This document shows positions 1 through 64,000 of a stretch of DNA of 64,000 nt, piece by piece. The DNA comes from a bacterium. Lineage in GTDB: Bacteria; JAAXHH01. The stretch is taken from contig OZ241838.1 in NCBI GenBank assembly GCA_965202605.1, positions 1,647,817 through 1,711,816 on the forward strand, read 5' to 3'. How positions within the stretch are numbered: the stretch's first letter is position 1; each line of letters opens with the position of its first letter. Below the pieces are notes generated by a model. The model was not told where the DNA came from and did no database searches. It saw nothing but the letters and a program-made list of their open reading frames with translations. Made by a program: the position numbers and the translations under genes.

Positions 1-619
1 GAAGTATGTTCTTGGGTTCAATGCAGTCGTAATCCCAACCATGAACCTCTCCAGGATCGGCCTTGACAACAAAGTCCGCTATCCATGCGCCGACACCACC
101 AAGTCCGACAATCGCCACACGCTCTTGAGCTACCAGACTCCTCCACTCCACTGCTTCTGGCAGTTGGTCACCAAGCACATCGAAAGTATAAGGGCGCGGA
201 GCCGATTCCCTACTCGTTGCGGATCGGCCAAGGAACAGCGCGTATATATGCTTGACGTAATTGTTTAATGCTTCCCAAGCATTCTCATATTCGCGGTCTT
301 TCAACTTGACCGACAGTACAAGACTGTAATGATTTCGCCCAATCACGCCGTTTGTCAACTCATTGCCAGAACCGTCGAACAATCTTCCGTCGGAGAGACC
401 TCGTATATTGGCCGCGTGTGAAGCGTTTTTCTGCCATTTGTGGTTTACTTCGAGTTCATCCGAGTTAGATGCGGTCCCTACCCAGATGTGACACTCGCCT
501 ACGACATTCGGTGCGAGAAAACATGGTACACCTAATGCACCTATTTCTATGTCTTGACGCTCGATTTTCCACCCGCGTCGCTCCGCTTCATGACGAGCAC
601 GTGACTCATGTTCTGACAC
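1..619 (-). CDS. ThiF/MoeB-family E1-like adenylyltransferase, partial (C-terminus runs off the left edge); the N-terminal ~150 aa carry a UBC/E2-like motif, so it may be an E2-E1 fusion (Cap2-like).
   Basis: Hand translation of the minus strand gives ...QERVAIVGLGGVGAWIADFVVKADPGEVHGWDYDCIEP, a Rossmann GxGxxG typical of ThiF/E1. About 140 aa upstream of that sits FLAPNVVGECHIWVG, resembling the UBC HPNV..G.IC(L) active-site signature. The most upstream in-frame start is GTG at 619, only 8 nt after the stop of the 97-aa ORF. It is absent from the ORF track because it is truncated by the window edge. Confidence 0.55.
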   Translation of the reverse strand, partial: MSEHESRARHEAERRGWKIERQDIEIGALGVPCFLAPNVVGECHIWVGTASNSDELEVNHKWQKNASHAANIRGLSDGRLFDGSGNELTNGVIGRNHYSLVLSVKLKDREYENAWEALNNYVKHIYALFLGRSATSRESAPRPYTFDVLGDQLPEAVEWRSLVAQERVAIVGLGGVGAWIADFVVKADPGEVHGWDYDCIEPKNIL

Positions 620-627
620 AGTTTTCC

Positions 628-921
628 CTAAGCGAGATACGAGTCGTCAATCTTGAACGACAGTTCATCACCCACAGCCAACGGTTTATCCGACGGATAG
701 AGAATCCCCTTTGTTCCGTCCTTAGCCTCCCAGTCGATGCCTGGAAGATTACCTGTCACACGTCTTTCCGGATCAAGTTTATTCCACTGTTCGACCACTT
801 GCGCGAAGCTGATGGTCGGCTTGTCCCACAGCACCGACCGAGCATTGATGTAAATGGTCAACTCCTTGACAATCCCCGTCGGTCCATTGGGTCCATCGCC
901 GTTTCCAGGTTCTTGTACCAA
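628..921 (-). CDS. Small hypothetical protein (97 aa), translationally coupled to the downstream E1-like gene; possibly a beta-grasp/ubiquitin-like or other partner of the E1.
   Basis: ORF with a TTG start preceded by AAGGAGG with a 9-nt spacer. Its stop lies 8 nt before the E1-like GTG. It has no C-terminal Gly-Gly; only a weak secondary-structure-like resemblance to ubiquitin-type folds. Confidence 0.45.
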   Translation of the reverse strand: MVQEPGNGDGPNGPTGIVKELTIYINARSVLWDKPTISFAQVVEQWNKLDPERRVTGNLPGIDWEAKDGTKGILYPSDKPLAVGDELSFKIDDSYLA

Positions 922-1450
922 TTTGGATTCCTCCTTGATGTCTAACTAAGTGTCTGTTTCGCTTTCCAGTGTACTGCACGTAGGGCAGAGAGCGACCCGG
1001 GTGACCAGTTATGTTGCTCAAGAAAGTTCGTCTTGCCCACCCAGAGCACGTCTCAACTCAATGAACCAACTGCCCCGCTTAGGTCAACACACTCCGTCCT
1101 GCGGGTGTCTGAACTAGATGGCCAACCTGTCGAATGGCGTACCTGATGATCCCGGCGCAAAAGGTCGTAATGCCCTTACCAGACACTTTTCGCTCCCGCA
1201 TCGCGCAATCAAGCAATGTAACACTTTGCGAGCAACTACGCAACTGTTTAGTACTGCAGCGGTACGTGGCATACGGTGTATCGCAGACGCGATCTGAGTA
1301 GAATCCAGCTCGCTGTGGTGTTATGGTCATGAGCACACCCGGGAAGCACAATCGCGACGAGATGTAGCCACGGCAAGTTAATTATTGACAAGACACCCAC
1401 AATCATACATATAATACTAAAAGGAATTATTTAAGTAAAAGTTATTTCTT

Positions 1451-1490
1451 CTATAAAAACGAACCCCCGAAGCTGCCACCTCGGGGGTTC
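1451..1490 (-). terminator. Rho-independent terminator-like hairpin, oriented for minus-strand transcripts.
   Basis: GC stem aacccccga / tcgggggtt with a 10-nt loop. The A-run (ataaaaac) on the plus side gives a U-run after the stem on the minus strand. Confidence 0.4.
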
Positions 1491-1533
1491 AGGGTCGGCG
1501 GTGATGAGTCGCCGCTAACGATGAGGTGTCATC

Positions 1534-1797
1534 ATGAGTAAAAATAACCAAACGTCTGATGAGTATCAAGATGAAAATGAACAACGCGAAGAATTAACTC
1601 GGAGGTTAAGGATGTATTTCTCAGACCAAAACTGGCTTCCAGTTTCAAGGTCGTGGTGGTGTATATTTATCTCGTACGATGCCGCCGACCGCGATATAGT
1701 GCTTGAGCTAGCTCGGAAATTCGATCTCCTGCCCAGACCAGACCGTGACACTCGCAACTTCGACTACGATTCATGGCAGGAAGGAGTGGAGGACTAA
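1534..1797 (+). CDS. Small acidic hypothetical ORF (87 aa) containing a TIR-like CIFISYDAADRDIVLELARKF segment; possibly a truncated remnant of a TIR-domain gene.
   Basis: GAGGTG-like RBS before the ATG. It lies in AT-rich DNA. The FISY..D motif resembles the first strand/helix of TIR domains, but the ORF ends about 25 aa later. Confidence 0.3.
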   Translation: MSKNNQTSDEYQDENEQREELTRRLRMYFSDQNWLPVSRSWWCIFISYDAADRDIVLELARKFDLLPRPDRDTRNFDYDSWQEGVED

Positions 1798-2039
1798 TTG
1801 ATAAGGGCTAGTCCGTTAGTACCGACACCTCACGCTCTTGGGTCCGGCGACGACCGTCTGAAGAATCTGATAAAATAATGAAACTCAAAAGATGTAGGTA
1901 ACTATGTGAATTCGCGGGAGAGGTGTAGTTAAGAAATCAATTGCTAATACTGAGTAAAGACAACATAAATGGCTTACATTGATATAGAAACGGCTCTTCG
2001 GTCCGTCATGCATACCCAGCATACAAACCTTTCGGTCAA

Positions 2040-2873
2040 TCAGCCCGACCTCTTCAGATCCACGAATTTCGCCGCCGGTCCCACCAGAAACAAAGCGTAG
2101 AGCGGCGCGTTCACGACTTCAAGCAACCGCAACGCCATCTCGGCCAGCGCCACCAAAAAGGCGACCCCGATCCGTCCGCCACGCGAGGAGACCGAGGTGG
2201 CGGGGTCCGTGACCATGAAGAAGGCCATGAGCTGATACATGGGTCCGGTGATAGGCGCGACTTCAGACAGGAAAGGCGTCCCGGTCATCAGAGACCGTAC
2301 GTAGGCAAGCGCGACAAAGGACACGGCGTAGGTGAAGGTAACGTGGAAGCGTTTCGCCCGCCAGAGGATGGCCGAACCCAGCACCCAGATCACGGCCATG
2401 GCCCAGAGATCGTTTCCCCACTGCTCGCTCAGGGCGGCCACGGTCCCGGGCGCCGCGAAGAGCACCACGCAGATACCCAGATTGGATGGATTCCACAGAT
2501 GGCGTCCCCGGTAGCGCAGGACGTATTTCGACATGATGGAAAGCAGGCTGGCGATGGCGAAGGGCCACAGGTAAAGCGACCTCAGCAGTATGCCGCAGCT
2601 GATCCCGGTGATGTACGCGCTGGCGGGATTGAGCCACCTCCCCGTCAACAGACGGCCCAGGGCCAGTTCCGCCACCAGGGCCGCGACGATCGCCGTAAAG
2701 AGCTGCGACAGGTCGTGGAGGAAACCCACGTACATCTGGCCGAAGACCAGGATCAGGGTGATCAGGCCGGAGGACAGGTACCGCGGGTCGATCTGGTATC
2801 TCGTCCCACCCGGCGGCCCCGGCGGCGGTCCCGGCGATGATTGAGCCGCCGCGGTCTTAGATTCGCTCATCAT
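2040..2873 (-). CDS. RnfD/NqrB-like polytopic membrane protein (UnbU-like), partner of the downstream FG-GAP/UnbV gene.
   Basis: Multi-TM protein with the FFMVTDPATS motif, like the RnfD/NqrB FFMATDP signature. Its ATG overlaps the stop of the upstream gene (ATGA). Confidence 0.75.
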   Translation of the reverse strand: MMSESKTAAAQSSPGPPPGPPGGTRYQIDPRYLSSGLITLILVFGQMYVGFLHDLSQLFTAIVAALVAELALGRLLTGRWLNPASAYITGISCGILLRSLYLWPFAIASLLSIMSKYVLRYRGRHLWNPSNLGICVVLFAAPGTVAALSEQWGNDLWAMAVIWVLGSAILWRAKRFHVTFTYAVSFVALAYVRSLMTGTPFLSEVAPITGPMYQLMAFFMVTDPATSVSSRGGRIGVAFLVALAEMALRLLEVVNAPLYALFLVGPAAKFVDLKRSG

Positions 2874-4639
2874 TTCTCCGGTTCCGTTACCACGTGCAGC
2901 CGGTTCAAATCAGGATCTTCCAGCGTCTGCACGATGCCGCTCGGCCAGCGGATTTCCGCGCGCTCGACCGCTTCGGCAAGCCCCAGCCCGAAATGCCGCC
3001 TGCGCTGGCTCTGGGCGGCGAATCCCGCCCCGGCCGTCACGACCTGGAGCTGTTGCCGGCCGTCCCAGAATATCCGTACCTCCGCGCCGATGGCGCTGGC
3101 GTTGCTGCGAGCGCCCCTCAGTTCGAAGGAAATCCACGCGTGCGCGCGCTCGACCTCGTTCCGGTACAGGATCAGGGGGCCGTCCTGGTTGGCCACGACC
3201 ACGTCCAGAACGCCCCGGTTGAACAGGTCGGCCAGGGCGACGCCCCTGCCGTCATACCGGTCGTTCACGCCGACGGATTCCGCCACGTCGTAGAAGCGCG
3301 CGGATCCGTCGTTCAGGTAGAGCCTGGACCGCTCGAAACCCGACAGACTCTGATCGCCCATGGGCGCCCAGTTCCGTACGTCCTGGAAGATGTTGTTGTT
3401 GCCCATGGCGACCCGCGACATTTCGTACCAGTAATCCTTTTCCGGGTCGGCGGACACAAATCCGTTGGCCACGAAAAGGTCCACGAAACCATCGTTGTTC
3501 AGGTCGCCGAACTGGGCGCCCCAGGCCCACCCCGCGTCGGCGATTTCCCCCTCGGCGATATTGATCATCCGGCCGTTCTCGGCGATCAGGTTGCGGCGGA
3601 GATTGTTGCCCTGGAAAAGATACCCGCGCTTCGAGATATTGGTTACGTAGACGTCCGAGCGGCCGTCATTGTACAGATCGCCGAAGGCCACGTTCATGCC
3701 GCTCTTGGAGGTCTCCTCCAGCGTGGCGCCGGCGAGCTGCTCGAACCCTTTCCCTTCGAGGTTGATGAAGAGGACCTCGGGGCCGTAGTCGTTGGCCAGG
3801 TAGAGATCGGGCCAGCCATCGCCGTTCAGGTCCGCCGCGCCGACGGACATGGTCCACCGCGTGCAGTCCGCCTCGTACTCCTCCGTGACCTCCTCGAAAC
3901 GCCCGCCGCCCCGGTTCAGGAAGAGGTAGTTGCGCCCGCCGTTGTTCGCGTACTCGAAACTCTCCTGCATGATGCGCGTCGTCGTAACCTGCCACAAATC
4001 ATGAACTTCCGAGAAATAACCGCCAACGTAGAGATCAATCAGGCCATCCCGGTCGACGTCCGTCCACACCGCGCTGTTGGCATTCATCCACCGGTCGAGG
4101 CCGGCGTCGGCGGTCACGTCCGTGAACACGGTGCCGCCCTGGTTTCTGAACAGGCGCTGCCGGCCCCACCGGTAGATGAACACGTCCTCGAAACCGTCGT
4201 TGTCGTAGTCCCCCCACACCGATCCCATGGATACGCCGCCGGGCCCGTTCACATCGGCCAGACCGATCTTTCCGGCAACCTCCACGAAGCTTCCGTCACC
4301 CGAGTTCCGGTACAACGCGTTCGGCGTACCCTTCCGGCTGCTGGTCACGTACAGGTCCTGCCACCCGTCGTTGTCGTAGTCCACGACCGAGACGGACGCC
4401 CCCAGCGCCGAGATGTGGGGCATGATGGGGTCGAGCTCCGGGTCGAGCTCCGGCCTGGCATGGACGAAGTCTATGCCGGCTTCCGCGGTCGCGTCGGTCA
4501 GATAGAATCCGTACTGTCCTGCTTTTGGCTCGGCCCGGTCGCGCGAAAGCCACCAGGAGAAGAAGAAGGGCGTGGCAAGCAGTATGACGAATAGCGTGGT
4601 TACGACGGGACGGCGCTTAGTAGACGAGGCTGGTGACAT
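2870..4639 (-). CDS. FG-GAP/VCBS repeat protein with a C-terminal ASPIC/UnbV domain (CRTAC1 family), with an N-terminal signal/anchor.
   Basis: Repeated DxDxDGxxD calcium-binding FG-GAP motifs (DYDNDGWQDLYV, DVDRDGLIDLYV, DLNGDGWPDLYL, DLNNDGFVDLFV) and an UnbV-like C-terminus. Confidence 0.85.
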   Translation of the reverse strand: MSPASSTKRRPVVTTLFVILLATPFFFSWWLSRDRAEPKAGQYGFYLTDATAEAGIDFVHARPELDPELDPIMPHISALGASVSVVDYDNDGWQDLYVTSSRKGTPNALYRNSGDGSFVEVAGKIGLADVNGPGGVSMGSVWGDYDNDGFEDVFIYRWGRQRLFRNQGGTVFTDVTADAGLDRWMNANSAVWTDVDRDGLIDLYVGGYFSEVHDLWQVTTTRIMQESFEYANNGGRNYLFLNRGGGRFEEVTEEYEADCTRWTMSVGAADLNGDGWPDLYLANDYGPEVLFINLEGKGFEQLAGATLEETSKSGMNVAFGDLYNDGRSDVYVTNISKRGYLFQGNNLRRNLIAENGRMINIAEGEIADAGWAWGAQFGDLNNDGFVDLFVANGFVSADPEKDYWYEMSRVAMGNNNIFQDVRNWAPMGDQSLSGFERSRLYLNDGSARFYDVAESVGVNDRYDGRGVALADLFNRGVLDVVVANQDGPLILYRNEVERAHAWISFELRGARSNASAIGAEVRIFWDGRQQLQVVTAGAGFAAQSQRRRHFGLGLAEAVERAEIRWPSGIVQTLEDPDLNRLHVVTEPEK

Positions 4640-4817
4640 GGCCTGTAGGGATCTGAACAGAACCGACGGGCCGGACAGATCCGGTTCGTCCGATCAGACC
4701 GGTCAGTCCGGTCAGTCCGGAATATCCAGCGGAAGGACAAAGGGTATGGCACGGGTATCCCGTGTGCTCGAAATGCGATTTCAAGGTAGAAGGCAAAACA
4801 AGGACTGTCAAGATGGA

Positions 4818-4847
4818 TTGACAAGGGGGCCGCAAGCGGTATAGAAT
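4818..4847 (+). promoter_or_regulatory. Sigma70-like promoter (TTGACA, 18 nt, TAGAAT) upstream of the substrate-binding protein gene.
   Basis: Exact TTGACA at 4818-4823 and TAGAAT at 4842-4847, about 65 nt before the ATG at 4914. Confidence 0.5.
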
Positions 4848-4913
4848 CAACCTTGCCTCCACCGACGGCCACTTCTGCGATCCACGGGATTCCATCAACG
4901 ATCTGGAGTTTAT

Positions 4914-5711
4914 ATGACGACCCACCGAATTCGTACCTTCCAGGCGGTACTGCTGTTCCTGTGCGCGAGTACCGCTTCAGCGGATTTACACGCGCAGACC
5001 TCCCTCCTGGACCGTATACTGGAACGGGGCGAAATCCGAATCGGCACCACGGGCGACTACAAGCCTTTCACGTACCTGAACCCCGAGACGGGCGGCTACG
5101 AAGGCATGGACATCGACGCGGCCCATATGCTGGGAGAAGCGCTTGGCGTACGCGTCCGGTTCGTGCCCACGACCTGGAGCAACCTGTCCGACGATGCCCT
5201 GAACGACCGCTTCGACCTGGCCATGGGCGGCATTACCCGGACGCTCAAACGGCAGCGCATCCTGGCGCTCACCGATCCTTATGTCACCATAGGGAAATCG
5301 CCGCTCATCAGGAAGTCGGACAAGGACCGCTTCAGGAGTCTGCAGGACATCGACGCGCCAGGAGTACGGATCGGCGCGAATTTCGGAGGCACGAACGAGG
5401 CCTTTGTCCGAGCCAGCATCCAGCAGGCCACGATCGTCATGTTCGAGAACAACCTCGACGTACAGCCCGCCGTGGCGTCGGGGGAGGTGGACGTGATGTT
5501 CACCGACAACGTCGAGGCGGTAATCTACGCGAGACAGAATCCCGCGCTCTACGCCGTGAATCCGGACGAGCCGCTGACCCGTGAAGATATCGGCTACATG
5601 ACGGTCCGAAACGATCAGCCCTTCATCAACTGGCTGAACCTGTGGCTGTACCAGCTGCGGCAGAAGGGAACGCTTGATGAACTGAGGGGCAAATGGATCG
5701 GGGCGTTCTGA
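4914..5711 (+). CDS. Periplasmic amino-acid ABC transporter substrate-binding protein (family 3 SBP, PheC/cyclohexadienyl dehydratase-like).
   Basis: Signal peptide plus family-3 SBP fold motifs (GTTGDYKPFTY, DLAMGGITRT). Confidence 0.8.
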   Translation: MTTHRIRTFQAVLLFLCASTASADLHAQTSLLDRILERGEIRIGTTGDYKPFTYLNPETGGYEGMDIDAAHMLGEALGVRVRFVPTTWSNLSDDALNDRFDLAMGGITRTLKRQRILALTDPYVTIGKSPLIRKSDKDRFRSLQDIDAPGVRIGANFGGTNEAFVRASIQQATIVMFENNLDVQPAVASGEVDVMFTDNVEAVIYARQNPALYAVNPDEPLTREDIGYMTVRNDQPFINWLNLWLYQLRQKGTLDELRGKWIGAF

Positions 5712-5809
5712 TACAGGCGTTCTGATATAATTGTATTGCGAAGACACCCGCCCTTCCCTATCTTAGGTGCGGCCGCAACCAATACGGAATCTTGTAAAGG
5801 AGCGAGTCT

Positions 5810-7594
5810 TTGGCCGGTGCCCCGGACTATAGCGACGATGTGTTTTTCGACGACGTCGACCTGGACGCCCACAGCGCCAGGACGGTAGATTCCGAAGCCA
5901 TCGAGTTCTTCCCCACCGACTACCGCATCGGCCGGACCAAGTACATCTTCGTCACCGGCGGCGTCATGTCCGGCGTGGGCAAGGGCGTCTTCAGCGCCTC
6001 CCTCGGACACCTGCTCAAGCATTACGGATTCACGGTTTCCCAGATCAAGATCGACGGCTACCTGAACCAGGACGCCGGCACCATCAACCCCTATCGCCAC
6101 GGGGAGGTGTTCGTGCTCGAGGACGGTACCGAGTGCGACATGGACCTGGGCACCTACGAACGTTTCCTCGACGACAATCTGAACCGGAACAACTACATCA
6201 CCTCGGGCAGGGTGTACCGGATCATCCTCGACAAGGAACGCCGCGGCGAGTACCTGGGACGCGACGTGCAGGTCGTGCCCCACGTGACCGGCGAGATCAA
6301 GAACCTGATCCGGACCAAGGCGCATGAAGGGCCTTACGACATCCTGGTCGTCGAAATCGGCGGCACCGTCGGGGATATCGAGAACATCCATTTCATCGAA
6401 GCCGCCCGCGAGATGCTCTACGACGAGGGACGGGACAATGTCATGTCGGCCCACGTCACGCAGGTACCCTATAACGAGTCCGCGGGGGAACTGAAGACCA
6501 AACCCACGCAGCACAGCGTCAAGGCACTCCTGCAACTGGGCATTCAGCCCGATATCGTGGTATGCCGTTCGGCCATACCGCTGAACAAGAGCGTCCGCCA
6601 GAAGATCAGCCTCTTCTGCAACATCGCGGAGGATCGCGTGGTCAGCAGCCCGGATACGGATTCCATCTACCGCGTGCCCACGCTGCTCGACCGCCAGCAG
6701 ACGGTTCAGATCGTCGCCGAGAAGCTCAACGTAAATCTCCCGCAGCGTACCGATCAGCGGCCCCAGATTTTCGACATCTACCTCAAATACCTGTCCAGAA
6801 GCCACCCGGAAGTCCGCATTGCCATCACGGGAAAGTATACGGCCCTGCACGATTCATACGTGAGTATCCTGAACGCCCTGGACCACAGCGAGGTCAGCGT
6901 GGGCGTGGATATCGCCACGGAGTGGATCGATACGACGGATATTTCGGCGGACGAGCCGCTGGACGCCGGAATTCTGGACGGCATATCCGGCATCATCGTG
7001 CCTGGCGGCTTCGGCGAGCGGGGCGCCGAGGGGAAGATCCGGTTCATACAGTATGCCAGAGAGAACGGTCTGCCGTTCCTTGGCTTGTGCTATGGGTTCC
7101 AGCTGGCCGTCGTGGAGTTCGCGCGAAACCAGTGCGGACTGCTGAACGCGGCCCATGCCGAGTTCGACGCGGAGGCCGAATCGCCGGTCATCTACCTGCT
7201 GCCCGGCCAGCGCAAACTGGCTGAAATGGGGGGCACGATGCGGCTGGGCGGACACGAGGTGAAGCTGAAAGACGGCACGGAAGCCCACCGCTGCTACGGA
7301 TCGGATTCGGCCATGGAACGATTCCGCCACCGGTACGAGTTCAACAACCAGTACAGGGAACTCATCGAGCACAAGGGCATGGTGTTCTCCGGCATGACAC
7401 CCGACGAGCAGATTATGCAGATCCTGGAAATCCCCACGCATCCCTTCTTCGTAGGAACCCAGTTCCACCCCGAGTTGACCAGCCGTCCATACAGGCCCCA
7501 CCCCTTGTTCAGGGGACTGGTACAGGCAGCGCTGGATTACGTGGAATCAGAGGAAAACCGGCAGATGGCCTTGCAGGCCGGACAGGTGGAATAA
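5810..7594 (+). CDS. pyrG: CTP synthase.
   Basis: KYIFVTGGVMSGVGKG P-loop region, the glutamine amidotransferase domain (GLCYGFQL) and full-length similarity. AAGGAG with a 7-nt spacer precedes the TTG start. It carries an unusual ~40-aa acidic N-terminal extension. Confidence 0.95.
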   Translation: MAGAPDYSDDVFFDDVDLDAHSARTVDSEAIEFFPTDYRIGRTKYIFVTGGVMSGVGKGVFSASLGHLLKHYGFTVSQIKIDGYLNQDAGTINPYRHGEVFVLEDGTECDMDLGTYERFLDDNLNRNNYITSGRVYRIILDKERRGEYLGRDVQVVPHVTGEIKNLIRTKAHEGPYDILVVEIGGTVGDIENIHFIEAAREMLYDEGRDNVMSAHVTQVPYNESAGELKTKPTQHSVKALLQLGIQPDIVVCRSAIPLNKSVRQKISLFCNIAEDRVVSSPDTDSIYRVPTLLDRQQTVQIVAEKLNVNLPQRTDQRPQIFDIYLKYLSRSHPEVRIAITGKYTALHDSYVSILNALDHSEVSVGVDIATEWIDTTDISADEPLDAGILDGISGIIVPGGFGERGAEGKIRFIQYARENGLPFLGLCYGFQLAVVEFARNQCGLLNAAHAEFDAEAESPVIYLLPGQRKLAEMGGTMRLGGHEVKLKDGTEAHRCYGSDSAMERFRHRYEFNNQYRELIEHKGMVFSGMTPDEQIMQILEIPTHPFFVGTQFHPELTSRPYRPHPLFRGLVQAALDYVESEENRQMALQAGQVE

Positions 7595-7650
7595 AAGGCT
7601 ATGAGGCGCCCGACCGGCACGGCCAGGCACTGCCGGTACCGGGAACGTGC

Positions 7651-7896
7651 TCAGTTGCCCTGCTTCGCCAGCCTGGACTTGATGCGGTCGGCGGTCCGCC
7701 GGTGCATCACGCCGCGCTTGACGGCTTTATCCAACCTGGAATGGGCCTGGCTCAGGAGCCCGGACGCCGCGTCGGCGTCCGTATTTCCGCGCAGGCGTTT
7801 GATGGCGGTTCGGAGGGCGGATTTTACCGTGGCGTTGCGCCGCTGACGGGTGCTTTCCTGACGTAGACGCTTTTTGGATGATACGAGAGTCGGCAA
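7651..7896 (-). CDS. rpsT: 30S ribosomal protein S20.
   Basis: SSKKRLRQESTRQRRNATVKSALRTAIKRL is the classic S20 N-terminus. TTG start with an AAGGGAG RBS. Confidence 0.9.
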   Translation of the reverse strand: MPTLVSSKKRLRQESTRQRRNATVKSALRTAIKRLRGNTDADAASGLLSQAHSRLDKAVKRGVMHRRTADRIKSRLAKQGN

Positions 7897-8092
7897 ATTT
7901 TGCTCCCTTTAAGCTCCAGATTGCTGCAACACCGCATGGCGCGCCGGCCAATTGCGGTCCGTTTGACGGTTTACTCAAAACCAGCATCATATTACCTGGC
8001 GGGTTCCCGAATGTCAAGGTTAAATTGACCGCCAGGGCCTGATCGCCCCTGCCGGTTGTCCACCCGGAGAAGAGAGAGCAGGCGAGCCATCC

Positions 8093-9922
8093 ATGGCTGT
8101 CCAGCAAACGGAAATAGAAGAAAAGCTCAAGGCGCTGCCGGGCAAGCCGGGCGTGTACCTGATGAAAGACGCCCGGTCACGCATCATCTACGTGGGCAAG
8201 ACCCGGGCGCTGCGCCAGCGTATCCGCTCGTACTTTCAGAAAAACCGGCGTACGGAGCCGAAGGCGGTCGCCCTGGCCAGCCGGATCCGCGACTTCGACT
8301 ACGTGGCCACCGAATCGGAAGCCGACGCGCTCCTCCTCGAAGATCATCTCATCAAGGAACACAGGCCCCGGTACAACGTGATGCTGCGCGACGACAAATC
8401 CTTTCCCTTCATCATGTTGACCAACGAGGCCTTCCCCCGGGTCGTGGTCACACGCAACGTCAGGCAGGACGGGGCCCGGTACTTCGGACCTTACACCAAC
8501 GTGAAGTCCATGCGGAGGACCATCGACCTGGTCCGTAAAGTGTTCCCGTTGCGCACCTGCCCGAGCGCAGGGGCCTGGCCGTCCATGGACCGGCCCTGCC
8601 TCGACTACTACATAGACCGCTGCCCCGGGCCGTGCAAAGGCCATATCGACGAGGAAGGCTACGGCGAGATCATCGACCAGGTATGCCAGTTTCTCTCCGG
8701 CAGGACGAAGGATCTGCTGAAGCAACTGAAGGAACGCATGGCGCAGGCCTCGGAGCATCTGCAGTTCGAGCTGGCGGGACGCATACGCGACCAGATCGTC
8801 GCCATCGAGAACACGACGGTCCGCCAGCGGGCCTTTACCAGCAGGGAAGTGGACCGTGACATCATCGGACTCGCACGAAACGGAAACGATGTGTGCGGGG
8901 CGGTACTCCAGGTAAGGGAGGGCAAGCTGCTGGGCAAGGAGCACTTCTTCCTGACGGCGCCCGAAGAGGCCACGGAACCGGAGACGCTGGGAGCCTTTCT
9001 GACCCAGTACTACCTCGCCGCGCAACTGTGGCCCGACGAGATCCTCCTCACCGGCGAACCGGAGGGCATCGAAGCGTTCAGGGAATGGACGGCCCGGAAG
9101 CGCGGTTCAAAAGTGAACGTCGCCGTGCCCCGGCGGGGTGACAAGGCGGCCATGGTCCGGCTGGCCGTCCAGAACGCGGAACTGCAGTTGAATACCCACG
9201 CGCTGAAACGGGCCGAAGCCAGGGTTCGCCGCAGCATGCCCGCCTCGGTCGCCTCGCTGCAGGAAGTCCTCGGGCTCGCCGTGCCGCCGAGACGCATCGA
9301 AACATTCGACATATCCAACATACAGGGCTCGGACCCGGTGGCCTCCATGGTCTGCTTCGTGGACGGACGGCCCCGCAAGACGGACTACCGGAAGTTCAAG
9401 GTCAAAGACGTGATCGGCCCCAATGATTTCGCCATGATGCAGGAAGTGGTCGGCCGGCGCTACCGTCGCCTGCTCGACGAGAGCAAGCTCCTCCCCGATC
9501 TCGTGCTCATCGACGGAGGCAAGGGCCAGCTGTCCAGCGTCCGGCAGGTCCTGAACGAGCTGGGCCTTGTCGACCTGCCCGTCATCGGCCTGGCGAAGCG
9601 ACTGGAGGAGGTATTTCGTCCGGGACAGTCCGAACCGATCGTCATCCCGCGGTCTTCCCCGGCCCTGAAAATGCTGATGCAGGCCAGGGACGAAGCCCAC
9701 CGGTTCGCCGTCACCTTTCACCGGCAGCGACGGGGAAGCCGCATGATCCGGTCCGAACTGGACAACATCCCCGGCGTCGGGCCGAAGCGCAAGCAACAGT
9801 TGATCATGGCGCTCGGATCGGTAGACAGGATCAGAAAATGCACCGAGGAGGAACTGACCGGGGTAAAGGGGCTGGGCAAAGAAGCGGCGCGGAAGGTGTA
9901 TCGATACTTCCATCCGGAGTGA
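8093..9922 (+). CDS. uvrC: Excinuclease ABC subunit C.
   Basis: GIY-YIG N-terminus (GVYLMKD...IIYVGKT), a UvrBC domain and a C-terminal HhH. Confidence 0.95.
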   Translation: MAVQQTEIEEKLKALPGKPGVYLMKDARSRIIYVGKTRALRQRIRSYFQKNRRTEPKAVALASRIRDFDYVATESEADALLLEDHLIKEHRPRYNVMLRDDKSFPFIMLTNEAFPRVVVTRNVRQDGARYFGPYTNVKSMRRTIDLVRKVFPLRTCPSAGAWPSMDRPCLDYYIDRCPGPCKGHIDEEGYGEIIDQVCQFLSGRTKDLLKQLKERMAQASEHLQFELAGRIRDQIVAIENTTVRQRAFTSREVDRDIIGLARNGNDVCGAVLQVREGKLLGKEHFFLTAPEEATEPETLGAFLTQYYLAAQLWPDEILLTGEPEGIEAFREWTARKRGSKVNVAVPRRGDKAAMVRLAVQNAELQLNTHALKRAEARVRRSMPASVASLQEVLGLAVPPRRIETFDISNIQGSDPVASMVCFVDGRPRKTDYRKFKVKDVIGPNDFAMMQEVVGRRYRRLLDESKLLPDLVLIDGGKGQLSSVRQVLNELGLVDLPVIGLAKRLEEVFRPGQSEPIVIPRSSPALKMLMQARDEAHRFAVTFHRQRRGSRMIRSELDNIPGVGPKRKQQLIMALGSVDRIRKCTEEELTGVKGLGKEAARKVYRYFHPE

Positions 9923-9990
9923 CTGCGTAGCGTTTGTATGAATAAACGGGGTAACGCCCGCCGATTCGCTTCTAACGATCTCCCGTTGCG

Positions 9991-10052
9991 GAGAATCGGA
10001 TTGCGCGGGAGGAGAATTCAGATTCGCGGCAGTAGAATCAGATTGCGCGGGG
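9991..10052. repeat. Three direct ~19-bp repeats (gagaatcRgattgcgcggg) upstream of the CMD-family gene; a possible regulator-binding array.
   Basis: Repeat units at 9991-10009, 10013-10030 and 10034-10052. Confidence 0.5.
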
Positions 10053-10254
10053 CCGTTACGTGCCTTAGTATGCCTGTATACGCGCGGGACTTAAGGGAGC
10101 ATAAGTTTGAATAATCCCGGCGCGAGTTTGAATACTCAATAGGTTCGGATCAGCTGATCGGAAACCTGGTCGACAACCCATGACATTCTGGTAGCGACAC
10201 GGGTAAATCACAGGCGTTATATCGCACGGGCGCGGGATTTCGAAGGAGATATTC

Positions 10255-10608
10255 GTGGGTAAGGTTCTTAGGTCATACGAGTTGCTTGAAGAACGCATGA
10301 AGGAAATCTACTTCGATTTCTACCGGGAGACGTACCGGGAGGGCACCGCGCTGGACAACAAGACCAAGGAGTTGATCGCCATAGCCGCCTCGTTGAGCGC
10401 GGGATGCCAGAACTGCCTGGAAGGTCACCTGAAGAAAGCCATGAAGTACGGCGCCGACGGCGCGGAGATCCGGGAAGCCGTGGCTATCGCCGTGGGCGTG
10501 GCGGCCGCTACGATCGTGGACCGCAGCGACCTGGCGAATTTCGAGATGAATTTCAACGAATTGCTTAACAAGACATCAAAGGCGGAGAAGGCGGGAGGCA
10601 AGTCGTGA
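10255..10608 (+). CDS. Carboxymuconolactone decarboxylase (CMD)/AhpD-like family protein.
   Basis: CMD-fold motifs (KELIAIAASLSAGCQNCLEGH). AAGGAG with a 7-nt spacer precedes the GTG start. Confidence 0.75.
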   Translation: MGKVLRSYELLEERMKEIYFDFYRETYREGTALDNKTKELIAIAASLSAGCQNCLEGHLKKAMKYGADGAEIREAVAIAVGVAAATIVDRSDLANFEMNFNELLNKTSKAEKAGGKS

Positions 10609-10751
10609 AAAACCGAGGCGCTGGAGATTCAGAGGCATTGAAATGCCGAGGCCTTTAAGAAACTGGGCCCGGGTGGGTCGATATGACAATTCCGGGATGA
10701 GCAATAGCCACGAATCATCGAAGATCGGGATATACCGTACTGGAGGAAAGC

Positions 10752-11477
10752 GTGAGAAGCGTATCCACGACACTTTTATGCGCATTGTTTGCCACGGCCT
10801 CCGTCCTGTCCAACGTACAGGCACAGTCCGCGGCCCAGGGGGAACAGCCCCTGACCGACGACGAGCAGAAGATCGTCGCCTACATCATGAAGCAGGTCGC
10901 GGAGTCCAAGGCCGGCAAGCCGAATTTCGGGCCGGAAACGGCCATGGCCGTATACAATGAACTCGGGATCCAGGTCACCCCGAACATGGTCCCTCGCGTC
11001 CGCGCAGCCGTCGTCGCCGAGTTGAAAGCCATCGAGGCCCGGCTCATGCTGAAGGAAGGAAGCACCGCGCCGGATTTCACGCTGCCTGTCCTCGGCGGGG
11101 GCGAGGCCAGCCTGTCCGCCCTGAAGGGCAAGGTGGTCGTGGTCAATTTCTGGGCTACCTGGTGTCCGCCCTGCCTCGTGGAAATGCCGGTGTTGAACGA
11201 ACTCTACGCTGCCTACCGGGAACAGGGTGTGGAGGTGCTTGGACTGTCCCTGGACGAGGAGGGACTTCCCGTTACGAAGCCTTTCGTGGAGAAGCTCGGG
11301 GTCACCTACCCCATCGTGGAAGCGGACCGCAAGACCTATCAGGCGTACGGCAACGTCCTGACCATACCCCACACCTTCGTGATCGACCGCGCCGGCGTGG
11401 TCGCGAAGCGGTTCGTAAACAACCAGTCGAAGGAAGCGTTCGAGACGGCAATCAAGGCGGCCGTCGCGGGCGAATAG
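10752..11477 (+). CDS. TlpA/ResA-family periplasmic thiol-disulfide oxidoreductase (thioredoxin fold).
   Basis: Signal peptide and the WATWCPPC active site. Confidence 0.85.
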   Translation: MRSVSTTLLCALFATASVLSNVQAQSAAQGEQPLTDDEQKIVAYIMKQVAESKAGKPNFGPETAMAVYNELGIQVTPNMVPRVRAAVVAELKAIEARLMLKEGSTAPDFTLPVLGGGEASLSALKGKVVVVNFWATWCPPCLVEMPVLNELYAAYREQGVEVLGLSLDEEGLPVTKPFVEKLGVTYPIVEADRKTYQAYGNVLTIPHTFVIDRAGVVAKRFVNNQSKEAFETAIKAAVAGE

Positions 11478-11497
11478 TCCTTACTTCCGGCTGCGGC

Positions 11498-12646
11498 TTA
11501 CCAGTCCGCCCGGTCCGCCTGGTCCGTCCGGTCCACCCGGTCTGCCGGGTCCGTCTGGGCTGCCCGGTGCGTCTCAATGGCGTCCATGTTCAGCGAAACA
11601 CCCAGGCCGGGCCGGTCTGAGACCCGGATTCTTCCGCCGATAATCCTTTCCGCCGGTTCGATCAGTTCGTGCCTCCAGGGCACTTCCCCCCAGGCGTATT
11701 CCAGGATCTGGAACCCGGGATGGGCGGCCATGGCCTGGACGCCCGCCGCGATGGTCAACGGTCCGAAGGGTCCGTGCGGCGCGGTGGGTATCCCCCGGCC
11801 CTCCGCCATGGCGGCGACCTTCTTCAACTCCCACAATCCGCCTACGATCGTCACGTCCGGCATGATGACGTCCACCAGTCCCTGGTCCAGGACGGGCCAG
11901 AACCCCTCCCTGTACATCAGGCTTTCGCCACCGGCCAGCGGTACGTCGATGTGATCCCGGATGATCCGGTATCCCTCGTGATCTTCATCGGGCACGGGTT
12001 CCTCGTACCAGTACAGGTCCAGGTCCCGCAGGGCATCGAAGACCTCGCACCCGCCCCGGGCGGTGAAGTGGCTGTGGCAGTCGATCAACAGGGAGACGTC
12101 CGGACCGATCGCGGCGCGCACCGCTTCCATGCAGGCAATGCCCTCCCGCGCATCGGAAGCCCGGTCGATCCCGCCCGCCATCCCGTCGAAGGGGGCCAGT
12201 TTCACGGCGTCGAAACCGTCCGAAACCGCGGCCTCGGCGTTCCGAGCGAATCCAGCCGGCGTCCGGTCCGTGGTGGCCCGGTTGATGTTGGCGTAAAGGG
12301 GTATCTCATCGCGGCAGCGCCCCCCGATGATGTCGGCCACGGGGACGCCCAGGGCCTTTCCCTTGATGTCCCACAGGGCCTGGTCGAGGGCACTCAGGGC
12401 CATCACTTTCGACCGGTCTGCGGGAGAAGGAAGGAGTTCGGCCAGGATGAGTTCGATGCGTCCGGGATCGCGCCCCGCCAGTGCGGGCTCCACCGCTCGC
12501 AGGAAGTCCAGGCTGCCTGACTTCGCGCCACCGGGATTCACTTCGCCGAATCCGGTTATCCCTGCGTCGGTATGCACCGCCAGGAAGGTCCAGTCGCCCC
12601 GGTGGTTCACGTGGACGGAGTGGGTCTTCATTCCGGTTATCTTCAT
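11498..12646 (-). CDS. Enolase-superfamily enzyme (mandelate racemase/muconate lactonizing enzyme-like dehydratase) with a repetitive C-terminal tail.
   Basis: MR/MLE N- and C-domain motifs (ITGFGEV, KLAPFDG). The tail QTDPADRVDRTDQADRADW is encoded by ggtccg-type tandem repeats. Confidence 0.8.
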   Translation of the reverse strand: MKITGMKTHSVHVNHRGDWTFLAVHTDAGITGFGEVNPGGAKSGSLDFLRAVEPALAGRDPGRIELILAELLPSPADRSKVMALSALDQALWDIKGKALGVPVADIIGGRCRDEIPLYANINRATTDRTPAGFARNAEAAVSDGFDAVKLAPFDGMAGGIDRASDAREGIACMEAVRAAIGPDVSLLIDCHSHFTARGGCEVFDALRDLDLYWYEEPVPDEDHEGYRIIRDHIDVPLAGGESLMYREGFWPVLDQGLVDVIMPDVTIVGGLWELKKVAAMAEGRGIPTAPHGPFGPLTIAAGVQAMAAHPGFQILEYAWGEVPWRHELIEPAERIIGGRIRVSDRPGLGVSLNMDAIETHRAAQTDPADRVDRTDQADRADW

Positions 12647-12851
12647 GGGCTGCCCCCTGGTTTAACGCTATATTCTGTCATTGATAACCGCAACGCATTT
12701 GTTTATATAACGCCATGCTCTGGACGGGTGTCCAGACCAACGGGCCCCGCCAGCGCATCGGTTAAAAATGGATATCGGTACCGCGAAAATGGATATCGGT
12801 ACCGCGGGGGTTACGCGGCGGACAATCGACCGATTCGTCGAAGGGAGAGGC

Positions 12852-13556
12852 ATGAGTACGCAAAAAGTAGCCGTTATCACGGGGGCGGGACGCGGGATGG
12901 GCGCGGCCATCGCCCGGAACCTCGCCGGCCAGGGGTGGGCCGTCGCGTTGCTGTCTCCCTCCGGAGCGGCGGAATCGCTCGCCGGGGAACTGGGCGGCAT
13001 CGGCGTGACGGGGTCCGTCACGGACGAGGCCGACCTGCGGAAGTTGGTGGGCCTGACCATGGATGCCCACGGACGCATCGACGGCCTGGTAAACAGCACG
13101 GGACATCCTCCCAAGGGCAGCCTGCTGGACATACCGGACGAGGACTGGCACGAGGGACTGGACATCGTGTTCCTCAACGTGGTCCGCATGGCGCGCCTCG
13201 TTACGCCGATCATGGTGGAGCACGGCGGCGGATCGATCGTGAACATCTCAACCTACGCCGCCTTCGAACCGGAGCATTACTTCCCGGTTTCCACGCCGTT
13301 CCGGGCGGCTCTGGCGAGTTTCACGAAGATCTACGCCGACAACCACGCCGGCGACAACATCCGGATGAACAACATCCTGCCGGGTTTCATCAACAGCCTG
13401 CCGGAATCGGAGGCGTTCCGGTCGCGTATTCCCATGGGACGCTACGGAACCGTGGAAGAGATCGCGGAAACGGCCGCCTTCCTGCTGTCCCCCGGTTCAG
13501 GATATATCACCGGACAGAACCTGCGGGTCGACGGCGGCATAACGCGGTCGGTGTGA
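12852..13556 (+). CDS. SDR-family oxidoreductase.
   Basis: VAVITGAGRGMG Rossmann motif and an NISTY-like catalytic region. The track start at 12768 lies inside an 18-20-bp tandem duplication (MDIGTAKMDIGTAG), so the ATG at 12852 is preferred. Confidence 0.8.
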   Translation: MSTQKVAVITGAGRGMGAAIARNLAGQGWAVALLSPSGAAESLAGELGGIGVTGSVTDEADLRKLVGLTMDAHGRIDGLVNSTGHPPKGSLLDIPDEDWHEGLDIVFLNVVRMARLVTPIMVEHGGGSIVNISTYAAFEPEHYFPVSTPFRAALASFTKIYADNHAGDNIRMNNILPGFINSLPESEAFRSRIPMGRYGTVEEIAETAAFLLSPGSGYITGQNLRVDGGITRSV

Positions 13557-13665
13557 CCGGTTCGGACAACGGTTTACGCTTGAAACACCGGAGTCGGTAA
13601 GGTAGTGCCAGGGCACGTTGGAAGAACGACGGACCAGGATGCGTAACCTTCGTACAGGGGAGATC

Positions 13666-14433
13666 ATGAAAGAGGCGGACCTGGCGTTTTTCTGTCAGAA
13701 CGGGTTCATCAACCTGGGCAAGGTGCTTTCTGACGAAGAGGTGGACCGTTTTCGCGGTCTCTTTGATGAAGACCGCCGCCGGTTCCCCTATTTCTGGCAC
13801 CCTTACGGCCACCACCAGGAGGCCAACTACGACGCTCTCGTCACCACGCCGGCCTTCGACGATTTGATTCGCCATCCTGATATTTACAGAACTATTGAGG
13901 AGCTGATGGGCGGACCGCTCTGCTTCGGGGAGATCGGACTGCGGTCCATGGGGCCGTACAAGGGTGATTTCCACCAGCGCTGGCACCGCGACAAGGCCCA
14001 CTGGTTCGACCATCCCCTGCGCATGGACTACATCCAGCTCATGGTGTATTTCACCGACGTGGACGAGGGCACGCACTGCTTTTCCATTTCGCCCGAGGGG
14101 ATTGATCAGCCCGTCCTGAAGGAGAACAGCGCGCAACTCGAGCGGGGCGTCTATGATCTCCACGGACCTGCGGGCACCTGCGCCCTGTTCAACGTATCCG
14201 TGCTGCACACGGCGACCCCCCGCCCCACGCGTGCCGTGCGGAAGACCGCGCAGATTTACTACGGCCACCGGGACCGGGACCCGCTGGCCAACGATTCGGG
14301 GATTCCCGCCACCTTCTGGCGGGACAGCGAAGACCCGGAGACCCGCGCCTTCTATGGCGTCCTGAACGAGCGAACAAAGATCTACATGGCGGCGTTCGGG
14401 GGTAAGCCGGTTATTGGAGATATCAATTCATGA
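13666..14433 (+). CDS. Phytanoyl-CoA dioxygenase (PhyH) family protein.
   Basis: PhyH-like His/Asp motifs (WHRDKAHW, HTATP). Alternative upstream start at 13618. Confidence 0.75.
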   Translation: MKEADLAFFCQNGFINLGKVLSDEEVDRFRGLFDEDRRRFPYFWHPYGHHQEANYDALVTTPAFDDLIRHPDIYRTIEELMGGPLCFGEIGLRSMGPYKGDFHQRWHRDKAHWFDHPLRMDYIQLMVYFTDVDEGTHCFSISPEGIDQPVLKENSAQLERGVYDLHGPAGTCALFNVSVLHTATPRPTRAVRKTAQIYYGHRDRDPLANDSGIPATFWRDSEDPETRAFYGVLNERTKIYMAAFGGKPVIGDINS

Positions 14434-14617
14434 GCTTTTTAATTACTACCACCTAAACCCCTATTTCAGTAAATCTTGAGGTTTAGTACACTACGAATAC
14501 ATTGTAAAATTAGGTAGCCAGTATACTGAATCGGACAGTAAATGAGATGAGTTAAGAAACGGTTCTAGTTCATGATGACCCTAGTTAAGGGTAGGAGTTA
14601 AACAGGAGAATCCCAAC

Positions 14618-15028
14618 ATGAAGCATTACAATCTGTTCATTAGCCACTCTTGGTCGTACGGCGACTCATACAAGAACCTTGTCGGTCTACTCAATTCAAG
14701 ATCATACTTTACATTCAGCAACTATTCTGTACCTAGATATGATCCGGTGCATACTAGCGGCACCGATAGGGAGCTCTATAGTGCTATCAAGAACCAAATG
14801 AGCCCGTGCAGCGTAGTTCTGATTTTAGCGGGGATGTATGCCAGCTATAGTAAATGGATGGAAAAGGAAATCAACATCGCCAAAAAAGAGTTCTCTAGCG
14901 CTAAACCTATAGTTGCCATTGAACCTTGGGGAAGCGATCGGACTTCCACACTTGTGAAATTGAATGCAGACAGAATCGTCAAGTGGAATACAGACAGCAT
15001 TGTTGCCGCTATACGGGGAGTAGCATGA
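14618..15028 (+). CDS. TIR-like domain protein (DUF1863 / Thoeris ThsB-like), 136 aa.
   Basis: LFISHSWSYGDSY...SVVLILAGMYASYSKWMEKEINIAKKEFSSAKPIVAIEPWG matches the DUF1863 TIR-like pattern (an F-I/F-S-H/F strand, then the xxSxWVxxEIxxA helix). AGGAGA RBS. It sits in AT-rich DNA. Confidence 0.7.
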   Translation: MKHYNLFISHSWSYGDSYKNLVGLLNSRSYFTFSNYSVPRYDPVHTSGTDRELYSAIKNQMSPCSVVLILAGMYASYSKWMEKEINIAKKEFSSAKPIVAIEPWGSDRTSTLVKLNADRIVKWNTDSIVAAIRGVA

Positions 15029-15483
15029 CAATGGACGAAAAAAAAGAGCTGCTGGAAATCTATAAACTGCACGCGGGACTTGCCGACAGTGTTAGCAGAC
15101 AGAGAGGTACAACCAATCGTTCTTATTTGTTGCTAATGTCAGGACTATCCGTGCTCTTTTCTGCACTCCTGCAACTTCGAAATGGAGTACATATAGGCTT
15201 TCTCATGTTGGGGTTCGGGATTTTGGGATCATTGTTGTCTATAGCTTGGTACATTCACATTCGTTCCTACCGCCAGCTAAATTCAGGTAAATTTAAGCCA
15301 CTACACGAGTTAGAAGTCAAATTAGCCTACCCTTTTTTCAAACGAGAATGGGAACTCTTGGGTGAAGGAGAAAAGCGCAGTAAGTACTGGAAACTGACAG
15401 TTGTTGAGACATTCGTCCCTGCTGTTTTTTTCGTGCTTTTCACCACAGTGGCATTGATAGGAATCTATCTGCTCCTATGTTGA
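15025..15483 (+). CDS. Small membrane protein with three predicted TM helices (152 aa), translationally coupled to the TIR-like gene; a candidate membrane-disrupting effector (SLATT-like?).
   Basis: ATGA overlap with the upstream stop. Hydrophobic segments are YLLLMSGLSVLFSALLQL, IGFLMLGFGILGSLLSIAWYIHI and VPAVFFVLFTTVALIGIYLLL, plus a charged ~45-aa loop. The track ORF 14926..15483 is trimmed to the coupled ATG. Confidence 0.6.
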   Translation: MTMDEKKELLEIYKLHAGLADSVSRQRGTTNRSYLLLMSGLSVLFSALLQLRNGVHIGFLMLGFGILGSLLSIAWYIHIRSYRQLNSGKFKPLHELEVKLAYPFFKREWELLGEGEKRSKYWKLTVVETFVPAVFFVLFTTVALIGIYLLLC

Positions 15484-15738
15484 ACATCATCTTTAGAGGT
15501 ATGCTCGAAATCTTATAAAGCAATCGACGTGATCATAATTCGCACAGTGTGACATTGCGAAGTAGCCTGTTGATCGAAACACAAAAGCTCTCCAAGCTAA
15601 CAGTCAAAATAGAGGCGTTAGGGGGTATGCAAGGCTGCATACTGCTTGTCGACTATTTTGGACCATACTCCAAAAAAGTAGGATATTTTTGGAGGGATGT
15701 TCAAATCAGTAACATGTCGCTGGCCCTGAATGAGCAGG

Positions 15739-16161
15739 TCAGACGAACTCCAGTTCCCCGGACGGTTTCATGCGGCGGTAATAGCAACCTGTGCGGTAAC
15801 GGCCGTCGCTGTCCTTCGTGTGACATACCCCGGAACCCAGGGGCGTTACGAGGAATACTACCGAGTTCTGCTCGCAGTTGACGCGGATTTCATCGATGCG
15901 CAAGGCGTTTCCCGACGTGGCGCCCTTTACCCATAGTTCGTTCCGCGAAGTGCTCCAGAACGTGGCGATCCCGGTCTTCAGGGATTCATCCAGGGCCTGG
16001 CGGTTGATATAAGCCACGATCAATACTTCCTTCGTTGCCGAATCCTGCACGACGACAGGCAGGACCTCTTCTTCGATACCGGCGATCTGCCGGAGCTTCG
16101 AGAAATCCAGGACCTCCTTCTTTCCTTCCTCCAGTTGATTCGATGCTGATGTGTTCGCCAT
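15739..16161 (-). CDS. hisI: Phosphoribosyl-AMP cyclohydrolase.
   Basis: VVQDSATKEVLIVAYINRQALDESLKTGIATFWSTSRNELWVKGATSGN is the HisI signature. Confidence 0.9.
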   Translation of the reverse strand: MANTSASNQLEEGKKEVLDFSKLRQIAGIEEEVLPVVVQDSATKEVLIVAYINRQALDESLKTGIATFWSTSRNELWVKGATSGNALRIDEIRVNCEQNSVVFLVTPLGSGVCHTKDSDGRYRTGCYYRRMKPSGELEFV

Positions 16162-16249
16162 GACTGCTCCGTATATACAAGGTATCTACAACTTGATCAC
16201 TTTATAGCGTCGGGAAACATGGGGCAGAACCAGGTGGATCACCGATCCT

Positions 16250-16996
16250 TTACAGTAGATGGTCATCCGCCGCGTGGCGCGCGCCGACCCCCTTCTGCAT
16301 GCGCATGAGCTGCTTCTGCCGGGGAGACAGCCCCTCGTACCATTCTTCCCGAAATCCGTCGTGCGGATCGAGTTGGAAGAGGAGCATGGACTTGCGGTAG
16401 TGCCCGAACAGGGCGTGGCGGTTTCGGCCGGTGGCATTGGCGCCGCCGCCGTGCCAGCACTGTCCATTGAAGATCAGCACGCTGCCCGATGCAGCTTCCG
16501 GCTGGTACACGTGCGGCACCTCCATGCCCTCCGGCGGACCGGACCATCCGCTCTTGTGCGAACCCGGCACGATGCGCGTGCCGCCGATCTCCGCGTTGAA
16601 ATCATCCAGCATCCAGATGGTGTTCATCATCACGGGGGAGACCGGGTTCAGCATGTGCTGCGGTATGTCGCTGTGGAAGTCCTGGTAACCGTCGCCCGGC
16701 CGCACGATGCGGGAACTCAGGCTGCCCAGCACTAGGGTCCTGTCCAGCACCCGTTCCAGGATGGGCAGGACGACCGGGTGGTCTACGACCTGGAGAAACA
16801 CGGGGTCCAGGGTGGGCAGGTTGCGCACCAGCAGCGACGTGCCCCCGCGGTTCTCGTAACCGGCCTCGCCATGCGCTTGCGCGACACGGATCAGCGCCTC
16901 ACGAAGCGCGCGTACCTGGGACGCCGTCAGCACTTCCGATATCAGGGTAAAACCGAAGGTTTCGATTTCGGCAACGGCCTGTTCAAAAAGCGTCAA
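16250..16996 (-). CDS. Phytanoyl-CoA dioxygenase (PhyH) family protein.
   Basis: PhyH-family 2OG-Fe(II) oxygenase motifs (HSDIP, HGGGANAT). Confidence 0.75.
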   Translation of the reverse strand: MTLFEQAVAEIETFGFTLISEVLTASQVRALREALIRVAQAHGEAGYENRGGTSLLVRNLPTLDPVFLQVVDHPVVLPILERVLDRTLVLGSLSSRIVRPGDGYQDFHSDIPQHMLNPVSPVMMNTIWMLDDFNAEIGGTRIVPGSHKSGWSGPPEGMEVPHVYQPEAASGSVLIFNGQCWHGGGANATGRNRHALFGHYRKSMLLFQLDPHDGFREEWYEGLSPRQKQLMRMQKGVGARHAADDHLL

Positions 16997-17005
16997 GTAT
17001 ACACC

Positions 17006-17602
17006 TTACCTTGATTGAGTATTTCTAAAAAACTCTTTAACCATTACGATCGCAGTTTCTGGTTTCTTAACAACTCTAAGATTTGCAGCAAAAGGTCGCC
17101 CAGGATGGAGTGTGTCCCACCAACTTTTCTCTCCTTGCTGCCTGCCTTTTCCAGGATCGTGAATACCAAAACCTTCAATGCAGCGATTCCAAACTGGCAT
17201 ATAGTGATCTATTAAGAACCTCTCTGCCAACGTAATCCATACTGGCTCAACAGCGAGATATCTGAAAGTGAAATGAGACGCTTCGAGGTCATTAGTCTGG
17301 TTTATGGATTTCATATGTTCGCGTATGCGGCTACGCAAACTGGGATTGAATATGTCAATTTTATCGCCCTTCCTTGAACCTGGAGGTACGGCTTTTCCAA
17401 CATATATTGGTCTGTTGCTCGAATCCTTGATAGGTTTGTAGATTGTTAACTCGCCTGTATAGTATAAAGAATATATACCTGGTCCATTTATGTTACGAAT
17501 GGAGTCTTCATTAAGTGGTAGGGTTCCTTGTTTTTCATAACTTACCACCAAGCCCATCATGAGATTCTCATATGTCAAAGGATCATACAATTCAATGTTC
17601 AT
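17006..17602 (-). CDS. GIY-YIG restriction endonuclease, Eco29kI-like.
   Basis: GIYSLYYTGE...PIYVGKAVPPGSRKG is a GIY-YIG motif typical of the Eco29kI family. A 4-nt ATGA overlap couples it to the upstream methyltransferase. AT-rich DNA. Confidence 0.65.
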   Translation of the reverse strand: MNIELYDPLTYENLMMGLVVSYEKQGTLPLNEDSIRNINGPGIYSLYYTGELTIYKPIKDSSNRPIYVGKAVPPGSRKGDKIDIFNPSLRSRIREHMKSINQTNDLEASHFTFRYLAVEPVWITLAERFLIDHYMPVWNRCIEGFGIHDPGKGRQQGEKSWWDTLHPGRPFAANLRVVKKPETAIVMVKEFFRNTQSR

Positions 17603-18921
17603 GGTTTACGTAACTCCACAATGGACTCATACAACCGCGATCCTTTAGTCGTTTTGCCGGCTCGAACTGAGGAATCGACAATACTGCTTCCGACCCTAGA
17701 TTTACGAGGAGTATGTATTTCAACTGTATCCATGCCCCTGGATTCTGCTATTTTAGATAAGAACCTGTCAGTAGGAATTGTAACTCCCTGCAATATGCTG
17801 TTTCCAATTACAACTAGTGCAGTTGTTCCTCGGCGCAGGCACCAGTTCGCACCGTCGATAAATCTAACGCAGTCGTTGAAATACCTTGTAGCATAATTCG
17901 CCCAGCCCGCACCTCCATATACACCTTTATCAGGATTCATGTTTCTCACCTCTTCAATTGTTTCTTTGATATCCGCATCCTGAATCGTCGAATCGAGTTC
18001 GATTTGTGATCGATCTCTAGCATTCTGCCAATAAGAACCAAAGTTCAAGTGCTCAAGTTTTTTTAGATCCCCAGGACTATGACATAGTTCCAGCCAGTAG
18101 AGATGCGGCCTAGTATTACGATTGTAGTGATAGTTATTGAGATACGGTGGTGAAGTGATGAGAAGATCTATACTCTCCGGTTCAATTTGTTTAAACTCTT
18201 CAAAGAACGAGCTATTAATGACAGTGCCGTCACTCCTATTTGAGCGATTGCGAGACTTACTATACCAATGGGAATCCTCGGCTATTTGCGAGATCTTCCG
18301 AGCTATAGTTTCCAAAACTGGAAAATCACAAACATCTGGACGGCCCGCTGCTCTTTTTCGTCCCAAGCTAGGCTCGTAGGAGTAATTTGAATAGTCGACC
18401 ATCGTAGCAGCGAAAGCGACTCTAAAAAAATCAAAAAACTCTGTGTATTTTTGTTGCTTGATAAAATCCTGGTACAGCAAAACCTTTCGTAGGACATTCG
18501 GGCTAAAAAAAGGTACTCTTGTACGAAATCCTTTTGGAGCCGAAGCCTTGGGCTGCCAATTGCCGGATTCAGCATCTTTGGAGTATTCCTTGAAATCGGA
18601 GATTGCGCCTTGCAGTTTTTGTTGGTTAGTGTGATGCGACTCAAGTTTGGTTCTACAAACCATTGCAGCATATGGATTTATTTCAAACCCTATGGAGTCG
18701 TGTCCAGATATATCAGCCTCGACAAGGGTCGTCCCGACACCAGCAAACGGGTCTAATACTTTGCCAAAATCTGGTAGGTGTCTTCTAATTGCATCTTCAA
18801 CAAATTGGTACGAATAGCCTGCAATCCATGGTACCCAGCGATGTATAGGTGCATCCCTATTCGCCATGAATGCAGGATCGCTGAAACCCGTACTGTTTTT
18901 CTTTAAAGGTGTTTTTCCCAT
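17599..18921 (-). CDS. DNA methyltransferase, amino type (N6-adenine or N4-cytosine; SPPY motif IV with N-terminal FAGVGTT motif I), cognate to the GIY-YIG endonuclease.
   Basis: LDPFAGVGTTLVEA (motif I) near the N-terminus and LLITSPPY (motif IV) near residue 250. Operonic with the endonuclease. Confidence 0.75.
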   Translation of the reverse strand: MGKTPLKKNSTGFSDPAFMANRDAPIHRWVPWIAGYSYQFVEDAIRRHLPDFGKVLDPFAGVGTTLVEADISGHDSIGFEINPYAAMVCRTKLESHHTNQQKLQGAISDFKEYSKDAESGNWQPKASAPKGFRTRVPFFSPNVLRKVLLYQDFIKQQKYTEFFDFFRVAFAATMVDYSNYSYEPSLGRKRAAGRPDVCDFPVLETIARKISQIAEDSHWYSKSRNRSNRSDGTVINSSFFEEFKQIEPESIDLLITSPPYLNNYHYNRNTRPHLYWLELCHSPGDLKKLEHLNFGSYWQNARDRSQIELDSTIQDADIKETIEEVRNMNPDKGVYGGAGWANYATRYFNDCVRFIDGANWCLRRGTTALVVIGNSILQGVTIPTDRFLSKIAESRGMDTVEIHTPRKSRVGSSIVDSSVRAGKTTKGSRLYESIVELRKP

Positions 18922-18985
18922 AACAAGTTATAAACTACGTTGCGCACTCTAACACTTGACTTGTTCAATTAGTGGTGTGTCACCA

Positions 18986-19924
18986 TCAATCGCTTCCTAT
19001 GGTCCTTTCAAGATAGGCCTTCAGCCGCTCCCATGCGTCCAGGGCGGGTTCCTCGTTCTTCGGGTCGCGATCCACGTACAGCCAGAACCCGTGATTGACG
19101 TCGTCGTATATATGCACGTCGTTCTCCACGCCGGCCTCGCGTAGCGCGGCGACGAAGCGTTCCACCTGTTCGGGGGACGGACCGCGGTCGAGCCCGGCAA
19201 ATGTGCCGTAGACCTCGTGGTGTATGGACTTCAACCGCTCGGGATCGTCGAGCAGGCGTCCATAGAAGATGGCCGTGGCGTCGTGGTTTTCACCGCCCAG
19301 GGCGTAGCTCAGGGCGACCCCGCCGCCATAGCACCAGCCCATGGCCCCGATCTTGCCGTTCACGTCCGGGCGTCCCCGCAGATAGGCCGCGGCTGCGTCC
19401 AGGTTGCGGATGATCTTGTCCATGTCGTCCAGCGTTTCCCGTACGAGGGCCATGTTCTCGTCCCGGTTGCTCCCCGTTCGGCCGGAATACAGGTCGGCCG
19501 CCAGCGCGACGTAGCCCTCTGCCGCCAGGGCGTCGGCCACCTGCCTGACGCGGTCCACGAGACCGTTCCATTCATGAATGAGAATTACGGCGCCCCGGGG
19601 ACCCGGACCTTCCGGTTCGGCCAGATAACCTCTCGTGGCCGGGTCTTCTTCGAAATAGGCCAGGTCGCTGCCGAGAGGCGCGCCGGCCTTTCCGACTATG
19701 GCGTCCGGAATCCGGCCACCGGGCGTCGGTTCGAAGGGGATCTGCTGCCCATGGACCGGCAGCCCCGCGCCGGCGAGAACGACCGCTCCCGCGGCCAGGA
19801 TCATGACTTTCATCGAAGGAATGAACATGTGTTTTATCATTTGCCCGCACTCCTTGGAAAGACGGTAACAGGCCGCACCGCAGCCGCCGACGTCGAACCA
19901 TGCTGCCCATTTAGAGGTTTCCAT
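18986..19924 (-). CDS. Dienelactone hydrolase-family protein, secreted.
   Basis: Signal peptide (MKVMILAAGAVVLAGAG), alpha/beta hydrolase motifs (ILIHEWNG, GAMGWCYGG). Probable true start around 19837. Confidence 0.8.
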   Translation of the reverse strand: METSKWAAWFDVGGCGAACYRLSKECGQMIKHMFIPSMKVMILAAGAVVLAGAGLPVHGQQIPFEPTPGGRIPDAIVGKAGAPLGSDLAYFEEDPATRGYLAEPEGPGPRGAVILIHEWNGLVDRVRQVADALAAEGYVALAADLYSGRTGSNRDENMALVRETLDDMDKIIRNLDAAAAYLRGRPDVNGKIGAMGWCYGGGVALSYALGGENHDATAIFYGRLLDDPERLKSIHHEVYGTFAGLDRGPSPEQVERFVAALREAGVENDVHIYDDVNHGFWLYVDRDPKNEEPALDAWERLKAYLERTIGSD

Positions 19925-20027
19925 CCAAATCGGCCTGCAATATACTTATAGCACGCGCGCTAATCAATCGTGAAATCTGCCGCCGCGTCAACTGTCCCCA
20001 CCTACTGACTCCCATCCAGGAGACCGC

Positions 20028-20783
20028 ATGAAGAACCGCCTGAAGGAGAAACTGCGCAACGGCGAAGTGACCTATGGCGTATCTGTCGGAACCCCCTGTA
20101 ACGACATCGTGGAACTGGTATCGAACCTGCCCTTCGACTGGATCTGGTTCGACGCCGAGCACGGTCCCACGAACACGGAAATGCTCCATCCCATGATCCA
20201 GGCAACCCGGGGCCGGGACGTCACCCCGCTCGTCCGCGTGCCCTGGAACGACCTGGTGCATATCAAGAAGGCGCTGGATATCGGCGCGGAAGGCCTGATC
20301 ATTCCCTGGGTCAACAACCGGGAACAGGCCGAATACGCCGTCCGCGCGGCCAAGTATCCGCCCATGGGTATCCGCGGCATGGGCGCCCGTTTCCTCAACA
20401 TTTCCGGGGACGACGTGGCGGAATACATCCGCACCGCCAACGAGGAAACTTTCATCATGGTCCAGATCGAGACCGTCGAGGCCGTGGAGAACCTGGATGA
20501 GATCCTTACCACCCCCGGCGTGGACGCCTTCCTGGTGGGTCCGAACGATCTCGCGGCCTCCCATGGCTACGTGGGCCAGCCGGTCCATCCCGAGATGGAA
20601 AAGGTGGTCGAGGGGATTATAACCCGGGCGAAGGAACTCGGCGTGCCAGGCGGATACGCTTACATCTCTATGGACGCCAACAGGCAGCGTATCGCGCAGG
20701 GCTTTCAGTGGATCACGCTGGGAAGCGATATGGGCTTCCTGGCCCAGGCGGCCCGGGCGGCATTCGCTGAAGTTGGAAGGTAG
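20028..20783 (+). CDS. HpcH/HpaI-family 2-keto-3-deoxy-acid aldolase.
   Basis: FDWIWFDAEHGP and the class II aldolase fold. Confidence 0.85.
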   Translation: MKNRLKEKLRNGEVTYGVSVGTPCNDIVELVSNLPFDWIWFDAEHGPTNTEMLHPMIQATRGRDVTPLVRVPWNDLVHIKKALDIGAEGLIIPWVNNREQAEYAVRAAKYPPMGIRGMGARFLNISGDDVAEYIRTANEETFIMVQIETVEAVENLDEILTTPGVDAFLVGPNDLAASHGYVGQPVHPEMEKVVEGIITRAKELGVPGGYAYISMDANRQRIAQGFQWITLGSDMGFLAQAARAAFAEVGR

Positions 20784-20798
20784 CGGACGGGCACTTGA

Positions 20799-20873
20799 TC
20801 AGGACCGCTAGACCAGGACCGCTAGACCAGGACCGCTAGGCCAGGACCGCTAGGCCAGGACCACTCCACCGGG
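20799..20873. repeat. Tandem 13-mer (ccaggaccgctag) x5-6 between the convergent aldolase and hisD genes.
   Basis: Direct visual repeat: ...caggaccgctagaccaggaccgctagaccaggaccgctaggccaggaccgctaggccaggaccact. Confidence 0.8.
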
Positions 20874-20961
20874 ACTGAATGAAGCGACTTTGACGGGTCA
20901 GGACGGTACCAGACGCCCCGGGGTTTCTGACCCGCCGGGCTGGTCCGGTGAAGGGAAACTG

Positions 20962-22323
20962 TCAGTCGTTGCTCCGGTCGCTGGAGAGTCGTCTTCTGAT
21001 GGCCATGGCGTGGGCCGACAGGCCTTCCGCGTCCGCGAGCCTGATCGCGGCCGGGCCCAGCCGTTTCTCGGCCTGCTCGTTGACCGCGAAGAGGCTGGTT
21101 ACTTTAAGGAAATCCCTGGTGCTCAAGGGGGAGAAGAACCGGGCGCTGCCCCCGGTGGGCATGATGTGGCTGGGACCGGTGACGTAGTCGCCGAGGGCTT
21201 CCGAGGAATGTTCGCCCACGAAGATCCCTCCCGCGTGCCGGATCCTTTCCACCAGCGGCCAGGGGTCCGCAACCAAGAGGCACAGGTGCTCCGGCGCGTA
21301 GGCGTTCGCCAGTTCGACCGCCTCGTCCAGGCTCGAAACGAGCACGATCCCTCCGTTCTGGTCCAGGGAAGACCGGATTGTATCCGCCCTGTCCAGTTCA
21401 GACAGTTGCCCGTCCACCGCGTGCTGAACCGCCAGGGCCAGCGTGGACGACGGCGTGATCAGTATGGCACTCGCCATGGGGTCGTGTTCGGCCTGCGCCA
21501 GCAGGTCGGCCGCGGCGTAAGCCGGATTGGCCGCCTGGTCGGCGATGAGCAGCGTCTCCGTGGGGCCGGCGAGCTGGTCGATGTCCACGATCCCGTACAC
21601 CTGGCGCTTGGCCAGGGTCACGAAGATGTTCCCCGGTCCCACGATCTTGTCCACCCGGGATATGGATGCGGTGCCGTATGCCACAGCGGCGATGGCCTGG
21701 GCTCCGCCCATCCGGTAGACTGTGGCGGCGCCCGCCACGGAAGCAGCGGCAAGGACAACCGGCGCCACCGCGCCGTTCCTGCCGGGAGGTGTGGCCACGA
21801 CGACCTCGCCGACGCCGGCGACGCGGGCGGGAATCACGGCCATCAGCAGCGAAGAAGGATAGGCGGCCCCTCCGCCGGGTACGTAGACGCCCACCCGGTC
21901 CAGCGGCCGTACGATCTGCCCGGTACCGCCCGCTTCATCCCAGTGCGTCCAGGATTCCGAAGGCTGTCTTTCATGAAAGGAACGGATGCGGCCGGCCGCT
22001 GTTTCCAGGGCATCTCGCAACCCTGCGGGCAGCGATTCCAGCGCCTCGTCGATCTCGCATCCAGGAACTTCGAAGGCGTCCGGGGCGCTTCCGTCCAATA
22101 GCCGGGCATAATGCCTTACCGAAGCGTCCCCGTTTTCCCGGACGTCATCGATGATTTTCGCAACCGCCTGTTCCGCGGTCAGGGCCTCGCCGAACAGTTC
22201 CCGGTTCCGTTCTTCGATAGCGGGACCCGATATCGCCTCGCTCACCGGCCGCCGCTTCAGGATGCTGGATCCGGCCTCGTCGGGGGTCAGTATCCGGATG
22301 TTCATTTGTTCCACTCCACTCAT
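20962..22323 (-). CDS. hisD: Histidinol dehydrogenase.
   Basis: Full-length HisD similarity ([22 protein letters not shown]). Confidence 0.95.
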
Positions 22324-22333
22324 ATCAAGCCTG

Positions 22334-23377
22334 CTAAGCCGACGCGGGCCTCAGCGGCTTAAGCGCTTCGAGAACGGGACCGCAGCCGAATTTCACGCAG
22401 TCCGTCGCTGGAAGGCCGGTCTCCTGTTCGACGCGGTCCACCTCGCGCCGGGCATCGCCCATGGACATGCCGATACAATTAAGCGATACCGCAACGACCC
22501 GGCAGGGAAAGAGCGGCCGGGCAATGGCCTCGTGGACGCGGATCATCTCCTCGTAGGTCGGAACCTTCACGGGCAGGTTGCGCATCACGTCCCTCCCCGG
22601 CTGGTGGCACAGCACCAAGGCCTGCGGCGCCGCGCCGTGAAGCAGGCCCAGCGATACGCCCGAATAGGAAGGATGCAGGATCGTGCCCTGGCCTTCGATG
22701 ACCAGCAGTTCCCGGTGCTTTCGTTCCAGCACGAGCCGTTCCACCGCACCGGAGATATAGTCCCCCGCCACGGTATCCACCGCGATGCCGGACCCCGCGA
22801 TCATGATCCCGGTCTGGCCGGTTGCCACGAATTCGGCGTCCCAGCCGGACTCGCGGGCCGCCCTGCCGATCTCTATCGCGGCTATCTTCTTGCCGATGCT
22901 GGAATCGGCGCCGACGGTCAGCACACGCAGGTTGGGGAGGCCGTGGACCAGGTGCCGCCCCACGTCCAAATCGTCGGGCGGCTGCCGCACGTCCCACAGG
23001 CGCACGCCTTTCTGTTCGGCGTGCCGGGCGAATGCCTCGTCTTCGTTCAAAAAAGTGTGGAGCCCGTTTATCACCTCGAGTCCGTGCTCGATCGCCTCGT
23101 GGATGACCGCCCGCCAATCTTCAGGCAGGACGCCGCCCGGCGTCGCGATGCCGATGACCAGCGAGGTCGGGTCAAACGCAAGCGCGTCCCGCAACGTCGC
23201 CACGACCGGGATGCCCTGCCCGATTTCGAGCAGGTCTTCCAGCTTCATGCCGGCGTGCACGCTGTCGAGTACCGCCACGGTTTCCTCGGGCTTGTAGCGG
23301 ATAAGCGACGCGGCCGTCTTGGAGGAGAACGTGCCCAGCAGCCCCTCCGTGAGAATGACCATTCTCCTGGGTTCCAT
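22334..23377 (-). CDS. DUF1611-family protein (DgcN-like putative N-acetyltransferase).
   Basis: DUF1611 Rossmann-like motif (VGADSSIGKK). This is a family-level call only. Confidence 0.7.
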   Translation of the reverse strand: MEPRRMVILTEGLLGTFSSKTAASLIRYKPEETVAVLDSVHAGMKLEDLLEIGQGIPVVATLRDALAFDPTSLVIGIATPGGVLPEDWRAVIHEAIEHGLEVINGLHTFLNEDEAFARHAEQKGVRLWDVRQPPDDLDVGRHLVHGLPNLRVLTVGADSSIGKKIAAIEIGRAARESGWDAEFVATGQTGIMIAGSGIAVDTVAGDYISGAVERLVLERKHRELLVIEGQGTILHPSYSGVSLGLLHGAAPQALVLCHQPGRDVMRNLPVKVPTYEEMIRVHEAIARPLFPCRVVAVSLNCIGMSMGDARREVDRVEQETGLPATDCVKFGCGPVLEALKPLRPASA

Positions 23378-23390
23378 GTTCCGGCGGCCC

Positions 23391-24422
23391 TCAGTTCAGC
23401 GATACCACGCGCCCGGATTCCTGGGATTCCGTGGCGGCGTCCAGCACTTTCATCAGTTCCAGCATTTCCACGGGCTTGACGGCGAGTTCCTCCCCGCGGC
23501 GCAGCGCGGCCGCGATGTTCCGGTAGTAGTCCACCCAGCTGCCCCTCACCGGGTCCAGGGTCATTTCCACCGCCTCGCCGTCCCGTTCCGCGGCGACCCG
23601 GACGCGGTCTTCCGGCGCTTCCTCGGCGGACTCGATCATCCCCTTCTTCATCCAATCTTCCTGGGGGTCCAGGCCGGTCTTGACGAGGGAGCCCCGGGTG
23701 CCCAGCACGTACCAGTGGGGCTTGGAAATATGGGACAGATTGCTGATTTCCATGCGATATTCGGCACCGTCTTCGAAGTACAGAGCGCAGGTGACATGGT
23801 CCTCGATGTCCCCCTCCCACCGGTATTTGTGTCCCTTGCAGTGCACCGCCGCGGGGCGGGAGGACAGCAGTTGCAGCCCCTGGTCGATCAGATGGGCGCC
23901 CCAGTCGTAGAGCAGGCCGCCGCTTTCCGCCCTATTCGTCCGCCAGCCCCTGGAAGCCCGGAATCGATGTACCGCCCTTTCTACCAGGAAGGGATCGCCC
24001 AGCAGGCCGTCTTCCACCGCCTTGCGCACAGTCAGATAGCCCCAGTCCCAGCGGCGGTTGTGGAAAACGCTCAGCATGACCCCGCACCGCTGGCTGACCG
24101 CGATCATGGTCTCGGCTTCGGCGGCCGACATGCACATGACCTTGTCGACGACCACGTGTCTCCCGGCCTCCATGGCCTCGATGGCCAGGGACGCGTGGGT
24201 ATGATGGGGCGTGGCCAGGATGACCAGTTGGATATCGTCGTCCGCCAGGAGATCGGTCAGGGTTTCAAAGGTGTCCACGGACCAGTCCCGCCGCGCCTGC
24301 GCGCGTCGTTCCGGGTCCCGGCTGGCAACGGCAGCCAGTTTCAACCCGTCGGTCCGCGAGACCAGGTAGGCATGGAAGAATCGACCCGCCAGTCCGTAGC
24401 CCACGATGGCCGTTCGTATCAT
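23391..24422 (-). CDS. Gfo/Idh/MocA-family NAD(P)-dependent oxidoreductase.
   Basis: MIRTAIVGYGLAGRFFH N-terminal Rossmann motif. The track start at 24548 lies inside the intergenic repeat array; the ATG at 24422 is preferred. Confidence 0.8.
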   Translation of the reverse strand: MIRTAIVGYGLAGRFFHAYLVSRTDGLKLAAVASRDPERRAQARRDWSVDTFETLTDLLADDDIQLVILATPHHTHASLAIEAMEAGRHVVVDKVMCMSAAEAETMIAVSQRCGVMLSVFHNRRWDWGYLTVRKAVEDGLLGDPFLVERAVHRFRASRGWRTNRAESGGLLYDWGAHLIDQGLQLLSSRPAAVHCKGHKYRWEGDIEDHVTCALYFEDGAEYRMEISNLSHISKPHWYVLGTRGSLVKTGLDPQEDWMKKGMIESAEEAPEDRVRVAAERDGEAVEMTLDPVRGSWVDYYRNIAAALRRGEELAVKPVEMLELMKVLDAATESQESGRVVSLN

Positions 24423-24564
24423 GACGCCAATCCCGTACCCGCGTCTGTGGACACGGGTCTTTTCATTGCAAGTTGCGCTGAACCAGAAGCTACGCCGAAC
24501 CGGTTCGTTTTTCGTCAATTTACTCCGCCCGATACACGGGTTGGTCACGCCCCGGCGCGCAGGC

Positions 24565-24661
24565 GGTCACACCTGACGTCGCGCCGATGCACGTCTCGGT
24601 CACACCAGACGTCGGGCCGATGCATGTGGCGGTCACCCCAGACGTCCCGCCGATGCAGCGG
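24565..24661. repeat. Three tandem 33-bp repeats (ggtcacaccNgacgtcNNgccgatgcaNNNNNN), each containing a GACGTC palindrome, in the divergent promoter region between the Gfo oxidoreductase and the sulfatase.
   Basis: Repeat copies at 24565-24597, 24598-24630 and 24631-24661, with conserved core and variable ends. Confidence 0.8.
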
Positions 24662-24831
24662 GAACAATATACGGGATGGACCGGATGCATGGCAAACGCC
24701 AATTGGGCCGGGAGGGCGGGGCAGAATATGCGTGACAATCCGTCTGCGGGACGCTAAGTTGCCAGTTCGTTCGACCCTTTCCCATCCGATGAAACGCGTA
24801 CGGGCTAACCCCCCGAACTCCGGACCTGGCC

Positions 24832-26238
24832 ATGGCAACACCGAGACCGAACGTCCTCTGCGTACTTACCGACGACCAGGGCGTCTGGGCGGCGGGCTGC
24901 TATGGCAACGGGGAAATCCGTACCCCGAACATCGACCGGATCGCGGATACCGGGGTACGGTTCGACCGGTTCTTCGTGGCCACGCCGGTATGTTCGCCCA
25001 GCCGCGCGACGCTGCTCACCGGGCGGATCGCCTCCCAACACGGCGTGCACGACTGGATCCGGGGAGGCAATGTCGGAGACGGCGCGGCATCTTACCTGGA
25101 AGGCGAAACCACCTACACCGACGTGCTGGCGGCCCACGGATGGAGATGCGGTCTCAGCGGCAAGTGGCATCTGGGCAACAGCACGTTGCCCCAACACGGA
25201 TTCTCCCACTGGTTCACCCACCAGTTCGGCGGCGGCCCCTACAATAACGCCCCTATGGTCAGGAACGGCGTCCCGGTGACCGAACCGGGATACGTCACGA
25301 ACGTCATTACCGACGACGCGCTGGCCTTTATCGACCGACACGCCAACCGCGATGACCCCTTCTACCTGGGCGTTCACTACACCGCGCCGCACAGCCCGTG
25401 GACGGGCCATCCCCAGGAGATCGTCGATTCCTACGACGATTGCCCCTTCGAATCCTGTCCCCAGGAACCCGTTCATCCCTGGGCGGGCGGCCTGACCCGC
25501 GAGAACGTGGGAGACAGGGAAAGCCTGAAGGGCTACTTCGCGGCCGTTACGGCCATGGATCTCGATGTCGGCCGCCTGCTGGACCGGCTCGATCATCACG
25601 GTATCCGGGAGAACACCCTGGTGATCTTCCTGAGCGACAACGGTTTCAGCCTGGGACACCACGGGTTCTGGGGCAAAGGCAACGGGACGAATCCGCTGAA
25701 CATGTACGAGAACTCCATACGGGTTCCCGCGCTGATCAGCCAGCCGGGGCGCCTGCCCCGGGGCACCGTGCAGCCGGCGATGATCAGCGCCTACGACTTC
25801 ATGCCCACGCTGCTGTCGTACCTGGACCTTCCCGTACCCCGGGACCGTGACCTGCCGGGACGCGACGCCGTGGACACCTGGACGGGGCAGGCCGGACAGC
25901 CGGATGCCGGCCGTGACCATGTCGTGGTATTCGACGAATACGGCGGCACGCGCATGATCCGCACCGAAACGTGGAAATACGTGCACAGGTATCCCGGCGG
26001 ACCAAACGAACTGTACGACCTGGAGAACGATCCGGACGAGCGCGCCAACCTTGCGGACGATGCGGGTTATGCCGACAGGCGAAGATCGCTGCACGGCGAA
26101 TTGGAAGGCTGGTTCGATCGATATGCCGACCCGGAGCGTGACGGGCGAACCCGGCCGGTCACCGGGCTCGGGCAATTGCGCCCCGTCGGCGGGGCATGGG
26201 ATGACGGATCGCCGGCCTTTGAACCCCTGGACACGTGA
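24832..26238 (+). CDS. Arylsulfatase-family sulfatase (formylglycine-dependent).
   Basis: VLTDDQG metal-binding motif and the TPVCSPSRATLLTGR sulfatase signature (C-x-P-x-R). Confidence 0.9.
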   Translation: MATPRPNVLCVLTDDQGVWAAGCYGNGEIRTPNIDRIADTGVRFDRFFVATPVCSPSRATLLTGRIASQHGVHDWIRGGNVGDGAASYLEGETTYTDVLAAHGWRCGLSGKWHLGNSTLPQHGFSHWFTHQFGGGPYNNAPMVRNGVPVTEPGYVTNVITDDALAFIDRHANRDDPFYLGVHYTAPHSPWTGHPQEIVDSYDDCPFESCPQEPVHPWAGGLTRENVGDRESLKGYFAAVTAMDLDVGRLLDRLDHHGIRENTLVIFLSDNGFSLGHHGFWGKGNGTNPLNMYENSIRVPALISQPGRLPRGTVQPAMISAYDFMPTLLSYLDLPVPRDRDLPGRDAVDTWTGQAGQPDAGRDHVVVFDEYGGTRMIRTETWKYVHRYPGGPNELYDLENDPDERANLADDAGYADRRRSLHGELEGWFDRYADPERDGRTRPVTGLGQLRPVGGAWDDGSPAFEPLDT

Positions 26239-26249
26239 AGGAGGGCGGG

Positions 26250-27011
26250 ATGGCAGAGAGCAAAATCGCCGTAACACTATATACCCTGCGCGACTTCGTG
26301 CAGACGCCGGCCGGCATCGCGGACACCTTGAAAAAGGTCAAGGCGATCGGCTACAATCACATCCAGCTTTCGGCCCTGGGACCGGTAGACCCCGCGGAAC
26401 TCGGCGCCATGATCCGGGACGCCGGCCTGCGCGTCTGTGCCACGCACGTGTCCTTCGAACGGCTGCAGGATGAACTCGATGCGGTCATCGGGGAGCACCG
26501 CCTCTGGGGATGTGAGCAAATCGCCGTCGGTTCCATGCCGAGGTCCTACTGGGACGATCCGGACGGGTTCTCACGGTTCGCCGAGGACGCGTCGGTCGTG
26601 GCGATCAGACTGAAGAAAGCCGGCATGTCCTTCAGCTACCACAACCACCATACGGAGCTCGTGCGGGTAGGCGACCGGACCGGCCTGGCTATTCTCATCG
26701 AGGACAGCGACCCCGCCCTGTGCTTTGAAATCGACACCTACTGGATCCAGCACGGCGGGGGCGATCCGATCCACTGGATCGAACGGGTCGGAAACCGGTG
26801 CCCGGTCATCCACTTCAAGGACCTGGGCGTGTCGGGACGGGAACAGGTCATGGCCGAGGTCGGCGAGGGCAATATGAACTGGCCCGGCATCGTCGCCGCC
26901 TGCGAGGCCGCGGGCAGCCGGTGGTACGTGGTCGAACAGGACACCTGCGCCGGAGATCCCTTCGACAGCATTGCCATCAGCTACCGCAACATGACCGCCA
27001 TGGGACTTTGA
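26250..27011 (+). CDS. Sugar phosphate isomerase/epimerase (xylose isomerase-like TIM barrel).
   Basis: AP-endonuclease-2/TIM-barrel family motifs. AAGGAGG with a 5-nt spacer precedes the ATG at 26250. The track GTG at 26235 overlaps the sulfatase stop. Confidence 0.75.
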   Translation: MAESKIAVTLYTLRDFVQTPAGIADTLKKVKAIGYNHIQLSALGPVDPAELGAMIRDAGLRVCATHVSFERLQDELDAVIGEHRLWGCEQIAVGSMPRSYWDDPDGFSRFAEDASVVAIRLKKAGMSFSYHNHHTELVRVGDRTGLAILIEDSDPALCFEIDTYWIQHGGGDPIHWIERVGNRCPVIHFKDLGVSGREQVMAEVGEGNMNWPGIVAACEAAGSRWYVVEQDTCAGDPFDSIAISYRNMTAMGL

Positions 27012-27093
27012 AACCGGTCCCGGTCGTTTTGTCGTTCCAGATATTCGTTCCCGTATTCGTACCTGCGGCCACGTAATTCGATTCGAGGGAAAG

Positions 27094-27873
27094 ATGATCG
27101 ACCTGACAGGCAAGACAGCGCTGATCAGTGGTTCGTCCCGCGGCATCGGCAAGGGCATCGCCCTCGAAATGGCCCGCGCCGGGGCGGACGTCACCGTCAA
27201 CTACTTCCGCCACCGGGAAGACGCCGAGGGGGTTGCGGACGAAATCAGGGGCATGGGACGGCGGGCGACCGTCGTCGGCGCGGACGCGTCGGACCGTACC
27301 GCGGTGGACGAAATGGTGGATCAGACGGCGAAGGAACTCGGCGGTCCCGATATCGTCGTGGCCAACGCGTACTATTCCACGCGGGAGCCCTTTCTCGAGA
27401 TGGACGTGGACGAAATGCGGAAGACCTACGAAGTCAGCCTGTTCGGCGCCTTTCACGTCGCGCAGGCCGGCGCCCGGAAGATGGCGGCGGGGAGAAAGGG
27501 CGGCAGCATCCTGTTCATCAGTTCGGTCATGTCCTTCCTGCCTTTTCCCACGTCCCTCGCCTACTCTTCGGCCAAGGCCGGCATGAATCACATGGCCGCC
27601 ATCATCGCCCTCGAGCTGCTGGAACATCGCATCCGCGTGAACGTGATCGAACCCGGATGGACCGACACGCCGGGCGAACGCCAGTACTCGACGGAGCAGG
27701 AACTGGAGGAAGGCGGCAGGAGACTGCCCTGGGGACGACTGGGCACGATCGAAGACCTGGGCAGGGCCGCCACCTTCCTGTGTTCCGACGCGGCGGACTA
27801 CATCACCGGGGAAGTCCTGCGCGTCGACGGCGGGTTCTGGCTCAAGCGCGGCACGGCCTCCATCCAGGAGTGA
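27094..27873 (+). CDS. SDR-family oxidoreductase.
   Basis: TALISGSSRGIGKG Rossmann motif and the YSSAK catalytic motif. Confidence 0.85.
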   Translation: MIDLTGKTALISGSSRGIGKGIALEMARAGADVTVNYFRHREDAEGVADEIRGMGRRATVVGADASDRTAVDEMVDQTAKELGGPDIVVANAYYSTREPFLEMDVDEMRKTYEVSLFGAFHVAQAGARKMAAGRKGGSILFISSVMSFLPFPTSLAYSSAKAGMNHMAAIIALELLEHRIRVNVIEPGWTDTPGERQYSTEQELEEGGRRLPWGRLGTIEDLGRAATFLCSDAADYITGEVLRVDGGFWLKRGTASIQE

Positions 27874-27900
27874 TTCCCGGCGCCACAAGGCACGCCCAGG

Positions 27901-27960
27901 CATGACCAGACATGACCAGACGTGACCAGACGTGACCAAGCATGACCAAGCTGACCAAGC
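27901..27960. repeat. Six tandem decamers (catgaccaga variants) abutting the ATG of the large membrane protein gene.
   Basis: Units catgaccaga / catgaccaga / cgtgaccaga / cgtgaccaag / catgaccaag / ctgaccaagc, followed directly by ATG. Confidence 0.8.
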
Positions 27961-29892
27961 ATGGCCGCGAAACCCATCTCCCTTAAAACCTCCATCCTGG
28001 GCCTGGCCTTCGCCTGCTGCGTCGCCTTCTGGGGACAGTACGCCTCCGCACAGCTGAACTACAACTACCTGACGTTTCCCCAGATGCCGCTGTGCCTGCT
28101 CATTCCCTTCCTGGTCCTGGTGCTGCTCCCGAACGTGCTGGTCCGCTCCGTGTCGCAGGACGCCGCGCTGACGCGATCGGAACTCCTGGTCATCTTCGCC
28201 ATGGGATTGATCGCGGCCATGGTACCCGACTGGGGCATGGTCCGGTATCTCATCAGCGTGATCACCGCACCCCACTACTTCGCGAGCCCGGAAAACCAGT
28301 GGGAAGCCCACTTCTTCGCCTATCTGCCGGACTGGACGGTCATCCCCAACGACCAGGGGCAGGTTTCGGACTTCTATGCGGGGCTGCCTTCCGGCGCTCC
28401 GGTCCCCTGGCAGGACTGGGTCGTTCCCCTCTTCTGGTGGATGTCGGCCCTGGGTACTTTGCTTTTCATCGGCGCCTGCCTGGTCGTGATTTTCCGGAAA
28501 CAGTGGGTGGAACACGAGCGGCTCCGGTTTCCCATGGGCGAGGTGATCGTCCGCCTGCTCGAAACCGAAGGGAACGCCCCCGGACGGTGGCCGGCGCTCT
28601 TTAGCAACCGGCTGTTCCAGGTAGGGTTCCTGGCCAGCCTGTCCATCATGGCGTGGAACATCATCGGTTTCTGGGACGTGCTTCCCCACATCCCGCTGCC
28701 CGGCCCGGTATTCAACGTGGTCATCGATCCTTCCTTCCCGCCGATCGCCATCCGGCTCGTGCCCTATGTCCTGTGCTTCGCCTTCTTCGTCAACGTCGAG
28801 ATCCTGTTCAGCGTCTGGTTCTTCCAGGTGCTCGGCATCCTGGAGACCGGCCTCCTCAACCGCTTCGGCGTGATCTCGCCCGCCGAGACGATCGTACCCC
28901 GCGGACTGGTGTCCATCCAGTTCTGCGGCGGCCTGATCATGTTCGCCCTGATAGGGGGCTGGATGGCTCGGGATCACATCCGCAACGTCCTGCGAAAAAC
29001 GCTGGGAAGAAAGAGCGATCTGCGGGACGAAAACGAACTGTTCTCCTATCGGACTGCGGTCATCGGCCTGCTCCTGGGCGTGGTCTTCATGACCGCCTGG
29101 CTGAACGCCATCGGTTTCTCCATTCCGGTCGCCCTGCTTTTCCTGTTCTTCCTCCTGGTGTTCTATTTCGGAATCGCGCGCGTCCTCGCCGAAGCGGGCC
29201 TGATCAACCTCGACCTGCCGATCAACGCCCACGCCTTCACGGTAGGGATGGTGGGCTCGGCCAACCTGTCCGGGTCCACGCTCACCGGCCTCGGACTGAC
29301 CAACGCTTTCGCCCGGAACTGGCGGACCTTCACCATGGTCGGTCTCTCGCACGTCGCCTGGTGGCGGGACTATCTCGGTGAGAACCGGGGCAGGCTGTTC
29401 CTCCTGGTCTGCCTTGCTTTTGTCGCCGGGACGGCGATCTCGACGGGATACGTCGTCTATTCCGGTTACGCGGAAGGGGCGGACAACCTGCACATCAACC
29501 TGCGCAACACCGGGAACCTCTTCTTCGACCTGGTGGTCAAGTGGATGAAGAACGCCACGCAGGTCACCTCGCTTGAAGTCCTTTTTCTCGCGGCCGGCAT
29601 GGCGGTGAGCCTGGTGCTGGCGGTGGGCAGGTTCCTCTTCTACTGGTGGCCGCTCAATCCCATCGGTTTCGCCATTGGGGCTTCAGCCCCTATACGGGGC
29701 CTTGCGTTCACCCTGTTCGTCGCGTGGCTCGTACAGGTGATCCTCCTCCGCATCGGCGGCGTCGGACTCTACCGTAAAGCCCAGCCCCTGTTCCTGGGAA
29801 TACTGGTCGGATACGTGATCGGGGTCCTGGCGGCCTATATCGTCGACACCCTGTATTTCCCGGACACCCCGCACATCGCCGAGATTTTCTAA
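27961..29892 (+). CDS. Large polytopic membrane protein (643 aa), uncharacterized family; paralog of the convergent downstream gene.
   Basis: Many TM segments. It shares conserved blocks with the 29899..31857 gene (VPLFWWM, FRKQWVEHERLRFP, ELFSYRTAV). Confidence 0.7.
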   Translation: MAAKPISLKTSILGLAFACCVAFWGQYASAQLNYNYLTFPQMPLCLLIPFLVLVLLPNVLVRSVSQDAALTRSELLVIFAMGLIAAMVPDWGMVRYLISVITAPHYFASPENQWEAHFFAYLPDWTVIPNDQGQVSDFYAGLPSGAPVPWQDWVVPLFWWMSALGTLLFIGACLVVIFRKQWVEHERLRFPMGEVIVRLLETEGNAPGRWPALFSNRLFQVGFLASLSIMAWNIIGFWDVLPHIPLPGPVFNVVIDPSFPPIAIRLVPYVLCFAFFVNVEILFSVWFFQVLGILETGLLNRFGVISPAETIVPRGLVSIQFCGGLIMFALIGGWMARDHIRNVLRKTLGRKSDLRDENELFSYRTAVIGLLLGVVFMTAWLNAIGFSIPVALLFLFFLLVFYFGIARVLAEAGLINLDLPINAHAFTVGMVGSANLSGSTLTGLGLTNAFARNWRTFTMVGLSHVAWWRDYLGENRGRLFLLVCLAFVAGTAISTGYVVYSGYAEGADNLHINLRNTGNLFFDLVVKWMKNATQVTSLEVLFLAAGMAVSLVLAVGRFLFYWWPLNPIGFAIGASAPIRGLAFTLFVAWLVQVILLRIGGVGLYRKAQPLFLGILVGYVIGVLAAYIVDTLYFPDTPHIAEIF

Positions 29893-29898
29893 TCCGTC

Positions 29899-31857
29899 CT
29901 ACCAGTTGTGCACCTGATGGCCCTGGCCGGGGAACCAGATGACGTCGACGGCCAGGGAGAGCGTCACGCCCGCCGCGTACCCCAGCAGCACGCCGATCAC
30001 GGCCGGCTGCATCCTCCGGTACATGTCGAAACCGCCCAGCCTCAGCAGCAGGACCTTGATCAGCCAGATCATGAAGATCGACACGATTTCAATGTTGATG
30101 ATGTCCGCGTATGCCACGACGTAACCGATGGGATGGAAGGGCCAGCCGGGGAAATGGTATTGCATGAACAGGAGGCCGCAGGTAATGCCCGCGCCCAGGA
30201 TCAGGAAATAGATCTCCTCGTAGGACAGGGTGTAGGGGTTATTGAACCACGTGGCCAGCTGGTCGTAGAATCCACCGGCCCGCAGCGGCGCGAAATCATG
30301 GGCCCCCGTGCCGGTCGCCCCCGCGTAGATCGTATAGCCGTTCGTGACGATGAAGGTGAGCGCGAGCAGAACGCACACCGCGGCGAACAGGCCCTTCCTG
30401 GACCGGGCGAAGCCTTCGGAGGCCTTCACGCCGTGAATCAGCGACGACAGGCCGATGCCCCGATGGTTGTGGGAGATGGCGTGGGTGAGTCCCAGGGCGG
30501 TGAGGTTCGAAGGAGAAAGGTTGGTCGACCCGATGACCGACACCGTCATTTCGTTCGAATTGACCGGCAGGTCGAGAAAGACGAGCCCGGTCTCGGCGAC
30601 GATGCGGGTTACGCCGACGTAAAGGGCCAGGGTGATGAGGAGGAAGAGGGCGGCCACGTCGACCGACATGCCCATGCGGTTGAGCCAGAACAGCAGGTAG
30701 CACAGGCCGCCGGCCAGTCCCGCCACCGCCGTGCGGTAGGACAGCAACTCCATGGAATCGTCGAGCTCCGGCGACCTTCCCAGGGCCTTGCGCCAGACCG
30801 CCTTCAGGTGGTTTCTTCCGATCCACAGCCCCCACAGCACGAACACCCAGAACCCGCCGAAGTGCTGCGTCTTTACGATGACGTTGGATCCGCCCGCCAC
30901 CCCGGACGCCGAAACGCCCAACTGGTTGAGCAAGCCGATCTCCATCAATGCCAGGAGGTGAAAGAACCATATGCTGAACAGGACCTTCAGATCGGCGAAG
31001 TAGGCGAAGCACATCATGAAGAGATTGAACTGGACTTCGGTGGGAGGCACGGAAGGCGCCAGTTGGATCTGCGTCCGGAAAGGCGCGCCGATGGGTATGG
31101 CCGGCAGGACGCCGAAATAGGCGACGCTGTTCCACGCCAGCAGGGCGAAGGTGATCCCGAATCCCACCTGGAAGTACCGGTTCGCCATGAATCCCGGCAC
31201 CAGGCCTCCCCGGGTCGTCCCCGCGATCAGCATCGTGGGGATCTGGACCGCGGGGAAGGACAACCGCTCGTGCTCGACCCACTGTTTGCGGAAGATCACG
31301 GCGATGCAGGCCATGACCACGAACAGGGCCGCCAGCATGCACATCCACCAGAACAGGGGAATGATCCAGTCGACCCACAGGAATATGCTCTGGCCGGCGC
31401 CTTCGTAGAACCCGGTGGCCGCGCCCAGGTCGTCCCGGACCACCAGCCATCCCGGCAGGTGGGGGAAGAAGGTGTCCGCCCACCGGTTCTCCGGCGTGGC
31501 GTAGTAGAACGGGGATGCGAGTATTCCGATAAAGTAGTCCACGAAGGCCTTGCCCGGAATCGTGGAAGAGACGAGGCAGAAGACGAAGAGCACGGCCAGT
31601 TCGCTCGCGGACAGCGCCCGGCCGGGCCGCCACCTGCGCAGCGGGACCTGCACACAGAAGATCACCAGGAGAAAGGAAACGAGGGCCGCGATGGAGAGGT
31701 GGCTCAGGGTGAGCCTGGGCCCGTGCATCACGTAATTGGTATGAGGCGTCCATACCGCGATGAACACGGCCAGGACGGCCCCCAGGATGAGCACCCGGGG
31801 GGTCAGGCCGGTCGCGGCGCGGCGGGAGGGTGTTTCAAGGGTCGAATCGGTCGACAT
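29899..31857 (-). CDS. Large polytopic membrane protein (652 aa), paralog of the 27961..29892 gene.
   Basis: Shared blocks (IPLFWWM, FRKQWVEHERLSFP, ELLSYRTAVAG) and the same topology pattern. Confidence 0.7.
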   Translation of the reverse strand: MSTDSTLETPSRRAATGLTPRVLILGAVLAVFIAVWTPHTNYVMHGPRLTLSHLSIAALVSFLLVIFCVQVPLRRWRPGRALSASELAVLFVFCLVSSTIPGKAFVDYFIGILASPFYYATPENRWADTFFPHLPGWLVVRDDLGAATGFYEGAGQSIFLWVDWIIPLFWWMCMLAALFVVMACIAVIFRKQWVEHERLSFPAVQIPTMLIAGTTRGGLVPGFMANRYFQVGFGITFALLAWNSVAYFGVLPAIPIGAPFRTQIQLAPSVPPTEVQFNLFMMCFAYFADLKVLFSIWFFHLLALMEIGLLNQLGVSASGVAGGSNVIVKTQHFGGFWVFVLWGLWIGRNHLKAVWRKALGRSPELDDSMELLSYRTAVAGLAGGLCYLLFWLNRMGMSVDVAALFLLITLALYVGVTRIVAETGLVFLDLPVNSNEMTVSVIGSTNLSPSNLTALGLTHAISHNHRGIGLSSLIHGVKASEGFARSRKGLFAAVCVLLALTFIVTNGYTIYAGATGTGAHDFAPLRAGGFYDQLATWFNNPYTLSYEEIYFLILGAGITCGLLFMQYHFPGWPFHPIGYVVAYADIINIEIVSIFMIWLIKVLLLRLGGFDMYRRMQPAVIGVLLGYAAGVTLSLAVDVIWFPGQGHQVHNW

Positions 31858-32124
31858 TTACGAGTTGGATTCCCTATCGGTGCGTGTACCGGGCAGCCTT
31901 GCTCTTACGTGTTGCGTCTCGAAATCGGATTTCCAATATATCGCGGCACCACGGGTTTCGGCTATGGTTTTATCCCTTCCGAAACCTCGTGGATGCGACC
32001 GTCAGCCCTTCCGCGTGCGCGACTTTTTTCTATTGCCTTGCGGCCCTTGCCCGTCTATTTTGCGCTAATGTGTTTTGCCTGTGAAACGCAGCCGATTCAC
32101 TGTCTGGATTCAAGAGGATAACTC

Positions 32125-32928
32125 ATGTCGACAACCGGTGTTACGCTGAAGACGAGCGGTTTCGGTCAAACGCAACGAAAAGACGCATGGTGGGTGCAGC
32201 AAGTCATAACACTCGGCGTATTCTCCGCCTTTGTCGTCTATTCCACGTGGGCGGCCTTTCAGGGAGAGTTCTACGCCTGGGGCCCCTATCTTTCGCCTTT
32301 TTATTCTCCCGAGATTTTCGGCAGTACGTCCCATGCCCTGTTCGGTCCCAAACCCGAATGGTGGCCTGCCCTGCTCCCCTTCTCACCGGCCTTCCTGATC
32401 CTGTGGGCACCGGCCGGTTTCCGGATTACCTGCTACTACTACCGCGGCGCGTACTACAAGGCGTTCTGGGCCGATCCCCCGTCATGCAGCGTTTCCGAAC
32501 CGAGGAAGAAGTACCGGGGAGAACAGTCCTTCCCGCTGATACTGCAGAACGTGCACCGTTACTTCCTCTACCTGGTGTTCATCATCTGGATCTTCCTGTG
32601 CCAGGATGCCTGGAAGGCCATGTGGTTCACCGATGCGGCGACCGGTGAAACGACTTTCGGCATCGGTATCGGAACCCTCGTGTTGACTCTGAACGTCATC
32701 CTGCTGGGCGGCTACCAGTTCGGCTGCCATTCCCTGCGCCACCTGATCGGCGGGAACCTGGACCTGCTTTCGAAAGCGCCTGTGCGGCACGCGGGTTACA
32801 ACTGCGTTTCGTGCCTGAACAGAAAACACATGACATGGGCCTGGCTCAGCCTGGTCTGGGTCGGTTTCTCGGACATTTACGTGCGCCTCGTGGCCATGGG
32901 CGTTTGGACAGATTGGAGAATCCTTTGA
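32125..32928 (+). CDS. sdhC: Putative succinate dehydrogenase/fumarate reductase cytochrome b membrane anchor subunit.
   Basis: Membrane protein with His/Cys-rich helices, located immediately upstream of sdhA-sdhB; the call rests on operon context. Confidence 0.55.
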   Translation: MSTTGVTLKTSGFGQTQRKDAWWVQQVITLGVFSAFVVYSTWAAFQGEFYAWGPYLSPFYSPEIFGSTSHALFGPKPEWWPALLPFSPAFLILWAPAGFRITCYYYRGAYYKAFWADPPSCSVSEPRKKYRGEQSFPLILQNVHRYFLYLVFIIWIFLCQDAWKAMWFTDAATGETTFGIGIGTLVLTLNVILLGGYQFGCHSLRHLIGGNLDLLSKAPVRHAGYNCVSCLNRKHMTWAWLSLVWVGFSDIYVRLVAMGVWTDWRIL

Positions 32929-32950
32929 TGATCGATTGGAGCATCCTTTA

Positions 32951-34765
32951 ATGGCGGAATATCAGCAACACGAACATGATGTCCTCGTAATCGGCGCCGG
33001 CGGCGCCGGACTCCGGGCCGCGATCGAGGCCTCGGCGGCCGGGGTTTCGGTGGGACTCGTCTGCAAGTCCCTGCTGGGCAAGGCCCACACGGTCATGGCC
33101 GAAGGCGGCGTGGCCGCGGCGCTGGCCAACGTGGACGACAGGGACGGCTGGAGCGTTCATTTCGCCGACACGATGCGGGGCGGCCAGTACCTGAGCAACT
33201 GGCGCATGGCCGAATTGCACGCCAGGGAGGCGCCGGACCGCGTACGGGAGCTGGAAGCCTGGGGCGCGCTGTTCGACCGGACAACCGACGGCCGCATCCT
33301 GCAGCGCAACTTCGGCGGCCACAAGTATCCCCGTCTCGCCCACGTGGGCGACCGGACCGGCCTGGAGATGATCCGTACCCTGCAGGACTACGGGATCCAC
33401 CAGGGCATGGAAGTGTACATGGAACACGCCATCGTGGCCCTTTTGAAGGACGGCGACCGGGTCGTGGGCGCCTTCGGCTACGACCGGGAGCGCGGACGCT
33501 TCCGGGTGTTCCGCGCCAGGGCGGTCATCCTCGCCACGGGCGGCATCGGCCGGGCTTTCAAGATCACGAGCAACAGCTGGGAATATACGGGAGACGGGCA
33601 CGGGCTGGCCTACGACGCCGGGGCCGCGCTGCTGGACATGGAATTCGTCCAGTTCCACCCGACGGGCATGGTCTGGCCGCCGAGTGTGCGGGGCATCCTG
33701 GTCACGGAAGGCGTCCGCGGCGAGGGCGGCGTCCTGACGAACAGCGAAGGCAACCGGTTCATGTTCGACGACATCCCCGACCTCTACAAGAACTCGACTG
33801 CGGACAGCCCCGAAGAGGGCTGGATTTACACGCAAGGCGACAAGAACGCCCGGCGTCCGCCGGAACTGCTGACGCGCGACCACGTGGCGCGGTGCATCGT
33901 CCGGGAGATCCGGGAAGGCCGCGGATCGCCCCACGACGGCGTATACCTGGACATTGCGTGGATAAAGGAGAAGCTCTCCAACGCGGAAGAACATATCAAG
34001 CGCAAGCTGCCCAGCATGTACCACCAATTCAAGCAGCTGGCCGACATCGACATCACGAAGGAGGCCATGGAAGTGGGGCCCACCACCCATTACGTGATGG
34101 GCGGCGTGCTCGTGGACGCCGACACGCAGATGTCGACTGTACCCGGCCTCTTCGCAGCCGGAGAATGCGCCGCGGGACTGCACGGCGCCAACCGGCTGGG
34201 AGGCAACTCCCTCTCCGATCTGCTGGTCTTCGGACAGCGCGCCGGCCTGTATGCCGCCGAGTTCGCCCGCGAGAACGAGAACGGAACCATTGACGACGGC
34301 CAGGTCGAAGCGGCCGTCAGTGAGACGCTGGCGCCTTTCGACCGGGAAAACAGCGGCGAGAATCCCTTCGACATTCAGTACGAGCTGCAGGACCGGATGC
34401 AGGAGCTCGTCGGCATCGTGCGCAACGAAGGGGACATGAAGAAAGCGTTGGAAGTTATCGACGAACTGCGGCAACGGGCGGAGAAAGTCTCCGTCATCGG
34501 CAACCGGGAGTACAACCCCGGCTGGCACACCGCGCTGGATCTGAAGTTCCTGATGATCGTGTCGGAGGCGGTGGCCCGGGCCGCGCTGGAACGGAAAGAA
34601 AGCCGGGGCGCCCATTTCCGCGAGGACTTCGAGGACAAGGACGAGGCGTTCGGCAGCGTGAACATCACCCAGCACAAGAACGCCGACGGCGAAATGGTGA
34701 TCAATCGCGTTCCGGTCAAGCCGCTCCGAGAGGACCTGGCCGCGATCATCGAGGAGAACAGATAA
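32951..34765 (+). CDS. sdhA: Succinate dehydrogenase/fumarate reductase flavoprotein subunit.
   Basis: DVLVIGAGGAGLRAA FAD motif and full-length similarity. GGAG RBS before the ATG at 32951 (the track start at 32936 is an in-frame alternative). Confidence 0.9.
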   Translation: MAEYQQHEHDVLVIGAGGAGLRAAIEASAAGVSVGLVCKSLLGKAHTVMAEGGVAAALANVDDRDGWSVHFADTMRGGQYLSNWRMAELHAREAPDRVRELEAWGALFDRTTDGRILQRNFGGHKYPRLAHVGDRTGLEMIRTLQDYGIHQGMEVYMEHAIVALLKDGDRVVGAFGYDRERGRFRVFRARAVILATGGIGRAFKITSNSWEYTGDGHGLAYDAGAALLDMEFVQFHPTGMVWPPSVRGILVTEGVRGEGGVLTNSEGNRFMFDDIPDLYKNSTADSPEEGWIYTQGDKNARRPPELLTRDHVARCIVREIREGRGSPHDGVYLDIAWIKEKLSNAEEHIKRKLPSMYHQFKQLADIDITKEAMEVGPTTHYVMGGVLVDADTQMSTVPGLFAAGECAAGLHGANRLGGNSLSDLLVFGQRAGLYAAEFARENENGTIDDGQVEAAVSETLAPFDRENSGENPFDIQYELQDRMQELVGIVRNEGDMKKALEVIDELRQRAEKVSVIGNREYNPGWHTALDLKFLMIVSEAVARAALERKESRGAHFREDFEDKDEAFGSVNITQHKNADGEMVINRVPVKPLREDLAAIIEENR

Positions 34766-35526
34766 TGGCGACAGCCAACTTCCGCATCTGGCGGGGCGAC
34801 GGCGAAAGCGGTGGATTCGAGGACTATTCCACCGAAATCGACGAAGGCATGGTCGTGCTGGACGCGGTGCACCAGATACAGGCCGAGTCGGCCCCGGACC
34901 TGGCAGTCCGCTGGAACTGCAAGGCCGGCAAGTGCGGCTCATGCTCCGCCGAGGTCAACGGAAACCCGAAGCTGATGTGCATGACGCGGATGAGCGATCT
35001 GCCCGAGGACGAGACCATCACCATCGAACCGATGAAGGCCTTCAAGACCATCCGCGACCTCGTCACGGACGTATCTTGGAATTTCCGCGCCAAAATGAAG
35101 ATCAAGCCCTTCAAGCCCCGCAGGCCGGACGCCGAGGACGGTACCTGGCGCATGGACCAGGACGACATCGAGCGGGTGCAGGAATTCCGCAAGTGCATCG
35201 AGTGCTTTCTCTGCCAGGACGTCTGCCACGTGCTGCGTGAGCATGACCTGCACGAGGAGTTCATCGGCCCGCGCCTCATGGTGCACAACGCCGCCCTGGA
35301 GATGCATCCCCTCGACACCGAGGACCGGCTCGGCGACCTCAAGGACGACCAGGGCATCGGCTACTGCAACATCACCAAGTGCTGCACCAACGTCTGCCCC
35401 GAGGAAATCACCATCACGGACAACGCCATCATTCCCCTGAAGGAACGGGTCGTCGGCGAGTTTTACGATCCCCTCAACCGGCTGCTCCGCATCTTCAAGT
35501 CGAAGGACAGCACGGAAGCGGTGTGA
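34765..35526 (+). CDS. sdhB: Succinate dehydrogenase/fumarate reductase iron-sulfur subunit.
   Basis: 2Fe-2S (CKAGKCGSCS) and 4Fe-4S (CIECFLCQDVC, CTNVCP) cysteine clusters. TAATG overlap with sdhA. Confidence 0.9.
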   Translation: MATANFRIWRGDGESGGFEDYSTEIDEGMVVLDAVHQIQAESAPDLAVRWNCKAGKCGSCSAEVNGNPKLMCMTRMSDLPEDETITIEPMKAFKTIRDLVTDVSWNFRAKMKIKPFKPRRPDAEDGTWRMDQDDIERVQEFRKCIECFLCQDVCHVLREHDLHEEFIGPRLMVHNAALEMHPLDTEDRLGDLKDDQGIGYCNITKCCTNVCPEEITITDNAIIPLKERVVGEFYDPLNRLLRIFKSKDSTEAV

Positions 35527-35624
35527 GTGGGACTGGAAATCACGCAGACCAGACTACTGAAGCGCCCTCCTGGTCTTGCAACAACGTTTCCTGAAGCGAT
35601 CGCGCCATCCACCGCTGGTAAAGC

Positions 35625-35843
35625 CTATTCGGTGCCCGTCGTGTTAACGCGTTGCAAGGCCAGGCCTTCCAGAATACCCTCCAGTCTTGCCATCCGTTCT
35701 CTGAGGTCCGACTGTCCCTGCTCCAAGGATATAAGACGAACGGCTATGTCCCGCTTAGACGCCAGTATAAGACCACCCAGGGCAACGCCTACACCGGCCA
35801 GGGCAACGCCTACACTGATTATGCCTATCAATTCCACGCTCAT
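35625..35843 (-). CDS. Possible small membrane-anchored coiled-coil protein (72 aa) in a 550-bp intergenic gap; contains an 18-bp internal tandem duplication.
   Basis: N-terminal hydrophobic helix, then a charged helix. AGGGAA RBS-like sequence 8 nt upstream. The duplicated ccagggcaacgcctacac encodes VGVALAGVGVALGG. Confidence 0.3.
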   Translation of the reverse strand: MSVELIGIISVGVALAGVGVALGGLILASKRDIAVRLISLEQGQSDLRERMARLEGILEGLALQRVNTTGTE

Positions 35844-36079
35844 TACACGATTCCCTGGCGCAAAGACGTATTTAACATACAGAAGTAACTTTGACGGCTT
35901 TCATAGTGCGATTTTAAGTCCGCATCTGAACAGATTACTCCAATAGTCGATATCACTGCGAATTTCTCGAATGCTGGAATAGACTCGATGCGAGAATGGG
36001 GATTGAGCCCGTCTCACTTCGAACCTTTCGAAATGACCCCTATGCACTCTGTCTGCACCTGAGGCCTGTTTCAACCCAC

Positions 36080-36856
36080 CTAGGCCCACGCCCCCCGGGC
36101 CATCAAACCCCCGTCCACGTTCACGTATTCACCCGTGATGAATGAAGCCCGGTCGCTTGCAAGAAAGAGGACGGCGTTGGCGATGTCCTCCGGACTGCCC
36201 AGGCGGTTCACCGCGTGCCGCGAGGCCATGTCCGTCCGTATTTCGTCTTCGTCGCCGCCGATCGAATCGATCGCCTCCTGCAGCAGGGGCGTTTCGATCG
36301 TGCCGGGATTTACAGCCACTACGCGGATGTTGTCTTCGGCATAATCCAGGGCCAGTTGACGCACCAGTGACAGGTCGCCTCCCTTGCTCGCCGCGTAGGC
36401 GGAGATGCCCTTGGCCGACTGGAGTCCCTGGACGCTCGCCGTGTTGATGATCACCCCGCCCCCTCTTTCTTTCATGACGGGCACACAGTACTTCACCATC
36501 AGGAAGCGGCTCTTCAGGTTCACGTCGATGATCCGGTCCCACTGTTCTTCGGACATCTCGTGGGCGGGCAGATAGCTCGACGTCGGCTGTATACCCACGT
36601 TGTTGCACAGGATATCCACCCCACCCCAGGACTCCGCCGCGGTCTCCACCAGGGCTCGGCACACCTGGCTCGTGGTCACGTCGGCGTGGACGTAGCGGAT
36701 CTTGTCGCTTGCAGCGGCGATCGCCGAACCGGCCTCGTCGTCGATGTCGGCGCACAGGACTCGGGCCCCCGCGCCGGCGAAGGCGCGGACAATGCCCCCT
36801 CCGATGCCCTTTGCGCCCCCTGTTACGATGACCACTTTACCTTCGAACTCTGACAT
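36080..36856 (-). CDS. SDR-family oxidoreductase.
   Basis: VVIVTGGAKGIGGG and YAASK motifs. Confidence 0.85.
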   Translation of the reverse strand: MSEFEGKVVIVTGGAKGIGGGIVRAFAGAGARVLCADIDDEAGSAIAAASDKIRYVHADVTTSQVCRALVETAAESWGGVDILCNNVGIQPTSSYLPAHEMSEEQWDRIIDVNLKSRFLMVKYCVPVMKERGGGVIINTASVQGLQSAKGISAYAASKGGDLSLVRQLALDYAEDNIRVVAVNPGTIETPLLQEAIDSIGGDEDEIRTDMASRHAVNRLGSPEDIANAVLFLASDRASFITGEYVNVDGGLMARGAWA

Positions 36857-36884
36857 TTGATTCTCCCCTCATCATCGTCGTTAT

Positions 36885-37871
36885 TTACCTGATGGCGATC
36901 GGCCGCGCCGGCGACCCCGTCGCCCCCTTGAAACGAATGGGCGTGTGAATGAAGAGGAACTCGTAGACGCCGTCCCCCGAAAGTTCGTCCAGGTTCATGT
37001 TCTCGAGGTTCCAGACGCCGTTCCGGGTAATCAGTTCCTGGTGAACCGGGAAGGCCTGGCTTAAATCGGGATTGGGCACCACTTCGGTGGTCCACTGGTC
37101 CGAGCCAATCATGGATGCCTTCTTCTCGACTACCCACCGGGCGACGGCCATCCCGATGCCGGGCGGGGCGGCGTTGTACTTGCCGGGGTCGCTCCAGTGC
37201 CGCGCCCAACCGTAGCGGAAGAAATAGGCGTCTCCGGGTTCGAGACTGTCCTCCGCGATACCCTGCCGCGTGAGGGCACCCCGGACGTCCTCCACCGTTA
37301 CCTCGTAGCTGTGGTCTAGAGACTCCACGCCTTTGTACGCGGCCACGTCCACGAGGATGCCGCGGGTCAAGAAGGGCTTGACGTGCTCTACGCCCAGCTG
37401 TACGAGGCCGTAGGGTCCCTTGATCTCCTCATTAGTAAACCCGTTGTAGAAGACGTCCTTCTCCGAGCCGTCCGCCATCTTGAGCCGCTCTCCGATGTGA
37501 CCGGGCCCGTCAAACTGGGTGCCCACCTGGCCGATCTCGGCGACCAGGAACTCGTCGTAATAGATCAGGTTGTTGGATCCCATGGGCGCTCCTGAGGGAG
37601 AACCGGGGATGACCATGGAATAGGTCCGCTGCCCGAATAGGGGCATGTCCGCGGTGTACACCTGGCCGATTTCGTAGATCTGGCCCGTCTTGACCAGCGT
37701 AAGCGACTTCAACACTTTCTCGGGCGTAATCCAGTTGGAGCCTCCGGCCTGGTCGTCCTTGCCCCAGATGGGATGAGGCCACCACGGACCTTCTTCACGC
37801 GTCTGCGAGGCGGCCGGGAGTGCGAAAACGGCGGCGAGCAAGAATATGGGGGCGAACCTGGCGATTCTCAT
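36885..37871 (-). CDS. Cyclase-family protein (kynurenine formamidase-like fold), secreted.
   Basis: Signal peptide MRIARFAPIFLLAAVFALPAAS and cyclase-family motifs. GGAGG with a 7-nt spacer precedes the ATG at 37871 (the track start at 38012 is probably too long). Confidence 0.75.
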   Translation of the reverse strand: MRIARFAPIFLLAAVFALPAASQTREEGPWWPHPIWGKDDQAGGSNWITPEKVLKSLTLVKTGQIYEIGQVYTADMPLFGQRTYSMVIPGSPSGAPMGSNNLIYYDEFLVAEIGQVGTQFDGPGHIGERLKMADGSEKDVFYNGFTNEEIKGPYGLVQLGVEHVKPFLTRGILVDVAAYKGVESLDHSYEVTVEDVRGALTRQGIAEDSLEPGDAYFFRYGWARHWSDPGKYNAAPPGIGMAVARWVVEKKASMIGSDQWTTEVVPNPDLSQAFPVHQELITRNGVWNLENMNLDELSGDGVYEFLFIHTPIRFKGATGSPARPIAIR

Positions 37872-37953
37872 TTGAGTACCTCCTGAATGGTTTGGCGGGT
37901 TGGGCTTATCCCAGGGAAGCCAACTATGATTGTCGCGGGTAGTTTCCAGAATA

Positions 37954-38757
37954 TCAGTCGTAATTACTCTGTACATGCTCGCCCAATAGCCGGCGCTGTC
38001 GGTCCGTGGCACGCGACAGAATAGCCGGGTCGAACCGGAACCGGTTCAGGTAGGGCGGAAACTTCTGGGTGATCATGCGCTGGGCATAGTGGACCTGGAG
38101 CAGGTAGCGCACCTGGTCGCTCGTGTTCGCCGTCCCGCGGTGCCAGACTTCGCAACGGAACAGGACCGCGTCCCCGGCCGAACAGAGTATGCTCCGGGGT
38201 TCGACGCCCCGCCAGGTGGACTCCCCACTGACGGGACGCCGGCCGGCGCGGTGGCTGCCGGGTATGAACTGCGTGGGCCCCAGGGCCTCGCACAGGTCGT
38301 CGAGATAGTAGTGGGCCGTGGTGATGTACACCGGCACCTTGACCCGCGGATCGTCCATGACGTCCTCCGGCAGTTCCAGCGGCTGCCAGTCCACGTGGAT
38401 GCCCTGGTCCGGCCGGCCCGGTCCCGTCATCCACGCCGTCATGCCGATGACGTGACAGTCCGCACCATGAGCGGCTTCGACTACATCGATGACGTCCGGG
38501 CGGTCCAGGCAGGACAGGAACACCGGGTCCCGGTTGAACACGTTGTTGATGGACTTGTTGAGAAAACCTTGAGACTCGGGTACAGTGTGCCGGTCGAATT
38601 CATCGGGACGGGCTTCCAGCCGGTCCATGGCGGCGCGCAGTGTCCCGATTTCCTCCTCCGAAAGCGCGCCCTGGAAATAGACGAATCCTTCGTCTTCCAG
38701 GGCTTCGACCCGCTGTTCCAGCGTATCTCGCGCGACCAGTTCCAGTTCCTCCGACAC
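37954..38757 (-). CDS. Phytanoyl-CoA dioxygenase (PhyH) family protein (third paralog in the window).
   Basis: PhyH motifs (HVDWQ, WHRGTANTS). Confidence 0.75.
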   Translation of the reverse strand: MSEELELVARDTLEQRVEALEDEGFVYFQGALSEEEIGTLRAAMDRLEARPDEFDRHTVPESQGFLNKSINNVFNRDPVFLSCLDRPDVIDVVEAAHGADCHVIGMTAWMTGPGRPDQGIHVDWQPLELPEDVMDDPRVKVPVYITTAHYYLDDLCEALGPTQFIPGSHRAGRRPVSGESTWRGVEPRSILCSAGDAVLFRCEVWHRGTANTSDQVRYLLQVHYAQRMITQKFPPYLNRFRFDPAILSRATDRQRRLLGEHVQSNYD

Positions 38758-38768
38758 GGTCGAACCCC

Positions 38769-39218
38769 TCAGGAACGCTCGAATTCGGGCAGTTCCGACA
38801 GAAAGTGGAATCCACCGCCGGCCCTGTGTTCACAGCAGAAGTGCGTCCTGCCGTTGGTAGCCACCAGATACCGGGCCTGGATGACCGAATTGTATCGGGC
38901 CAATTGCTCGAAGACGGCTTCCGTCACGCGGACCTCCGGCGCCTTGCATTCGCCCATCAGGACCGGCCGCCCTTGCAGGTCGTGCATGATTACATCGGCG
39001 CGAACGGCCGTGCCGGCATACTGGAAACCCTTTTCAACCGCCGCGTATCCGGCCGGGAATCCCCGGTCTTCGACCAGGTAGCGCACCAGGTGCTGACGGA
39101 CCCATTCTTCGGGCGTAAGTCGGACGAAACGGCGCCGGATCCCGTCGAAAATGACCCTGCGCCCCGCGTCGTCCGAATCGATTTCGAAAGCGTATTCCGG
39201 GAAATTCAGCCGTTGCAT
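38769..39218 (-). CDS. Standalone type I restriction enzyme HsdR N-terminal-domain-like protein (PD-(D/E)xK fold), 149 aa.
   Basis: LTPEEWVRQHLVRYLVEDRGFP and the ECK motif are typical of small HsdR_N domain proteins. Confidence 0.6.
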   Translation of the reverse strand: MQRLNFPEYAFEIDSDDAGRRVIFDGIRRRFVRLTPEEWVRQHLVRYLVEDRGFPAGYAAVEKGFQYAGTAVRADVIMHDLQGRPVLMGECKAPEVRVTEAVFEQLARYNSVIQARYLVATNGRTHFCCEHRAGGGFHFLSELPEFERS

Positions 39219-39281
39219 GATGCAGACGCTCGGGACTCGAAGACCGCGTTCACTGGCAGCGGGACCTGGCCAGGGCGGCGC

Positions 39282-40235
39282 CTAATCGGGACAGTGCCCC
39301 GTTTCGATCCAGTCCACCAGCCTGATGGTATGTATGACGTCGCGCAGATCGCTGACGGGGACGGTCCGGTTACGGATGGAATCCACGAAATGCTCGTGCA
39401 TGGCGAGCGTGCCTTCGTAGGTGGGCGTATCTTCCGCGTCGTCGCCGTCGATCTCCCATCCCTGCATTACGGTCCGCTGGTCGTCCTCGTGGATGTCGAC
39501 TTCCTCGGGCAGTTTCATGTAGCAGCCGATGCCCACGCCGTGCAGCTCCGCGCTCAACACCCGGCCGCCGGAGGCGCGGTTTCCGAATACGACACCCGTG
39601 GCCCCGCCGGCGAAACGGACCAGCGCCGTGTAGTGATTCCAATCGACCGAATCGAATTTGTCGCGGTAGCGGGTGACCTCGACGGGCTCGCCGCCCACCA
39701 TGTAACGCAGCAGGTCCACCACGTGGGTCACGTCGTCCCACAGGGTCGTGGAGTACCCGGGCTTGTCGAACAGCATTTTCTTGTTGAAGGTGGTCACGGC
39801 GAGGGAGACCGGCCCTCTTGCGCGCACGCGCCGCATGGCTTCACGGACGACCGAAGTAAAACGTCGCTGGTATCCCACCATGGCGTACACGTCGTGTTCC
39901 ACGGCCGCGTCCAGCAGCTGCCGCGTCTCCCCGCTGTCCTTCCCGGGGGGTTTCTCGATAAACACGTGCTTGCCCGCGCGCAGACAGTCGAGAGCGGGCT
40001 GGAGCAGCCATTTCTCGTGCATTACGCAGTAGACCACGTCCAGTTCCACCTCGGACAGCATGGCGCGGTGGTTTGTATAGACGTGGGGGAAGTCGTAGCG
40101 CTCGGTAACCTGCTTCAGGCGCGTCTCGTCCAGTTCGCACACGGCCGTCATTTCGACGTCCGGCAACCGTTCGACCGCCGGATAGTGGGCGCTCTGGGAA
40201 CGGCCTCCGGCACCTATGAAGCCTGCACGCAACAT
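39282..40235 (-). CDS. Gfo/Idh/MocA-family oxidoreductase.
   Basis: LRAGFIGAGGRSQSAHYP Rossmann motif. AGGAGG RBS 5 nt before the ATG. Confidence 0.85.
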   Translation of the reverse strand: MLRAGFIGAGGRSQSAHYPAVERLPDVEMTAVCELDETRLKQVTERYDFPHVYTNHRAMLSEVELDVVYCVMHEKWLLQPALDCLRAGKHVFIEKPPGKDSGETRQLLDAAVEHDVYAMVGYQRRFTSVVREAMRRVRARGPVSLAVTTFNKKMLFDKPGYSTTLWDDVTHVVDLLRYMVGGEPVEVTRYRDKFDSVDWNHYTALVRFAGGATGVVFGNRASGGRVLSAELHGVGIGCYMKLPEEVDIHEDDQRTVMQGWEIDGDDAEDTPTYEGTLAMHEHFVDSIRNRTVPVSDLRDVIHTIRLVDWIETGHCPD

Positions 40236-40323
40236 GAAGACCTCCTGTTGGATACCTGCCCGGCTACGCAGTCGGGCTTTCCGAATCAGTGTATCGCCAG
40301 GTCAATCGATCCGACCCGTCCGT

Positions 40324-41829
40324 CTATTTCAAATACTGGTTCATGGCGCCCCGCCGGTGGTCGAACCCGGGGGCGTGACTCCACGTGTGTCCGTGCCTGG
40401 TCATGTTATCCCGGATCAGACGCCGCCGGTACAGGCTGGCCAGGTTTTCATCCGCGATGGCATCCGGGTCGAACCGGTCGAGGATCCGGTCGCGAAGACG
40501 CGCTTCCACCTGCCCGTACGCGCCGTCGCCGGAGAGATTATGCCATTCGCCCGGATCGTTGTCCAGATCAAAAAGACGGGGCTCGAAACCGTGCATGTAA
40601 TGGTACTTGTACCGGCCCTGCCTCGCCATGATGCAGGGCATGCCCACGGCTTCGTGCGCCTGAGCGAACACCACGCGGTCCGCATCGTCCAAGGAGGCGG
40701 CCGACACGAGGCTGCCGCCGTCGTGGGGAAGCCGGTCGTCAACGCCCGCGAGGTCGCAGAAAGTAGGCAGAAGATCGATCAGCGACACGGGATGGGGACA
40801 GGCCGTACCCGCCCTCCATCCATCCGGGAAGCGAACGATGAGAGGCACGCGGCAGGACCACTCGTAGAAACACCGTTTCTGTACCATGCCCCGTTCGCAC
40901 AGCATATCGCCGTGGTCGCTGGCGAAGACCACCACGGTGTTTTCCGCCAGTCCGGTTTCGTCGAGCACGTCCAGCAGGCCGCCGACTTTCTCGTCCATGT
41001 AGCTCACCAGCGCGTAGTAGGCGCGGCGAAGCCGGTAGAGACCCTCTTCGTTCCGCAGGTCGTAACGCCCTGTACCGTGGTAGGCGTTCAGGTTCAGGTC
41101 CATCATGGAGTAGGTTTCATCCAGGTCGCCGGGGAAGGTGGGCAGGTCGATCTCGGCGCCTTCGTACAGGTTCCAGTACGCCTCGGGCGGCCAGAACGGT
41201 TCGTGGGGATGATGGTAGGACGCGCAGAGCAGGAAAGGGCCGTCCTCCCCGCCGGACTTCCTGGCCCGCAGGTATTCGATGGCGCGGAAATGGGTCTCCT
41301 CGTCGTAGCTCAGGGCGTCGTGCCAGACACCGATGCGCACGCCGTCGCCCGTATATCCGGCCGCATTGTAGGCGGGCCGGTTGGCCATTACCTGCTCGCA
41401 GTCTCTCCCTCCGGTCTCTTTCAGGCGGATCCATTCCGGCTTAACCCAGTTGAAATCAGAAGAGTAGATATCGGTAGTCAGCCGTTTTCTGAAGCCGTGC
41501 AGTTGATCCGGACCGATGAAGTGCATCTTGCCGGACAGCACCGTATCGTAACCCGCCTCGGACAGGTAATGTGCGAAGGTCGGCTGGTCCGCGGCAAGCA
41601 GCGCGCCGTTGTCCCAGGCACCGATTTCAGAGGCGTGCCGCCCCGTCATCAGACAGGCCCGGCCGGGTGCGCAGAGCGGAAAGGCGGTGTAGGCGGCATC
41701 GTATCGTATGCCCGTCTCAACCAGCCTGTCCAGGTGCGGCGTCCGTACCACGGGATGGCCGTAGGCCCCGGTCAATGCGGCGACCATCTGGTCGGAAATG
41801 ATCAGGAGGATGTTGGGCTGGTCGGCCAT
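40324..41829 (-). CDS. Sulfatase (choline-sulfatase-like).
   Basis: ILLIISDQ and FPLCAPGRACLMTGRH (the C-x-P-x-R formylglycine motif). Start at MADQPNILLI is preferred over the track start at 41862. Confidence 0.85.
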   Translation of the reverse strand: MADQPNILLIISDQMVAALTGAYGHPVVRTPHLDRLVETGIRYDAAYTAFPLCAPGRACLMTGRHASEIGAWDNGALLAADQPTFAHYLSEAGYDTVLSGKMHFIGPDQLHGFRKRLTTDIYSSDFNWVKPEWIRLKETGGRDCEQVMANRPAYNAAGYTGDGVRIGVWHDALSYDEETHFRAIEYLRARKSGGEDGPFLLCASYHHPHEPFWPPEAYWNLYEGAEIDLPTFPGDLDETYSMMDLNLNAYHGTGRYDLRNEEGLYRLRRAYYALVSYMDEKVGGLLDVLDETGLAENTVVVFASDHGDMLCERGMVQKRCFYEWSCRVPLIVRFPDGWRAGTACPHPVSLIDLLPTFCDLAGVDDRLPHDGGSLVSAASLDDADRVVFAQAHEAVGMPCIMARQGRYKYHYMHGFEPRLFDLDNDPGEWHNLSGDGAYGQVEARLRDRILDRFDPDAIADENLASLYRRRLIRDNMTRHGHTWSHAPGFDHRRGAMNQYLK

Positions 41830-41869
41830 GACGCTCCCGAGTGGCCGTGCGGGTGGGTCCACAACGGGA

Positions 41870-42718
41870 TTACCGCTGTCGGCGGCCTCCGCGCCGGGCG
41901 GACGCCCCGGTTTCGAACGACACGTTTTGCGTCATGGAGACGAGCGGTACCACGGACATCAACGCGGCTAGGGCGCCGATCGGCCCGCCGATCATCAGCA
42001 GCAGGCCGAAATCCCGGGGGGGACCACTGGCGACGGCGGCCAGCGGAACAGAGATCAAGAGGGTGGCAAGACCGGCCAGAAGCAAGAAGGGCAGGGCCCG
42101 CGACATCCCGGTCCGCACCGAGTGGACGACGGATTCCCGCCGCGCGGCTTCCATCTGAAGCCGAACCTGGCTGTAGCCCAGAAAGGCCATCACGACCGCC
42201 ACGGCCCCGACCGCCATGAGCGCAAGGATACTCGAAACCGAAATCCGATCGACCAGGCCAAAGGTTATTCCCGCCGTGACGATCATGGCGTACAGCGCGC
42301 TGCCCATGGCTGTAACGGCGAATCGGGCGCCCACGCGCAACGACAGGTAGAGCGTGATGATCATGATGCCGAGCATCATCCCGTTCCATTCTCCCAGCCA
42401 GTCAATCGACCGGGCAAAAGGGAGCAGCAGCCGCACGATACTTCCGGCCGCCAGTACCCCCAGGGTCAGCGCGATGCTCTTGCCGGGCCGGTCGTCGACC
42501 CGCGCGCCGACGATGACCAGAACGATCAGCATGATCAGGAAAAGTCCGTAGAGCAAATCGCCGGACAACAACAGCGTCACCAGACCGTCGGTAACGGTAT
42601 GTTCCGCCTTCATCGCGGTGGCGGCGATCCCCGCCGCGGCCAGCAACACGGCGACGGCGTAGACCAGCCCGGGCCTGTCGATCAGGTTTCCATACCATGC
42701 GGCCAGTTTGTTTGCCAT
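41870..42718 (-). CDS. secF: Protein-export membrane protein SecF.
   Basis: SecF-like TM topology following SecD, with an ATGA overlap to the secD stop. The track N-terminal extension to 43090 is rejected. Confidence 0.75.
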   Translation of the reverse strand: MANKLAAWYGNLIDRPGLVYAVAVLLAAAGIAATAMKAEHTVTDGLVTLLLSGDLLYGLFLIMLIVLVIVGARVDDRPGKSIALTLGVLAAGSIVRLLLPFARSIDWLGEWNGMMLGIMIITLYLSLRVGARFAVTAMGSALYAMIVTAGITFGLVDRISVSSILALMAVGAVAVVMAFLGYSQVRLQMEAARRESVVHSVRTGMSRALPFLLLAGLATLLISVPLAAVASGPPRDFGLLLMIGGPIGALAALMSVVPLVSMTQNVSFETGASARRGGRRQR

Positions 42719-44403
42719 CACACACTCAACTTCCTGATCTGCCAGTCCGTCACCAGGGAGGACAGGAGCATGTTCGTCCAGAGGAAAGAGGTCAGCAGGC
42801 TGCCGGCCGCGCCGGAAAACAGCACGAGGCCGAAATTGACGAGTCCGTCGGTGCCGACCGCGACCAGGCTCACCGAAACGAGCAGCAGCATGACGTGGAC
42901 CCAGACGAGGACCGGTCTGCACTTCTCGAGCGCCATCATTACACCCTGCCGGACCGAGGACTCCGCACCGGACTCCGCCCGCAGGTATTCGAACATCCAG
43001 AGATGGACCGTGGTGAAAACGAGAAACGCGCCGAGGAAACCTGCCGCGCCGGCGAGCGTGAAGTACGGCGCGATTCCGGCAATGTTCCAAAGCCTGAGCA
43101 CGGCGCCCGTCACGATCAGATGGTACAGTATGCCCACCAGGAATACCACACCGGCGGCCCGGTACCGGATCAGCACCATGGCGCCGAGCAGTCCCAGGCT
43201 GATCGCCGCGGCGGCGGCCGCGCCGTCCACGACATCCTCGCCGTAGGGCGACGGCGAAGCCACTGCCGCCTGATCCAGGAGCGTCACGGCCACGGGAGGC
43301 GACTCGGATTCCAGGATGGCCGCCAGGGCGCGCGCCTCTTCAAGGGTGTCGCCGCCCGGTATCTCTATGCGTCCGTCGGGTATCCTGCCCTGGATGTTCA
43401 GCGTCACGTAAACCTGCCCGTTCATTTTGATGGCCAGGCGGTTGCCCGCATTGGCGCTGGACAGGTTGGCCAGGCTTTCGCGGCCCTCGTCCTCCAGGAA
43501 AAGGCGTACTGCGTAGGCGCCCCGGTCAGCCGTAACCGATGCGTCACTGATTACGGCCGAAGCCAGGGGCTGTACGTTCAGGTCGACATCCTGGTTGATA
43601 AAGTAAAGCGGATAGTATGCGCTACCGCCGCGTTCCACCGGCTCGGAAGCCCAGGCGAAGGCACCGGCGGGGGGATTCGCCAGGTTGAAGGCCCTTATGG
43701 CGGCCCGCACCGTAGAATCGGCCAGTATGGCCCGTACGGCTTCTACGTTGTCTTCCCTTACGGCGATGTCCCCTATCCCTTCTTCCACCGTGATACTGGC
43801 GAGCAACGCGCTCAGTCCAGCCGGTCCGTCCGATCCAGCCGGTCCGCCCGATCCAGCCGGTTCCGGTACGTCCGGTTCCGGCCCGTCCGATCCAGCCGGT
43901 TCCGGCCCGTCCGATCCAGCCGGTTCCGGTCCGTCCCGTCCGACCGTTTCCGAACCGCCCGAACCGCCGGACGCTGGCGATGCCCTTTCAAGCACGGCAT
44001 CGTCTATACGCTGTCGTAACGCCTGTACTTCCGCGCCGTCCTTAAACAGATGCAGCGTAATCTCCCCGGAATCCTGAATCATGCCGCCTACGAGACCGGT
44101 ATCCGCGCTCAACGGCACGACGATATCGAAGGTGTCCTCTGACCGCGCGGTAACAACGGATTCCGAAATCCCGAAGGCGTTCAGGCGCCGGCGCCAGGTC
44201 TCGACCAGGCTCGCCACCGCCCGCATCCTGCCCCTTTCCGTGTACCGGGAGACATCCACGCCGGCGGCAAGCCGGTACCCGCCCGCCAGATCGATGCCCG
44301 GGACGGTGGACCGGCTGTACAACGCTTTCCGTTCGGCTGGCGAGAGCTTTTCGAGGGTTTCGGAAGACGACACCCACAACCTGACGGTAGGGAAGACAAG
44401 CAT
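42718..44403 (-). CDS. secD: Protein-export membrane protein SecD, with a repetitive Gly/Pro/Asp-rich insert; start codon uncertain.
   Basis: SecD periplasmic and TM domains. The upstream in-frame sequence ...KRISFLVFLAVTLLGG before M(44403) looks like the missing N-terminal TM helix, but it has no ATG/GTG/TTG start. Confidence 0.75.
   Translation of the reverse strand: MLVFPTVRLWVSSSETLEKLSPAERKALYSRSTVPGIDLAGGYRLAAGVDVSRYTERGRMRAVASLVETWRRRLNAFGISESVVTARSEDTFDIVVPLSADTGLVGGMIQDSGEITLHLFKDGAEVQALRQRIDDAVLERASPASGGSGGSETVGRDGPEPAGSDGPEPAGSDGPEPDVPEPAGSGGPAGSDGPAGLSALLASITVEEGIGDIAVREDNVEAVRAILADSTVRAAIRAFNLANPPAGAFAWASEPVERGGSAYYPLYFINQDVDLNVQPLASAVISDASVTADRGAYAVRLFLEDEGRESLANLSSANAGNRLAIKMNGQVYVTLNIQGRIPDGRIEIPGGDTLEEARALAAILESESPPVAVTLLDQAAVASPSPYGEDVVDGAAAAAAISLGLLGAMVLIRYRAAGVVFLVGILYHLIVTGAVLRLWNIAGIAPYFTLAGAAGFLGAFLVFTTVHLWMFEYLRAESGAESSVRQGVMMALEKCRPVLVWVHVMLLLVSVSLVAVGTDGLVNFGLVLFSGAAGSLLTSFLWTNMLLSSLVTDWQIRKLSV
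43800..43990. repeat. In-frame tandem repeats (ccagccggtccg/ccgatccagccgg units) inside secD, encoding GPEPAGSDGPEPAGSDGPEP...
   Basis: Directly visible 12-15-bp repeat units; they translate to a low-complexity linker. Confidence 0.8.
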
Positions 44404-44584
44404 TCCGCCCAGCAGGGTTACGGCGAGAAAAACCAGGAAAGAAATACGTTTGTGGATGGCAGTTTCCTTTCGATACCACGGCCGGTGTGGCGTGCGACGC
44501 CGGTGGCCGGTCTACCGGTCTGATTCAATGCCGCGACCGACGGCTCCGTCAGGAGCCCTGTGGCGTGCGATGCCGACGGCCGGC

Positions 44585-45343
44585 CTACCAGTCCATCGGT
44601 GGACGGGGCACGTGGCGGATGATGTCGACCAGGTCCCGGACGGACCGTTCAAACCCGATGGTCATCGCCCGCACGGCAACGGCATAACCCACGACCATTT
44701 CCTCCACGTCCCCTATGCCCGCCAGATCCGCCGCCGTCAGGTAATCGATACCCCGGCCGACGGAGACACCCATGTTCAGCCGCGCCGCCGTCTTTGCCGC
44801 GCCGGCCATTTCTTCGAATACCCGGCTTTTCTCCTCGGTGTCGGCGGCCTGAACGTATCGGCTCGCGTCAATATGCACGTAATCCGTCTTGATCTCGGCG
44901 CATTGCCGGACGTGCGTCGCAGTGGGCCTGATCAATATGTTCGTCAGGATCCGGTTTTCCTGCAGCGCCCTGGTCATGCGTTCGACCGGCCGTTCCAGGG
45001 AATCGGCTTCGGGCCAGGGTGAATCGAACCATTCGTTGTTCAGGCCCGTATGCCCGTAGCCCAACGGAACAAGAGTAACCATATCGGGCGAAATCGTCAA
45101 GATACTCTGCAGCAGTTCCAGGTCCGGGGGAGCGATGACGTTCAGGTGGGTGTGCACGAGCCGCCGGATGATGTCGTACTCCCCGCCCAGGTAGAGCGAA
45201 GCGTCGGAGGCCCACGAAATCGTTACGGCGTCCGCCCCGCTCACCTGCGACATCATGACCGCGGTCATGGGATCGGGCTCTCCGCGTTTCGTCATGTTTC
45301 GCAGGGCGGCGACCTGGTCTACGCATACACTCAGTTTTATCAT
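44585..45343 (-). CDS. pdxJ: Pyridoxine 5'-phosphate synthase.
   Basis: MIKLSVCVDQVAALRN N-terminus and TIM-barrel PdxJ motifs. Confidence 0.85.
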   Translation of the reverse strand: MIKLSVCVDQVAALRNMTKRGEPDPMTAVMMSQVSGADAVTISWASDASLYLGGEYDIIRRLVHTHLNVIAPPDLELLQSILTISPDMVTLVPLGYGHTGLNNEWFDSPWPEADSLERPVERMTRALQENRILTNILIRPTATHVRQCAEIKTDYVHIDASRYVQAADTEEKSRVFEEMAGAAKTAARLNMGVSVGRGIDYLTAADLAGIGDVEEMVVGYAVAVRAMTIGFERSVRDLVDIIRHVPRPPMDW

Positions 45344-45359
45344 GTGTGAAGCTCCGGTG

Positions 45360-46616
45360 TCAGTTGTCCAAAAGGTCGGAAACCCGGACGAATTCGATGC
45401 CCCTCGTTTCAAGGTGGGCCATCTGGGTCGTCAGAACCTGAAACGTATGGGGCCGTGCATCGGCGATGACGATCGCGTGGGCGTTTTCCAGGGCCGAAAG
45501 CGACGCGCGGTCCAGGTTCATGGATATGATCACGGGATTGTAAACGGGATCGAGGACGCCCCAGGCACGAAGCCGGCCGTGTCCGTCGTCCGGATTCTCC
45601 GGACCGGCGGACGATTCCTCTGCTCCCCGGGCGTCCAGGAAGTACTTGCCCCGCTCGCCCAACTCGTCCAGTACGGGGGCCAGTGCTTCGGCTGCATTGT
45701 CCATGCGGCCGCCACGGTATCCCAACACCCCACCGGCCATGGAAAGCGATGCGAGGGCATCTTCCACGATGCGGCGGTTGGTCTGTTCCGAATGGGTAGC
45801 CAGCACGGATCTCCGGCGGGTGATGGCGCGTGTGAAGGACTTCGGTTGCACGGGGAGCAACGCAATCACCTCGTGGTCGCCGCGGTCGCCGCGGTCTCCG
45901 CGGTTTCCGCGGGTGATGTCCCTGGCTATATCGTCCACACCGGATGCCCAGGGCAACAGGGCGAAAGTGATGGGGCGGGTGGATTCCGCCAGTTTTTCGA
46001 CCACGCCGCGGTGATTCCCGTCCGTATAGGCGATCACTACCGCCAGACGGGCTGTTTTTCTCTGAAGGGCGGCAGCGCGGGTTATGTAGAGGTGATGCGT
46101 AACCTTGCCGTTGTGGGCGATTTCGAGCAATAACTCCCGGGTCCTGCTCCGTTCCGCCGCCTGGACGACTGTGCCGCCCGCCCGCGCGACCGCCCTGGCG
46201 ATCTCGAGATTGCATTCCGTGAGCGAATAGGCGCCCGAAACGATGATACGACGCTCAACAGGCGTCCACTGCCCCTCACGGGTCATCGCGCGCGGCTTCG
46301 TTTCTCGTATTCTGCCGGGCGGCACCTGCAGATTGATCAGCGCGGCGTAAAGGGCCGAATCCAGCGCGTAATATGCCTGCTGATCGGACTTGAAGGCGGC
46401 AGTTCTCGTAAATTCCGGAAAGGAAACGGGCCGGGGCCGGTCCAGCGCCCAGTCCACGACCGCCCGCGCCTGGTGCTCAAACAGCGATATCCACAGCGCG
46501 AAGCCCAGGAGGACCACTACGGCCGCTCCCAGACCCGCGTACTGGAAATAGCGCCGCCGTTGGTTCTTTTCGTTCATCAACCGCAGCCTGGCCGAATGTG
46601 AGTATCGAAAGCGCAT
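45360..46616 (-). CDS. Divergent polysaccharide deacetylase-family protein (YibQ-like), membrane-anchored.
   Basis: N-terminal TM segment plus the divergent PDA fold. Contains a GNRGDRGDRGD repeat. An alternative start at 46577 is possible. Confidence 0.65.
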   Translation of the reverse strand: MRFRYSHSARLRLMNEKNQRRRYFQYAGLGAAVVVLLGFALWISLFEHQARAVVDWALDRPRPVSFPEFTRTAAFKSDQQAYYALDSALYAALINLQVPPGRIRETKPRAMTREGQWTPVERRIIVSGAYSLTECNLEIARAVARAGGTVVQAAERSRTRELLLEIAHNGKVTHHLYITRAAALQRKTARLAVVIAYTDGNHRGVVEKLAESTRPITFALLPWASGVDDIARDITRGNRGDRGDRGDHEVIALLPVQPKSFTRAITRRRSVLATHSEQTNRRIVEDALASLSMAGGVLGYRGGRMDNAAEALAPVLDELGERGKYFLDARGAEESSAGPENPDDGHGRLRAWGVLDPVYNPVIISMNLDRASLSALENAHAIVIADARPHTFQVLTTQMAHLETRGIEFVRVSDLLDN

Positions 46617-46627
46617 GGTGCCGTCTG

Positions 46628-47500
46628 TCAGGATTGATCTTTACGGTTGGCCCTGTATTCCCGGAGCGCGTCGGCCAGCGCGGCGAACTCGACCAGGTCC
46701 AGGGTCTCTCCGCGTCGTTTCAGATTGATCCCGGTACGATCCGAAAGATGGCCGGCGGAACCGGGAGCCAGGCGATTCACCGCGTGGTGCAGCATCTTGC
46801 GGCGATGTTGAAAGGCCGACTTGATGAGCACCGTCAACAGGGCGGCGTCACGGACGTCGACGGGCGGACGATCGTGGGGGCTCAACCGGAGGACGACCGA
46901 ATCCACGGCCGGGCGGGGAACGAATCGGTCACTGCCCACCCGAAAAAGGGATACCACGTCGTAGTGATAAGCCATGATAGCGGTTATCGCCCCGTAGGCT
47001 TTCGTACCCGGAGAGGCGGTCAGACGTCCACCCACTTCGTGCTGTACCATGATGACCGCGCGCGTGATCCCGCCATGATGGGTGATCAGGCGGTCAAGGA
47101 CAGGTCCCGTGATGCCGTAGGGCAGATTGGCCACGAGCACGAGCCCCGCTTCGCCGGAAGCTTCGACCAGATCGGACAGATCCAGGTCGAGTACGTCCCG
47201 GTGCAGGACGGCCAGGTGATCGTAGCGCCCGTAAGCTTCCTGAAGCGCCCGTGCCAGCCTGGCATCGATTTCCACCGCGGTTATGCTGCCGGAGCGGGCG
47301 ACGAGGTGCCGGGTGAGCGCACCGGTCCCCGGACCGATTTCAAGGACGTGCGTATGCTTCGCGACACCCGCCGCCTCGACGATCCGGCGGGCTGTCGACG
47401 GATCGTTCAGGAAATGCTGACCCCGCGTCCTGGATGGACGGAACGCCGATCTGCGCAGACTGGCCAGCAGGTCTTCGGGAGGCTCGGGCACTGTGCTCAT
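46628..47500 (-). CDS. rsmA: 16S rRNA (adenine1518/1519-N6)-dimethyltransferase.
   Basis: GQHFL, VLEIGPGTGALT and NLPY motifs of KsgA. Confidence 0.9.
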   Translation of the reverse strand: MSTVPEPPEDLLASLRRSAFRPSRTRGQHFLNDPSTARRIVEAAGVAKHTHVLEIGPGTGALTRHLVARSGSITAVEIDARLARALQEAYGRYDHLAVLHRDVLDLDLSDLVEASGEAGLVLVANLPYGITGPVLDRLITHHGGITRAVIMVQHEVGGRLTASPGTKAYGAITAIMAYHYDVVSLFRVGSDRFVPRPAVDSVVLRLSPHDRPPVDVRDAALLTVLIKSAFQHRRKMLHHAVNRLAPGSAGHLSDRTGINLKRRGETLDLVEFAALADALREYRANRKDQS

Positions 47501-48261
47501 TGGATTCGAAACACGCTCTTCGCGTTCTGGGTTGTGGTCCGCGCCAGTTCTTCCGTGGACACGGCCCGGTGACGGGCGACCGCTTCGGCCGTATTTACAA
47601 GGTAGGCCGGTTCGTTCCGGCGGCCGCGGTGGGGGACAGGCGCCAGGTAAGGCGCGTCCGTTTCAACCAGGATGCGATCTCGCGGCACCCTGGAGATCAC
47701 TTCGTGGACCGTCGAGTTCCTGAACGTGGCGATGCCGCCAAACCCCAGGAAGCATCCCATGGAAACGGCCCTTTCAGCCATGGGGACATTCCCGGTAAAG
47801 CAGTGCAGGATGGCGGTCGTTTCTCCTTCGGGAAACTCGTCCAGCAGGGCCATGACTTCGACGTGGGCGTCCCGGTCGTGCACGATGACCGGCAGTCCCG
47901 TGCTCCGGCCCCACTCCAGGTGTCTTCTGAACGACGTCTGCTGGAGGGGACAGGTGGACCGGTCGTGGAACAGGTCGATGCCCGTTTCGCCCACGCCGAC
48001 TACGGACGGATGATTGAGCAGTTTCTCGATTTCCCGGAAATCCGCGTCGCGCGCTTCGTGAACGTGACAGGGATGGATGCCCGCGGCGGCGTACACGGCT
48101 TCGCAGCGCTCGGCAAGCGCGACGGCGGCCAGGCTGCTTTCGAGATCATACCCTATGGCGATCATGCGCTCCACCCCCGCCTCGAGGGCCCGTTGGATCA
48201 CGTCGCCGCGGTCATGATCGAATGCCGCATCCGTAAGATGGGTATGGGTGTCGAACAGCAA
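47497..48261 (-). CDS. tatD: TatD-family metal-dependent DNase/hydrolase.
   Basis: FDTHTHL and the TatD motif set. ATGA overlap with rsmA. Confidence 0.9.
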   Translation of the reverse strand: MLFDTHTHLTDAAFDHDRGDVIQRALEAGVERMIAIGYDLESSLAAVALAERCEAVYAAAGIHPCHVHEARDADFREIEKLLNHPSVVGVGETGIDLFHDRSTCPLQQTSFRRHLEWGRSTGLPVIVHDRDAHVEVMALLDEFPEGETTAILHCFTGNVPMAERAVSMGCFLGFGGIATFRNSTVHEVISRVPRDRILVETDAPYLAPVPHRGRRNEPAYLVNTAEAVARHRAVSTEELARTTTQNAKSVFRIQ

Positions 48262-48329
48262 AAGCAGCGCTTGGGTGCAGGATGATTGGGTGATGCACGG
48301 TCCGCGCCGGCGGCCGCATCGAGCGTACC

Positions 48330-48385
48330 GGCCAGCATGGCCAGCATGGCCAGCATGGTCGACCGGCCGCGCCGGCCATGCTGAC
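48330..48385. repeat. Triplet of ccagcatgg repeats followed by an inverted complement (ggccatgctg), making a hairpin-capable element between tatD and metG.
   Basis: gccagcatggccagcatggccagcatggtcgaccggccgcgccggccatgctg. Confidence 0.7.
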
Positions 48386-48387
48386 CG

Positions 48388-50451
48388 TCAGGTCACCGAT
48401 GAACCCGATTGTACCCGGACGTCCGGGCCGAGGAGTACGGGCGCGCCGCCGTCATCTGCGGCCGCGAGCAGCATGCCCCTGGATTCCACGCCCCGGATTT
48501 TCGCCGGTTCCAGGTTCACCACCACCACGATCTGGCGCCCGACCAGTCTGTCCGGGGTATAACCCGGCGCTATGCCGGACACGATCTGCCGGTCTTCCTC
48601 CCCGATACGCAGTTGCAACTTGAGCAACCGGTCCGTTCCGGGTACCGGTTCCGCCGCCACGACATCGGCGACGCGCAGATCGATCTGCCGGAACGCGTCG
48701 ATCGATACGAGGTCGTTTCTCTCCGCCCCGGCGGGTCCGGTTTTGCCGGAATCGGCCTTGCCGTCTCCCCGGGCGACGGTCTCGCCCAGCTTTTCGATCT
48801 GCGCGTCGATCGTATCGTCATCGATCTTGTGAAACAGGATTTCGATTTTGCCTATGGAGCGTCCGGACAGCGACGCGTCTATCTTGACCTCGTCCCATTT
48901 CTGCTCGTCGACACGGCCTTCCAGCCCCGCCATCCTCCACAGTCTTTCGGCGCTGAAGGGCACGATGGGCGACATGACCAGGGCCAGGGTCCTGACCGCC
49001 TGCGCGCACACGTAGAGGGTGGTAGCGCAACGCACCCGGTCGGTTTTGCGCGTGTTCCAGGGCGCCTGGTCGTTGAAGTACCGGTTGCATCCATTGCCGA
49101 GGGCGATCAGTTCCCGGACGGCACGCCTTACCTGGAAGGCTTCGAAGCACGCGCCGACACGGTCCGGGGCGCCGGCGACAGTCTCCAGCATGTCCCGGTC
49201 CTCCGGCGTAAGCGGCCCCGGTTCCGGGATCACGCCGTCGAAATACCGGTCGATGAAAGTCAGCGTGCGGTTTACGAAATTCCCGAAAATGTCGGCCAGT
49301 TCATTGTTGTTCCGCGCCTGGAAGTCCTTCCAGGTGAAATCGGCATCCTTCGTCTCGGGCGAAATCGATGCGAGACAGTATCGCATGGGATCGGGCGGAA
49401 AACGCTCCAGGTATTCATCCAGCCAGACCGCCCAGTTCCGGCTGGTGGACAACTTCTGGCCCTCGATGTTGAGAAACTCGTTGGCGGGAATCTCGGAAGG
49501 CAGGATGAAATCCCCGTGTTCCATGATCATGGCCGGCCACAGAATCGCGTGAAAGACGATGTTGTCCTTGCCGAGGAAATTGACAAGTTTGCAGTCCGGA
49601 TTCAGCCAGTAGTCCTTCCACCGGTCGGGTTCGCCCTGCGCCGCCGCCCATTCCCGGGTGGACGACACGTAGCCCAGCGTGTTTTCGAACCAGACGTACA
49701 TGACCTTGCCCACGGCGTCCTTCGTCGGCAGCGCCACGCCCCAGTCCAGGTCGCGCGAGATCGGGCGGTCGGACAGCCCCTCGTTGAACCAGCCCCGGCA
49801 GTAATTGCGTACGTTATCCTTCCAGTGCTTTTTCGTATCGATCCACGCCTGCAGCCTGGACGACACGCGGGCGAGCTTGAAATACCAGTGATCGACCGGC
49901 CGGACCTCGAGCGGGCCTTTACAGAATTCGCTGCGCGGATCAATCAGTTGCGTGGCGTCGAGAATGGTGCCGCAGGCCTCGCACTGGTCTCCCCGGGCGC
50001 GGTCGGAACCGCAATGGGGGCACGTGCCCTCCACGTAACGATCAGGCAGAAAGCGGCCGCTGGCCGGACAGTAGATCTGGTTGACTTCCCGTACGTCGAA
50101 ACAGCCCTTTTCTTCCAGGCGGCGGAAGTAGGCCCGGGCCGTCTCGTGGTGGATGGGCCGGGAGGTCTGGGAAAAATTGTCGTAGACGATTCCGAAGTCT
50201 TCCAGGGCACCCCTGATGACGGGGTAGTACTTGTCCACGAGTTCCTTGGGCGTTATGCCCTCCTTCTCGGCCGCCAGGGTGATGGCCACGCCGTGGTCGT
50301 CCGACCCGCTGACGTGGACGACGTCCCGGCCTTTCAGCCGCTGATAGCGGACATAGATGTTCCCAGGCAAATGGACGCCGGCGATATGGCCGATGTGCAA
50401 CTTGCCGTTCGCGTAGGGCAACGCGTCGGTTACGAGTATTTTCTCCGCCAC
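48388..50451 (-). CDS. metG: Methionine--tRNA ligase with a C-terminal tRNA-binding domain.
   Basis: HIGH motif (ANGKLHIGHIAG), KMSKS-like motif (KLSTSRN), the zinc knuckle CPHCGSD...CEACG, and a C-terminal EMAPII-like domain. Confidence 0.95.
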   Translation of the reverse strand: MAEKILVTDALPYANGKLHIGHIAGVHLPGNIYVRYQRLKGRDVVHVSGSDDHGVAITLAAEKEGITPKELVDKYYPVIRGALEDFGIVYDNFSQTSRPIHHETARAYFRRLEEKGCFDVREVNQIYCPASGRFLPDRYVEGTCPHCGSDRARGDQCEACGTILDATQLIDPRSEFCKGPLEVRPVDHWYFKLARVSSRLQAWIDTKKHWKDNVRNYCRGWFNEGLSDRPISRDLDWGVALPTKDAVGKVMYVWFENTLGYVSSTREWAAAQGEPDRWKDYWLNPDCKLVNFLGKDNIVFHAILWPAMIMEHGDFILPSEIPANEFLNIEGQKLSTSRNWAVWLDEYLERFPPDPMRYCLASISPETKDADFTWKDFQARNNNELADIFGNFVNRTLTFIDRYFDGVIPEPGPLTPEDRDMLETVAGAPDRVGACFEAFQVRRAVRELIALGNGCNRYFNDQAPWNTRKTDRVRCATTLYVCAQAVRTLALVMSPIVPFSAERLWRMAGLEGRVDEQKWDEVKIDASLSGRSIGKIEILFHKIDDDTIDAQIEKLGETVARGDGKADSGKTGPAGAERNDLVSIDAFRQIDLRVADVVAAEPVPGTDRLLKLQLRIGEEDRQIVSGIAPGYTPDRLVGRQIVVVVNLEPAKIRGVESRGMLLAAADDGGAPVLLGPDVRVQSGSSVT

Positions 50452-50543
50452 GGCTTCCTCACGGGCGCTGGTGGTCTGTCCCGGCGTGAACCTCGTTCAA
50501 TTCCAGCATCACGATAGCGTGTGGAAGGCGGTTTGTCAACGGA

Positions 50544-51764
50544 TCAATCCGGGGCGGGCGGGGTATGGGAGGGCGCCGCCCGGGAACGCGTCCCTCGCGC
50601 ACCCGGCGATCCCCGATTCAATCTGAGTCTGAGCACAAGCACGAGCAGGGCGAGCTGGACGTGAGCGTTCAGGGCGATGCCCCGCCTGGCTTCCTCTATG
50701 GCGGCGATGCCCTGCTCGATAGCCAGGACGTTCATCCCGGAAGCCAGCGCCTGCAAGGCGACCTGGCGTTCCGGGCTGGAGAGGGTGGAGGATTCGCCCG
50801 TGGTGGAGAGAATGAACAGGTCGCGGTAAAGTTCAAGCAGGTGGTCCAGGATCTGCTCCACGACCGGTTCTTCCCGGTGCGCCGCGGCCAGGGATTCCAC
50901 CTGCTCGAACAAACGCAGGGGAGACGCGTCGTGGATACACTCCAGCAGGGCGAAGGCTTCTTCCCGAAGCCGCAGGCCCCCTTCCGACATGGCCGACAGC
51001 GCTTCGTCCAGGCGGCCTTCAGATCTGCGGGCAAGCAGAGCGGCCTCATCGGGTTCCACGTCGTACCTCCCGGTCAGCGCCGTCTTCACGTCGGCTTCAG
51101 GGAGGCGCGGGAGGGAAACGGGCTGGCAACGGGACAGGATGGTAGGCAGCAGCAGCCGGGAACGTGTTGCGGTCAGGATGAGCATCAGGGTGCCCGGAGG
51201 CTCCTCCAGCGTTTTGAGCAGCGCGTTTGCGGCCGCGGTGTTCATCCGGTCCGCCGAGACGATGATCGCGACTTTCTTCCGTCCTTCGTACGGCTTGACG
51301 GACGCATCTCTTCTGAGCGACCTGATGTCGTCCACGGAGAGGATGTCGTTCTTTCCCAGCGGCAGGGCGGCGTAGGGATCGCCGGCCAAAAGGAAGGACA
51401 ACCCCTGCCTGCGTTCTTCCCGGGCGTTCCCACGGCCCGGGGACTCCCTGTTCCGGGTGGGCGGTGCGGGCGGTCCGGGCGGTGCGGGCGGTCCCTCCGG
51501 AGGCGGTGCGGACGAAGCGGGGACCAGTAGGTGCACGTCGGGGTGCTGCAGCGCACGTATCCGCCGGCAGTGCCGGCACTGTCCGCAGGGTTCTCCCGGC
51601 CCGCTTTCGCAGTTGACCGCGCAGGCCAGTTCAATGGCCAGCGCCTCGGCGCCCACGCCGGGCGGTCCGCAGAACAGGTACCCATGCGCCAGGCGGTCCT
51701 GCCTTACGGCGTCCATGAGTCTCTGACGCTGTTTGTGGTGGCCGATGATCCGGTCGAATGCCAT
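50544..51764 (-). CDS. holB: DNA polymerase III delta-prime subunit, carrying a proline-rich insert.
   Basis: HGYLFCGPPGVGA P-loop, the zinc module CGQCRHCRR and the SRC motif. The insert PPEGPPAPPGPPAPP is encoded by tandem repeats. Confidence 0.8.
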   Translation of the reverse strand: MAFDRIIGHHKQRQRLMDAVRQDRLAHGYLFCGPPGVGAEALAIELACAVNCESGPGEPCGQCRHCRRIRALQHPDVHLLVPASSAPPPEGPPAPPGPPAPPTRNRESPGRGNAREERRQGLSFLLAGDPYAALPLGKNDILSVDDIRSLRRDASVKPYEGRKKVAIIVSADRMNTAAANALLKTLEEPPGTLMLILTATRSRLLLPTILSRCQPVSLPRLPEADVKTALTGRYDVEPDEAALLARRSEGRLDEALSAMSEGGLRLREEAFALLECIHDASPLRLFEQVESLAAAHREEPVVEQILDHLLELYRDLFILSTTGESSTLSSPERQVALQALASGMNVLAIEQGIAAIEEARRGIALNAHVQLALLVLVLRLRLNRGSPGARGTRSRAAPSHTPPAPD

Positions 51765-51773
51765 GATACCCGC

Positions 51774-52553
51774 TCAGGGGACGGGGCGGACTACGTAGTG
51801 AACCCGATTGGACTGCTCAGACGCCTCTTCAAAGGTGAAACCGTCGAAGGCGCCAAGTACGTGGTAACCCGCTTCGCGGCAGACCTGCGCGAGTCTGGCC
51901 ACGGGGTAGATCCGTTGCTCGTGGCGCTCCCGGGTGGAGTGCCGTTTGCCTTCGCGGTTAAAGATGAACTGAAATTCATTGACCTGTACGCACGTATCGG
52001 GGACATACTCGCAACGCCGGATGTAGGAGAAATCCCCGTTGCTTTCCCGGTCGACCTGGTTATGGAAGTACCTGCGCGAATTTCGCTCCGTACAGACGTC
52101 GAATACGAACAGGCCGCCGGGCTTTATTACAGCACGCAGTCCGTTCAACATGGCAAGGATGTCCGCCTCTTCCATGACGTAGTTGATGCTGTCGTACAGG
52201 CACAACACCGCGTCAAAAGGTTCGGATATCGGCAAACGAACCATGTCGCCCGCCTGAAAGCGAATGGTCCGGCGGGCATCCAGGGCTTTCTGTCTCGCCA
52301 CGGCGATCATGCTTTCCGACCGGTCGATGCCTGTCATACGGTATCCCCGGTCGTCGAGGATGCACGCCATGGCGCCGGTTCCGCAGGCCAGCTCGAGTAT
52401 GTCATCCGGCGTCGCTTCGAACCGTGTGAATACCGACTGTATATAGTTGGCCCACCGCGTGTAGTCCACGTGACGCATCACGTGATCATATATCCGGGCC
52501 AGATGGCTGTAGGGAGGCTCGAAATCGGCTGAGGGTGGGTTCCTGTGGCGCAT
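51774..52553 (-). CDS. Class I SAM-dependent methyltransferase.
   Basis: ILELACGTGAMA motif I and the Rossmann MTase fold. Confidence 0.8.
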   Translation of the reverse strand: MRHRNPPSADFEPPYSHLARIYDHVMRHVDYTRWANYIQSVFTRFEATPDDILELACGTGAMACILDDRGYRMTGIDRSESMIAVARQKALDARRTIRFQAGDMVRLPISEPFDAVLCLYDSINYVMEEADILAMLNGLRAVIKPGGLFVFDVCTERNSRRYFHNQVDRESNGDFSYIRRCEYVPDTCVQVNEFQFIFNREGKRHSTRERHEQRIYPVARLAQVCREAGYHVLGAFDGFTFEEASEQSNRVHYVVRPVP

Positions 52554-52583
52554 GCTCGCCGGGTTTCCCTTCTCGGCGGGAAT

Positions 52584-52871
52584 TCATCCTTCTGCAAACC
52601 CCGACGATTCGTTGCTTAGCTGCTCGTCGCTCAGTACGGCGTACAGGGATTGCGCCCGGTCTTTCGAAACGTTGCCCGCCGGGACGTCCAACACTTCGAA
52701 CTCCAGCCGCCTGTGGGGCCACTCCACGACGACGATGTCCCTTGCGCCGACCTGGTGTCCGGGTTTCGCGGGTCTGCCTGAAATGGAAACCATACCCCGG
52801 TCGCAGGCCTTTTTGGCGGCATCCCGCTGCTTGATGATGCGGGACCGTTTCAAAAACAGGTCTATTCTCAT
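52584..52871 (-). CDS. RNA-binding S4-domain protein (Hsp15/YlmH-like).
   Basis: MRIDLFLKRSRIIKQRDAAKKACDRGMVSISGRPAKPGHQV is an S4 domain. The track start at 52988 is rejected. Confidence 0.7.
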   Translation of the reverse strand: MRIDLFLKRSRIIKQRDAAKKACDRGMVSISGRPAKPGHQVGARDIVVVEWPHRRLEFEVLDVPAGNVSKDRAQSLYAVLSDEQLSNESSGFAEG

Positions 52872-52903
52872 TTCAACGGTATTGGCGTGGGGCGGTTCAC
52901 CGT

Positions 52904-54220
52904 TCAGGGCGTGGAGTCCAGGCCCCGCTCGTCGATGTACAACTCGCGGCGCAGATCCTTGAGCCACCGTTCCCGTTCCGTGTTCCACTTGGCCTGTTTG
53001 GCCAGATACGTGATCTGCTGGAAATGGTCGTCCAGGGAAAGCTTGTCGCCGCCGGTTCTGCCGTTCAACCTCATGATGTGGTAGGAGGTGGCGTTCTGGT
53101 CCACCACCTTGATGGGTTCGGTCATCTGGTTGACGGATATGGTGTCCAGGGCGGCCTGGTATTGGGGCAGCAACTGATCGAGCATGAACTCTCCGATATG
53201 ACCGCCGTCCGAAGCGGAGGCCAGGTCTTCCGAGTATTTCCTGGCGGCCTCGGCGAATGACTCGTCGCCGTCGAGAATCCGCTGGCGCAGCATGGAAATC
53301 GTCTCCAGCGCGCGATGATCGTCTTCATCCGTTTTGGAAACCTGGACCAGAATGTGACGCACCCGGATCTCGTCGCCCTTCCGTTCTTCCAGCTTGATGA
53401 TATGCAGGCCTACGTCCGTCTGTACCGTGGGGCTGATCTCGCCCGGTTCGAGGGAGAAAGCCGCGGCTTCGAAATCGGCCATGAACGTCCCCCGGGCGAA
53501 GAATCCCAGGTCTCCGCCGTTCCGGGCGCTGTTCAGATCTTCCGAATACCGCCGCGCCATGTCGCCGAAGTCCTCCCCATCGGCGATGCGGCGCCTGATC
53601 TCATCGATCCGTGCGTTCATCGCGGCCACGATTTGCGGGTCCGGGCGGGCGGAGACCATGATGTGGCTCAAGTCCAGCTTGACGGGATTCGAAGGAATGC
53701 TGTCGTAGTGGTTCTCATAGTACTGGGCCACTTCCAGGCCGGTAACCCGTACTTCGCCGAAGCGATCTTCCTCGAGCCTTCGCTGGAGCAGTTCCTCTTC
53801 CTTCTGCCGCCTGAGCAGCCGGTTCCAGTCTCTCATGGTCATGCCGGAATTCATCACCAGTTGTTCCAGGGCTTCTTCGGAACCGAGGCGTTCCGTGTAT
53901 TGGTCGATGATCTGCTGTACGGCGCCGTTTACCTGTTCGGCGGGCACCCGCACGCTGTCCCTTCGCGCGTACGCAAGTACGATGCGTGTATCGATCATAT
54001 CGTCCAGCAACCGGTTCGGGAGATCCTCCGGTTCCTCCTCGGCCGGCTGCATGCGATACATCTTTACTGCTTCAACCACGTCGGAATAGAGGATGATCTC
54101 GTTGTCCACGACGGCCACGACGTAGTCCAACAACTGCTGGCCGTGTGCCGGGCGGCTTGTCAGGGCCACGGCAAGACCCAGAATCAGCCAGATATGGCGG
54201 GTAATCGAGCGCACAGACAT
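52904..54220 (-). CDS. surA: Periplasmic chaperone/peptidyl-prolyl isomerase SurA (two parvulin domains).
   Basis: Signal peptide, the SurA N-domain and two PPIC-type repeats (GGDLGFF, GGHIGEF). Confidence 0.85.
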   Translation of the reverse strand: MSVRSITRHIWLILGLAVALTSRPAHGQQLLDYVVAVVDNEIILYSDVVEAVKMYRMQPAEEEPEDLPNRLLDDMIDTRIVLAYARRDSVRVPAEQVNGAVQQIIDQYTERLGSEEALEQLVMNSGMTMRDWNRLLRRQKEEELLQRRLEEDRFGEVRVTGLEVAQYYENHYDSIPSNPVKLDLSHIMVSARPDPQIVAAMNARIDEIRRRIADGEDFGDMARRYSEDLNSARNGGDLGFFARGTFMADFEAAAFSLEPGEISPTVQTDVGLHIIKLEERKGDEIRVRHILVQVSKTDEDDHRALETISMLRQRILDGDESFAEAARKYSEDLASASDGGHIGEFMLDQLLPQYQAALDTISVNQMTEPIKVVDQNATSYHIMRLNGRTGGDKLSLDDHFQQITYLAKQAKWNTERERWLKDLRRELYIDERGLDSTP

Positions 54221-54236
54221 GCCCTCCGGTTCCAGC

Positions 54237-55103
54237 CTACGGTGCGAAGGGTTCCGACCGTATCAGGTTTTCGTTATGGATTTCCACGTCGGCCCCTTGC
54301 CGGAGCCCATCCACGAACCGCCTGACCAGTTCGCGGCGCCGGTCCCGCAGCATCCTGTTGACGATCTCGCCACGGACTTCATCCAGCGGCGGCAGGGTGC
54401 CCGCCTCGCGACGGTCCACGACCCTGAATATGAACGACCCGGATTCGGAAAGGACCGGCCGGGAAATCTGGCCGGGTTGCAGGGAAAACACGATTTCCTG
54501 CACCGACACGTCGCTGATATCCGCCCTTTTCAGGTAACCCAGGTCTCCTCCGTTGGCCGAGGAGGGATGAAGGGATCGCGTACGGGCCAGTTCCTCGAAG
54601 GTTCCGCGGCCGCGCGCCAGCTGGTTGCGGACCTGCCGAGCCGCGGTCTCGTCCGGTAGAACGATCACGGACAGTCTGAGTTCCGGCTCGTGGTAGATGA
54701 ATTCCTGCCCATGGGTCTCGAAGTATACCGCCACCTCTTCGTCGGTGACCGCCATCGACGGGTCGACGGCAATATCATCCAGCACGACATTGGCGAGATG
54801 GTCCCTGCGCATCCTTTCCAATTCCCGTGCCGTCGCGCCGTCGCGGTCCAGGTCCCGCCTGAGGGCTTCCTGGTAGAGGAGTTCGGTCCGGATCCAGTCA
54901 GATACCCAGTCCTTTCTCATTTGCAGCGTGGCGCCGGACAGTGCCGCGCCTTCCATTTCGGCTTCCAGCTCATCGGCCGTCAGCGTGGACTGATTCACCC
55001 GGGCGACGACGGTATCGGCGTCTTCCTCCGCTGAGAAAAACCGGCACTGCGTAAAGAGAAGGGCCACGTTCAGAAGAACGGCGCAATAGACCGCGGATTT
55101 CAT
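54237..55103 (-). CDS. Parvulin-type peptidyl-prolyl isomerase (SurA/PpiD-like), secreted.
   Basis: Signal peptide MKSAVYCAVLLNVALLF and a PPIC domain (GGDLGYL). Confidence 0.7.
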   Translation of the reverse strand: MKSAVYCAVLLNVALLFTQCRFFSAEEDADTVVARVNQSTLTADELEAEMEGAALSGATLQMRKDWVSDWIRTELLYQEALRRDLDRDGATARELERMRRDHLANVVLDDIAVDPSMAVTDEEVAVYFETHGQEFIYHEPELRLSVIVLPDETAARQVRNQLARGRGTFEELARTRSLHPSSANGGDLGYLKRADISDVSVQEIVFSLQPGQISRPVLSESGSFIFRVVDRREAGTLPPLDEVRGEIVNRMLRDRRRELVRRFVDGLRQGADVEIHNENLIRSEPFAP

Positions 55104-55164
55104 GCTGATTTCATACTCCAGCGGGCGGGCCTTTTCGAATAACCGGGCTCGTATCATTAACAAA

Positions 55165-58100
55165 TCACAGCAGTTTAAGCAACAGGTTTTTGGCCAGGCC
55201 GACCCTTTCGGCTTCCGATTTCCCGGTCAGTCCCGCCCTGATCCGGAAGTCGTCCCCGTGAGGAAATTCAATGTCCAGCGCGGGATCGTCCGTTACGCGC
55301 GCTATCCTGTCTCGCGAAGGATAAAGACCGTTCCGGTAGGTCATGGTCATTTGACTGCCGCTGACCGTGAGTTGTTTCAATCCGATTTTATCCGCGATCT
55401 GCCGAATGGAAACCAGGTCGAACAGGATGTGCGCCGGATCGGGCAGCCGGCCGAACCGGTCCTTCATCTCTTCGCGCAACGAGACGACGTCCCGTTCGTC
55501 TTCCACCCGGGAAAGCCGCTGGTAAAAACCGACCTTGAGCTTTCGGTCCGCGATGTAGTCGTCGGGGATGAAGGCACCCACCCGCAGGTCTATATCGGCT
55601 TCGTGGGACTGTTCGCGCGTCTCACCCTTCAGGTCCTGCATGGCCTCCTTCAACAGCCGGCAGTACAGATCGAATCCTATGGCGGAAATGAAACCGTGCT
55701 GCTCGGTGCCCAGCAGGTTCCCGGCGCCCCTGATCTCCAAGTCCCGCATGGCGATATGAAATCCCGAGCCGAGCGCGGTATACTCGGAGATCACGGCCAG
55801 CCGCTTGCGGGCGTCGGGGGTAACCGCACCGGCGGCGGGGATCATCAGGTAGGCGTAGGCCCGGTGATTGGATCTCCCCACGCGGCCCCGGAGCTGGTAC
55901 AGCTGGGCGAGTCCGAAACGGTCCGCGCGATTGACCAGGATGGTGTTCACGCTGGGGATATCCAGCCCGGATTCGATGATCATCGTGGACACGAGGCAGT
56001 CGTACTTGCGGTCCAGGAAATCGATCATCACCCGTTCCAGTTCCCGCTCCTGCATCTGTCCGTGGCCCACGACGAAAGAGACCTGGGGCAGGAGGCGCCG
56101 CAGGAATTCGGCGACCGCCTCTATGGACTGGACCCGGTTGTGGACGAAAAAGACCTGTCCCCCCCGGTCCACCTCCCGCATGATCGCCTCGCAGATCACT
56201 TCTTCGTTGAAACGCACCACCTCGGTATGCACCGGCAGCCGGTCCCTGGGAGGCGTGGTGATGAGGGACATGTCCCGCGCGGAGACCAGGGACATGTGAA
56301 GCGTCCGCGGAATGGGCGTGGCGGTCATGGTCATGACGTCCACGGAAGTCTTCAGCTGCTTGAGCCGTTCCTTGTGGGCGACGCCGAACCGCTGCTCTTC
56401 ATCGACCACGAGCAGGCCCATGTCGTGAAAGTCGATGTCGCCGGAGATGAGACGGTGCGTGCCTATGACGATGTCGACCTCGCCGCTCTGAAGGCCGGCG
56501 ACGACGGCTTTCTGCTCCCGGGAAGGGACGAAACGGCTCAGCATCCGGATGTTGACGGGGTAGTCCGCGAGCCGCTCGGAGAAGGTGGTCATGTGCTGTT
56601 GCACCAGGATGGTGGTCGGGGCCAGTATCGCCACCTGTTTCCCGTCCAGCACCGCCTTGAAAGCGGCGCGGATCGCCACTTCCGTCTTCCCGTACCCCAC
56701 GTCCCCGCAGATCAGCCGGTCCATGGGCACCGCCTTCTCCATGTCCGACTTCACGTCCGAGGACGCCTGCTCCTGATCCGGTGTATCTTCGTAGATAAAG
56801 GAATCTTCCATTTCCCGCTGCCAGGGGGTGTCGGCCGAGAAGGCGAATCCCGGACTGGCCTGCCGGGCCGCGTAGAGCTTGACCAGGTCCTCGGCGATAT
56901 CCCGGACGGCCTTTCGCGTACGCTTCTTGGCCTGCTCCCAGGCTCTTCCGCCCAGCTTCGACAACGCGGGCGCCTCGCCATCGGAACCGATGTACTTCTG
57001 CACCCGGTGCAACTGCTCGATGGGTATGAAGACCCGGTCGTCTCCGGCGTAGATCAGCGTCAGGCAGTCCCGCTCCCGGTCGTCCACGGCAATGCGCTTC
57101 AACCCTATGTACCGGCCGATGCCGTGGTCGATATGGACGACGTAGTCCCCTTCCTTCAGGCTGGTGAAATCCTCGATCACCACGCCTTCCTTGAAGGCTT
57201 TCCGCCGGCGTCGCCGGTACCGGTTGAAGATCTCCGCGTCGGTCAGCACGACCAGGGGCAGATCGGGCAGAATGAACCCGTCGTGCATCGCGCCGACCGC
57301 CATTTCGATCTCCGGGGCGTCCGTGCCCAGGATCTCCCGCAGTCTTTCCGCCTGCCCTTCGTTATCGCAAACCACCACGACCCGTGCCCCGTCCGCTCTC
57401 CATTCCTCCAGGCGGGACTTCAGCACGTCCATCGCGCCCTGGTACACACCGGACGCCTCGGTCCCCACGGCGAGCCACCCATCGGCCGCCCGCGCCCCGC
57501 GCACCACGTCCATCGTGCCGTAGTAGGTCGACTCCTCCGTTATATCGCGCCAGGACCCGATCGCTTCGCCGGGTTCGGGAACCAGGTCGCCCGCCTCTGT
57601 TCTCCGCAAGTGGTTGTTTTCGTATTCCTCTGCGAACGACTCCGCTTCACGCGCCAGTTCGTCGGGCTCGCACCGGACGATCAGCGTGTGGTCCGGCAGG
57701 TAGCTCATGATGGTGGCGGCGGAGGGATGGAACCAGGGCAGGTAGCGTTCACTGCCTTCGAACAGGCCGCCGTCCTCGAAGTGAGAAATCGGCTCGGACG
57801 CGTCGATCGACAGCGATTCGCCCGCCCGCCTTGCCCGCCGGACCACTTCGTCGCGCTTTTCGGGGTCGTCGATCATTTCCCTGTTCGGGAGCACCGTCAG
57901 TCCGCGGATGTGCTCCGACGACCGCTGGGAGTAGATCTCAAAGAGCCGGATCGATTCCACTTCGTCTCCGAAGAACTCGATTCTGCACGGCTGGTCCGAC
58001 CCGTGGGGATAGACATCCACGATTCCGCCCCGCACGCTGTAGTGGCCCGGGGCCTGAACCATGTCAGTCCGCTCGTAGCCCAGCCGGTCGCATCGCTCGG

Positions 58101-58566
58101 TGAGTTCGCTCAAAGGGATGGCCGCGCCTGACGCGACCTGCAGAACGGAGCCCTGGAGTACGGTTGGCGGCATGGTGCGCTGCATGACGGCCCTGACCGT
58201 CGCCACGACGAACAGCGGCCTGTTCTTCATCAGGCCGTGAAGCGCGTCCAGACGCCGTCCCGACAAGTCGGCGGGCGGGGACACCTGGTCGTAGGGCAGC
58301 ACTTCCCAGGGGGGGAACAGCGCCACGTCCGCGGGATCCAGCAGACTGGAGACATCCTCGAACATCTCCTCGGCGGTGGCCGTGTCCTCCACGATGACCA
58401 GCGTCGCGCCGCCCCGTTTCCTGTGTGCGTGCGCGAGCAGCAGGGACCGCGACGAGCCGGCAAGCCCCGATACCCGCGCGGAGCAGGCGGCGTCGGCAAC
58501 CATCGCGAGATAGCGCTGCACGACGGCGGATTTTTCCGAGATATCCAGGAGATTTGGCAGGCGCAT
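55165..58566 (-). CDS. mfd: Transcription-repair coupling factor.
   Basis: 1133 aa with a UvrB-like N-terminus, CarD/TRCF domain, DEAD/DEAH helicase motifs ([18 protein letters not shown]) and a TRG motif. Confidence 0.95.
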
Positions 58567-58581
58567 ACGAGAGCGGTTCGG

Positions 58582-59541
58582 CTACATGGGGTTCCGCAGC
58601 CGGTGGGTGATCCGCTGCAACACGTCCTCGTTCCGGGCTTCGAAAGACCTGGCGGTGATCATCTCGTAGGCCGTAATGTAACGGCGGGCGGCTTCTATCC
58701 TGACCTCGTCCGGGATGGCCGGTACGGGACCGTCACCGCGAAAGCCCCGGTCTGCAAGCCATTCGCGGACATATTCCTTGTCCAGCTTGTCCGGTTCTTC
58801 ACCGCGACCGAAACGATCTTCGTACGTGTTCCTGACCCAGAACCGGGAAGAGTCGGGGGTATGGATTTCGTCGATCAGCACGAGCCGGTCCCCGAGCAGG
58901 CCGAATTCGTACTTGGTATCCACCAGGATCAGGTTGTTGGCGGCCGCCAGATCCGTTCCGTACGCGAAGAGCGCCAGGGCCGCCCTTTCCATTTCACGGT
59001 ACACGCCTTCGTCCACCAAGCCGCTCCGCAGGATCTCGTCGGCGGAGACGGACTCGTCGTGGCTGCCCTTCTCCGGCTTTGTAGACGGCGTGATGATGGG
59101 CCGTTCGAAAGCCTGGTTTTTCTTCATGCCTTCCGGCAGCACGTGGCCGCAGAATTCGCGATGCCCCCGGTCATAGTGGTACCAGGCCGACGTCGTGGTC
59201 ACGCCGGTCAGATAACCCCGGACGACCATCTCGACCGGTATCAACCTGCAATCCCTGGCGACGAGGACGTTCGGATCGGGCACGTCGATCAGGTGGTTTT
59301 CTATAATATGCCGGGTCCGTTCGAACCAGAAGGCCGCGGTCTGGTTGATGACCTGGCCCTTGAAGGGCAGCGCGCACAGCACCCGGTCGAAGGCGGAGAT
59401 GCGATCGGTGGTCACGATGATCCGTTTCCCGTTGAGCCGGTAGTTGTCCCTGACCTTGCCCTCGTACTTCTCGCCCAGGTCGAAGCTGGTATCATGCAGA
59501 ACGTAATCCAACTGCTTCCTGAGGACGTCTTCAGAGACCAT
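58582..59541 (-). CDS. purC: Phosphoribosylaminoimidazole-succinocarboxamide synthase (long form).
   Basis: SAICAR synthetase motifs (EGKVRD, IIVTTDRISAFD, LVDTKYEFG). Confidence 0.9.
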   Translation of the reverse strand: MVSEDVLRKQLDYVLHDTSFDLGEKYEGKVRDNYRLNGKRIIVTTDRISAFDRVLCALPFKGQVINQTAAFWFERTRHIIENHLIDVPDPNVLVARDCRLIPVEMVVRGYLTGVTTTSAWYHYDRGHREFCGHVLPEGMKKNQAFERPIITPSTKPEKGSHDESVSADEILRSGLVDEGVYREMERAALALFAYGTDLAAANNLILVDTKYEFGLLGDRLVLIDEIHTPDSSRFWVRNTYEDRFGRGEEPDKLDKEYVREWLADRGFRGDGPVPAIPDEVRIEAARRYITAYEMITARSFEARNEDVLQRITHRLRNPM

Positions 59542-59836
59542 GCGTCGCGGTGGTCCTTTCGGTGTATGGAGGCTGTGGGACAGTCCGGCCGCAGGCGACG
59601 GAACCGTTCTTGCAATAACGGCGGAACCGCTCCTGAATCGAGCCCTTCACACTAAAGCGGGGGCGCTGGATTGTCAAGCGGATGTTTTTTCCCTCAAACT
59701 CGTTTTTTACTGGACACCTGTTCGAACCCCTCTATTATAATTGAAATGCAGCGCTAGAAAATCGCCTTCCGTTGATACGGTACAGATTTAATCGAATCGA
59801 AATTTGTCATTTTCCGGTTTTTCAGGAGGTTTTATC

Positions 59837-60379
59837 ATGTCCAAGCAGGCCGTCCTGAGCTGTCTGAGCATCGTCTCGTGCCTTTTGATGGTCGCCGCGT
59901 GCGCGGGACCGCCCAATGAGGCCATGACCGCGGCAGAGCAGGCTGTTTCCGATGCAATGGAAGCCGAAGTCGACAAGTATGCCCCGGCTGAATACGGAAC
60001 CGCCGCCGCCGAACTCGAAAAAGCCAGGGGGCACATGGCCGCCGAGGAATACAGCGACGCGAAAGCCGCCGCCGAGAATACCATAGCGCTCGTAGAGGCG
60101 GCCAATCAGGAGATGCTGGTCCAGAAAGAGTTGACCAAGCGCGAGGTCGACGAAGCCCTGCCGGCTTTCCTCGAACGCTGGGGTGAGATTTCCGGCAGCA
60201 TTGAGCAGGGCCGCGGCAGAGCCGCCCGTGCGCTCGCCCAGGAAGCATCGGCCTTCGCCGATTCTTTGACAATGCAAATCAACGAGTTGAATTCGAACGA
60301 GAAATGGCATGACCTTAAAATGCTGCTTGAATCGGCCAACATGACAGCCGATGGTTTCGCGGAACGGGCCGGCGGCTGA
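59837..60379 (+). CDS. Alpha-helical lipoprotein, hypothetical.
   Basis: Lipobox LLMVAAC after an ATG with an AGGAGG RBS; Ala/Glu-rich helical mature protein. Confidence 0.6.
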   Translation: MSKQAVLSCLSIVSCLLMVAACAGPPNEAMTAAEQAVSDAMEAEVDKYAPAEYGTAAAELEKARGHMAAEEYSDAKAAAENTIALVEAANQEMLVQKELTKREVDEALPAFLERWGEISGSIEQGRGRAARALAQEASAFADSLTMQINELNSNEKWHDLKMLLESANMTADGFAERAGG

Positions 60380-60415
60380 CCGGGTTGCGTTCGCCAGCGA
60401 CAAGAAGGTATTTTA

Positions 60416-60455
60416 AAGCCGTCTGACGTTAACGCGTCAGACGGCTTTTCTTATT
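60416..60455 (+). terminator. Rho-independent terminator.
   Basis: Perfect 11-bp stem gccgtctgacg / cgtcagacggc with a 4-nt loop, followed by TTTTCTTATT. Confidence 0.75.
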
Positions 60456-60582
60456 GCCCGCCATCGGCCGGCCCGTACCACCATCCAAATCGTTGTTGAC
60501 ATTTCCGGGGTGGATACATAGAATCACACAGGTTTTGAACTGAATTCGGATATCAGGCAGGATCAGGATACGGGAGCATCGC

Positions 60583-61044
60583 ATGAGCTTGACAGAACTG
60601 TTGGATGAAAACGCTATCCTGGTCAATCTCAAGGCCACGCAGAAACAGGAAGTGATCGAGGAACTGGCGGCGGCGCTGACGGCGTCCGGAAGGATCAGCG
60701 ACAACCGGGAAGTACTCCAGGCCGTCCTGGAACGCGAAAAGATCATGAGCACCGGGATCGGCAAGGGGGTCGCCATTCCCCACGGCAAGTGCAAAGCCGT
60801 GGATAAGCTGGTCGGGGTGCTCGGGATCAAGAAGGAGGGCGTCGATTTCCAGTCCCTCGACGAACAGCCGGTCTATCTCTTCTTCCTGCTCGTCTCCCCT
60901 CTGAATGTCTCCGGTCCCCACATCCGGGCGCTCGCCCACATTTCCCGCCTGCTGAGACACGACAACCTGCGAAAACGGCTGATCGCCACGGAAACCTCCC
61001 GCGAGGCCCTGGAACTCATCGCCGAAGAAGAAGAGAACATGTAA
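60583..61044 (+). CDS. ptsN: PTS IIA-like nitrogen regulatory protein (EIIA-Ntr).
   Basis: PTS EIIA type-2 fold with the phospho-His motif region GVAIPHGKC. Confidence 0.8.
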   Translation: MSLTELLDENAILVNLKATQKQEVIEELAAALTASGRISDNREVLQAVLEREKIMSTGIGKGVAIPHGKCKAVDKLVGVLGIKKEGVDFQSLDEQPVYLFFLLVSPLNVSGPHIRALAHISRLLRHDNLRKRLIATETSREALELIAEEEENM

Positions 61045-61101
61045 GGAGGTCCCGGACCCGGGATCGTCTGTAATCTCACGCGATAAGCAAAGGATGAAGC
61101 A

Positions 61102-61845
61102 GTGGCACCTGTGTCCAGGATCGATGGCCGGGAGACCGGTCAGTTGCGTCCTGTCGAGATTCGGCGCAACTACCTCCGGCACGCGGAAGGCTCCGCGTTG
61201 ATCGTCATGGGCGGCACGACCGTGCTCTGTTCGGCGAGCGTGGACGAGGGCGTACCGCCTTTTCTGAAAGGGCGCGGAAAGGGCTGGGTGACGGCGGAAT
61301 ACGGCATGTTGCCGCGCAGCACGAACACGCGGGTATCCCGCGACGGCCGGCGCGGCGGCGTTTCCGGGCGAACACAGGAAATCCAGCGGCTCATCGGGCG
61401 GTCGCTCCGCGCCGTCTTCGACCTGGACAGTCTGGGCGAACGGTCCATCCTCATCGACTGCGACGTCATCGAAGCCGACGGGGGTACGCGCACCGCGTCG
61501 ATCACGGGAAGTTTCGTGGCGCTGTGCGACGCGGTGACGTGGCTGTCCGACCGGGGATTGCTCGACAAGAACCCCATACGGGACGCGGTAGCCGCCATCA
61601 GCGTGGGGGTCATCGGGGGCGCGCCCATGCTCGATCTCTGCTATGACGAGGATTCCAGGGCGGACGTCGACATGAATCTCGTCATGACGGGCGGCGGCGA
61701 CCTGGTCGAAATCCAGGGCACCGCCGAACACCACCCTTTCTCCACGGATCAACTGTCCGCCATGCTCGATCTCGGCAGACAGGGTGTAAACCAGTTGATC
61801 GACCTGCAGAAACAGGTGCTGGAACGGGACCAGGCACGTACATGA
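61102..61845 (+). CDS. rph: Ribonuclease PH.
   Basis: Full-length RNase PH similarity ([13 protein letters not shown]). Confidence 0.95.
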
Positions 61846-62438
61846 CCCTTGTCCTGGCCACGCGCAACCCGGGTAAAATCGCCGAGATCAAGGCGCTGCT
61901 TCCTGGTGTGCGGGTCCGGCCGGCCGCGTCTTTCCCCGACTGCCCCGAACCGGAAGAAACAGGCCGGACTTTTGTGGAGAACGCCCTCATCAAGGCGCGG
62001 ACCGTCGCGCGATTCACGGAAAGGACCACGCTGGCGGACGACTCGGGACTCGAGGTGGATGCCCTGGACGGGGCGCCCGGCGTCCACTCGGCAAGATACG
62101 CGGGCGAAGACGCCACCGACCAGGAGAACATCCATCGTCTGCTCGACGCCCTGTCCGGGATCCCCGACGCGGACCGCACCGCCCGGTTTCGATGCGTCAT
62201 GGCGGTCGTCGTTCCCGACGGACGCGCCTGGACCGAAGAAGGCGTCTGCGAAGGGCGGATTATACGGGAACCTTTTGGGGAATCGGGATTCGGCTACGAT
62301 CCGCTGTTCGTTCCCGCGGGCTATGCAAACACCTTCGGCGAACTGGACGCTACGATAAAGAACCGGATCAGTCACCGGTCGAAGGCGCTTCGCCGGATCG
62401 CCAAAGTGCTGCAGGCGTTACCAGGTGTACCCGGATGA
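61842..62438 (+). CDS. rdgB: dITP/XTP pyrophosphatase (Ham1/RdgB).
   Basis: [13 protein letters not shown] and the Ham1 motif set. ATGA overlap with rph. Confidence 0.9.
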
Positions 62439-62454
62439 GGCGGGAAGAAATGCC

Positions 62455-63447
62455 ATGACCAGATGGACCAAAGAAAAAGCCCACGCATGGTACCGCGACG
62501 CGGGCGTCATACGCGGCTGCAACTACCTGCCGCGCACGGCCGTGAACATGACCGAAATGTGGCAGGCGCCCACCTTCGACCCGGAAACCATCGACCAGGA
62601 ACTGGGATGGGCGGCCCAAGCCGGGTATAACAGCGTGCGGATCTTCGTGCAGTACCTGGTCTGGGAAGACGACCCGGCGGGCTTGAAGGAACGGATCGAC
62701 CGGTTCCTGGCCATCGCGGCGCGGCGTGGCATCAGCGCCATGGTCATCCTCTTCTGCGATTGTTTCTTCGGGGGACGCGACCCCTACCTGGGTCCCCAGG
62801 ATGAGCCGGTGCCCGGTGTGCACAACAGCCAGTGGGTGCCGAGTCCGGGTTTCGAGCGTCTCGCCGACCGGGCCGCCTGGCCGGGCCTGGAGCGCTACGT
62901 GAAGGACATCGTCGGCAGTTTCGGATCGGACCCGCGCGTACTGGCCTGGGACCTGTACAACGAACCGGACGACGACCTCAGAAGCCAGCCGCTCGTCGAG
63001 GACACCTTCGCCTGGGCGCGTTCCGCCTGTCCCGTGCAGCCCCTCACCACGGGACCGTGGACCTGGAACGCCTTTGAAGACGACCTCTCCGCGCTGCTGT
63101 TCGACTTATCCGACATCATCACCTTCCACTACTACGAGTCCGCGGAAAAGATCGGACCCAGCCTCGCCCGGTGCAATGCCCACGGCCGGCCCGTGATCTG
63201 CACCGAATGGCTGCGCCGGCATCACGGCAACACCTTCGCGGACATGCTGCCCGTGTTCGCGGAACACAGGATAGGGTGGTACAACTGGGGACTCGTAGCG
63301 GGGCGGACGCAGACCTATCTGGCCTGGGAGTCCAAAAAGGGAGACCCCACCCCGCCGGTCTGGCAGCACGACATGATGCATCCCGACGGAACCCCGCTCG
63401 ATCCGGCGGAGCTGGACCTCATCCGGCGATTCGCATTCGACGGATGA
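62455..63447 (+). CDS. Glycoside hydrolase, clan GH-A-like (cellulase/xylanase/mannanase-type TIM barrel).
   Basis: NEPD (acid/base) and TEW (nucleophile) motifs at spacing typical of GH5-like enzymes. Start at the ATG after the rdgB stop. Confidence 0.65.
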   Translation: MTRWTKEKAHAWYRDAGVIRGCNYLPRTAVNMTEMWQAPTFDPETIDQELGWAAQAGYNSVRIFVQYLVWEDDPAGLKERIDRFLAIAARRGISAMVILFCDCFFGGRDPYLGPQDEPVPGVHNSQWVPSPGFERLADRAAWPGLERYVKDIVGSFGSDPRVLAWDLYNEPDDDLRSQPLVEDTFAWARSACPVQPLTTGPWTWNAFEDDLSALLFDLSDIITFHYYESAEKIGPSLARCNAHGRPVICTEWLRRHHGNTFADMLPVFAEHRIGWYNWGLVAGRTQTYLAWESKKGDPTPPVWQHDMMHPDGTPLDPAELDLIRRFAFDG

Positions 63448-63576
63448 CTGTCGATTCCGACGGACGGCGCAACTCACCGTTCACCGCGCGGCGCGTTACT
63501 ACACCCTTCATCTGCGCGGCGCGTTCTTCACCCCTTCATCGAATACACCAACCGGGACGGTCAGGCGCCGGGACGG

Positions 63577-63993
63577 TCAGGCGGAAACGTAGCGCGGCGG
63601 GTTGACGTACCGGGCCATCCCCAGGTCCAGGCGGATCCGGGTAGCCGGCGGCAGCGTCACGAGCAGGCGGGAATCGTCGACCGGCATGGACTCGGTACGC
63701 TCCGCGGCACGTGGCGCGGCGTAGGCACCTGTGGCGCCGGGATAAGACGTGTCGGTCGTGTCGTAGGAGACGCCGCGGAAAGCGTGCTCGGCCAGCGCGC
63801 CCGCCTGCACGACAACCCGTCTGGCTTCCGTGTGGTGCAGATTGACCAGGCGCACGCCCACGCGGGACGGTTCGATCCGGTCGACGAGGGCGGCCGTGTC
63901 ATCCGGCAGGCCGGGGCGCTTGCGGTCGGCGTCGAAGTAACGCAGGCGCGCGTTGGGGATGCCGCCGTAGTAGATGACCTGGGGACAACCCAT
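63577..63993 (-). CDS. Hypothetical protein (138 aa), may extend beyond the window edge.
   Basis: An ORF in a high-GC coding-like context with no recognisable motifs. Confidence 0.3.
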   Translation of the reverse strand: MGCPQVIYYGGIPNARLRYFDADRKRPGLPDDTAALVDRIEPSRVGVRLVNLHHTEARRVVVQAGALAEHAFRGVSYDTTDTSYPGATGAYAAPRAAERTESMPVDDSRLLVTLPPATRIRLDLGMARYVNPPRYVSA

Positions 63994-64000
63994 GGTGAGC

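What the first reader, a model, noticed from the sequence alone, without database searches (positions are those of the whole stretch)
1..921. Partial E1-like (ThiF) gene with an N-terminal UBC/E2-like motif, preceded by a tightly coupled 97-aa ORF: possible ubiquitin-like conjugation (Cap2/Bil/Bub-type) defence module cut by the window edge
Hand translation of the minus strand shows a Rossmann VAIVGLGGVGAWIADFVVKAD typical of E1/ThiF enzymes, about 170 aa into the protein. Upstream of it lies FLAPNVVGECHIWVG, which resembles the UBC HPN..G.IC active-site loop, suggesting an E2-E1 fusion like CBASS Cap2. Its GTG start sits 8 nt after the stop of a 97-aa ORF that has a strong AAGGAGG RBS. The 97-aa ORF might be a ubiquitin-like, target or adaptor protein, but it has no C-terminal GG. 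The segment has lower GC than the chromosome and the gene is absent from the ORF track because it runs off the edge.
Basis: partly seen in the sequence, partly recalled or inferred. Interest (0 to 1): 0.65.

Follow-up and report, generated by a model that had tools for sequence, protein, structure and literature searches.

The report
Edge-cut Type II Bub ubiquitin-like operon
The window edge cuts through a diverged but recognisable bacterial ubiquitin-like conjugation operon (Type II "Bub": a small ubiquitin-like protein followed by a fused E2-E1 enzyme); this kind of system was described in 2024, and the copy here sits on a laterally transferred, low-GC defence islet.

Summary
On the minus strand a 97-aa ORF (921..628, TTG start, AAGGAGG 8 nt upstream) is followed after 8 nt by a GTG-started ORF (619..2, 206 codons) that runs off the window and reaches a ThiF Rossmann motif at residues 168-188.

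The pair is the first two genes of a Type II Bub (6E.2/DUF6527) operon: bubA (one beta-grasp domain) and bubBD (E2-E1 fusion). All 26 complete related loci also carry the third gene, bubE (DUF6527 serine protease). One of these loci (L005) is syntenic with the window at about 90% nucleotide identity.

The residues invariant across the whole superfamily are His68 and Ser103 (with Lys105 in most members), which align to canonical Ser106/Lys108. Arg207 and Tyr328, which lie beyond the edge, align to canonical Arg219/Tyr342. This implies oxyester (Ser/Tyr) chemistry, not thioester chemistry.

The missing C-terminal Gly is normal for this type: two canonical Type II BubA proteins end in ...TDKS.

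This is a diverged subfamily spread across many phyla. I rate it a new member of a known kind, of moderate interest.

The parts
628..921 (-). bubA-like gene: a 97-aa ubiquitin-like protein with a disordered N-terminal ~20 aa, one beta-grasp domain and the C-terminus ...IDDSYLA
   Evidence: ORF. Pfam Multi_ubiq PF14452 scores 21.1 bits (below the gathering score of 24.5) here and 25.9 bits (above it) in the L001 orthologue. The AF2 model has pLDDT 78.6 with bb-a-bbb topology. All Foldseek hits are beta-grasp folds, including the E. coli ZDHYS365 multi-ubiquitin protein 9cd2_A (probability 1.00, TMq 0.52). 79 homologous clusters at 59-94% identity. dN/dS 0.14-0.21.
930..936 (-). Shine-Dalgarno AAGGAGG, 8 nt upstream of the TTG start of bubA
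   Evidence: Read directly. GAGGAGGAATCCAAC is conserved in L001 and L002.
2..619 (-). 5' part (codons 1-206 of 391) of bubBD, the E2-E1 fusion gene. It starts with GTG at 619 and continues beyond the window edge.
   Evidence: Translation. ThiF PF00899 matches residues 165-205. The full-length protein is reconstructed with P0014. Orthologues of 375-399 aa occur in 29 loci. The best PDB sequence hit is Citrobacter BubCD. The best NCBIfam hit is PRK06153 at 1e-34, below its cut-off.
215..619 (-). E2-like (BubB-type) domain, residues ~1-135. Putative catalytic Ser103 is codon 313..311, Lys105 is 307..305 and His68 is 418..416. The clade-specific Cys43 is 493..491.
   Evidence: AF2 secondary-structure order a1-b-b-b-b-(b-b)-a2, with pLDDT 72-91 over residues 20-110. 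The top Foldseek PDB hit is Citrobacter BubB 9eae_C, but E=0.59, and other E2s (Cdc34, Rad6, Atg3) are in the top 25. hhalign against the N-terminal domain of canonical PRK06153 gives probability 92.5%, E=5e-7, and 99.7% against an intermediate clade. His68 and Ser103 are invariant in alignment A5, and Ser103/Lys105 align to Ser106/Lys108 of P0139.
56..118 (-). Rossmann nucleotide-binding motif VAIVGLGGVGAWIADFVVKAD (residues 168-188) of the E1 adenylation domain
   Evidence: G172, G174, G177 and D182 are invariant in A1 and A5.
946..1186 (-). Decayed remnant (pseudogene) of the accessory gene 'g139', which precedes bubA in most close relatives. It has a premature TAA at 1081..1079, a 129-nt and a 45-nt deletion, and 1-nt indels.
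   Evidence: DNA alignment with L001 and L002. Intact 137-153-aa orthologues are shown. The gene is absent or truncated in the other Latescibacterota loci L005, L006 and L020.
1187..1290 (-). Conserved non-coding leader upstream of g139 (probable promoter/operator region of the cassette). This is the limit of homology to cassettes in other phyla.
   Evidence: Conserved blocks in alignment A4. blastn homology to 17 loci ends at about 1156-1168. No function was tested.
1460..1491 (-). Strong hairpin plus T-run (terminator-like) that insulates the cassette from upstream minus-strand transcription. A promoter-like site follows at 1439..1411.
   Evidence: 14-bp stem, 8 GC pairs. No Rfam family matches in 600..2200. 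This is a consensus match only.

Best explanation

The genes:
- bubA encodes a 97-aa single beta-grasp ubiquitin-like protein.
- bubBD encodes a 391-aa fusion of an N-terminal E2-like domain and a C-terminal ThiF/E1 adenylation domain. Only codons 1-206 lie inside the window.
- The third gene, bubE (a DUF6527 Zn-binding Ser/His protease), lies just beyond the edge, as it does in the syntenic relative L005.

Inferred mechanism, by homology to the published Bub systems:
1. The E1 domain (Rossmann motif, Arg207) adenylates the C-terminal Ala97 of BubA.
2. The crossover-loop Tyr328 takes BubA as an oxyester.
3. BubA is passed to Ser103 of the E2 domain, which is assisted by His68 and Lys105, and from there to a target amine.
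4. BubE reverses or edits the conjugates.

The biological role is most likely anti-phage or stress defence. The cassette is a low-GC, laterally transferred islet. In several genomes, including the syntenic relative, it travels with an EcoRI-like methylase plus a GmrSD/HNH nuclease.

Shown here: gene structure, folds, homology, conserved residues, operon architecture, purifying selection and lateral transfer.
Inferred: the chemistry, the targets and the defence role.
For: Architecture. Ubl, then a 375-399-aa E2-E1 protein, then DUF6527 occur in that order and are tightly packed in every complete locus of 32 examined. DUF6527 Pfam scores are 63.4 and 58 bits. This is the published Type II Bub layout (bioRxiv 10.1101/2024.11.21.623953).

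Ubl. AF2 gives a beta-grasp fold, and Foldseek hits the Type II BubA crystal structure 9cd2_A. Multi_ubiq Pfam hits support this.

E2-E1.
- A profile search finds 3680 relatives. Bona fide PRK06153 members (P0204, P0229, P0139, all above the NCBIfam cut-offs) align collinearly from residue ~21 to the end.
- hhalign of the N-terminal domains alone gives 92.5% probability, E=5e-7.
- His68, Ser103, Arg207 and the G-x-G-x-x-G motif are invariant.
- P0139 carries Ser106, Lys108, Arg219 and Tyr342, which is the residue numbering mutated in E. coli BubBD in the paper.
- The crossover loop has a Tyr and no Cys.
- The top PDB sequence hit is Citrobacter BubCD. The top PDB fold hit for the N-terminal domain is Citrobacter BubB.

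BubE. The CPCGC...C zinc site and the PSIG Ser / CRSHY His dyad are conserved at the spacing of Citrobacter S92/C99/H102.

C-terminus. This clade ends in S[YH]L[AS], and two canonical Type II BubA proteins end in ...TDKS.

Selection and context.
- dN/dS is 0.14-0.41.
- Neighbours are integrases, HsdM, an EcoRI-like methylase and GmrSD/HNH.
- Cassette GC is 0.44-0.585 while flanks are 0.38-0.74.
Against: - Only 206 of 391 codons, and no bubE, are inside the window. The rest rests on P0014, on a contig that also holds a 97-aa protein identical to the window's, and on the syntenic L005.
- The protein scores far below the PRK06153 cut-offs (119 bits against 340), and those models align only its E1 half.
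- Lys105 is Met or Gln in four members.
- PADLOC has no Bub model, and its E1-E2 (Cap2) models hit only the Rossmann region.
- The upstream accessory gene is a pseudogene here, so regulation, or even activity, of this copy is uncertain.
- No experiment links any Bub operon to phage defence yet. The paper itself infers this from context.
Confidence: 0.85

Rival explanations
1. CBASS/Pycsar-type Cap2 module. An E2-E1 fusion with catalytic cysteines would conjugate a CD-NTase (not a free Ubl) and be regulated by a Cap3 JAB peptidase.
For: It is an E2-E1 fusion in the same N-to-C order. PADLOC E1-E2 (Cap2) models hit at E=1e-6 and weaker. Cys43 is conserved within this clade.
Against: The PADLOC hits cover only the Rossmann region (residues 164-280) at no more than 26 bits. 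No CD-NTase, effector or JAB gene occurs in L001, L002, L003 or L005. The protein is ~390 aa against ~570-600 aa for Cap2. There is no Cys in the crossover loop. Cys43 is Gly in canonical relatives and Ile in L019. The partner genes are a beta-grasp Ubl and DUF6527.
Confidence: 0.02
2. Sulfur-carrier or cofactor pathway. A MoeB/ThiF-type adenylyltransferase would activate a MoaD/ThiS-like beta-grasp protein for thiocarboxylate formation.
For: The pair is a ThiF-family Rossmann domain plus a small beta-grasp protein. There are weak NCBIfam hits to ThiF, MoeB and UbaA (E=1e-8 to 1e-2).
Against: Those hits are 15-35 bits against cut-offs of 150-450. The small protein lacks a C-terminal GG. There are no thiamine, molybdopterin, cysteine-desulfurase or rhodanese neighbours. 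The extra E2-like domain and the DUF6527 protease have no place in sulfur transfer. The islet is mobile, low in GC and flanked by restriction-modification genes.
Confidence: 0.02
3. A decaying, non-functional relic of a transferred islet. The operon has lost its upstream accessory or regulatory gene and is on its way to pseudogenisation, so it does nothing in this genome.
For: g139 is clearly a pseudogene here and is absent or truncated in L005, L006 and L020. Some relatives (L021, L029) have broken E2-E1 ORFs. dN/dS of bubBD against the closest relative L005 is the highest measured, 0.41.
Against: bubA and the visible 206 codons of bubBD are intact and keep all invariant residues. P0014 shows an intact C-terminal half. 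bubA, bubBD and bubE are all intact in the syntenic L005, although it shares the loss of g139. dN/dS stays well below 1 in all comparisons. The divergent clades L022-L032 never had g139, so it is not essential to the triad.
Confidence: 0.1

Closest known systems
Type II Bub operon (6E.2/DUF6527; BubA, BubBD, BubE), for example E. coli ZDHYS365 (Ye, Gong, Chambers, Corbett, bioRxiv 10.1101/2024.11.21.623953; BubA structure 9cd2)
   Same: The gene order Ubl, E2-E1 fusion, DUF6527 is the same. BubBD is of similar length (~390 aa). The invariant residues match: E2 His/Ser-x-Lys, E1 Arg and crossover-loop Tyr. There is no JAB peptidase. BubE keeps the C4 zinc site and the Ser/His dyad. The Ubl ends in a small non-Gly residue. 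The operon sits in a mobile or defence context.
   Different: Identity to canonical BubBD is only 18-25%. The protein is below the NCBIfam PRK06153 cut-offs, and its N-terminal domain is invisible to those HMMs. The Ubl has one beta-grasp domain (97 aa) against three (232-249 aa) in the E. coli, Runella and Pseudomonas examples. The genes are separated by 8 nt, whereas bubA and bubBD overlap by 26 nt in the canonical examples. No CapH/CapP or CapW regulator is present. Instead there is an unrelated 139-aa gene, decayed in this window. Cys43 is clade-specific. No taxon name from this clade appears in the paper's Table S1.
Type I Bub operon (6E.1; BubAB, BubCD, BubE), Citrobacter sp. RHBSTW-00271 (PDB 9ea4, 9ea5, 9eae)
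   Same: The E1 clade is the same: BubCD is the best PDB sequence hit. The E2 type is the same: BubB is the top fold hit. Both have a DUF6527 protease, and both are proposed to work by Ser/Tyr oxyester chemistry.
   Different: Type I fuses the Ubl to the E2 and a JAB peptidase to the E1. Its Ubl ends in Gly after JAB cleavage, and its E2 uses Ser+His+Asp. Here the E2 is fused to the E1, there is no JAB, and the Ubl is made with a free Ala C-terminus.
CBASS Cap2/Cap3
   Same: Both have an E2-E1 fusion polypeptide in a bacterial defence context.
   Different: Cap2 uses Cys thioesters, its substrate is the CD-NTase C-terminus, it is partnered with a JAB peptidase (Cap3), and it is ~200 aa longer. 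None of these features is present here.
Bil (bacterial ISG15-like) operons
   Same: Both have a free Ubl conjugated by E1/E2 enzymes, and Bil has a shown anti-phage role.
   Different: Bil has separate E1 (IAD-AAD-CYS), E2 and JAB proteins with catalytic cysteines, and no DUF6527.
MoeB/ThiF with MoaD/ThiS sulfur-carrier pairs
   Same: Both pair a ThiF-fold adenylation domain with a beta-grasp partner.
   Different: Those pairs have no E2 domain and no protease, the carrier ends in GG, and they sit among biosynthetic genes.

Membership tests
Type II Bub (6E.2/DUF6527) operon | A stand-alone ubiquitin-like (beta-grasp, Multi_ubiq) protein encoded immediately upstream of the E1-containing gene | tested here: met
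   The 97-aa ORF ends 8 nt before bubBD. Multi_ubiq scores 21.1 bits here and 25.9 bits (above the gathering score) in the L001 orthologue. AF2 gives a beta-grasp fold, and Foldseek hits the Type II BubA structure 9cd2_A with probability 1.00.
Type II Bub (6E.2/DUF6527) operon | A BubBD protein with an N-terminal E2-like domain fused to a C-terminal ThiF/E1 adenylation domain (~390 aa) | tested here: met
   The reconstructed length is 391 aa. The profile aligns collinearly with PRK06153 members from residue ~21 to the end. hhalign of the N-terminal domains alone gives 92.5% probability, E=5e-7. Structural support is weak: BubB is the top hit only at E=0.59.
Type II Bub (6E.2/DUF6527) operon | An invariant E2 serine accompanied by conserved Lys and His, with no catalytic Cys | tested here: met
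   Ser103 and His68 are invariant across this clade, the intermediates and canonical proteins. Lys105 is present in the window protein and most members, and is Met or Gln in 4. Ser103/Lys105 align to Ser106/Lys108 of P0139.
Type II Bub (6E.2/DUF6527) operon | An E1 adenylation Arg and an invariant crossover-loop Tyr, with no crossover-loop Cys | tested here: met
   Arg207 and Tyr328 are present in P0014, which completes the window protein, and in all orthologues. Cys occurs only at positions 33, 43, 199, 273 and 363. Both residues lie just outside the window, so this is tested on the completing sequence and not on window DNA.
Type II Bub (6E.2/DUF6527) operon | A DUF6527 (BubE) gene directly downstream, with the C4 zinc site and the Ser/His dyad | tested here: met
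   Present in every locus that extends far enough, including the syntenic L005 (7163..7552, 58 bits). The window's own copy lies beyond base 1 and could not be read. Look-ups for its contig failed.
Type II Bub (6E.2/DUF6527) operon | No JAB/JAMM peptidase in the operon | tested here: met
   The precomputed Pfam lists for L001-L003 show no JAB. The L005 neighbours are DUF6527, EcoRI_methylase and GmrSD_N/HNH.
Type II Bub (6E.2/DUF6527) operon | ATP-dependent Ubl conjugation through Tyr and Ser oxyester intermediates | not testable with these tools
   This is a biochemical property. It is inferred only from residue conservation.
NCBIfam PRK06153 (canonical BubBD equivalogs) | A whole-protein score above the curated cut-off (340-601 bits) | tested here: not met
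   The best score is 119 bits against 340, and only the E1 half is aligned. The protein is therefore a relative outside these equivalog models, not a member of them.
CBASS Cap2/Cap3 | Adjacent CD-NTase, effector and Cap3 JAB genes, and catalytic Cys residues in the E1 and E2 domains | tested here: not met
   No such neighbours are present. PADLOC E1-E2 hits score no more than 26 bits and cover only the Rossmann region. There is no conserved catalytic Cys.
Bil operon | Separate E1 (IAD-AAD-CYS), E2 and JAB genes | tested here: not met
   The E2 is fused to a single-adenylation-domain E1, and there is no JAB.
MoeB/ThiF sulfur-carrier system | A carrier protein ending in Gly-Gly, cofactor-biosynthesis neighbours, and model scores above the cut-offs | tested here: not met
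   The C-terminus is ...SYLA. ThiF, MoeB and UbaA models score 15-35 bits against cut-offs of 150-450. The neighbours are restriction-modification and integrase genes.

The most novel reading that the evidence does not exclude
This is a distinct third Bub subtype, not just a diverged Type II.

- It is a minimal cassette with a single beta-grasp Ubl and an Ala or Ser C-terminus.
- It has its own uncharacterised 139-aa Cys/His-rich accessory protein, which could be a regulator, sensor or substrate adaptor and is dispensable in some lineages.
- It has a clade-specific conserved Cys43 in the E2 domain, which could add a thioester or redox step that canonical Bub lacks.
- It is being exchanged right now between at least six phyla of one host-associated (sponge/coral) community, together with a methylase/GmrSD-HNH pair.
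Probability: 0.12. Interest if true: 0.6.

Novelty: new member of a known kind. Interest (0 to 1): 0.35.

Why it matters
Bub operons are the most recently characterised bacterial relatives of ubiquitination. They are the only ones proposed to work without catalytic cysteines, and their targets and biological role are still unknown.

This window adds a compact, strongly diverged lineage found in uncultured phyla (Latescibacterota, Acidobacteriota, Gemmatimonadota, Poribacteria, Dadabacteria, Dehalococcoidia and others). No taxon name from these phyla appears in the published catalogue, which is based on cultured isolates.

The invariant His, Ser-x-Lys, Arg and Tyr survive at 18-25% identity. 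That is independent comparative support for the proposed oxyester mechanism.

The 75-86% protein identity across phyla, together with a constant cassette GC, is a clean example of recent lateral spread of a defence-type islet within a microbial community.

For annotation, the case shows that current models (NCBIfam PRK06153, PADLOC) miss this subfamily.

Tried and rejected
- Contig look-ups for P0014 and P0116, intended to read the DNA left of the window, found nothing on record. The syntenic L005 was used as a proxy.
- PDB sequence and profile searches with the 97-aa protein gave nothing useful.
- The g139 accessory protein had no Pfam, NCBIfam, PADLOC or PHROG hit and no meaningful PDB hit. 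My impression of a ribbon-helix-helix N-terminus is untested.
- There is no tRNA or tmRNA in 1..10000 and no Rfam family in 600..2200, so no attachment site or riboregulator was found.
- PADLOC has no Bub model. Its Cap2 hits were rejected as Rossmann-only.
- The TK (thymidine kinase) Pfam hit, E=0.14, was ignored as noise.
- The PaaA-like (RiPP E1-like) reading was considered because of the 5ff5 hit at E=0.083. It was rejected on operon content.
- The third homologue search was deliberately not spent on g139, since the result could not change the verdict.
Full report
1. THE OBSERVATION

- A 97-aa ORF spans 921..628. It starts with TTG at 921..919, and AAGGAGG at 936..930 lies 8 nt upstream.
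- Its TAG stop (630..628) is followed by 8 nt and then by GTG at 619..617.
- That GTG opens a stop-free frame of 206 codons that leaves the window at base 2. This is why the mechanical ORF list omits it.
- The Rossmann string VAIVGLGGVGAWIADFVVKAD is residues 168-188. The string FLAPNVVGECHIWVG is residues 34-48.
- GC is 0.45-0.54 over the first ~2.2 kb and 0.60-0.68 beyond.

Both ORFs are genuine genes.
- The partial protein has 32 homologous clusters and the small one has 79.
- Twenty-nine species-representative genomes carry the pair.
- dN/dS against five orthologues is 0.14-0.21 for the small gene and 0.18-0.41 for the partial gene.
- A protein identical to the 97-aa product (P0116) and a 300-aa start-miscalled copy of the partial gene (P0014) lie together on a public 3.97-Mb contig. 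Joining P0014 to the window fragment gives a 391-aa protein.

2. WHAT IT IS

Domain hits on the window proteins are modest.
- The 97-aa protein hits Multi_ubiq (PF14452) at 21 bits.
- The partial protein hits ThiF at 25 bits.

Related loci give the context.
- In L001 and L002 the same two genes are followed, with no gap, by a 131-aa DUF6527 protein (PF20137, 63 bits). They are preceded by an unannotated 139-153-aa gene.
- Across 32 loci, every complete one has the order Ubl, 375-399-aa E1-containing protein, DUF6527.
- This is the published architecture of Type II Bub operons, formerly 6E.2/DUF6527: BubA (Ubl), BubBD (E2-E1 fusion) and BubE (DUF6527 serine protease), with no JAB peptidase (bioRxiv 10.1101/2024.11.21.623953 and 10.1101/2024.11.21.623966).

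3. THE UBL

With a 28-sequence alignment, AlphaFold2 gives a model of pLDDT 78.6. The first ~20 residues are disordered, and the rest has the beta-beta-alpha-beta-beta-beta order of a beta-grasp. All Foldseek hits are beta-grasp proteins. Rank 4 is 9cd2_A, the E. coli ZDHYS365 multi-ubiquitin domain protein, which is the reference Type II BubA (probability 1.00, TMq 0.52).

- In this clade the C-terminus is invariantly S-[Y/H]-L-[A/S].
- Two canonical Type II BubA proteins on Runella and Pseudomonas plasmids end in ...TDKS.
- A small non-Gly terminal residue is therefore normal for Type II. The conserved terminal Gly in the paper refers to Type I BubAB after JAB cleavage.

4. THE E2-E1 FUSION

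E1 half.
- The best PDB sequence match is Citrobacter BubCD.
- The best NCBIfam match is PRK06153 (1e-34), far below its cut-off and covering only residues 165-374.

N-terminal ~135 residues. The AF2 model (mean pLDDT 64, but 72-91 over residues 20-110) shows alpha1, a four-stranded meander, a beta-hairpin ending at residue 103, and a long helix 114-130. This order is UBC-like. Foldseek finds nothing significant. The first hit is Citrobacter BubB (9eae_C, E=0.59, TM 0.48 on the target), and Cdc34, Rad6, Atg3 and a Leishmania E2 are in the top 25. This is suggestive only.

The decisive evidence is from sequence profiles.
- A profile of the family searched against 1.84 billion representatives found 3680 relatives. 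Many ~390-400-aa proteins align from residue ~20 to the end.
- Three of these (P0204, P0229, P0139) score above the curated PRK06153 cut-offs.
- In a joint alignment His68, Gly85, Ser103 and the adenylation Arg are invariant, and Lys105 is conserved in most.
- P0139 has Ser106, Lys108, Arg219 and Tyr342 at those columns. These are the same residue numbers mutated in E. coli BubBD (S106A, R219A, Y342F).
- hhalign restricted to the N-terminal domains gives 92.5% probability (E=5e-7) against canonical proteins and 99.7% against an intermediate clade. It pairs His68 with the canonical His and S-I-K with S-x-K.

It is the beta2-beta3 hairpin. Its Cys43 is conserved in this clade and the intermediates, but is Ile in L019 and Gly in all canonical proteins. 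The crossover loop has the invariant Tyr (Tyr328) and no Cys.

5. BubE

BubE lies outside the window and was read in relatives. The CPCGC...C cysteines, the Ser of PSIG and the His of CRSHY are invariant. Their spacing is that of Citrobacter S92/C99/H102.

6. MECHANISM (INFERRED)

1. The E1 domain adenylates Ala97 of BubA.
2. BubA is transferred to Tyr328 as an oxyester.
3. It is transferred to Ser103 of the E2 domain, probably in trans within a dimer, assisted by His68 and Lys105.
4. It is conjugated to targets.
5. BubE deconjugates or edits.

The folds, homology and residue conservation are shown here. The chemistry, the targets and the role are carried over from the published Type I/II work and from context.

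7. CONTEXT AND EVOLUTION

The syntenic relative L005.
- L005 is a Candidatus Latescibacterota MAG. It matches the window at 90% nucleotide identity over 1-1916 and 88.8% over 2055-6000.
- It therefore shows what lies left of the window: the rest of bubBD, then bubE, then an EcoRI-like methylase (434 bits), then a GmrSD_N/HNH protein.
- The same methylase/nuclease pair follows the cassette at 75-85% identity in Bryobacterales, Rhodothermales and two other Latescibacterota loci.
- L001 is flanked by integrases and HsdM.

Lateral transfer.
- The close clade is 67-86% identical at the protein level across Alpha- and Gammaproteobacteria, Latescibacterota, Acidobacteriota, Gemmatimonadota and Rhodothermales. 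More distant clades (30-50%) occur in Poribacteria, Dadabacteria, Dehalococcoidia and others.
- Cassette GC stays at 0.44-0.585 while flanks range from 0.38 to 0.74.
- Many MAG names point to sponge or coral metagenomes. This reading of the names rests on my own knowledge. The CAR/COS bins appear to belong to the study PMC8163846, which reports enrichment and lateral transfer of defence genes among sponge symbionts.

The upstream accessory gene g139.
- It has invariant Cys105/Cys126/Cys129/His100 and no database match.
- In the window it is a pseudogene, with a 129-nt and a 45-nt deletion, a TAA at 1081..1079 and 1-nt indels.
- It is missing or truncated in the other Latescibacterota loci.
- The divergent clades lack it entirely, so the triad does not depend on it.

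8. COMPARISON AND NOVELTY

The locus meets every sequence-testable defining feature of Type II Bub. It fails only the curated PRK06153 equivalog thresholds, which makes it a diverged subfamily.

It differs from the characterised examples in several ways:
- a single-domain Ubl ending in Ala;
- 18-25% identity of BubBD to canonical proteins;
- no CapH/CapP or CapW regulator;
- its own accessory gene;
- a clade-specific Cys43.

The published catalogue (Table S1) is built from IMG isolate genomes. It contains none of the phylum names seen here, though it has some 'unclassified' rows.

I rate it a new member of a known kind. Interest is moderate (0.35), for three reasons:
- the family and its mechanism are already published;
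- the lineage, its host range and its cross-phylum mobility are new information;
- the conservation pattern independently supports the Ser/Tyr mechanism.

9. LIMITS

- Only 53% of bubBD and none of bubE lie in the window.
- The structural support for the E2 fold is weak.
- Two fold libraries were unavailable.
- Nothing here tests activity or a defence role.

Noticed in passing
window 946-1186 (minus strand); intact copies at L001:9185-9604 and L002:9002-9463: A 139-153-aa accessory gene precedes bubA in most close relatives. It has invariant Cys105/Cys126/Cys129/His100 and the motif IIRYAIRQVGHLVQTPAG, and it has no Pfam, NCBIfam, PADLOC, PHROG or PDB match. In the window it is a pseudogene (two in-frame deletions, a premature TAA at 1081..1079, and indels). 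It is also lost or truncated in the three other Latescibacterota loci.
   Followed up: partly
L004-L032 (29 genome loci): The cassette is 67-86% identical at the protein level across unrelated phyla. It keeps 0.44-0.585 GC while the flanks range from 0.38 to 0.74. Many of the host MAGs have names typical of sponge or coral symbiont studies (Poribacteria, Dadabacteria, Latescibacterota, CAR/COS/SB bins). This looks like recent lateral spread within one kind of community.
   Followed up: partly
L005:7654-9885, L002:11358-13459, L006:7501-9788, L008:4600-6749, L020:7632-9700: An EcoRI-like adenine methylase and a GmrSD_N/HNH nuclease (75-85% identical between phyla) sit directly downstream of bubE in five loci, including the relative syntenic with the window. 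The unit that moves may be a composite Bub plus restriction-modification-like islet.
   Followed up: partly
L005:6001-7200 (residues ~108-120 of BubBD): The closest relative has an 8-aa tandem insertion (HEYEREYEREYE against REYE in the window) only five residues after the putative catalytic Ser-x-Lys. This loop tolerates repeat expansion.
   Followed up: no
window 491-493 (codon Cys43); alignment A5: Cys43 is conserved in this clade and in an intermediate clade of BubBD-like proteins. It is Gly in canonical PRK06153 proteins and Ile in L019. Its position relative to Ser103 in three dimensions was not examined.
   Followed up: partly
L021:2987-4268 and L029:5995-7128: In two relatives the E2-E1 gene is split or fused out of frame, so some copies of the cassette are decaying.
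   Followed up: no
window 1460-1491 (minus strand), 1411-1439: A strong 14-bp GC-rich hairpin with a T-run is followed by a promoter-like site, in the AT-rich (0.45 GC) spacer between the cassette and the chromosome. No Rfam family matches there, and there is no tRNA nearby.
   Followed up: partly
window 1534-1797 (plus strand): An 87-aa acidic ORF faces away from the cassette. It is conserved (83% aa) only in the syntenic L005 and has no Pfam or PHROG match.
   Followed up: partly
L033:2328-3026 and L034:2277-3026: Two canonical Type II BubA proteins annotated as 'multiubiquitin domain-containing protein' on plasmids both end in ...TDKS. Their genes overlap bubBD by 26 nt. The Pseudomonas copy has the HTH plus ImmA/IrrE (CapH/CapP-like) pair upstream.
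   Followed up: partly
window 2040-4639 (minus strand): The chromosomal neighbours are an NQR2/RnfD/RnfE-family membrane protein (277 aa) and an FG-GAP/ASPIC-UnbV repeat protein (589 aa). Both are shared with L005 and are unrelated to the cassette.
   Followed up: partly

Follow-up and report, generated by a model that had tools for sequence, protein, structure and literature searches.

The window, i.e. the whole stretch of 64,000 nt of DNA analysed here, contains an AT-rich islet of 1.3 kb (14434-15738) that carries only two genes, both on the + strand: gene 1 (14618..15028), encoding a protein of 136 aa, and gene 2 (15025..15483), encoding a protein of 152 aa. The GC content of the islet is 0.425, compared to a mean of 0.611 for the window, and just 2.2% of the sub-windows of equal size reach 0.45 or less (SD 0.047). 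Such a two-gene islet, lying between a PhyH gene and hisI, was the starting point of the original prediction, which was right on composition, ORFs and flanks; only the background, put at ~65% GC, was measured at ~61%. The flanking genes were recognised by Pfam as a PhyH dioxygenase gene (E=1.1e-11) and hisI/PRA-CH (E=1.3e-23). The two cassette genes have a GC content of 0.43-0.44, and their GC3 (0.50 for gene 1, 0.44 for gene 2) differs from that of the neighbouring genes (0.72-0.81).

The two genes are joined by a stop/start overlap, ATGA, at 15025-15028, as had been predicted. The public annotation gives the gene 2 protein (P0001) a length of 150 aa, which places its start at the ATG at 15031, 2 nt past the stop codon of gene 1; coupling of the two genes is tight under either start. 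Shine-Dalgarno motifs are present ahead of both genes, AGGAG at 14604-14608, 9 nt ahead of the gene 1 ATG, and GGGGAG at 15015-15020, at a distance of 4 nt to the first ATG of gene 2 and of 10 nt to the second. The motif of gene 1 lies in an AT-rich non-coding leader (14434..14617, + strand, 37% GC), presumed to be the promoter region. A scan limited to sigma-70 consensus sites found none upstream of gene 1, and no terminator consensus was found flanking the cassette. Downstream, an AT-rich non-coding tail of 43% GC, to which no strand was assigned, extends from gene 2 to the 3′ end of hisI (15484..15738). No nucleotide homology was found between this tail and related loci, and the search of the islet against Rfam, tail included, returned no match. 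The tail also contains an imperfect inverted repeat, at 15652-15710.

Marks of a mobile element were searched for at the islet: no tRNA and no meaningful flanking repeat was found, and the neighbouring ORFs encode neither an integrase nor a transposase. A second AT-rich islet (17006-18921, minus strand), located 1.5 kb away, carries the genes of a restriction endonuclease of the Eco29kI family and of a type II methyltransferase. Between the two islets lie hisI and another PhyH gene, both host-like in composition. Loci related to the cassette in other genomes (see below) adjoin HsdM, type I R, MmeI-like, PIN, HicAB and RelE genes. Given the restriction-modification islet close by and the defence-type genes next to related loci, the setting of the cassette fits a role in defence.

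Gene 1 encodes a stand-alone TIR protein of the ThsB type, in agreement with the DUF1863/ThsB pattern first noticed in it. It matched the ThsB_TIR profile (PF08937) with E=5.5e-15 and 56 bits, for a cut-off of 21.2, as well as several ThsB models of PADLOC (best 4.9e-9). The protein is a bare TIR of 136 aa, lacking a ligand-binding or sensor domain, as in ThsB proteins. Alignment with 239 homologues showed that E84, within the motif W80-x3-E84-I85, is 100% conserved, and that gene 1 has the conserved residue in 37 of the 39 columns conserved at 90% or more. Glu84 is the predicted catalytic residue; in PsTIR, mutation of the equivalent Glu (E79Q) abolished type IV Thoeris defence (10.1101/2024.10.24.620036). 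EcTIR, the validated type IV ThsB of E. coli 328, shares 62.3% identity with gene 1 over 130 aa, and the type VII ThsB of Pseudohongiella shares 40%, the range being 38-40% when two type VIII ThsBs are considered together with it. The signal of type IV Thoeris, purified from infected cells expressing EcTIR, is N7-cADPR (10.1101/2024.10.24.620036), and canonical cADPR is the product of every validated TIR of type VII or VIII (10.64898/2025.12.03.692087).

Gene 2 encodes the predicted effector, a three-TM protein. Its only Pfam match is PF24838, the '8xMP / octameric membrane protein family' (E=2.4e-30, 105.6 bits for a cut-off of 30), and the alignment spans positions 1-133 of the 136 of the profile. 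This family represents 1,885 clusters at 50% identity (E<=1e-3), nearly all of them stand-alone proteins of 145-170 aa. Three membrane segments and a charged loop, with no SIR2, Macro or SLOG domain, had been announced for gene 2, and both hydropathy and Pfam agree. Hydrophobic segments are found at 33-50, 57-78 and 129-150; the 50-residue loop between the last two (79-128) contains 11 K/R and 7 D/E, and the N-terminus contains 6 K/R, so that the positive-inside rule places the N-terminus and the loop, as a prediction, in the cytoplasm.

An AlphaFold2 monomer built on a diverse alignment of 104 sequences reached a pLDDT of 95.4 (a shallow alignment, with sequences 67-85% identical, gave a pLDDT of 69 and was set aside). 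Helices were predicted at 3-50, 57-97, 104-111 and 124-151. The first would be a cytoplasmic N-terminal helix running into TM1, and the second TM2 running into a cytoplasmic helix; they are followed by a short helix (104-111) and by TM3, which spans 124-151. All invariant or near-invariant residues of the family are kept by gene 2 (Y13, R27, N31, G68, W75, Y82, L85, K89, E97, L100, E108, Y121, E128 and P132), and among these Y13, R27, N31, W75, Y82, K89, E97, E108, Y121 and E128 are mostly located in, or adjoining, the two predicted cytoplasmic segments. The octameric state is suggested by the Pfam family name alone, the model obtained here being a monomer. The search for solved structures resembling gene 2 found none, and nothing relevant was found in the literature under '8xMP' or 'octameric membrane protein'.

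Gene 2 had been likened to the small membrane partners of TIR/SLATT pairs. The Pfam search, carried out down to E<=1, did not support this: neither SLATT nor DUF4231 was matched, PF24838 being found instead, and SLATT was rejected as an identity for gene 2. Nor were there matches, in the same search, to SIR2, SLOG, Macro, DUF2270 (PF10028), caspase, DUF6650, CMP-hydrolase, HIT or CNBD, and PADLOC, NCBIfam and PHROG gave no match to gene 2 either. TIRs closely related to the validated type VII TIR of Pseudohongiella adjoin proteins of ~294-305 aa with DUF4231/SLATT_3/SLATT_1 domains; gene 2 was rejected as a validated type VII ThsH of this kind, the hhalign comparison of the 8xMP alignment with the ThsH profile giving a probability of 0.3%. 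Across 104 members of the 8xMP family, matches to PADLOC models were sporadic and marginal. Those to the RT-associated SLATT models concerned at most 4 members of the 104 (E>=0.004), and that to the PycTM model a single one (E=0.001), gene 2 matching none; SLATT_5 was matched marginally by two of the 104 (E≈0.03). A type II Thoeris effector (the Macro-TM protein ThsC) was rejected for want of a Macro domain, and a Pycsar or Pucsar TM effector for want of a PycTM match or CNBD in gene 2 and of a cyclase in the islet. More generally, gene 2 matched PF24838 only, and none of the validated Thoeris effector families (ThsA, C, D, E, F, G, H, I, J, K and L). At two loci of plasmids with a type V TIR, no DUF2270 neighbour was present.

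The pair had been presented by the original prediction as distinct from all characterized Thoeris architectures. It is indeed uncharacterised, but it has already been listed as a putative type. The annotation of Yirmiya et al. (bioRxiv, 3 Dec 2025, 10.64898/2025.12.03.692087) comprises 29 putative Thoeris types, and their study validated seven new types, V-XI. An effector class designated '3TM' is found among the putative ones in the available part of their Table S1 and Fig. 1C, outside the 10 configurations that were cloned; DefenseFinder was run in that study for the eleven validated Thoeris types only. In the part of Table S1 available, the label occurs at least 100 times, mostly with TIR cluster 2734565194, which also includes validated TIRs of type VII (SLATT) and type VIII (CMP-hydrolase). 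Identity of gene 1 with the '3TM' TIRs of this cluster listed there is 45-62%, with 61.5% for IMG 2676542066 and 58% for both 2595430680 and 2739065472.

IMG 2676542066 is 100% identical to the TIR of Anaerobium acetethylicum (P0391), whose direct neighbour (locus L074) encodes a PF24838 protein of 149 aa that shares 35% identity with gene 2. The Anaerobium cluster reads Peptidase_C14 – TIR – 8xMP – TIR and lies beside a MobA/MobL relaxase gene. For this entry, the one checked, the '3TM' of Yirmiya et al. is PF24838. Because the TIR of a '3TM' entry adjoins a PF24838 gene, the pair of the window falls into the already catalogued putative class; it is a further example of it rather than a new kind, and its novelty is modest. 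By itself this instance adds little, since a TIR paired with a 3TM/8xMP protein was already on record as a putative type of Thoeris.

Conservation of the pair was analysed on 67 species-level loci encoding an 8xMP protein 48-83% identical to gene 2. Nearly all come from MAGs of lineages typical of sponge symbionts (Poribacteria, Latescibacterota, Bryobacterales, Vicinamibacterales, Caldilineaceae and others). Two loci were not assessable. In 26 of the remaining 65, an intact TIR gene is found upstream, immediately adjoining and on the same strand. The upstream TIR is truncated or frameshifted in 8 others (relatives with damaged copies include L047-49, L054, L063 and L064), which brings adjacency in the order TIR→8xMP to 34 loci; 4 more contain a C-terminal remnant only, and 27 contain no TIR. 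Overlapping junctions, ATGA or TAATG, recur in paired loci. The same order was found in Poribacteria, Latescibacterota, Acidobacteriota, Alpha-, Beta- and Gammaproteobacteria, Cyanobacteria and a haloarchaeon, and pairing is still seen where the effectors are just 30-35% identical: on plasmids (Haematospirillum, Polaromonas, Synechococcus elongatus), on a megaplasmid of Halorubrum lacusprofundi and on one IMG/VR contig, the single locus detected by the scan of viral contigs. Co-conservation of the two genes, a point raised by the original prediction, thus holds for their order across phyla and into a haloarchaeon, but it is incomplete, given the 27 solo loci.

Nucleotide homology between the window and related loci is limited to 14599-15445, a stretch corresponding to the two ORFs and the ribosome binding site, which argues that the unit exchanged is the gene pair itself. 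The copies of Poribacteria have a GC content of 0.42-0.47, similar to the islet genes and unlike the host. This composition fits a horizontal acquisition of the cassette, presumably from a donor of lower GC content. It might also be taken, together with the low GC3, the lack of a promoter in the sigma-70 scan and the frameshifted or truncated relatives, as the sign of a recently acquired passenger, unexpressed or decaying, without current function. We judge this quite improbable, as both ORFs are full-length, keep essentially all conserved residues including the catalytic Glu, and are preceded by Shine-Dalgarno motifs, and as the promoter scan was limited to sigma-70 consensus sites.

The solo 8xMP genes, with no adjacent TIR, amount to ~40% of the close homologues (27 of 65) and are mostly from Poribacteria. 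In ~12-15 species of Poribacteria, 8xMP comes immediately after the gene of a copA-type P-type ATPase, with no space left for a TIR. Other solo copies neighbour HsdM, MmeI-like, SNF2/NOV_C or housekeeping SDR genes (the latter at L038 and L039), and one is carried by a Streptomyces plasmid. The median dN/dS was 0.074 for the copA-linked solo copies (66 pairs), compared to 0.072 for paired Poribacteria copies. Judging from these ratios, the copA-linked solo copies are functional genes under strong purifying selection. Such selection means that the effector is not strictly in need of a TIR in cis, and a strict two-gene reading is weakened to that extent.

The number of solo copies, the selection acting on them, and their position after copA or SDR genes or on a Streptomyces plasmid would all suit a function of 8xMP independent of TIRs, possibly unrelated to defence (a small channel or a stress protein, for instance), in which case the pair need not be one system. 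We nevertheless hold this to be unlikely. Nucleotide homology to the TIR 3′ end, or TIR fragments, remain at solo loci L003, L004, L020, L021, L030 and L032, which indicates that they descend from paired ancestors by deletion, and the copA-linked syntenic set probably corresponds to one TIR loss event. In addition, pairs are still found at 30-35% identity and in Archaea, and TIRs encoded elsewhere could drive the orphan effectors in trans, some genomes having been reported to bear multiple ThsB and effector genes (10.64898/2025.12.03.692087). TIRs acting in trans may serve the solo 8xMP proteins, or these may have another role.

The strongest argument on the respective roles of the two proteins comes from the partners of the TIR. 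Within one and the same TIR clade, the neighbouring gene encodes a caspase, a CMP-hydrolase/TPR protein, a SLATT protein or 8xMP, and this swapping of effectors is as expected if the TIR is the upstream signal generator. Many bacterial TIRs are NAD+-depleting effectors (10.64898/2025.12.03.692087), and a membrane protein could sense the envelope perturbation that accompanies phage entry, so roles might be reversed, the TIR being an effector that kills by its NADase activity, in the manner of CBASS, Pycsar or TIR-pAgo, and gene 2 a sensor or anchor by which it is activated. We give very little credence to this arrangement: effectors that change around a constant TIR put the TIR upstream, gene 1 is a bare TIR of the ThsB kind, and signal production has been demonstrated for its close relatives, whose partners are caspase, CMP-hydrolase or SLATT effectors.

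The Thoeris-like reading of the pair is supported by these data, and we consider it likely that the cassette is a horizontally acquired, two-gene anti-phage module of the Thoeris type, belonging to the putative 'TIR + 3TM (8xMP)' class and presumably acting by a breach of the membrane. In the mechanism we infer, the ThsB-like TIR would sense phage infection and turn NAD+ into a cyclic ADP-ribose isomer, the likeliest products being N7-cADPR or canonical cADPR because these are made by characterised relatives. The nucleotide would bind the conserved basic cytoplasmic face of 8xMP, made up of the N-terminal helix and loop 79-128, at a site probably located between the protomers of a ring-shaped homo-oligomer. 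The three-TM assembly would then open or rearrange, the inner membrane would be breached or depolarised, and phage replication would be aborted. The nature of the signal is a guess by analogy with relatives that are 38-62% identical and make two different isomers. A caspase-like ORF is found near the pair in locus L049, and the co-occurrence of caspase and 8xMP at this locus and at L074 is a weak hint towards N7-cADPR. The absence of a PADLOC model for gene 2, of promoter or terminator consensus, and of a TIR at 27 of 65 loci were counted against the reading as a whole.

A broader proposal, which we put forward tentatively and regard as possible but doubtful, is that 8xMP constitutes a new family of ring-forming effectors gated by cADPR isomers, not homologous to SLATT, and that the orphan copies of sponge symbionts such as Poribacteria are in-trans 'listeners', or were co-opted next to copA. 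The 8xMP class is large, with its 1,885 clusters, and is missed by PADLOC. An effector of this class would offer a compact model (~150 aa) of a membrane assembly gated by a cADPR isomer. The solo effectors apparently under selection in sponge symbionts raise the question of whether Thoeris effectors can be served in trans; if orphan listeners exist, Thoeris effectors could be kept and exchanged independently of signal generators.

Among known systems, the TM effectors of Pycsar and Pucsar (PycTM/PucTM, 'pJV1-spdB3-like 3TM') resemble gene 2 in having three TM segments. They are gated by cCMP, cUMP or cGMP, and EcPucTM forms, as determined by cryo-EM, a hexameric cylinder in which TM2 lines a channel of ~15 Å, with an abortive-infection phenotype. 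In contrast to the pair described here, the signal is produced by a cyclase rather than a TIR, and PucTM has a CNBD with a β-sheet appendage. Type IV Thoeris (ThsB with the caspase-like ThsE, N7-cADPR) is the system of EcTIR, the closest characterised TIR to gene 1, and in Anaerobium (L074) a caspase gene and an 8xMP gene occur together in a single TIR cluster; its effector, however, is a soluble Arg-specific protease, whereas that of the window is a membrane protein.

Type V Thoeris (ThsB with ThsF, DUF2270/PF10028, 3′cADPR) has a three-TM effector like gene 2, for which AlphaFold3 predicts a ring-shaped homo-oligomeric channel with basic pockets between protomers. It belongs to a different Pfam family, since gene 2 does not match PF10028 at E<=1, and its TIRs come from other clusters. 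Type VII Thoeris (ThsB with ThsH, cADPR) has the same layout as the window, a small ThsB TIR gene followed by an overlapping membrane-effector gene. The Pseudohongiella TIR belongs to cluster 2734565194, that is to the TIR type of gene 1, and the logic presumed to be shared is a nucleotide-gated breach of the membrane. ThsH differs from gene 2 in size (~294-305 aa against 152 aa), in its domains (DUF4231/SLATT_3/SLATT_1 against PF24838 only) and in its assembly, predicted by AlphaFold3 to be filament-like. The basic, N-in topology predicted for gene 2 has a parallel in ThsF and ThsH, in which AlphaFold3 predicts positively charged pockets between the protomers of a ring, and also in the three-TM cylinder of EcPucTM.

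The closest counterpart is the 'TIR + 3TM' class of Yirmiya et al., which has the same TIR clade and the same effector family as the window, likewise in a two-gene operon. The order is TIR→8xMP in the window and at most loci, and 8xMP→TIR in Anaerobium, within the caspase-TIR-8xMP-TIR cluster. Nothing essential sets the pair of the window apart from this class.

In many Poribacteria, the 8xMP gene is found without an adjacent TIR gene, directly 3′ of a gene for a copA-like HMA/E1-E2 P-type ATPase. This arrangement was seen at loci L008, L010-L016, L021, L022, L025 and L028, with the 8xMP gene at locus positions ~6001-6450. Purifying selection on these copA-linked solo genes is strong (median dN/dS of 0.074). 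Their product is a Thoeris-type effector that has become an orphan, or else a membrane protein that has been co-opted. Some 8xMP genes that otherwise stand alone are preceded, just before position 6001, by short remnants of the TIR 3′ end (L003, L004, L020, L030, L032 and L021). Such remnants show that the TIR partner was deleted, repeatedly or ancestrally.

In Anaerobium acetethylicum (L074, positions 3671-6408, FMKA01000014.1), a composite cluster reads Peptidase_C14 (caspase-like), TIR, 8xMP, TIR, with a MobA/MobL relaxase gene upstream. Two different Thoeris-type effectors, one caspase-like and one 8xMP, are present in a single TIR cluster, and they may respond to a common signal. A caspase-like ORF was found near the TIR/8xMP pair of L049 as well. 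On plasmid pHLAC01 of the archaeon Halorubrum lacusprofundi (L078, positions 35-3558), genes for an adenylate/guanylate cyclase-domain protein, two TIR proteins and an 8xMP-like protein are all contained within 3.5 kb, which may represent a mixed cyclase/TIR signalling island. Finally, one protein of 859 aa (P0247) carries the 8xMP domain at residues 3-145, apparently fused to a long C-terminal region in which Walker A/B motifs like those of ABC/SMC-type ATPases were recognised, by eye only. This protein could be a genuine 8xMP fusion or a gene-calling artefact.

Returning to the window, gene 2, the 8xMP gene, is separated from the hisI stop by an AT-rich non-coding tail of 255 nt (15484-15738). 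This tail has no homologue among the related loci and no match in Rfam; within it, positions 15652-15710 form an imperfect inverted repeat. At a distance of 1.5 kb there is a second AT-rich islet, on the - strand at 17006-18921 (GC 0.40-0.44, GC3 0.37-0.39). Its two overlapping genes code for a restriction endonuclease of the Eco29kI family (PF09517, E=2.9e-51) and a type II N6/N4 DNA methyltransferase. Between this islet and that of the TIR/8xMP pair stand hisI and another PhyH gene, the second, each with a GC content like that of the host. A third low-GC segment (1-2200, GC 0.47-0.51) may be another acquired islet, of unassigned content: its small ORFs (469-945 and 1534-1797 on the + strand, 1079-1351 on the - strand) gave no match in Pfam or PADLOC.

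Over its full length, gene 1, which encodes the ThsB-type TIR, matches the functionally unannotated PHROG family phrog_6988 (E=1.7e-40), meaning that phage or prophage genomes encode close homologues of this TIR. The TIR+8xMP pair was found on only 1 of 2.9 million IMG/VR contigs (L080). Among the candidate-system proteins of PADLOC, PDC-M50B matched gene 1 weakly (E=1.9e-4), and PDC-M50A gave a marginal match to one distant 8xMP member (E=0.008). The PADLOC candidate system M50 may be a related pair of TIR and membrane protein.
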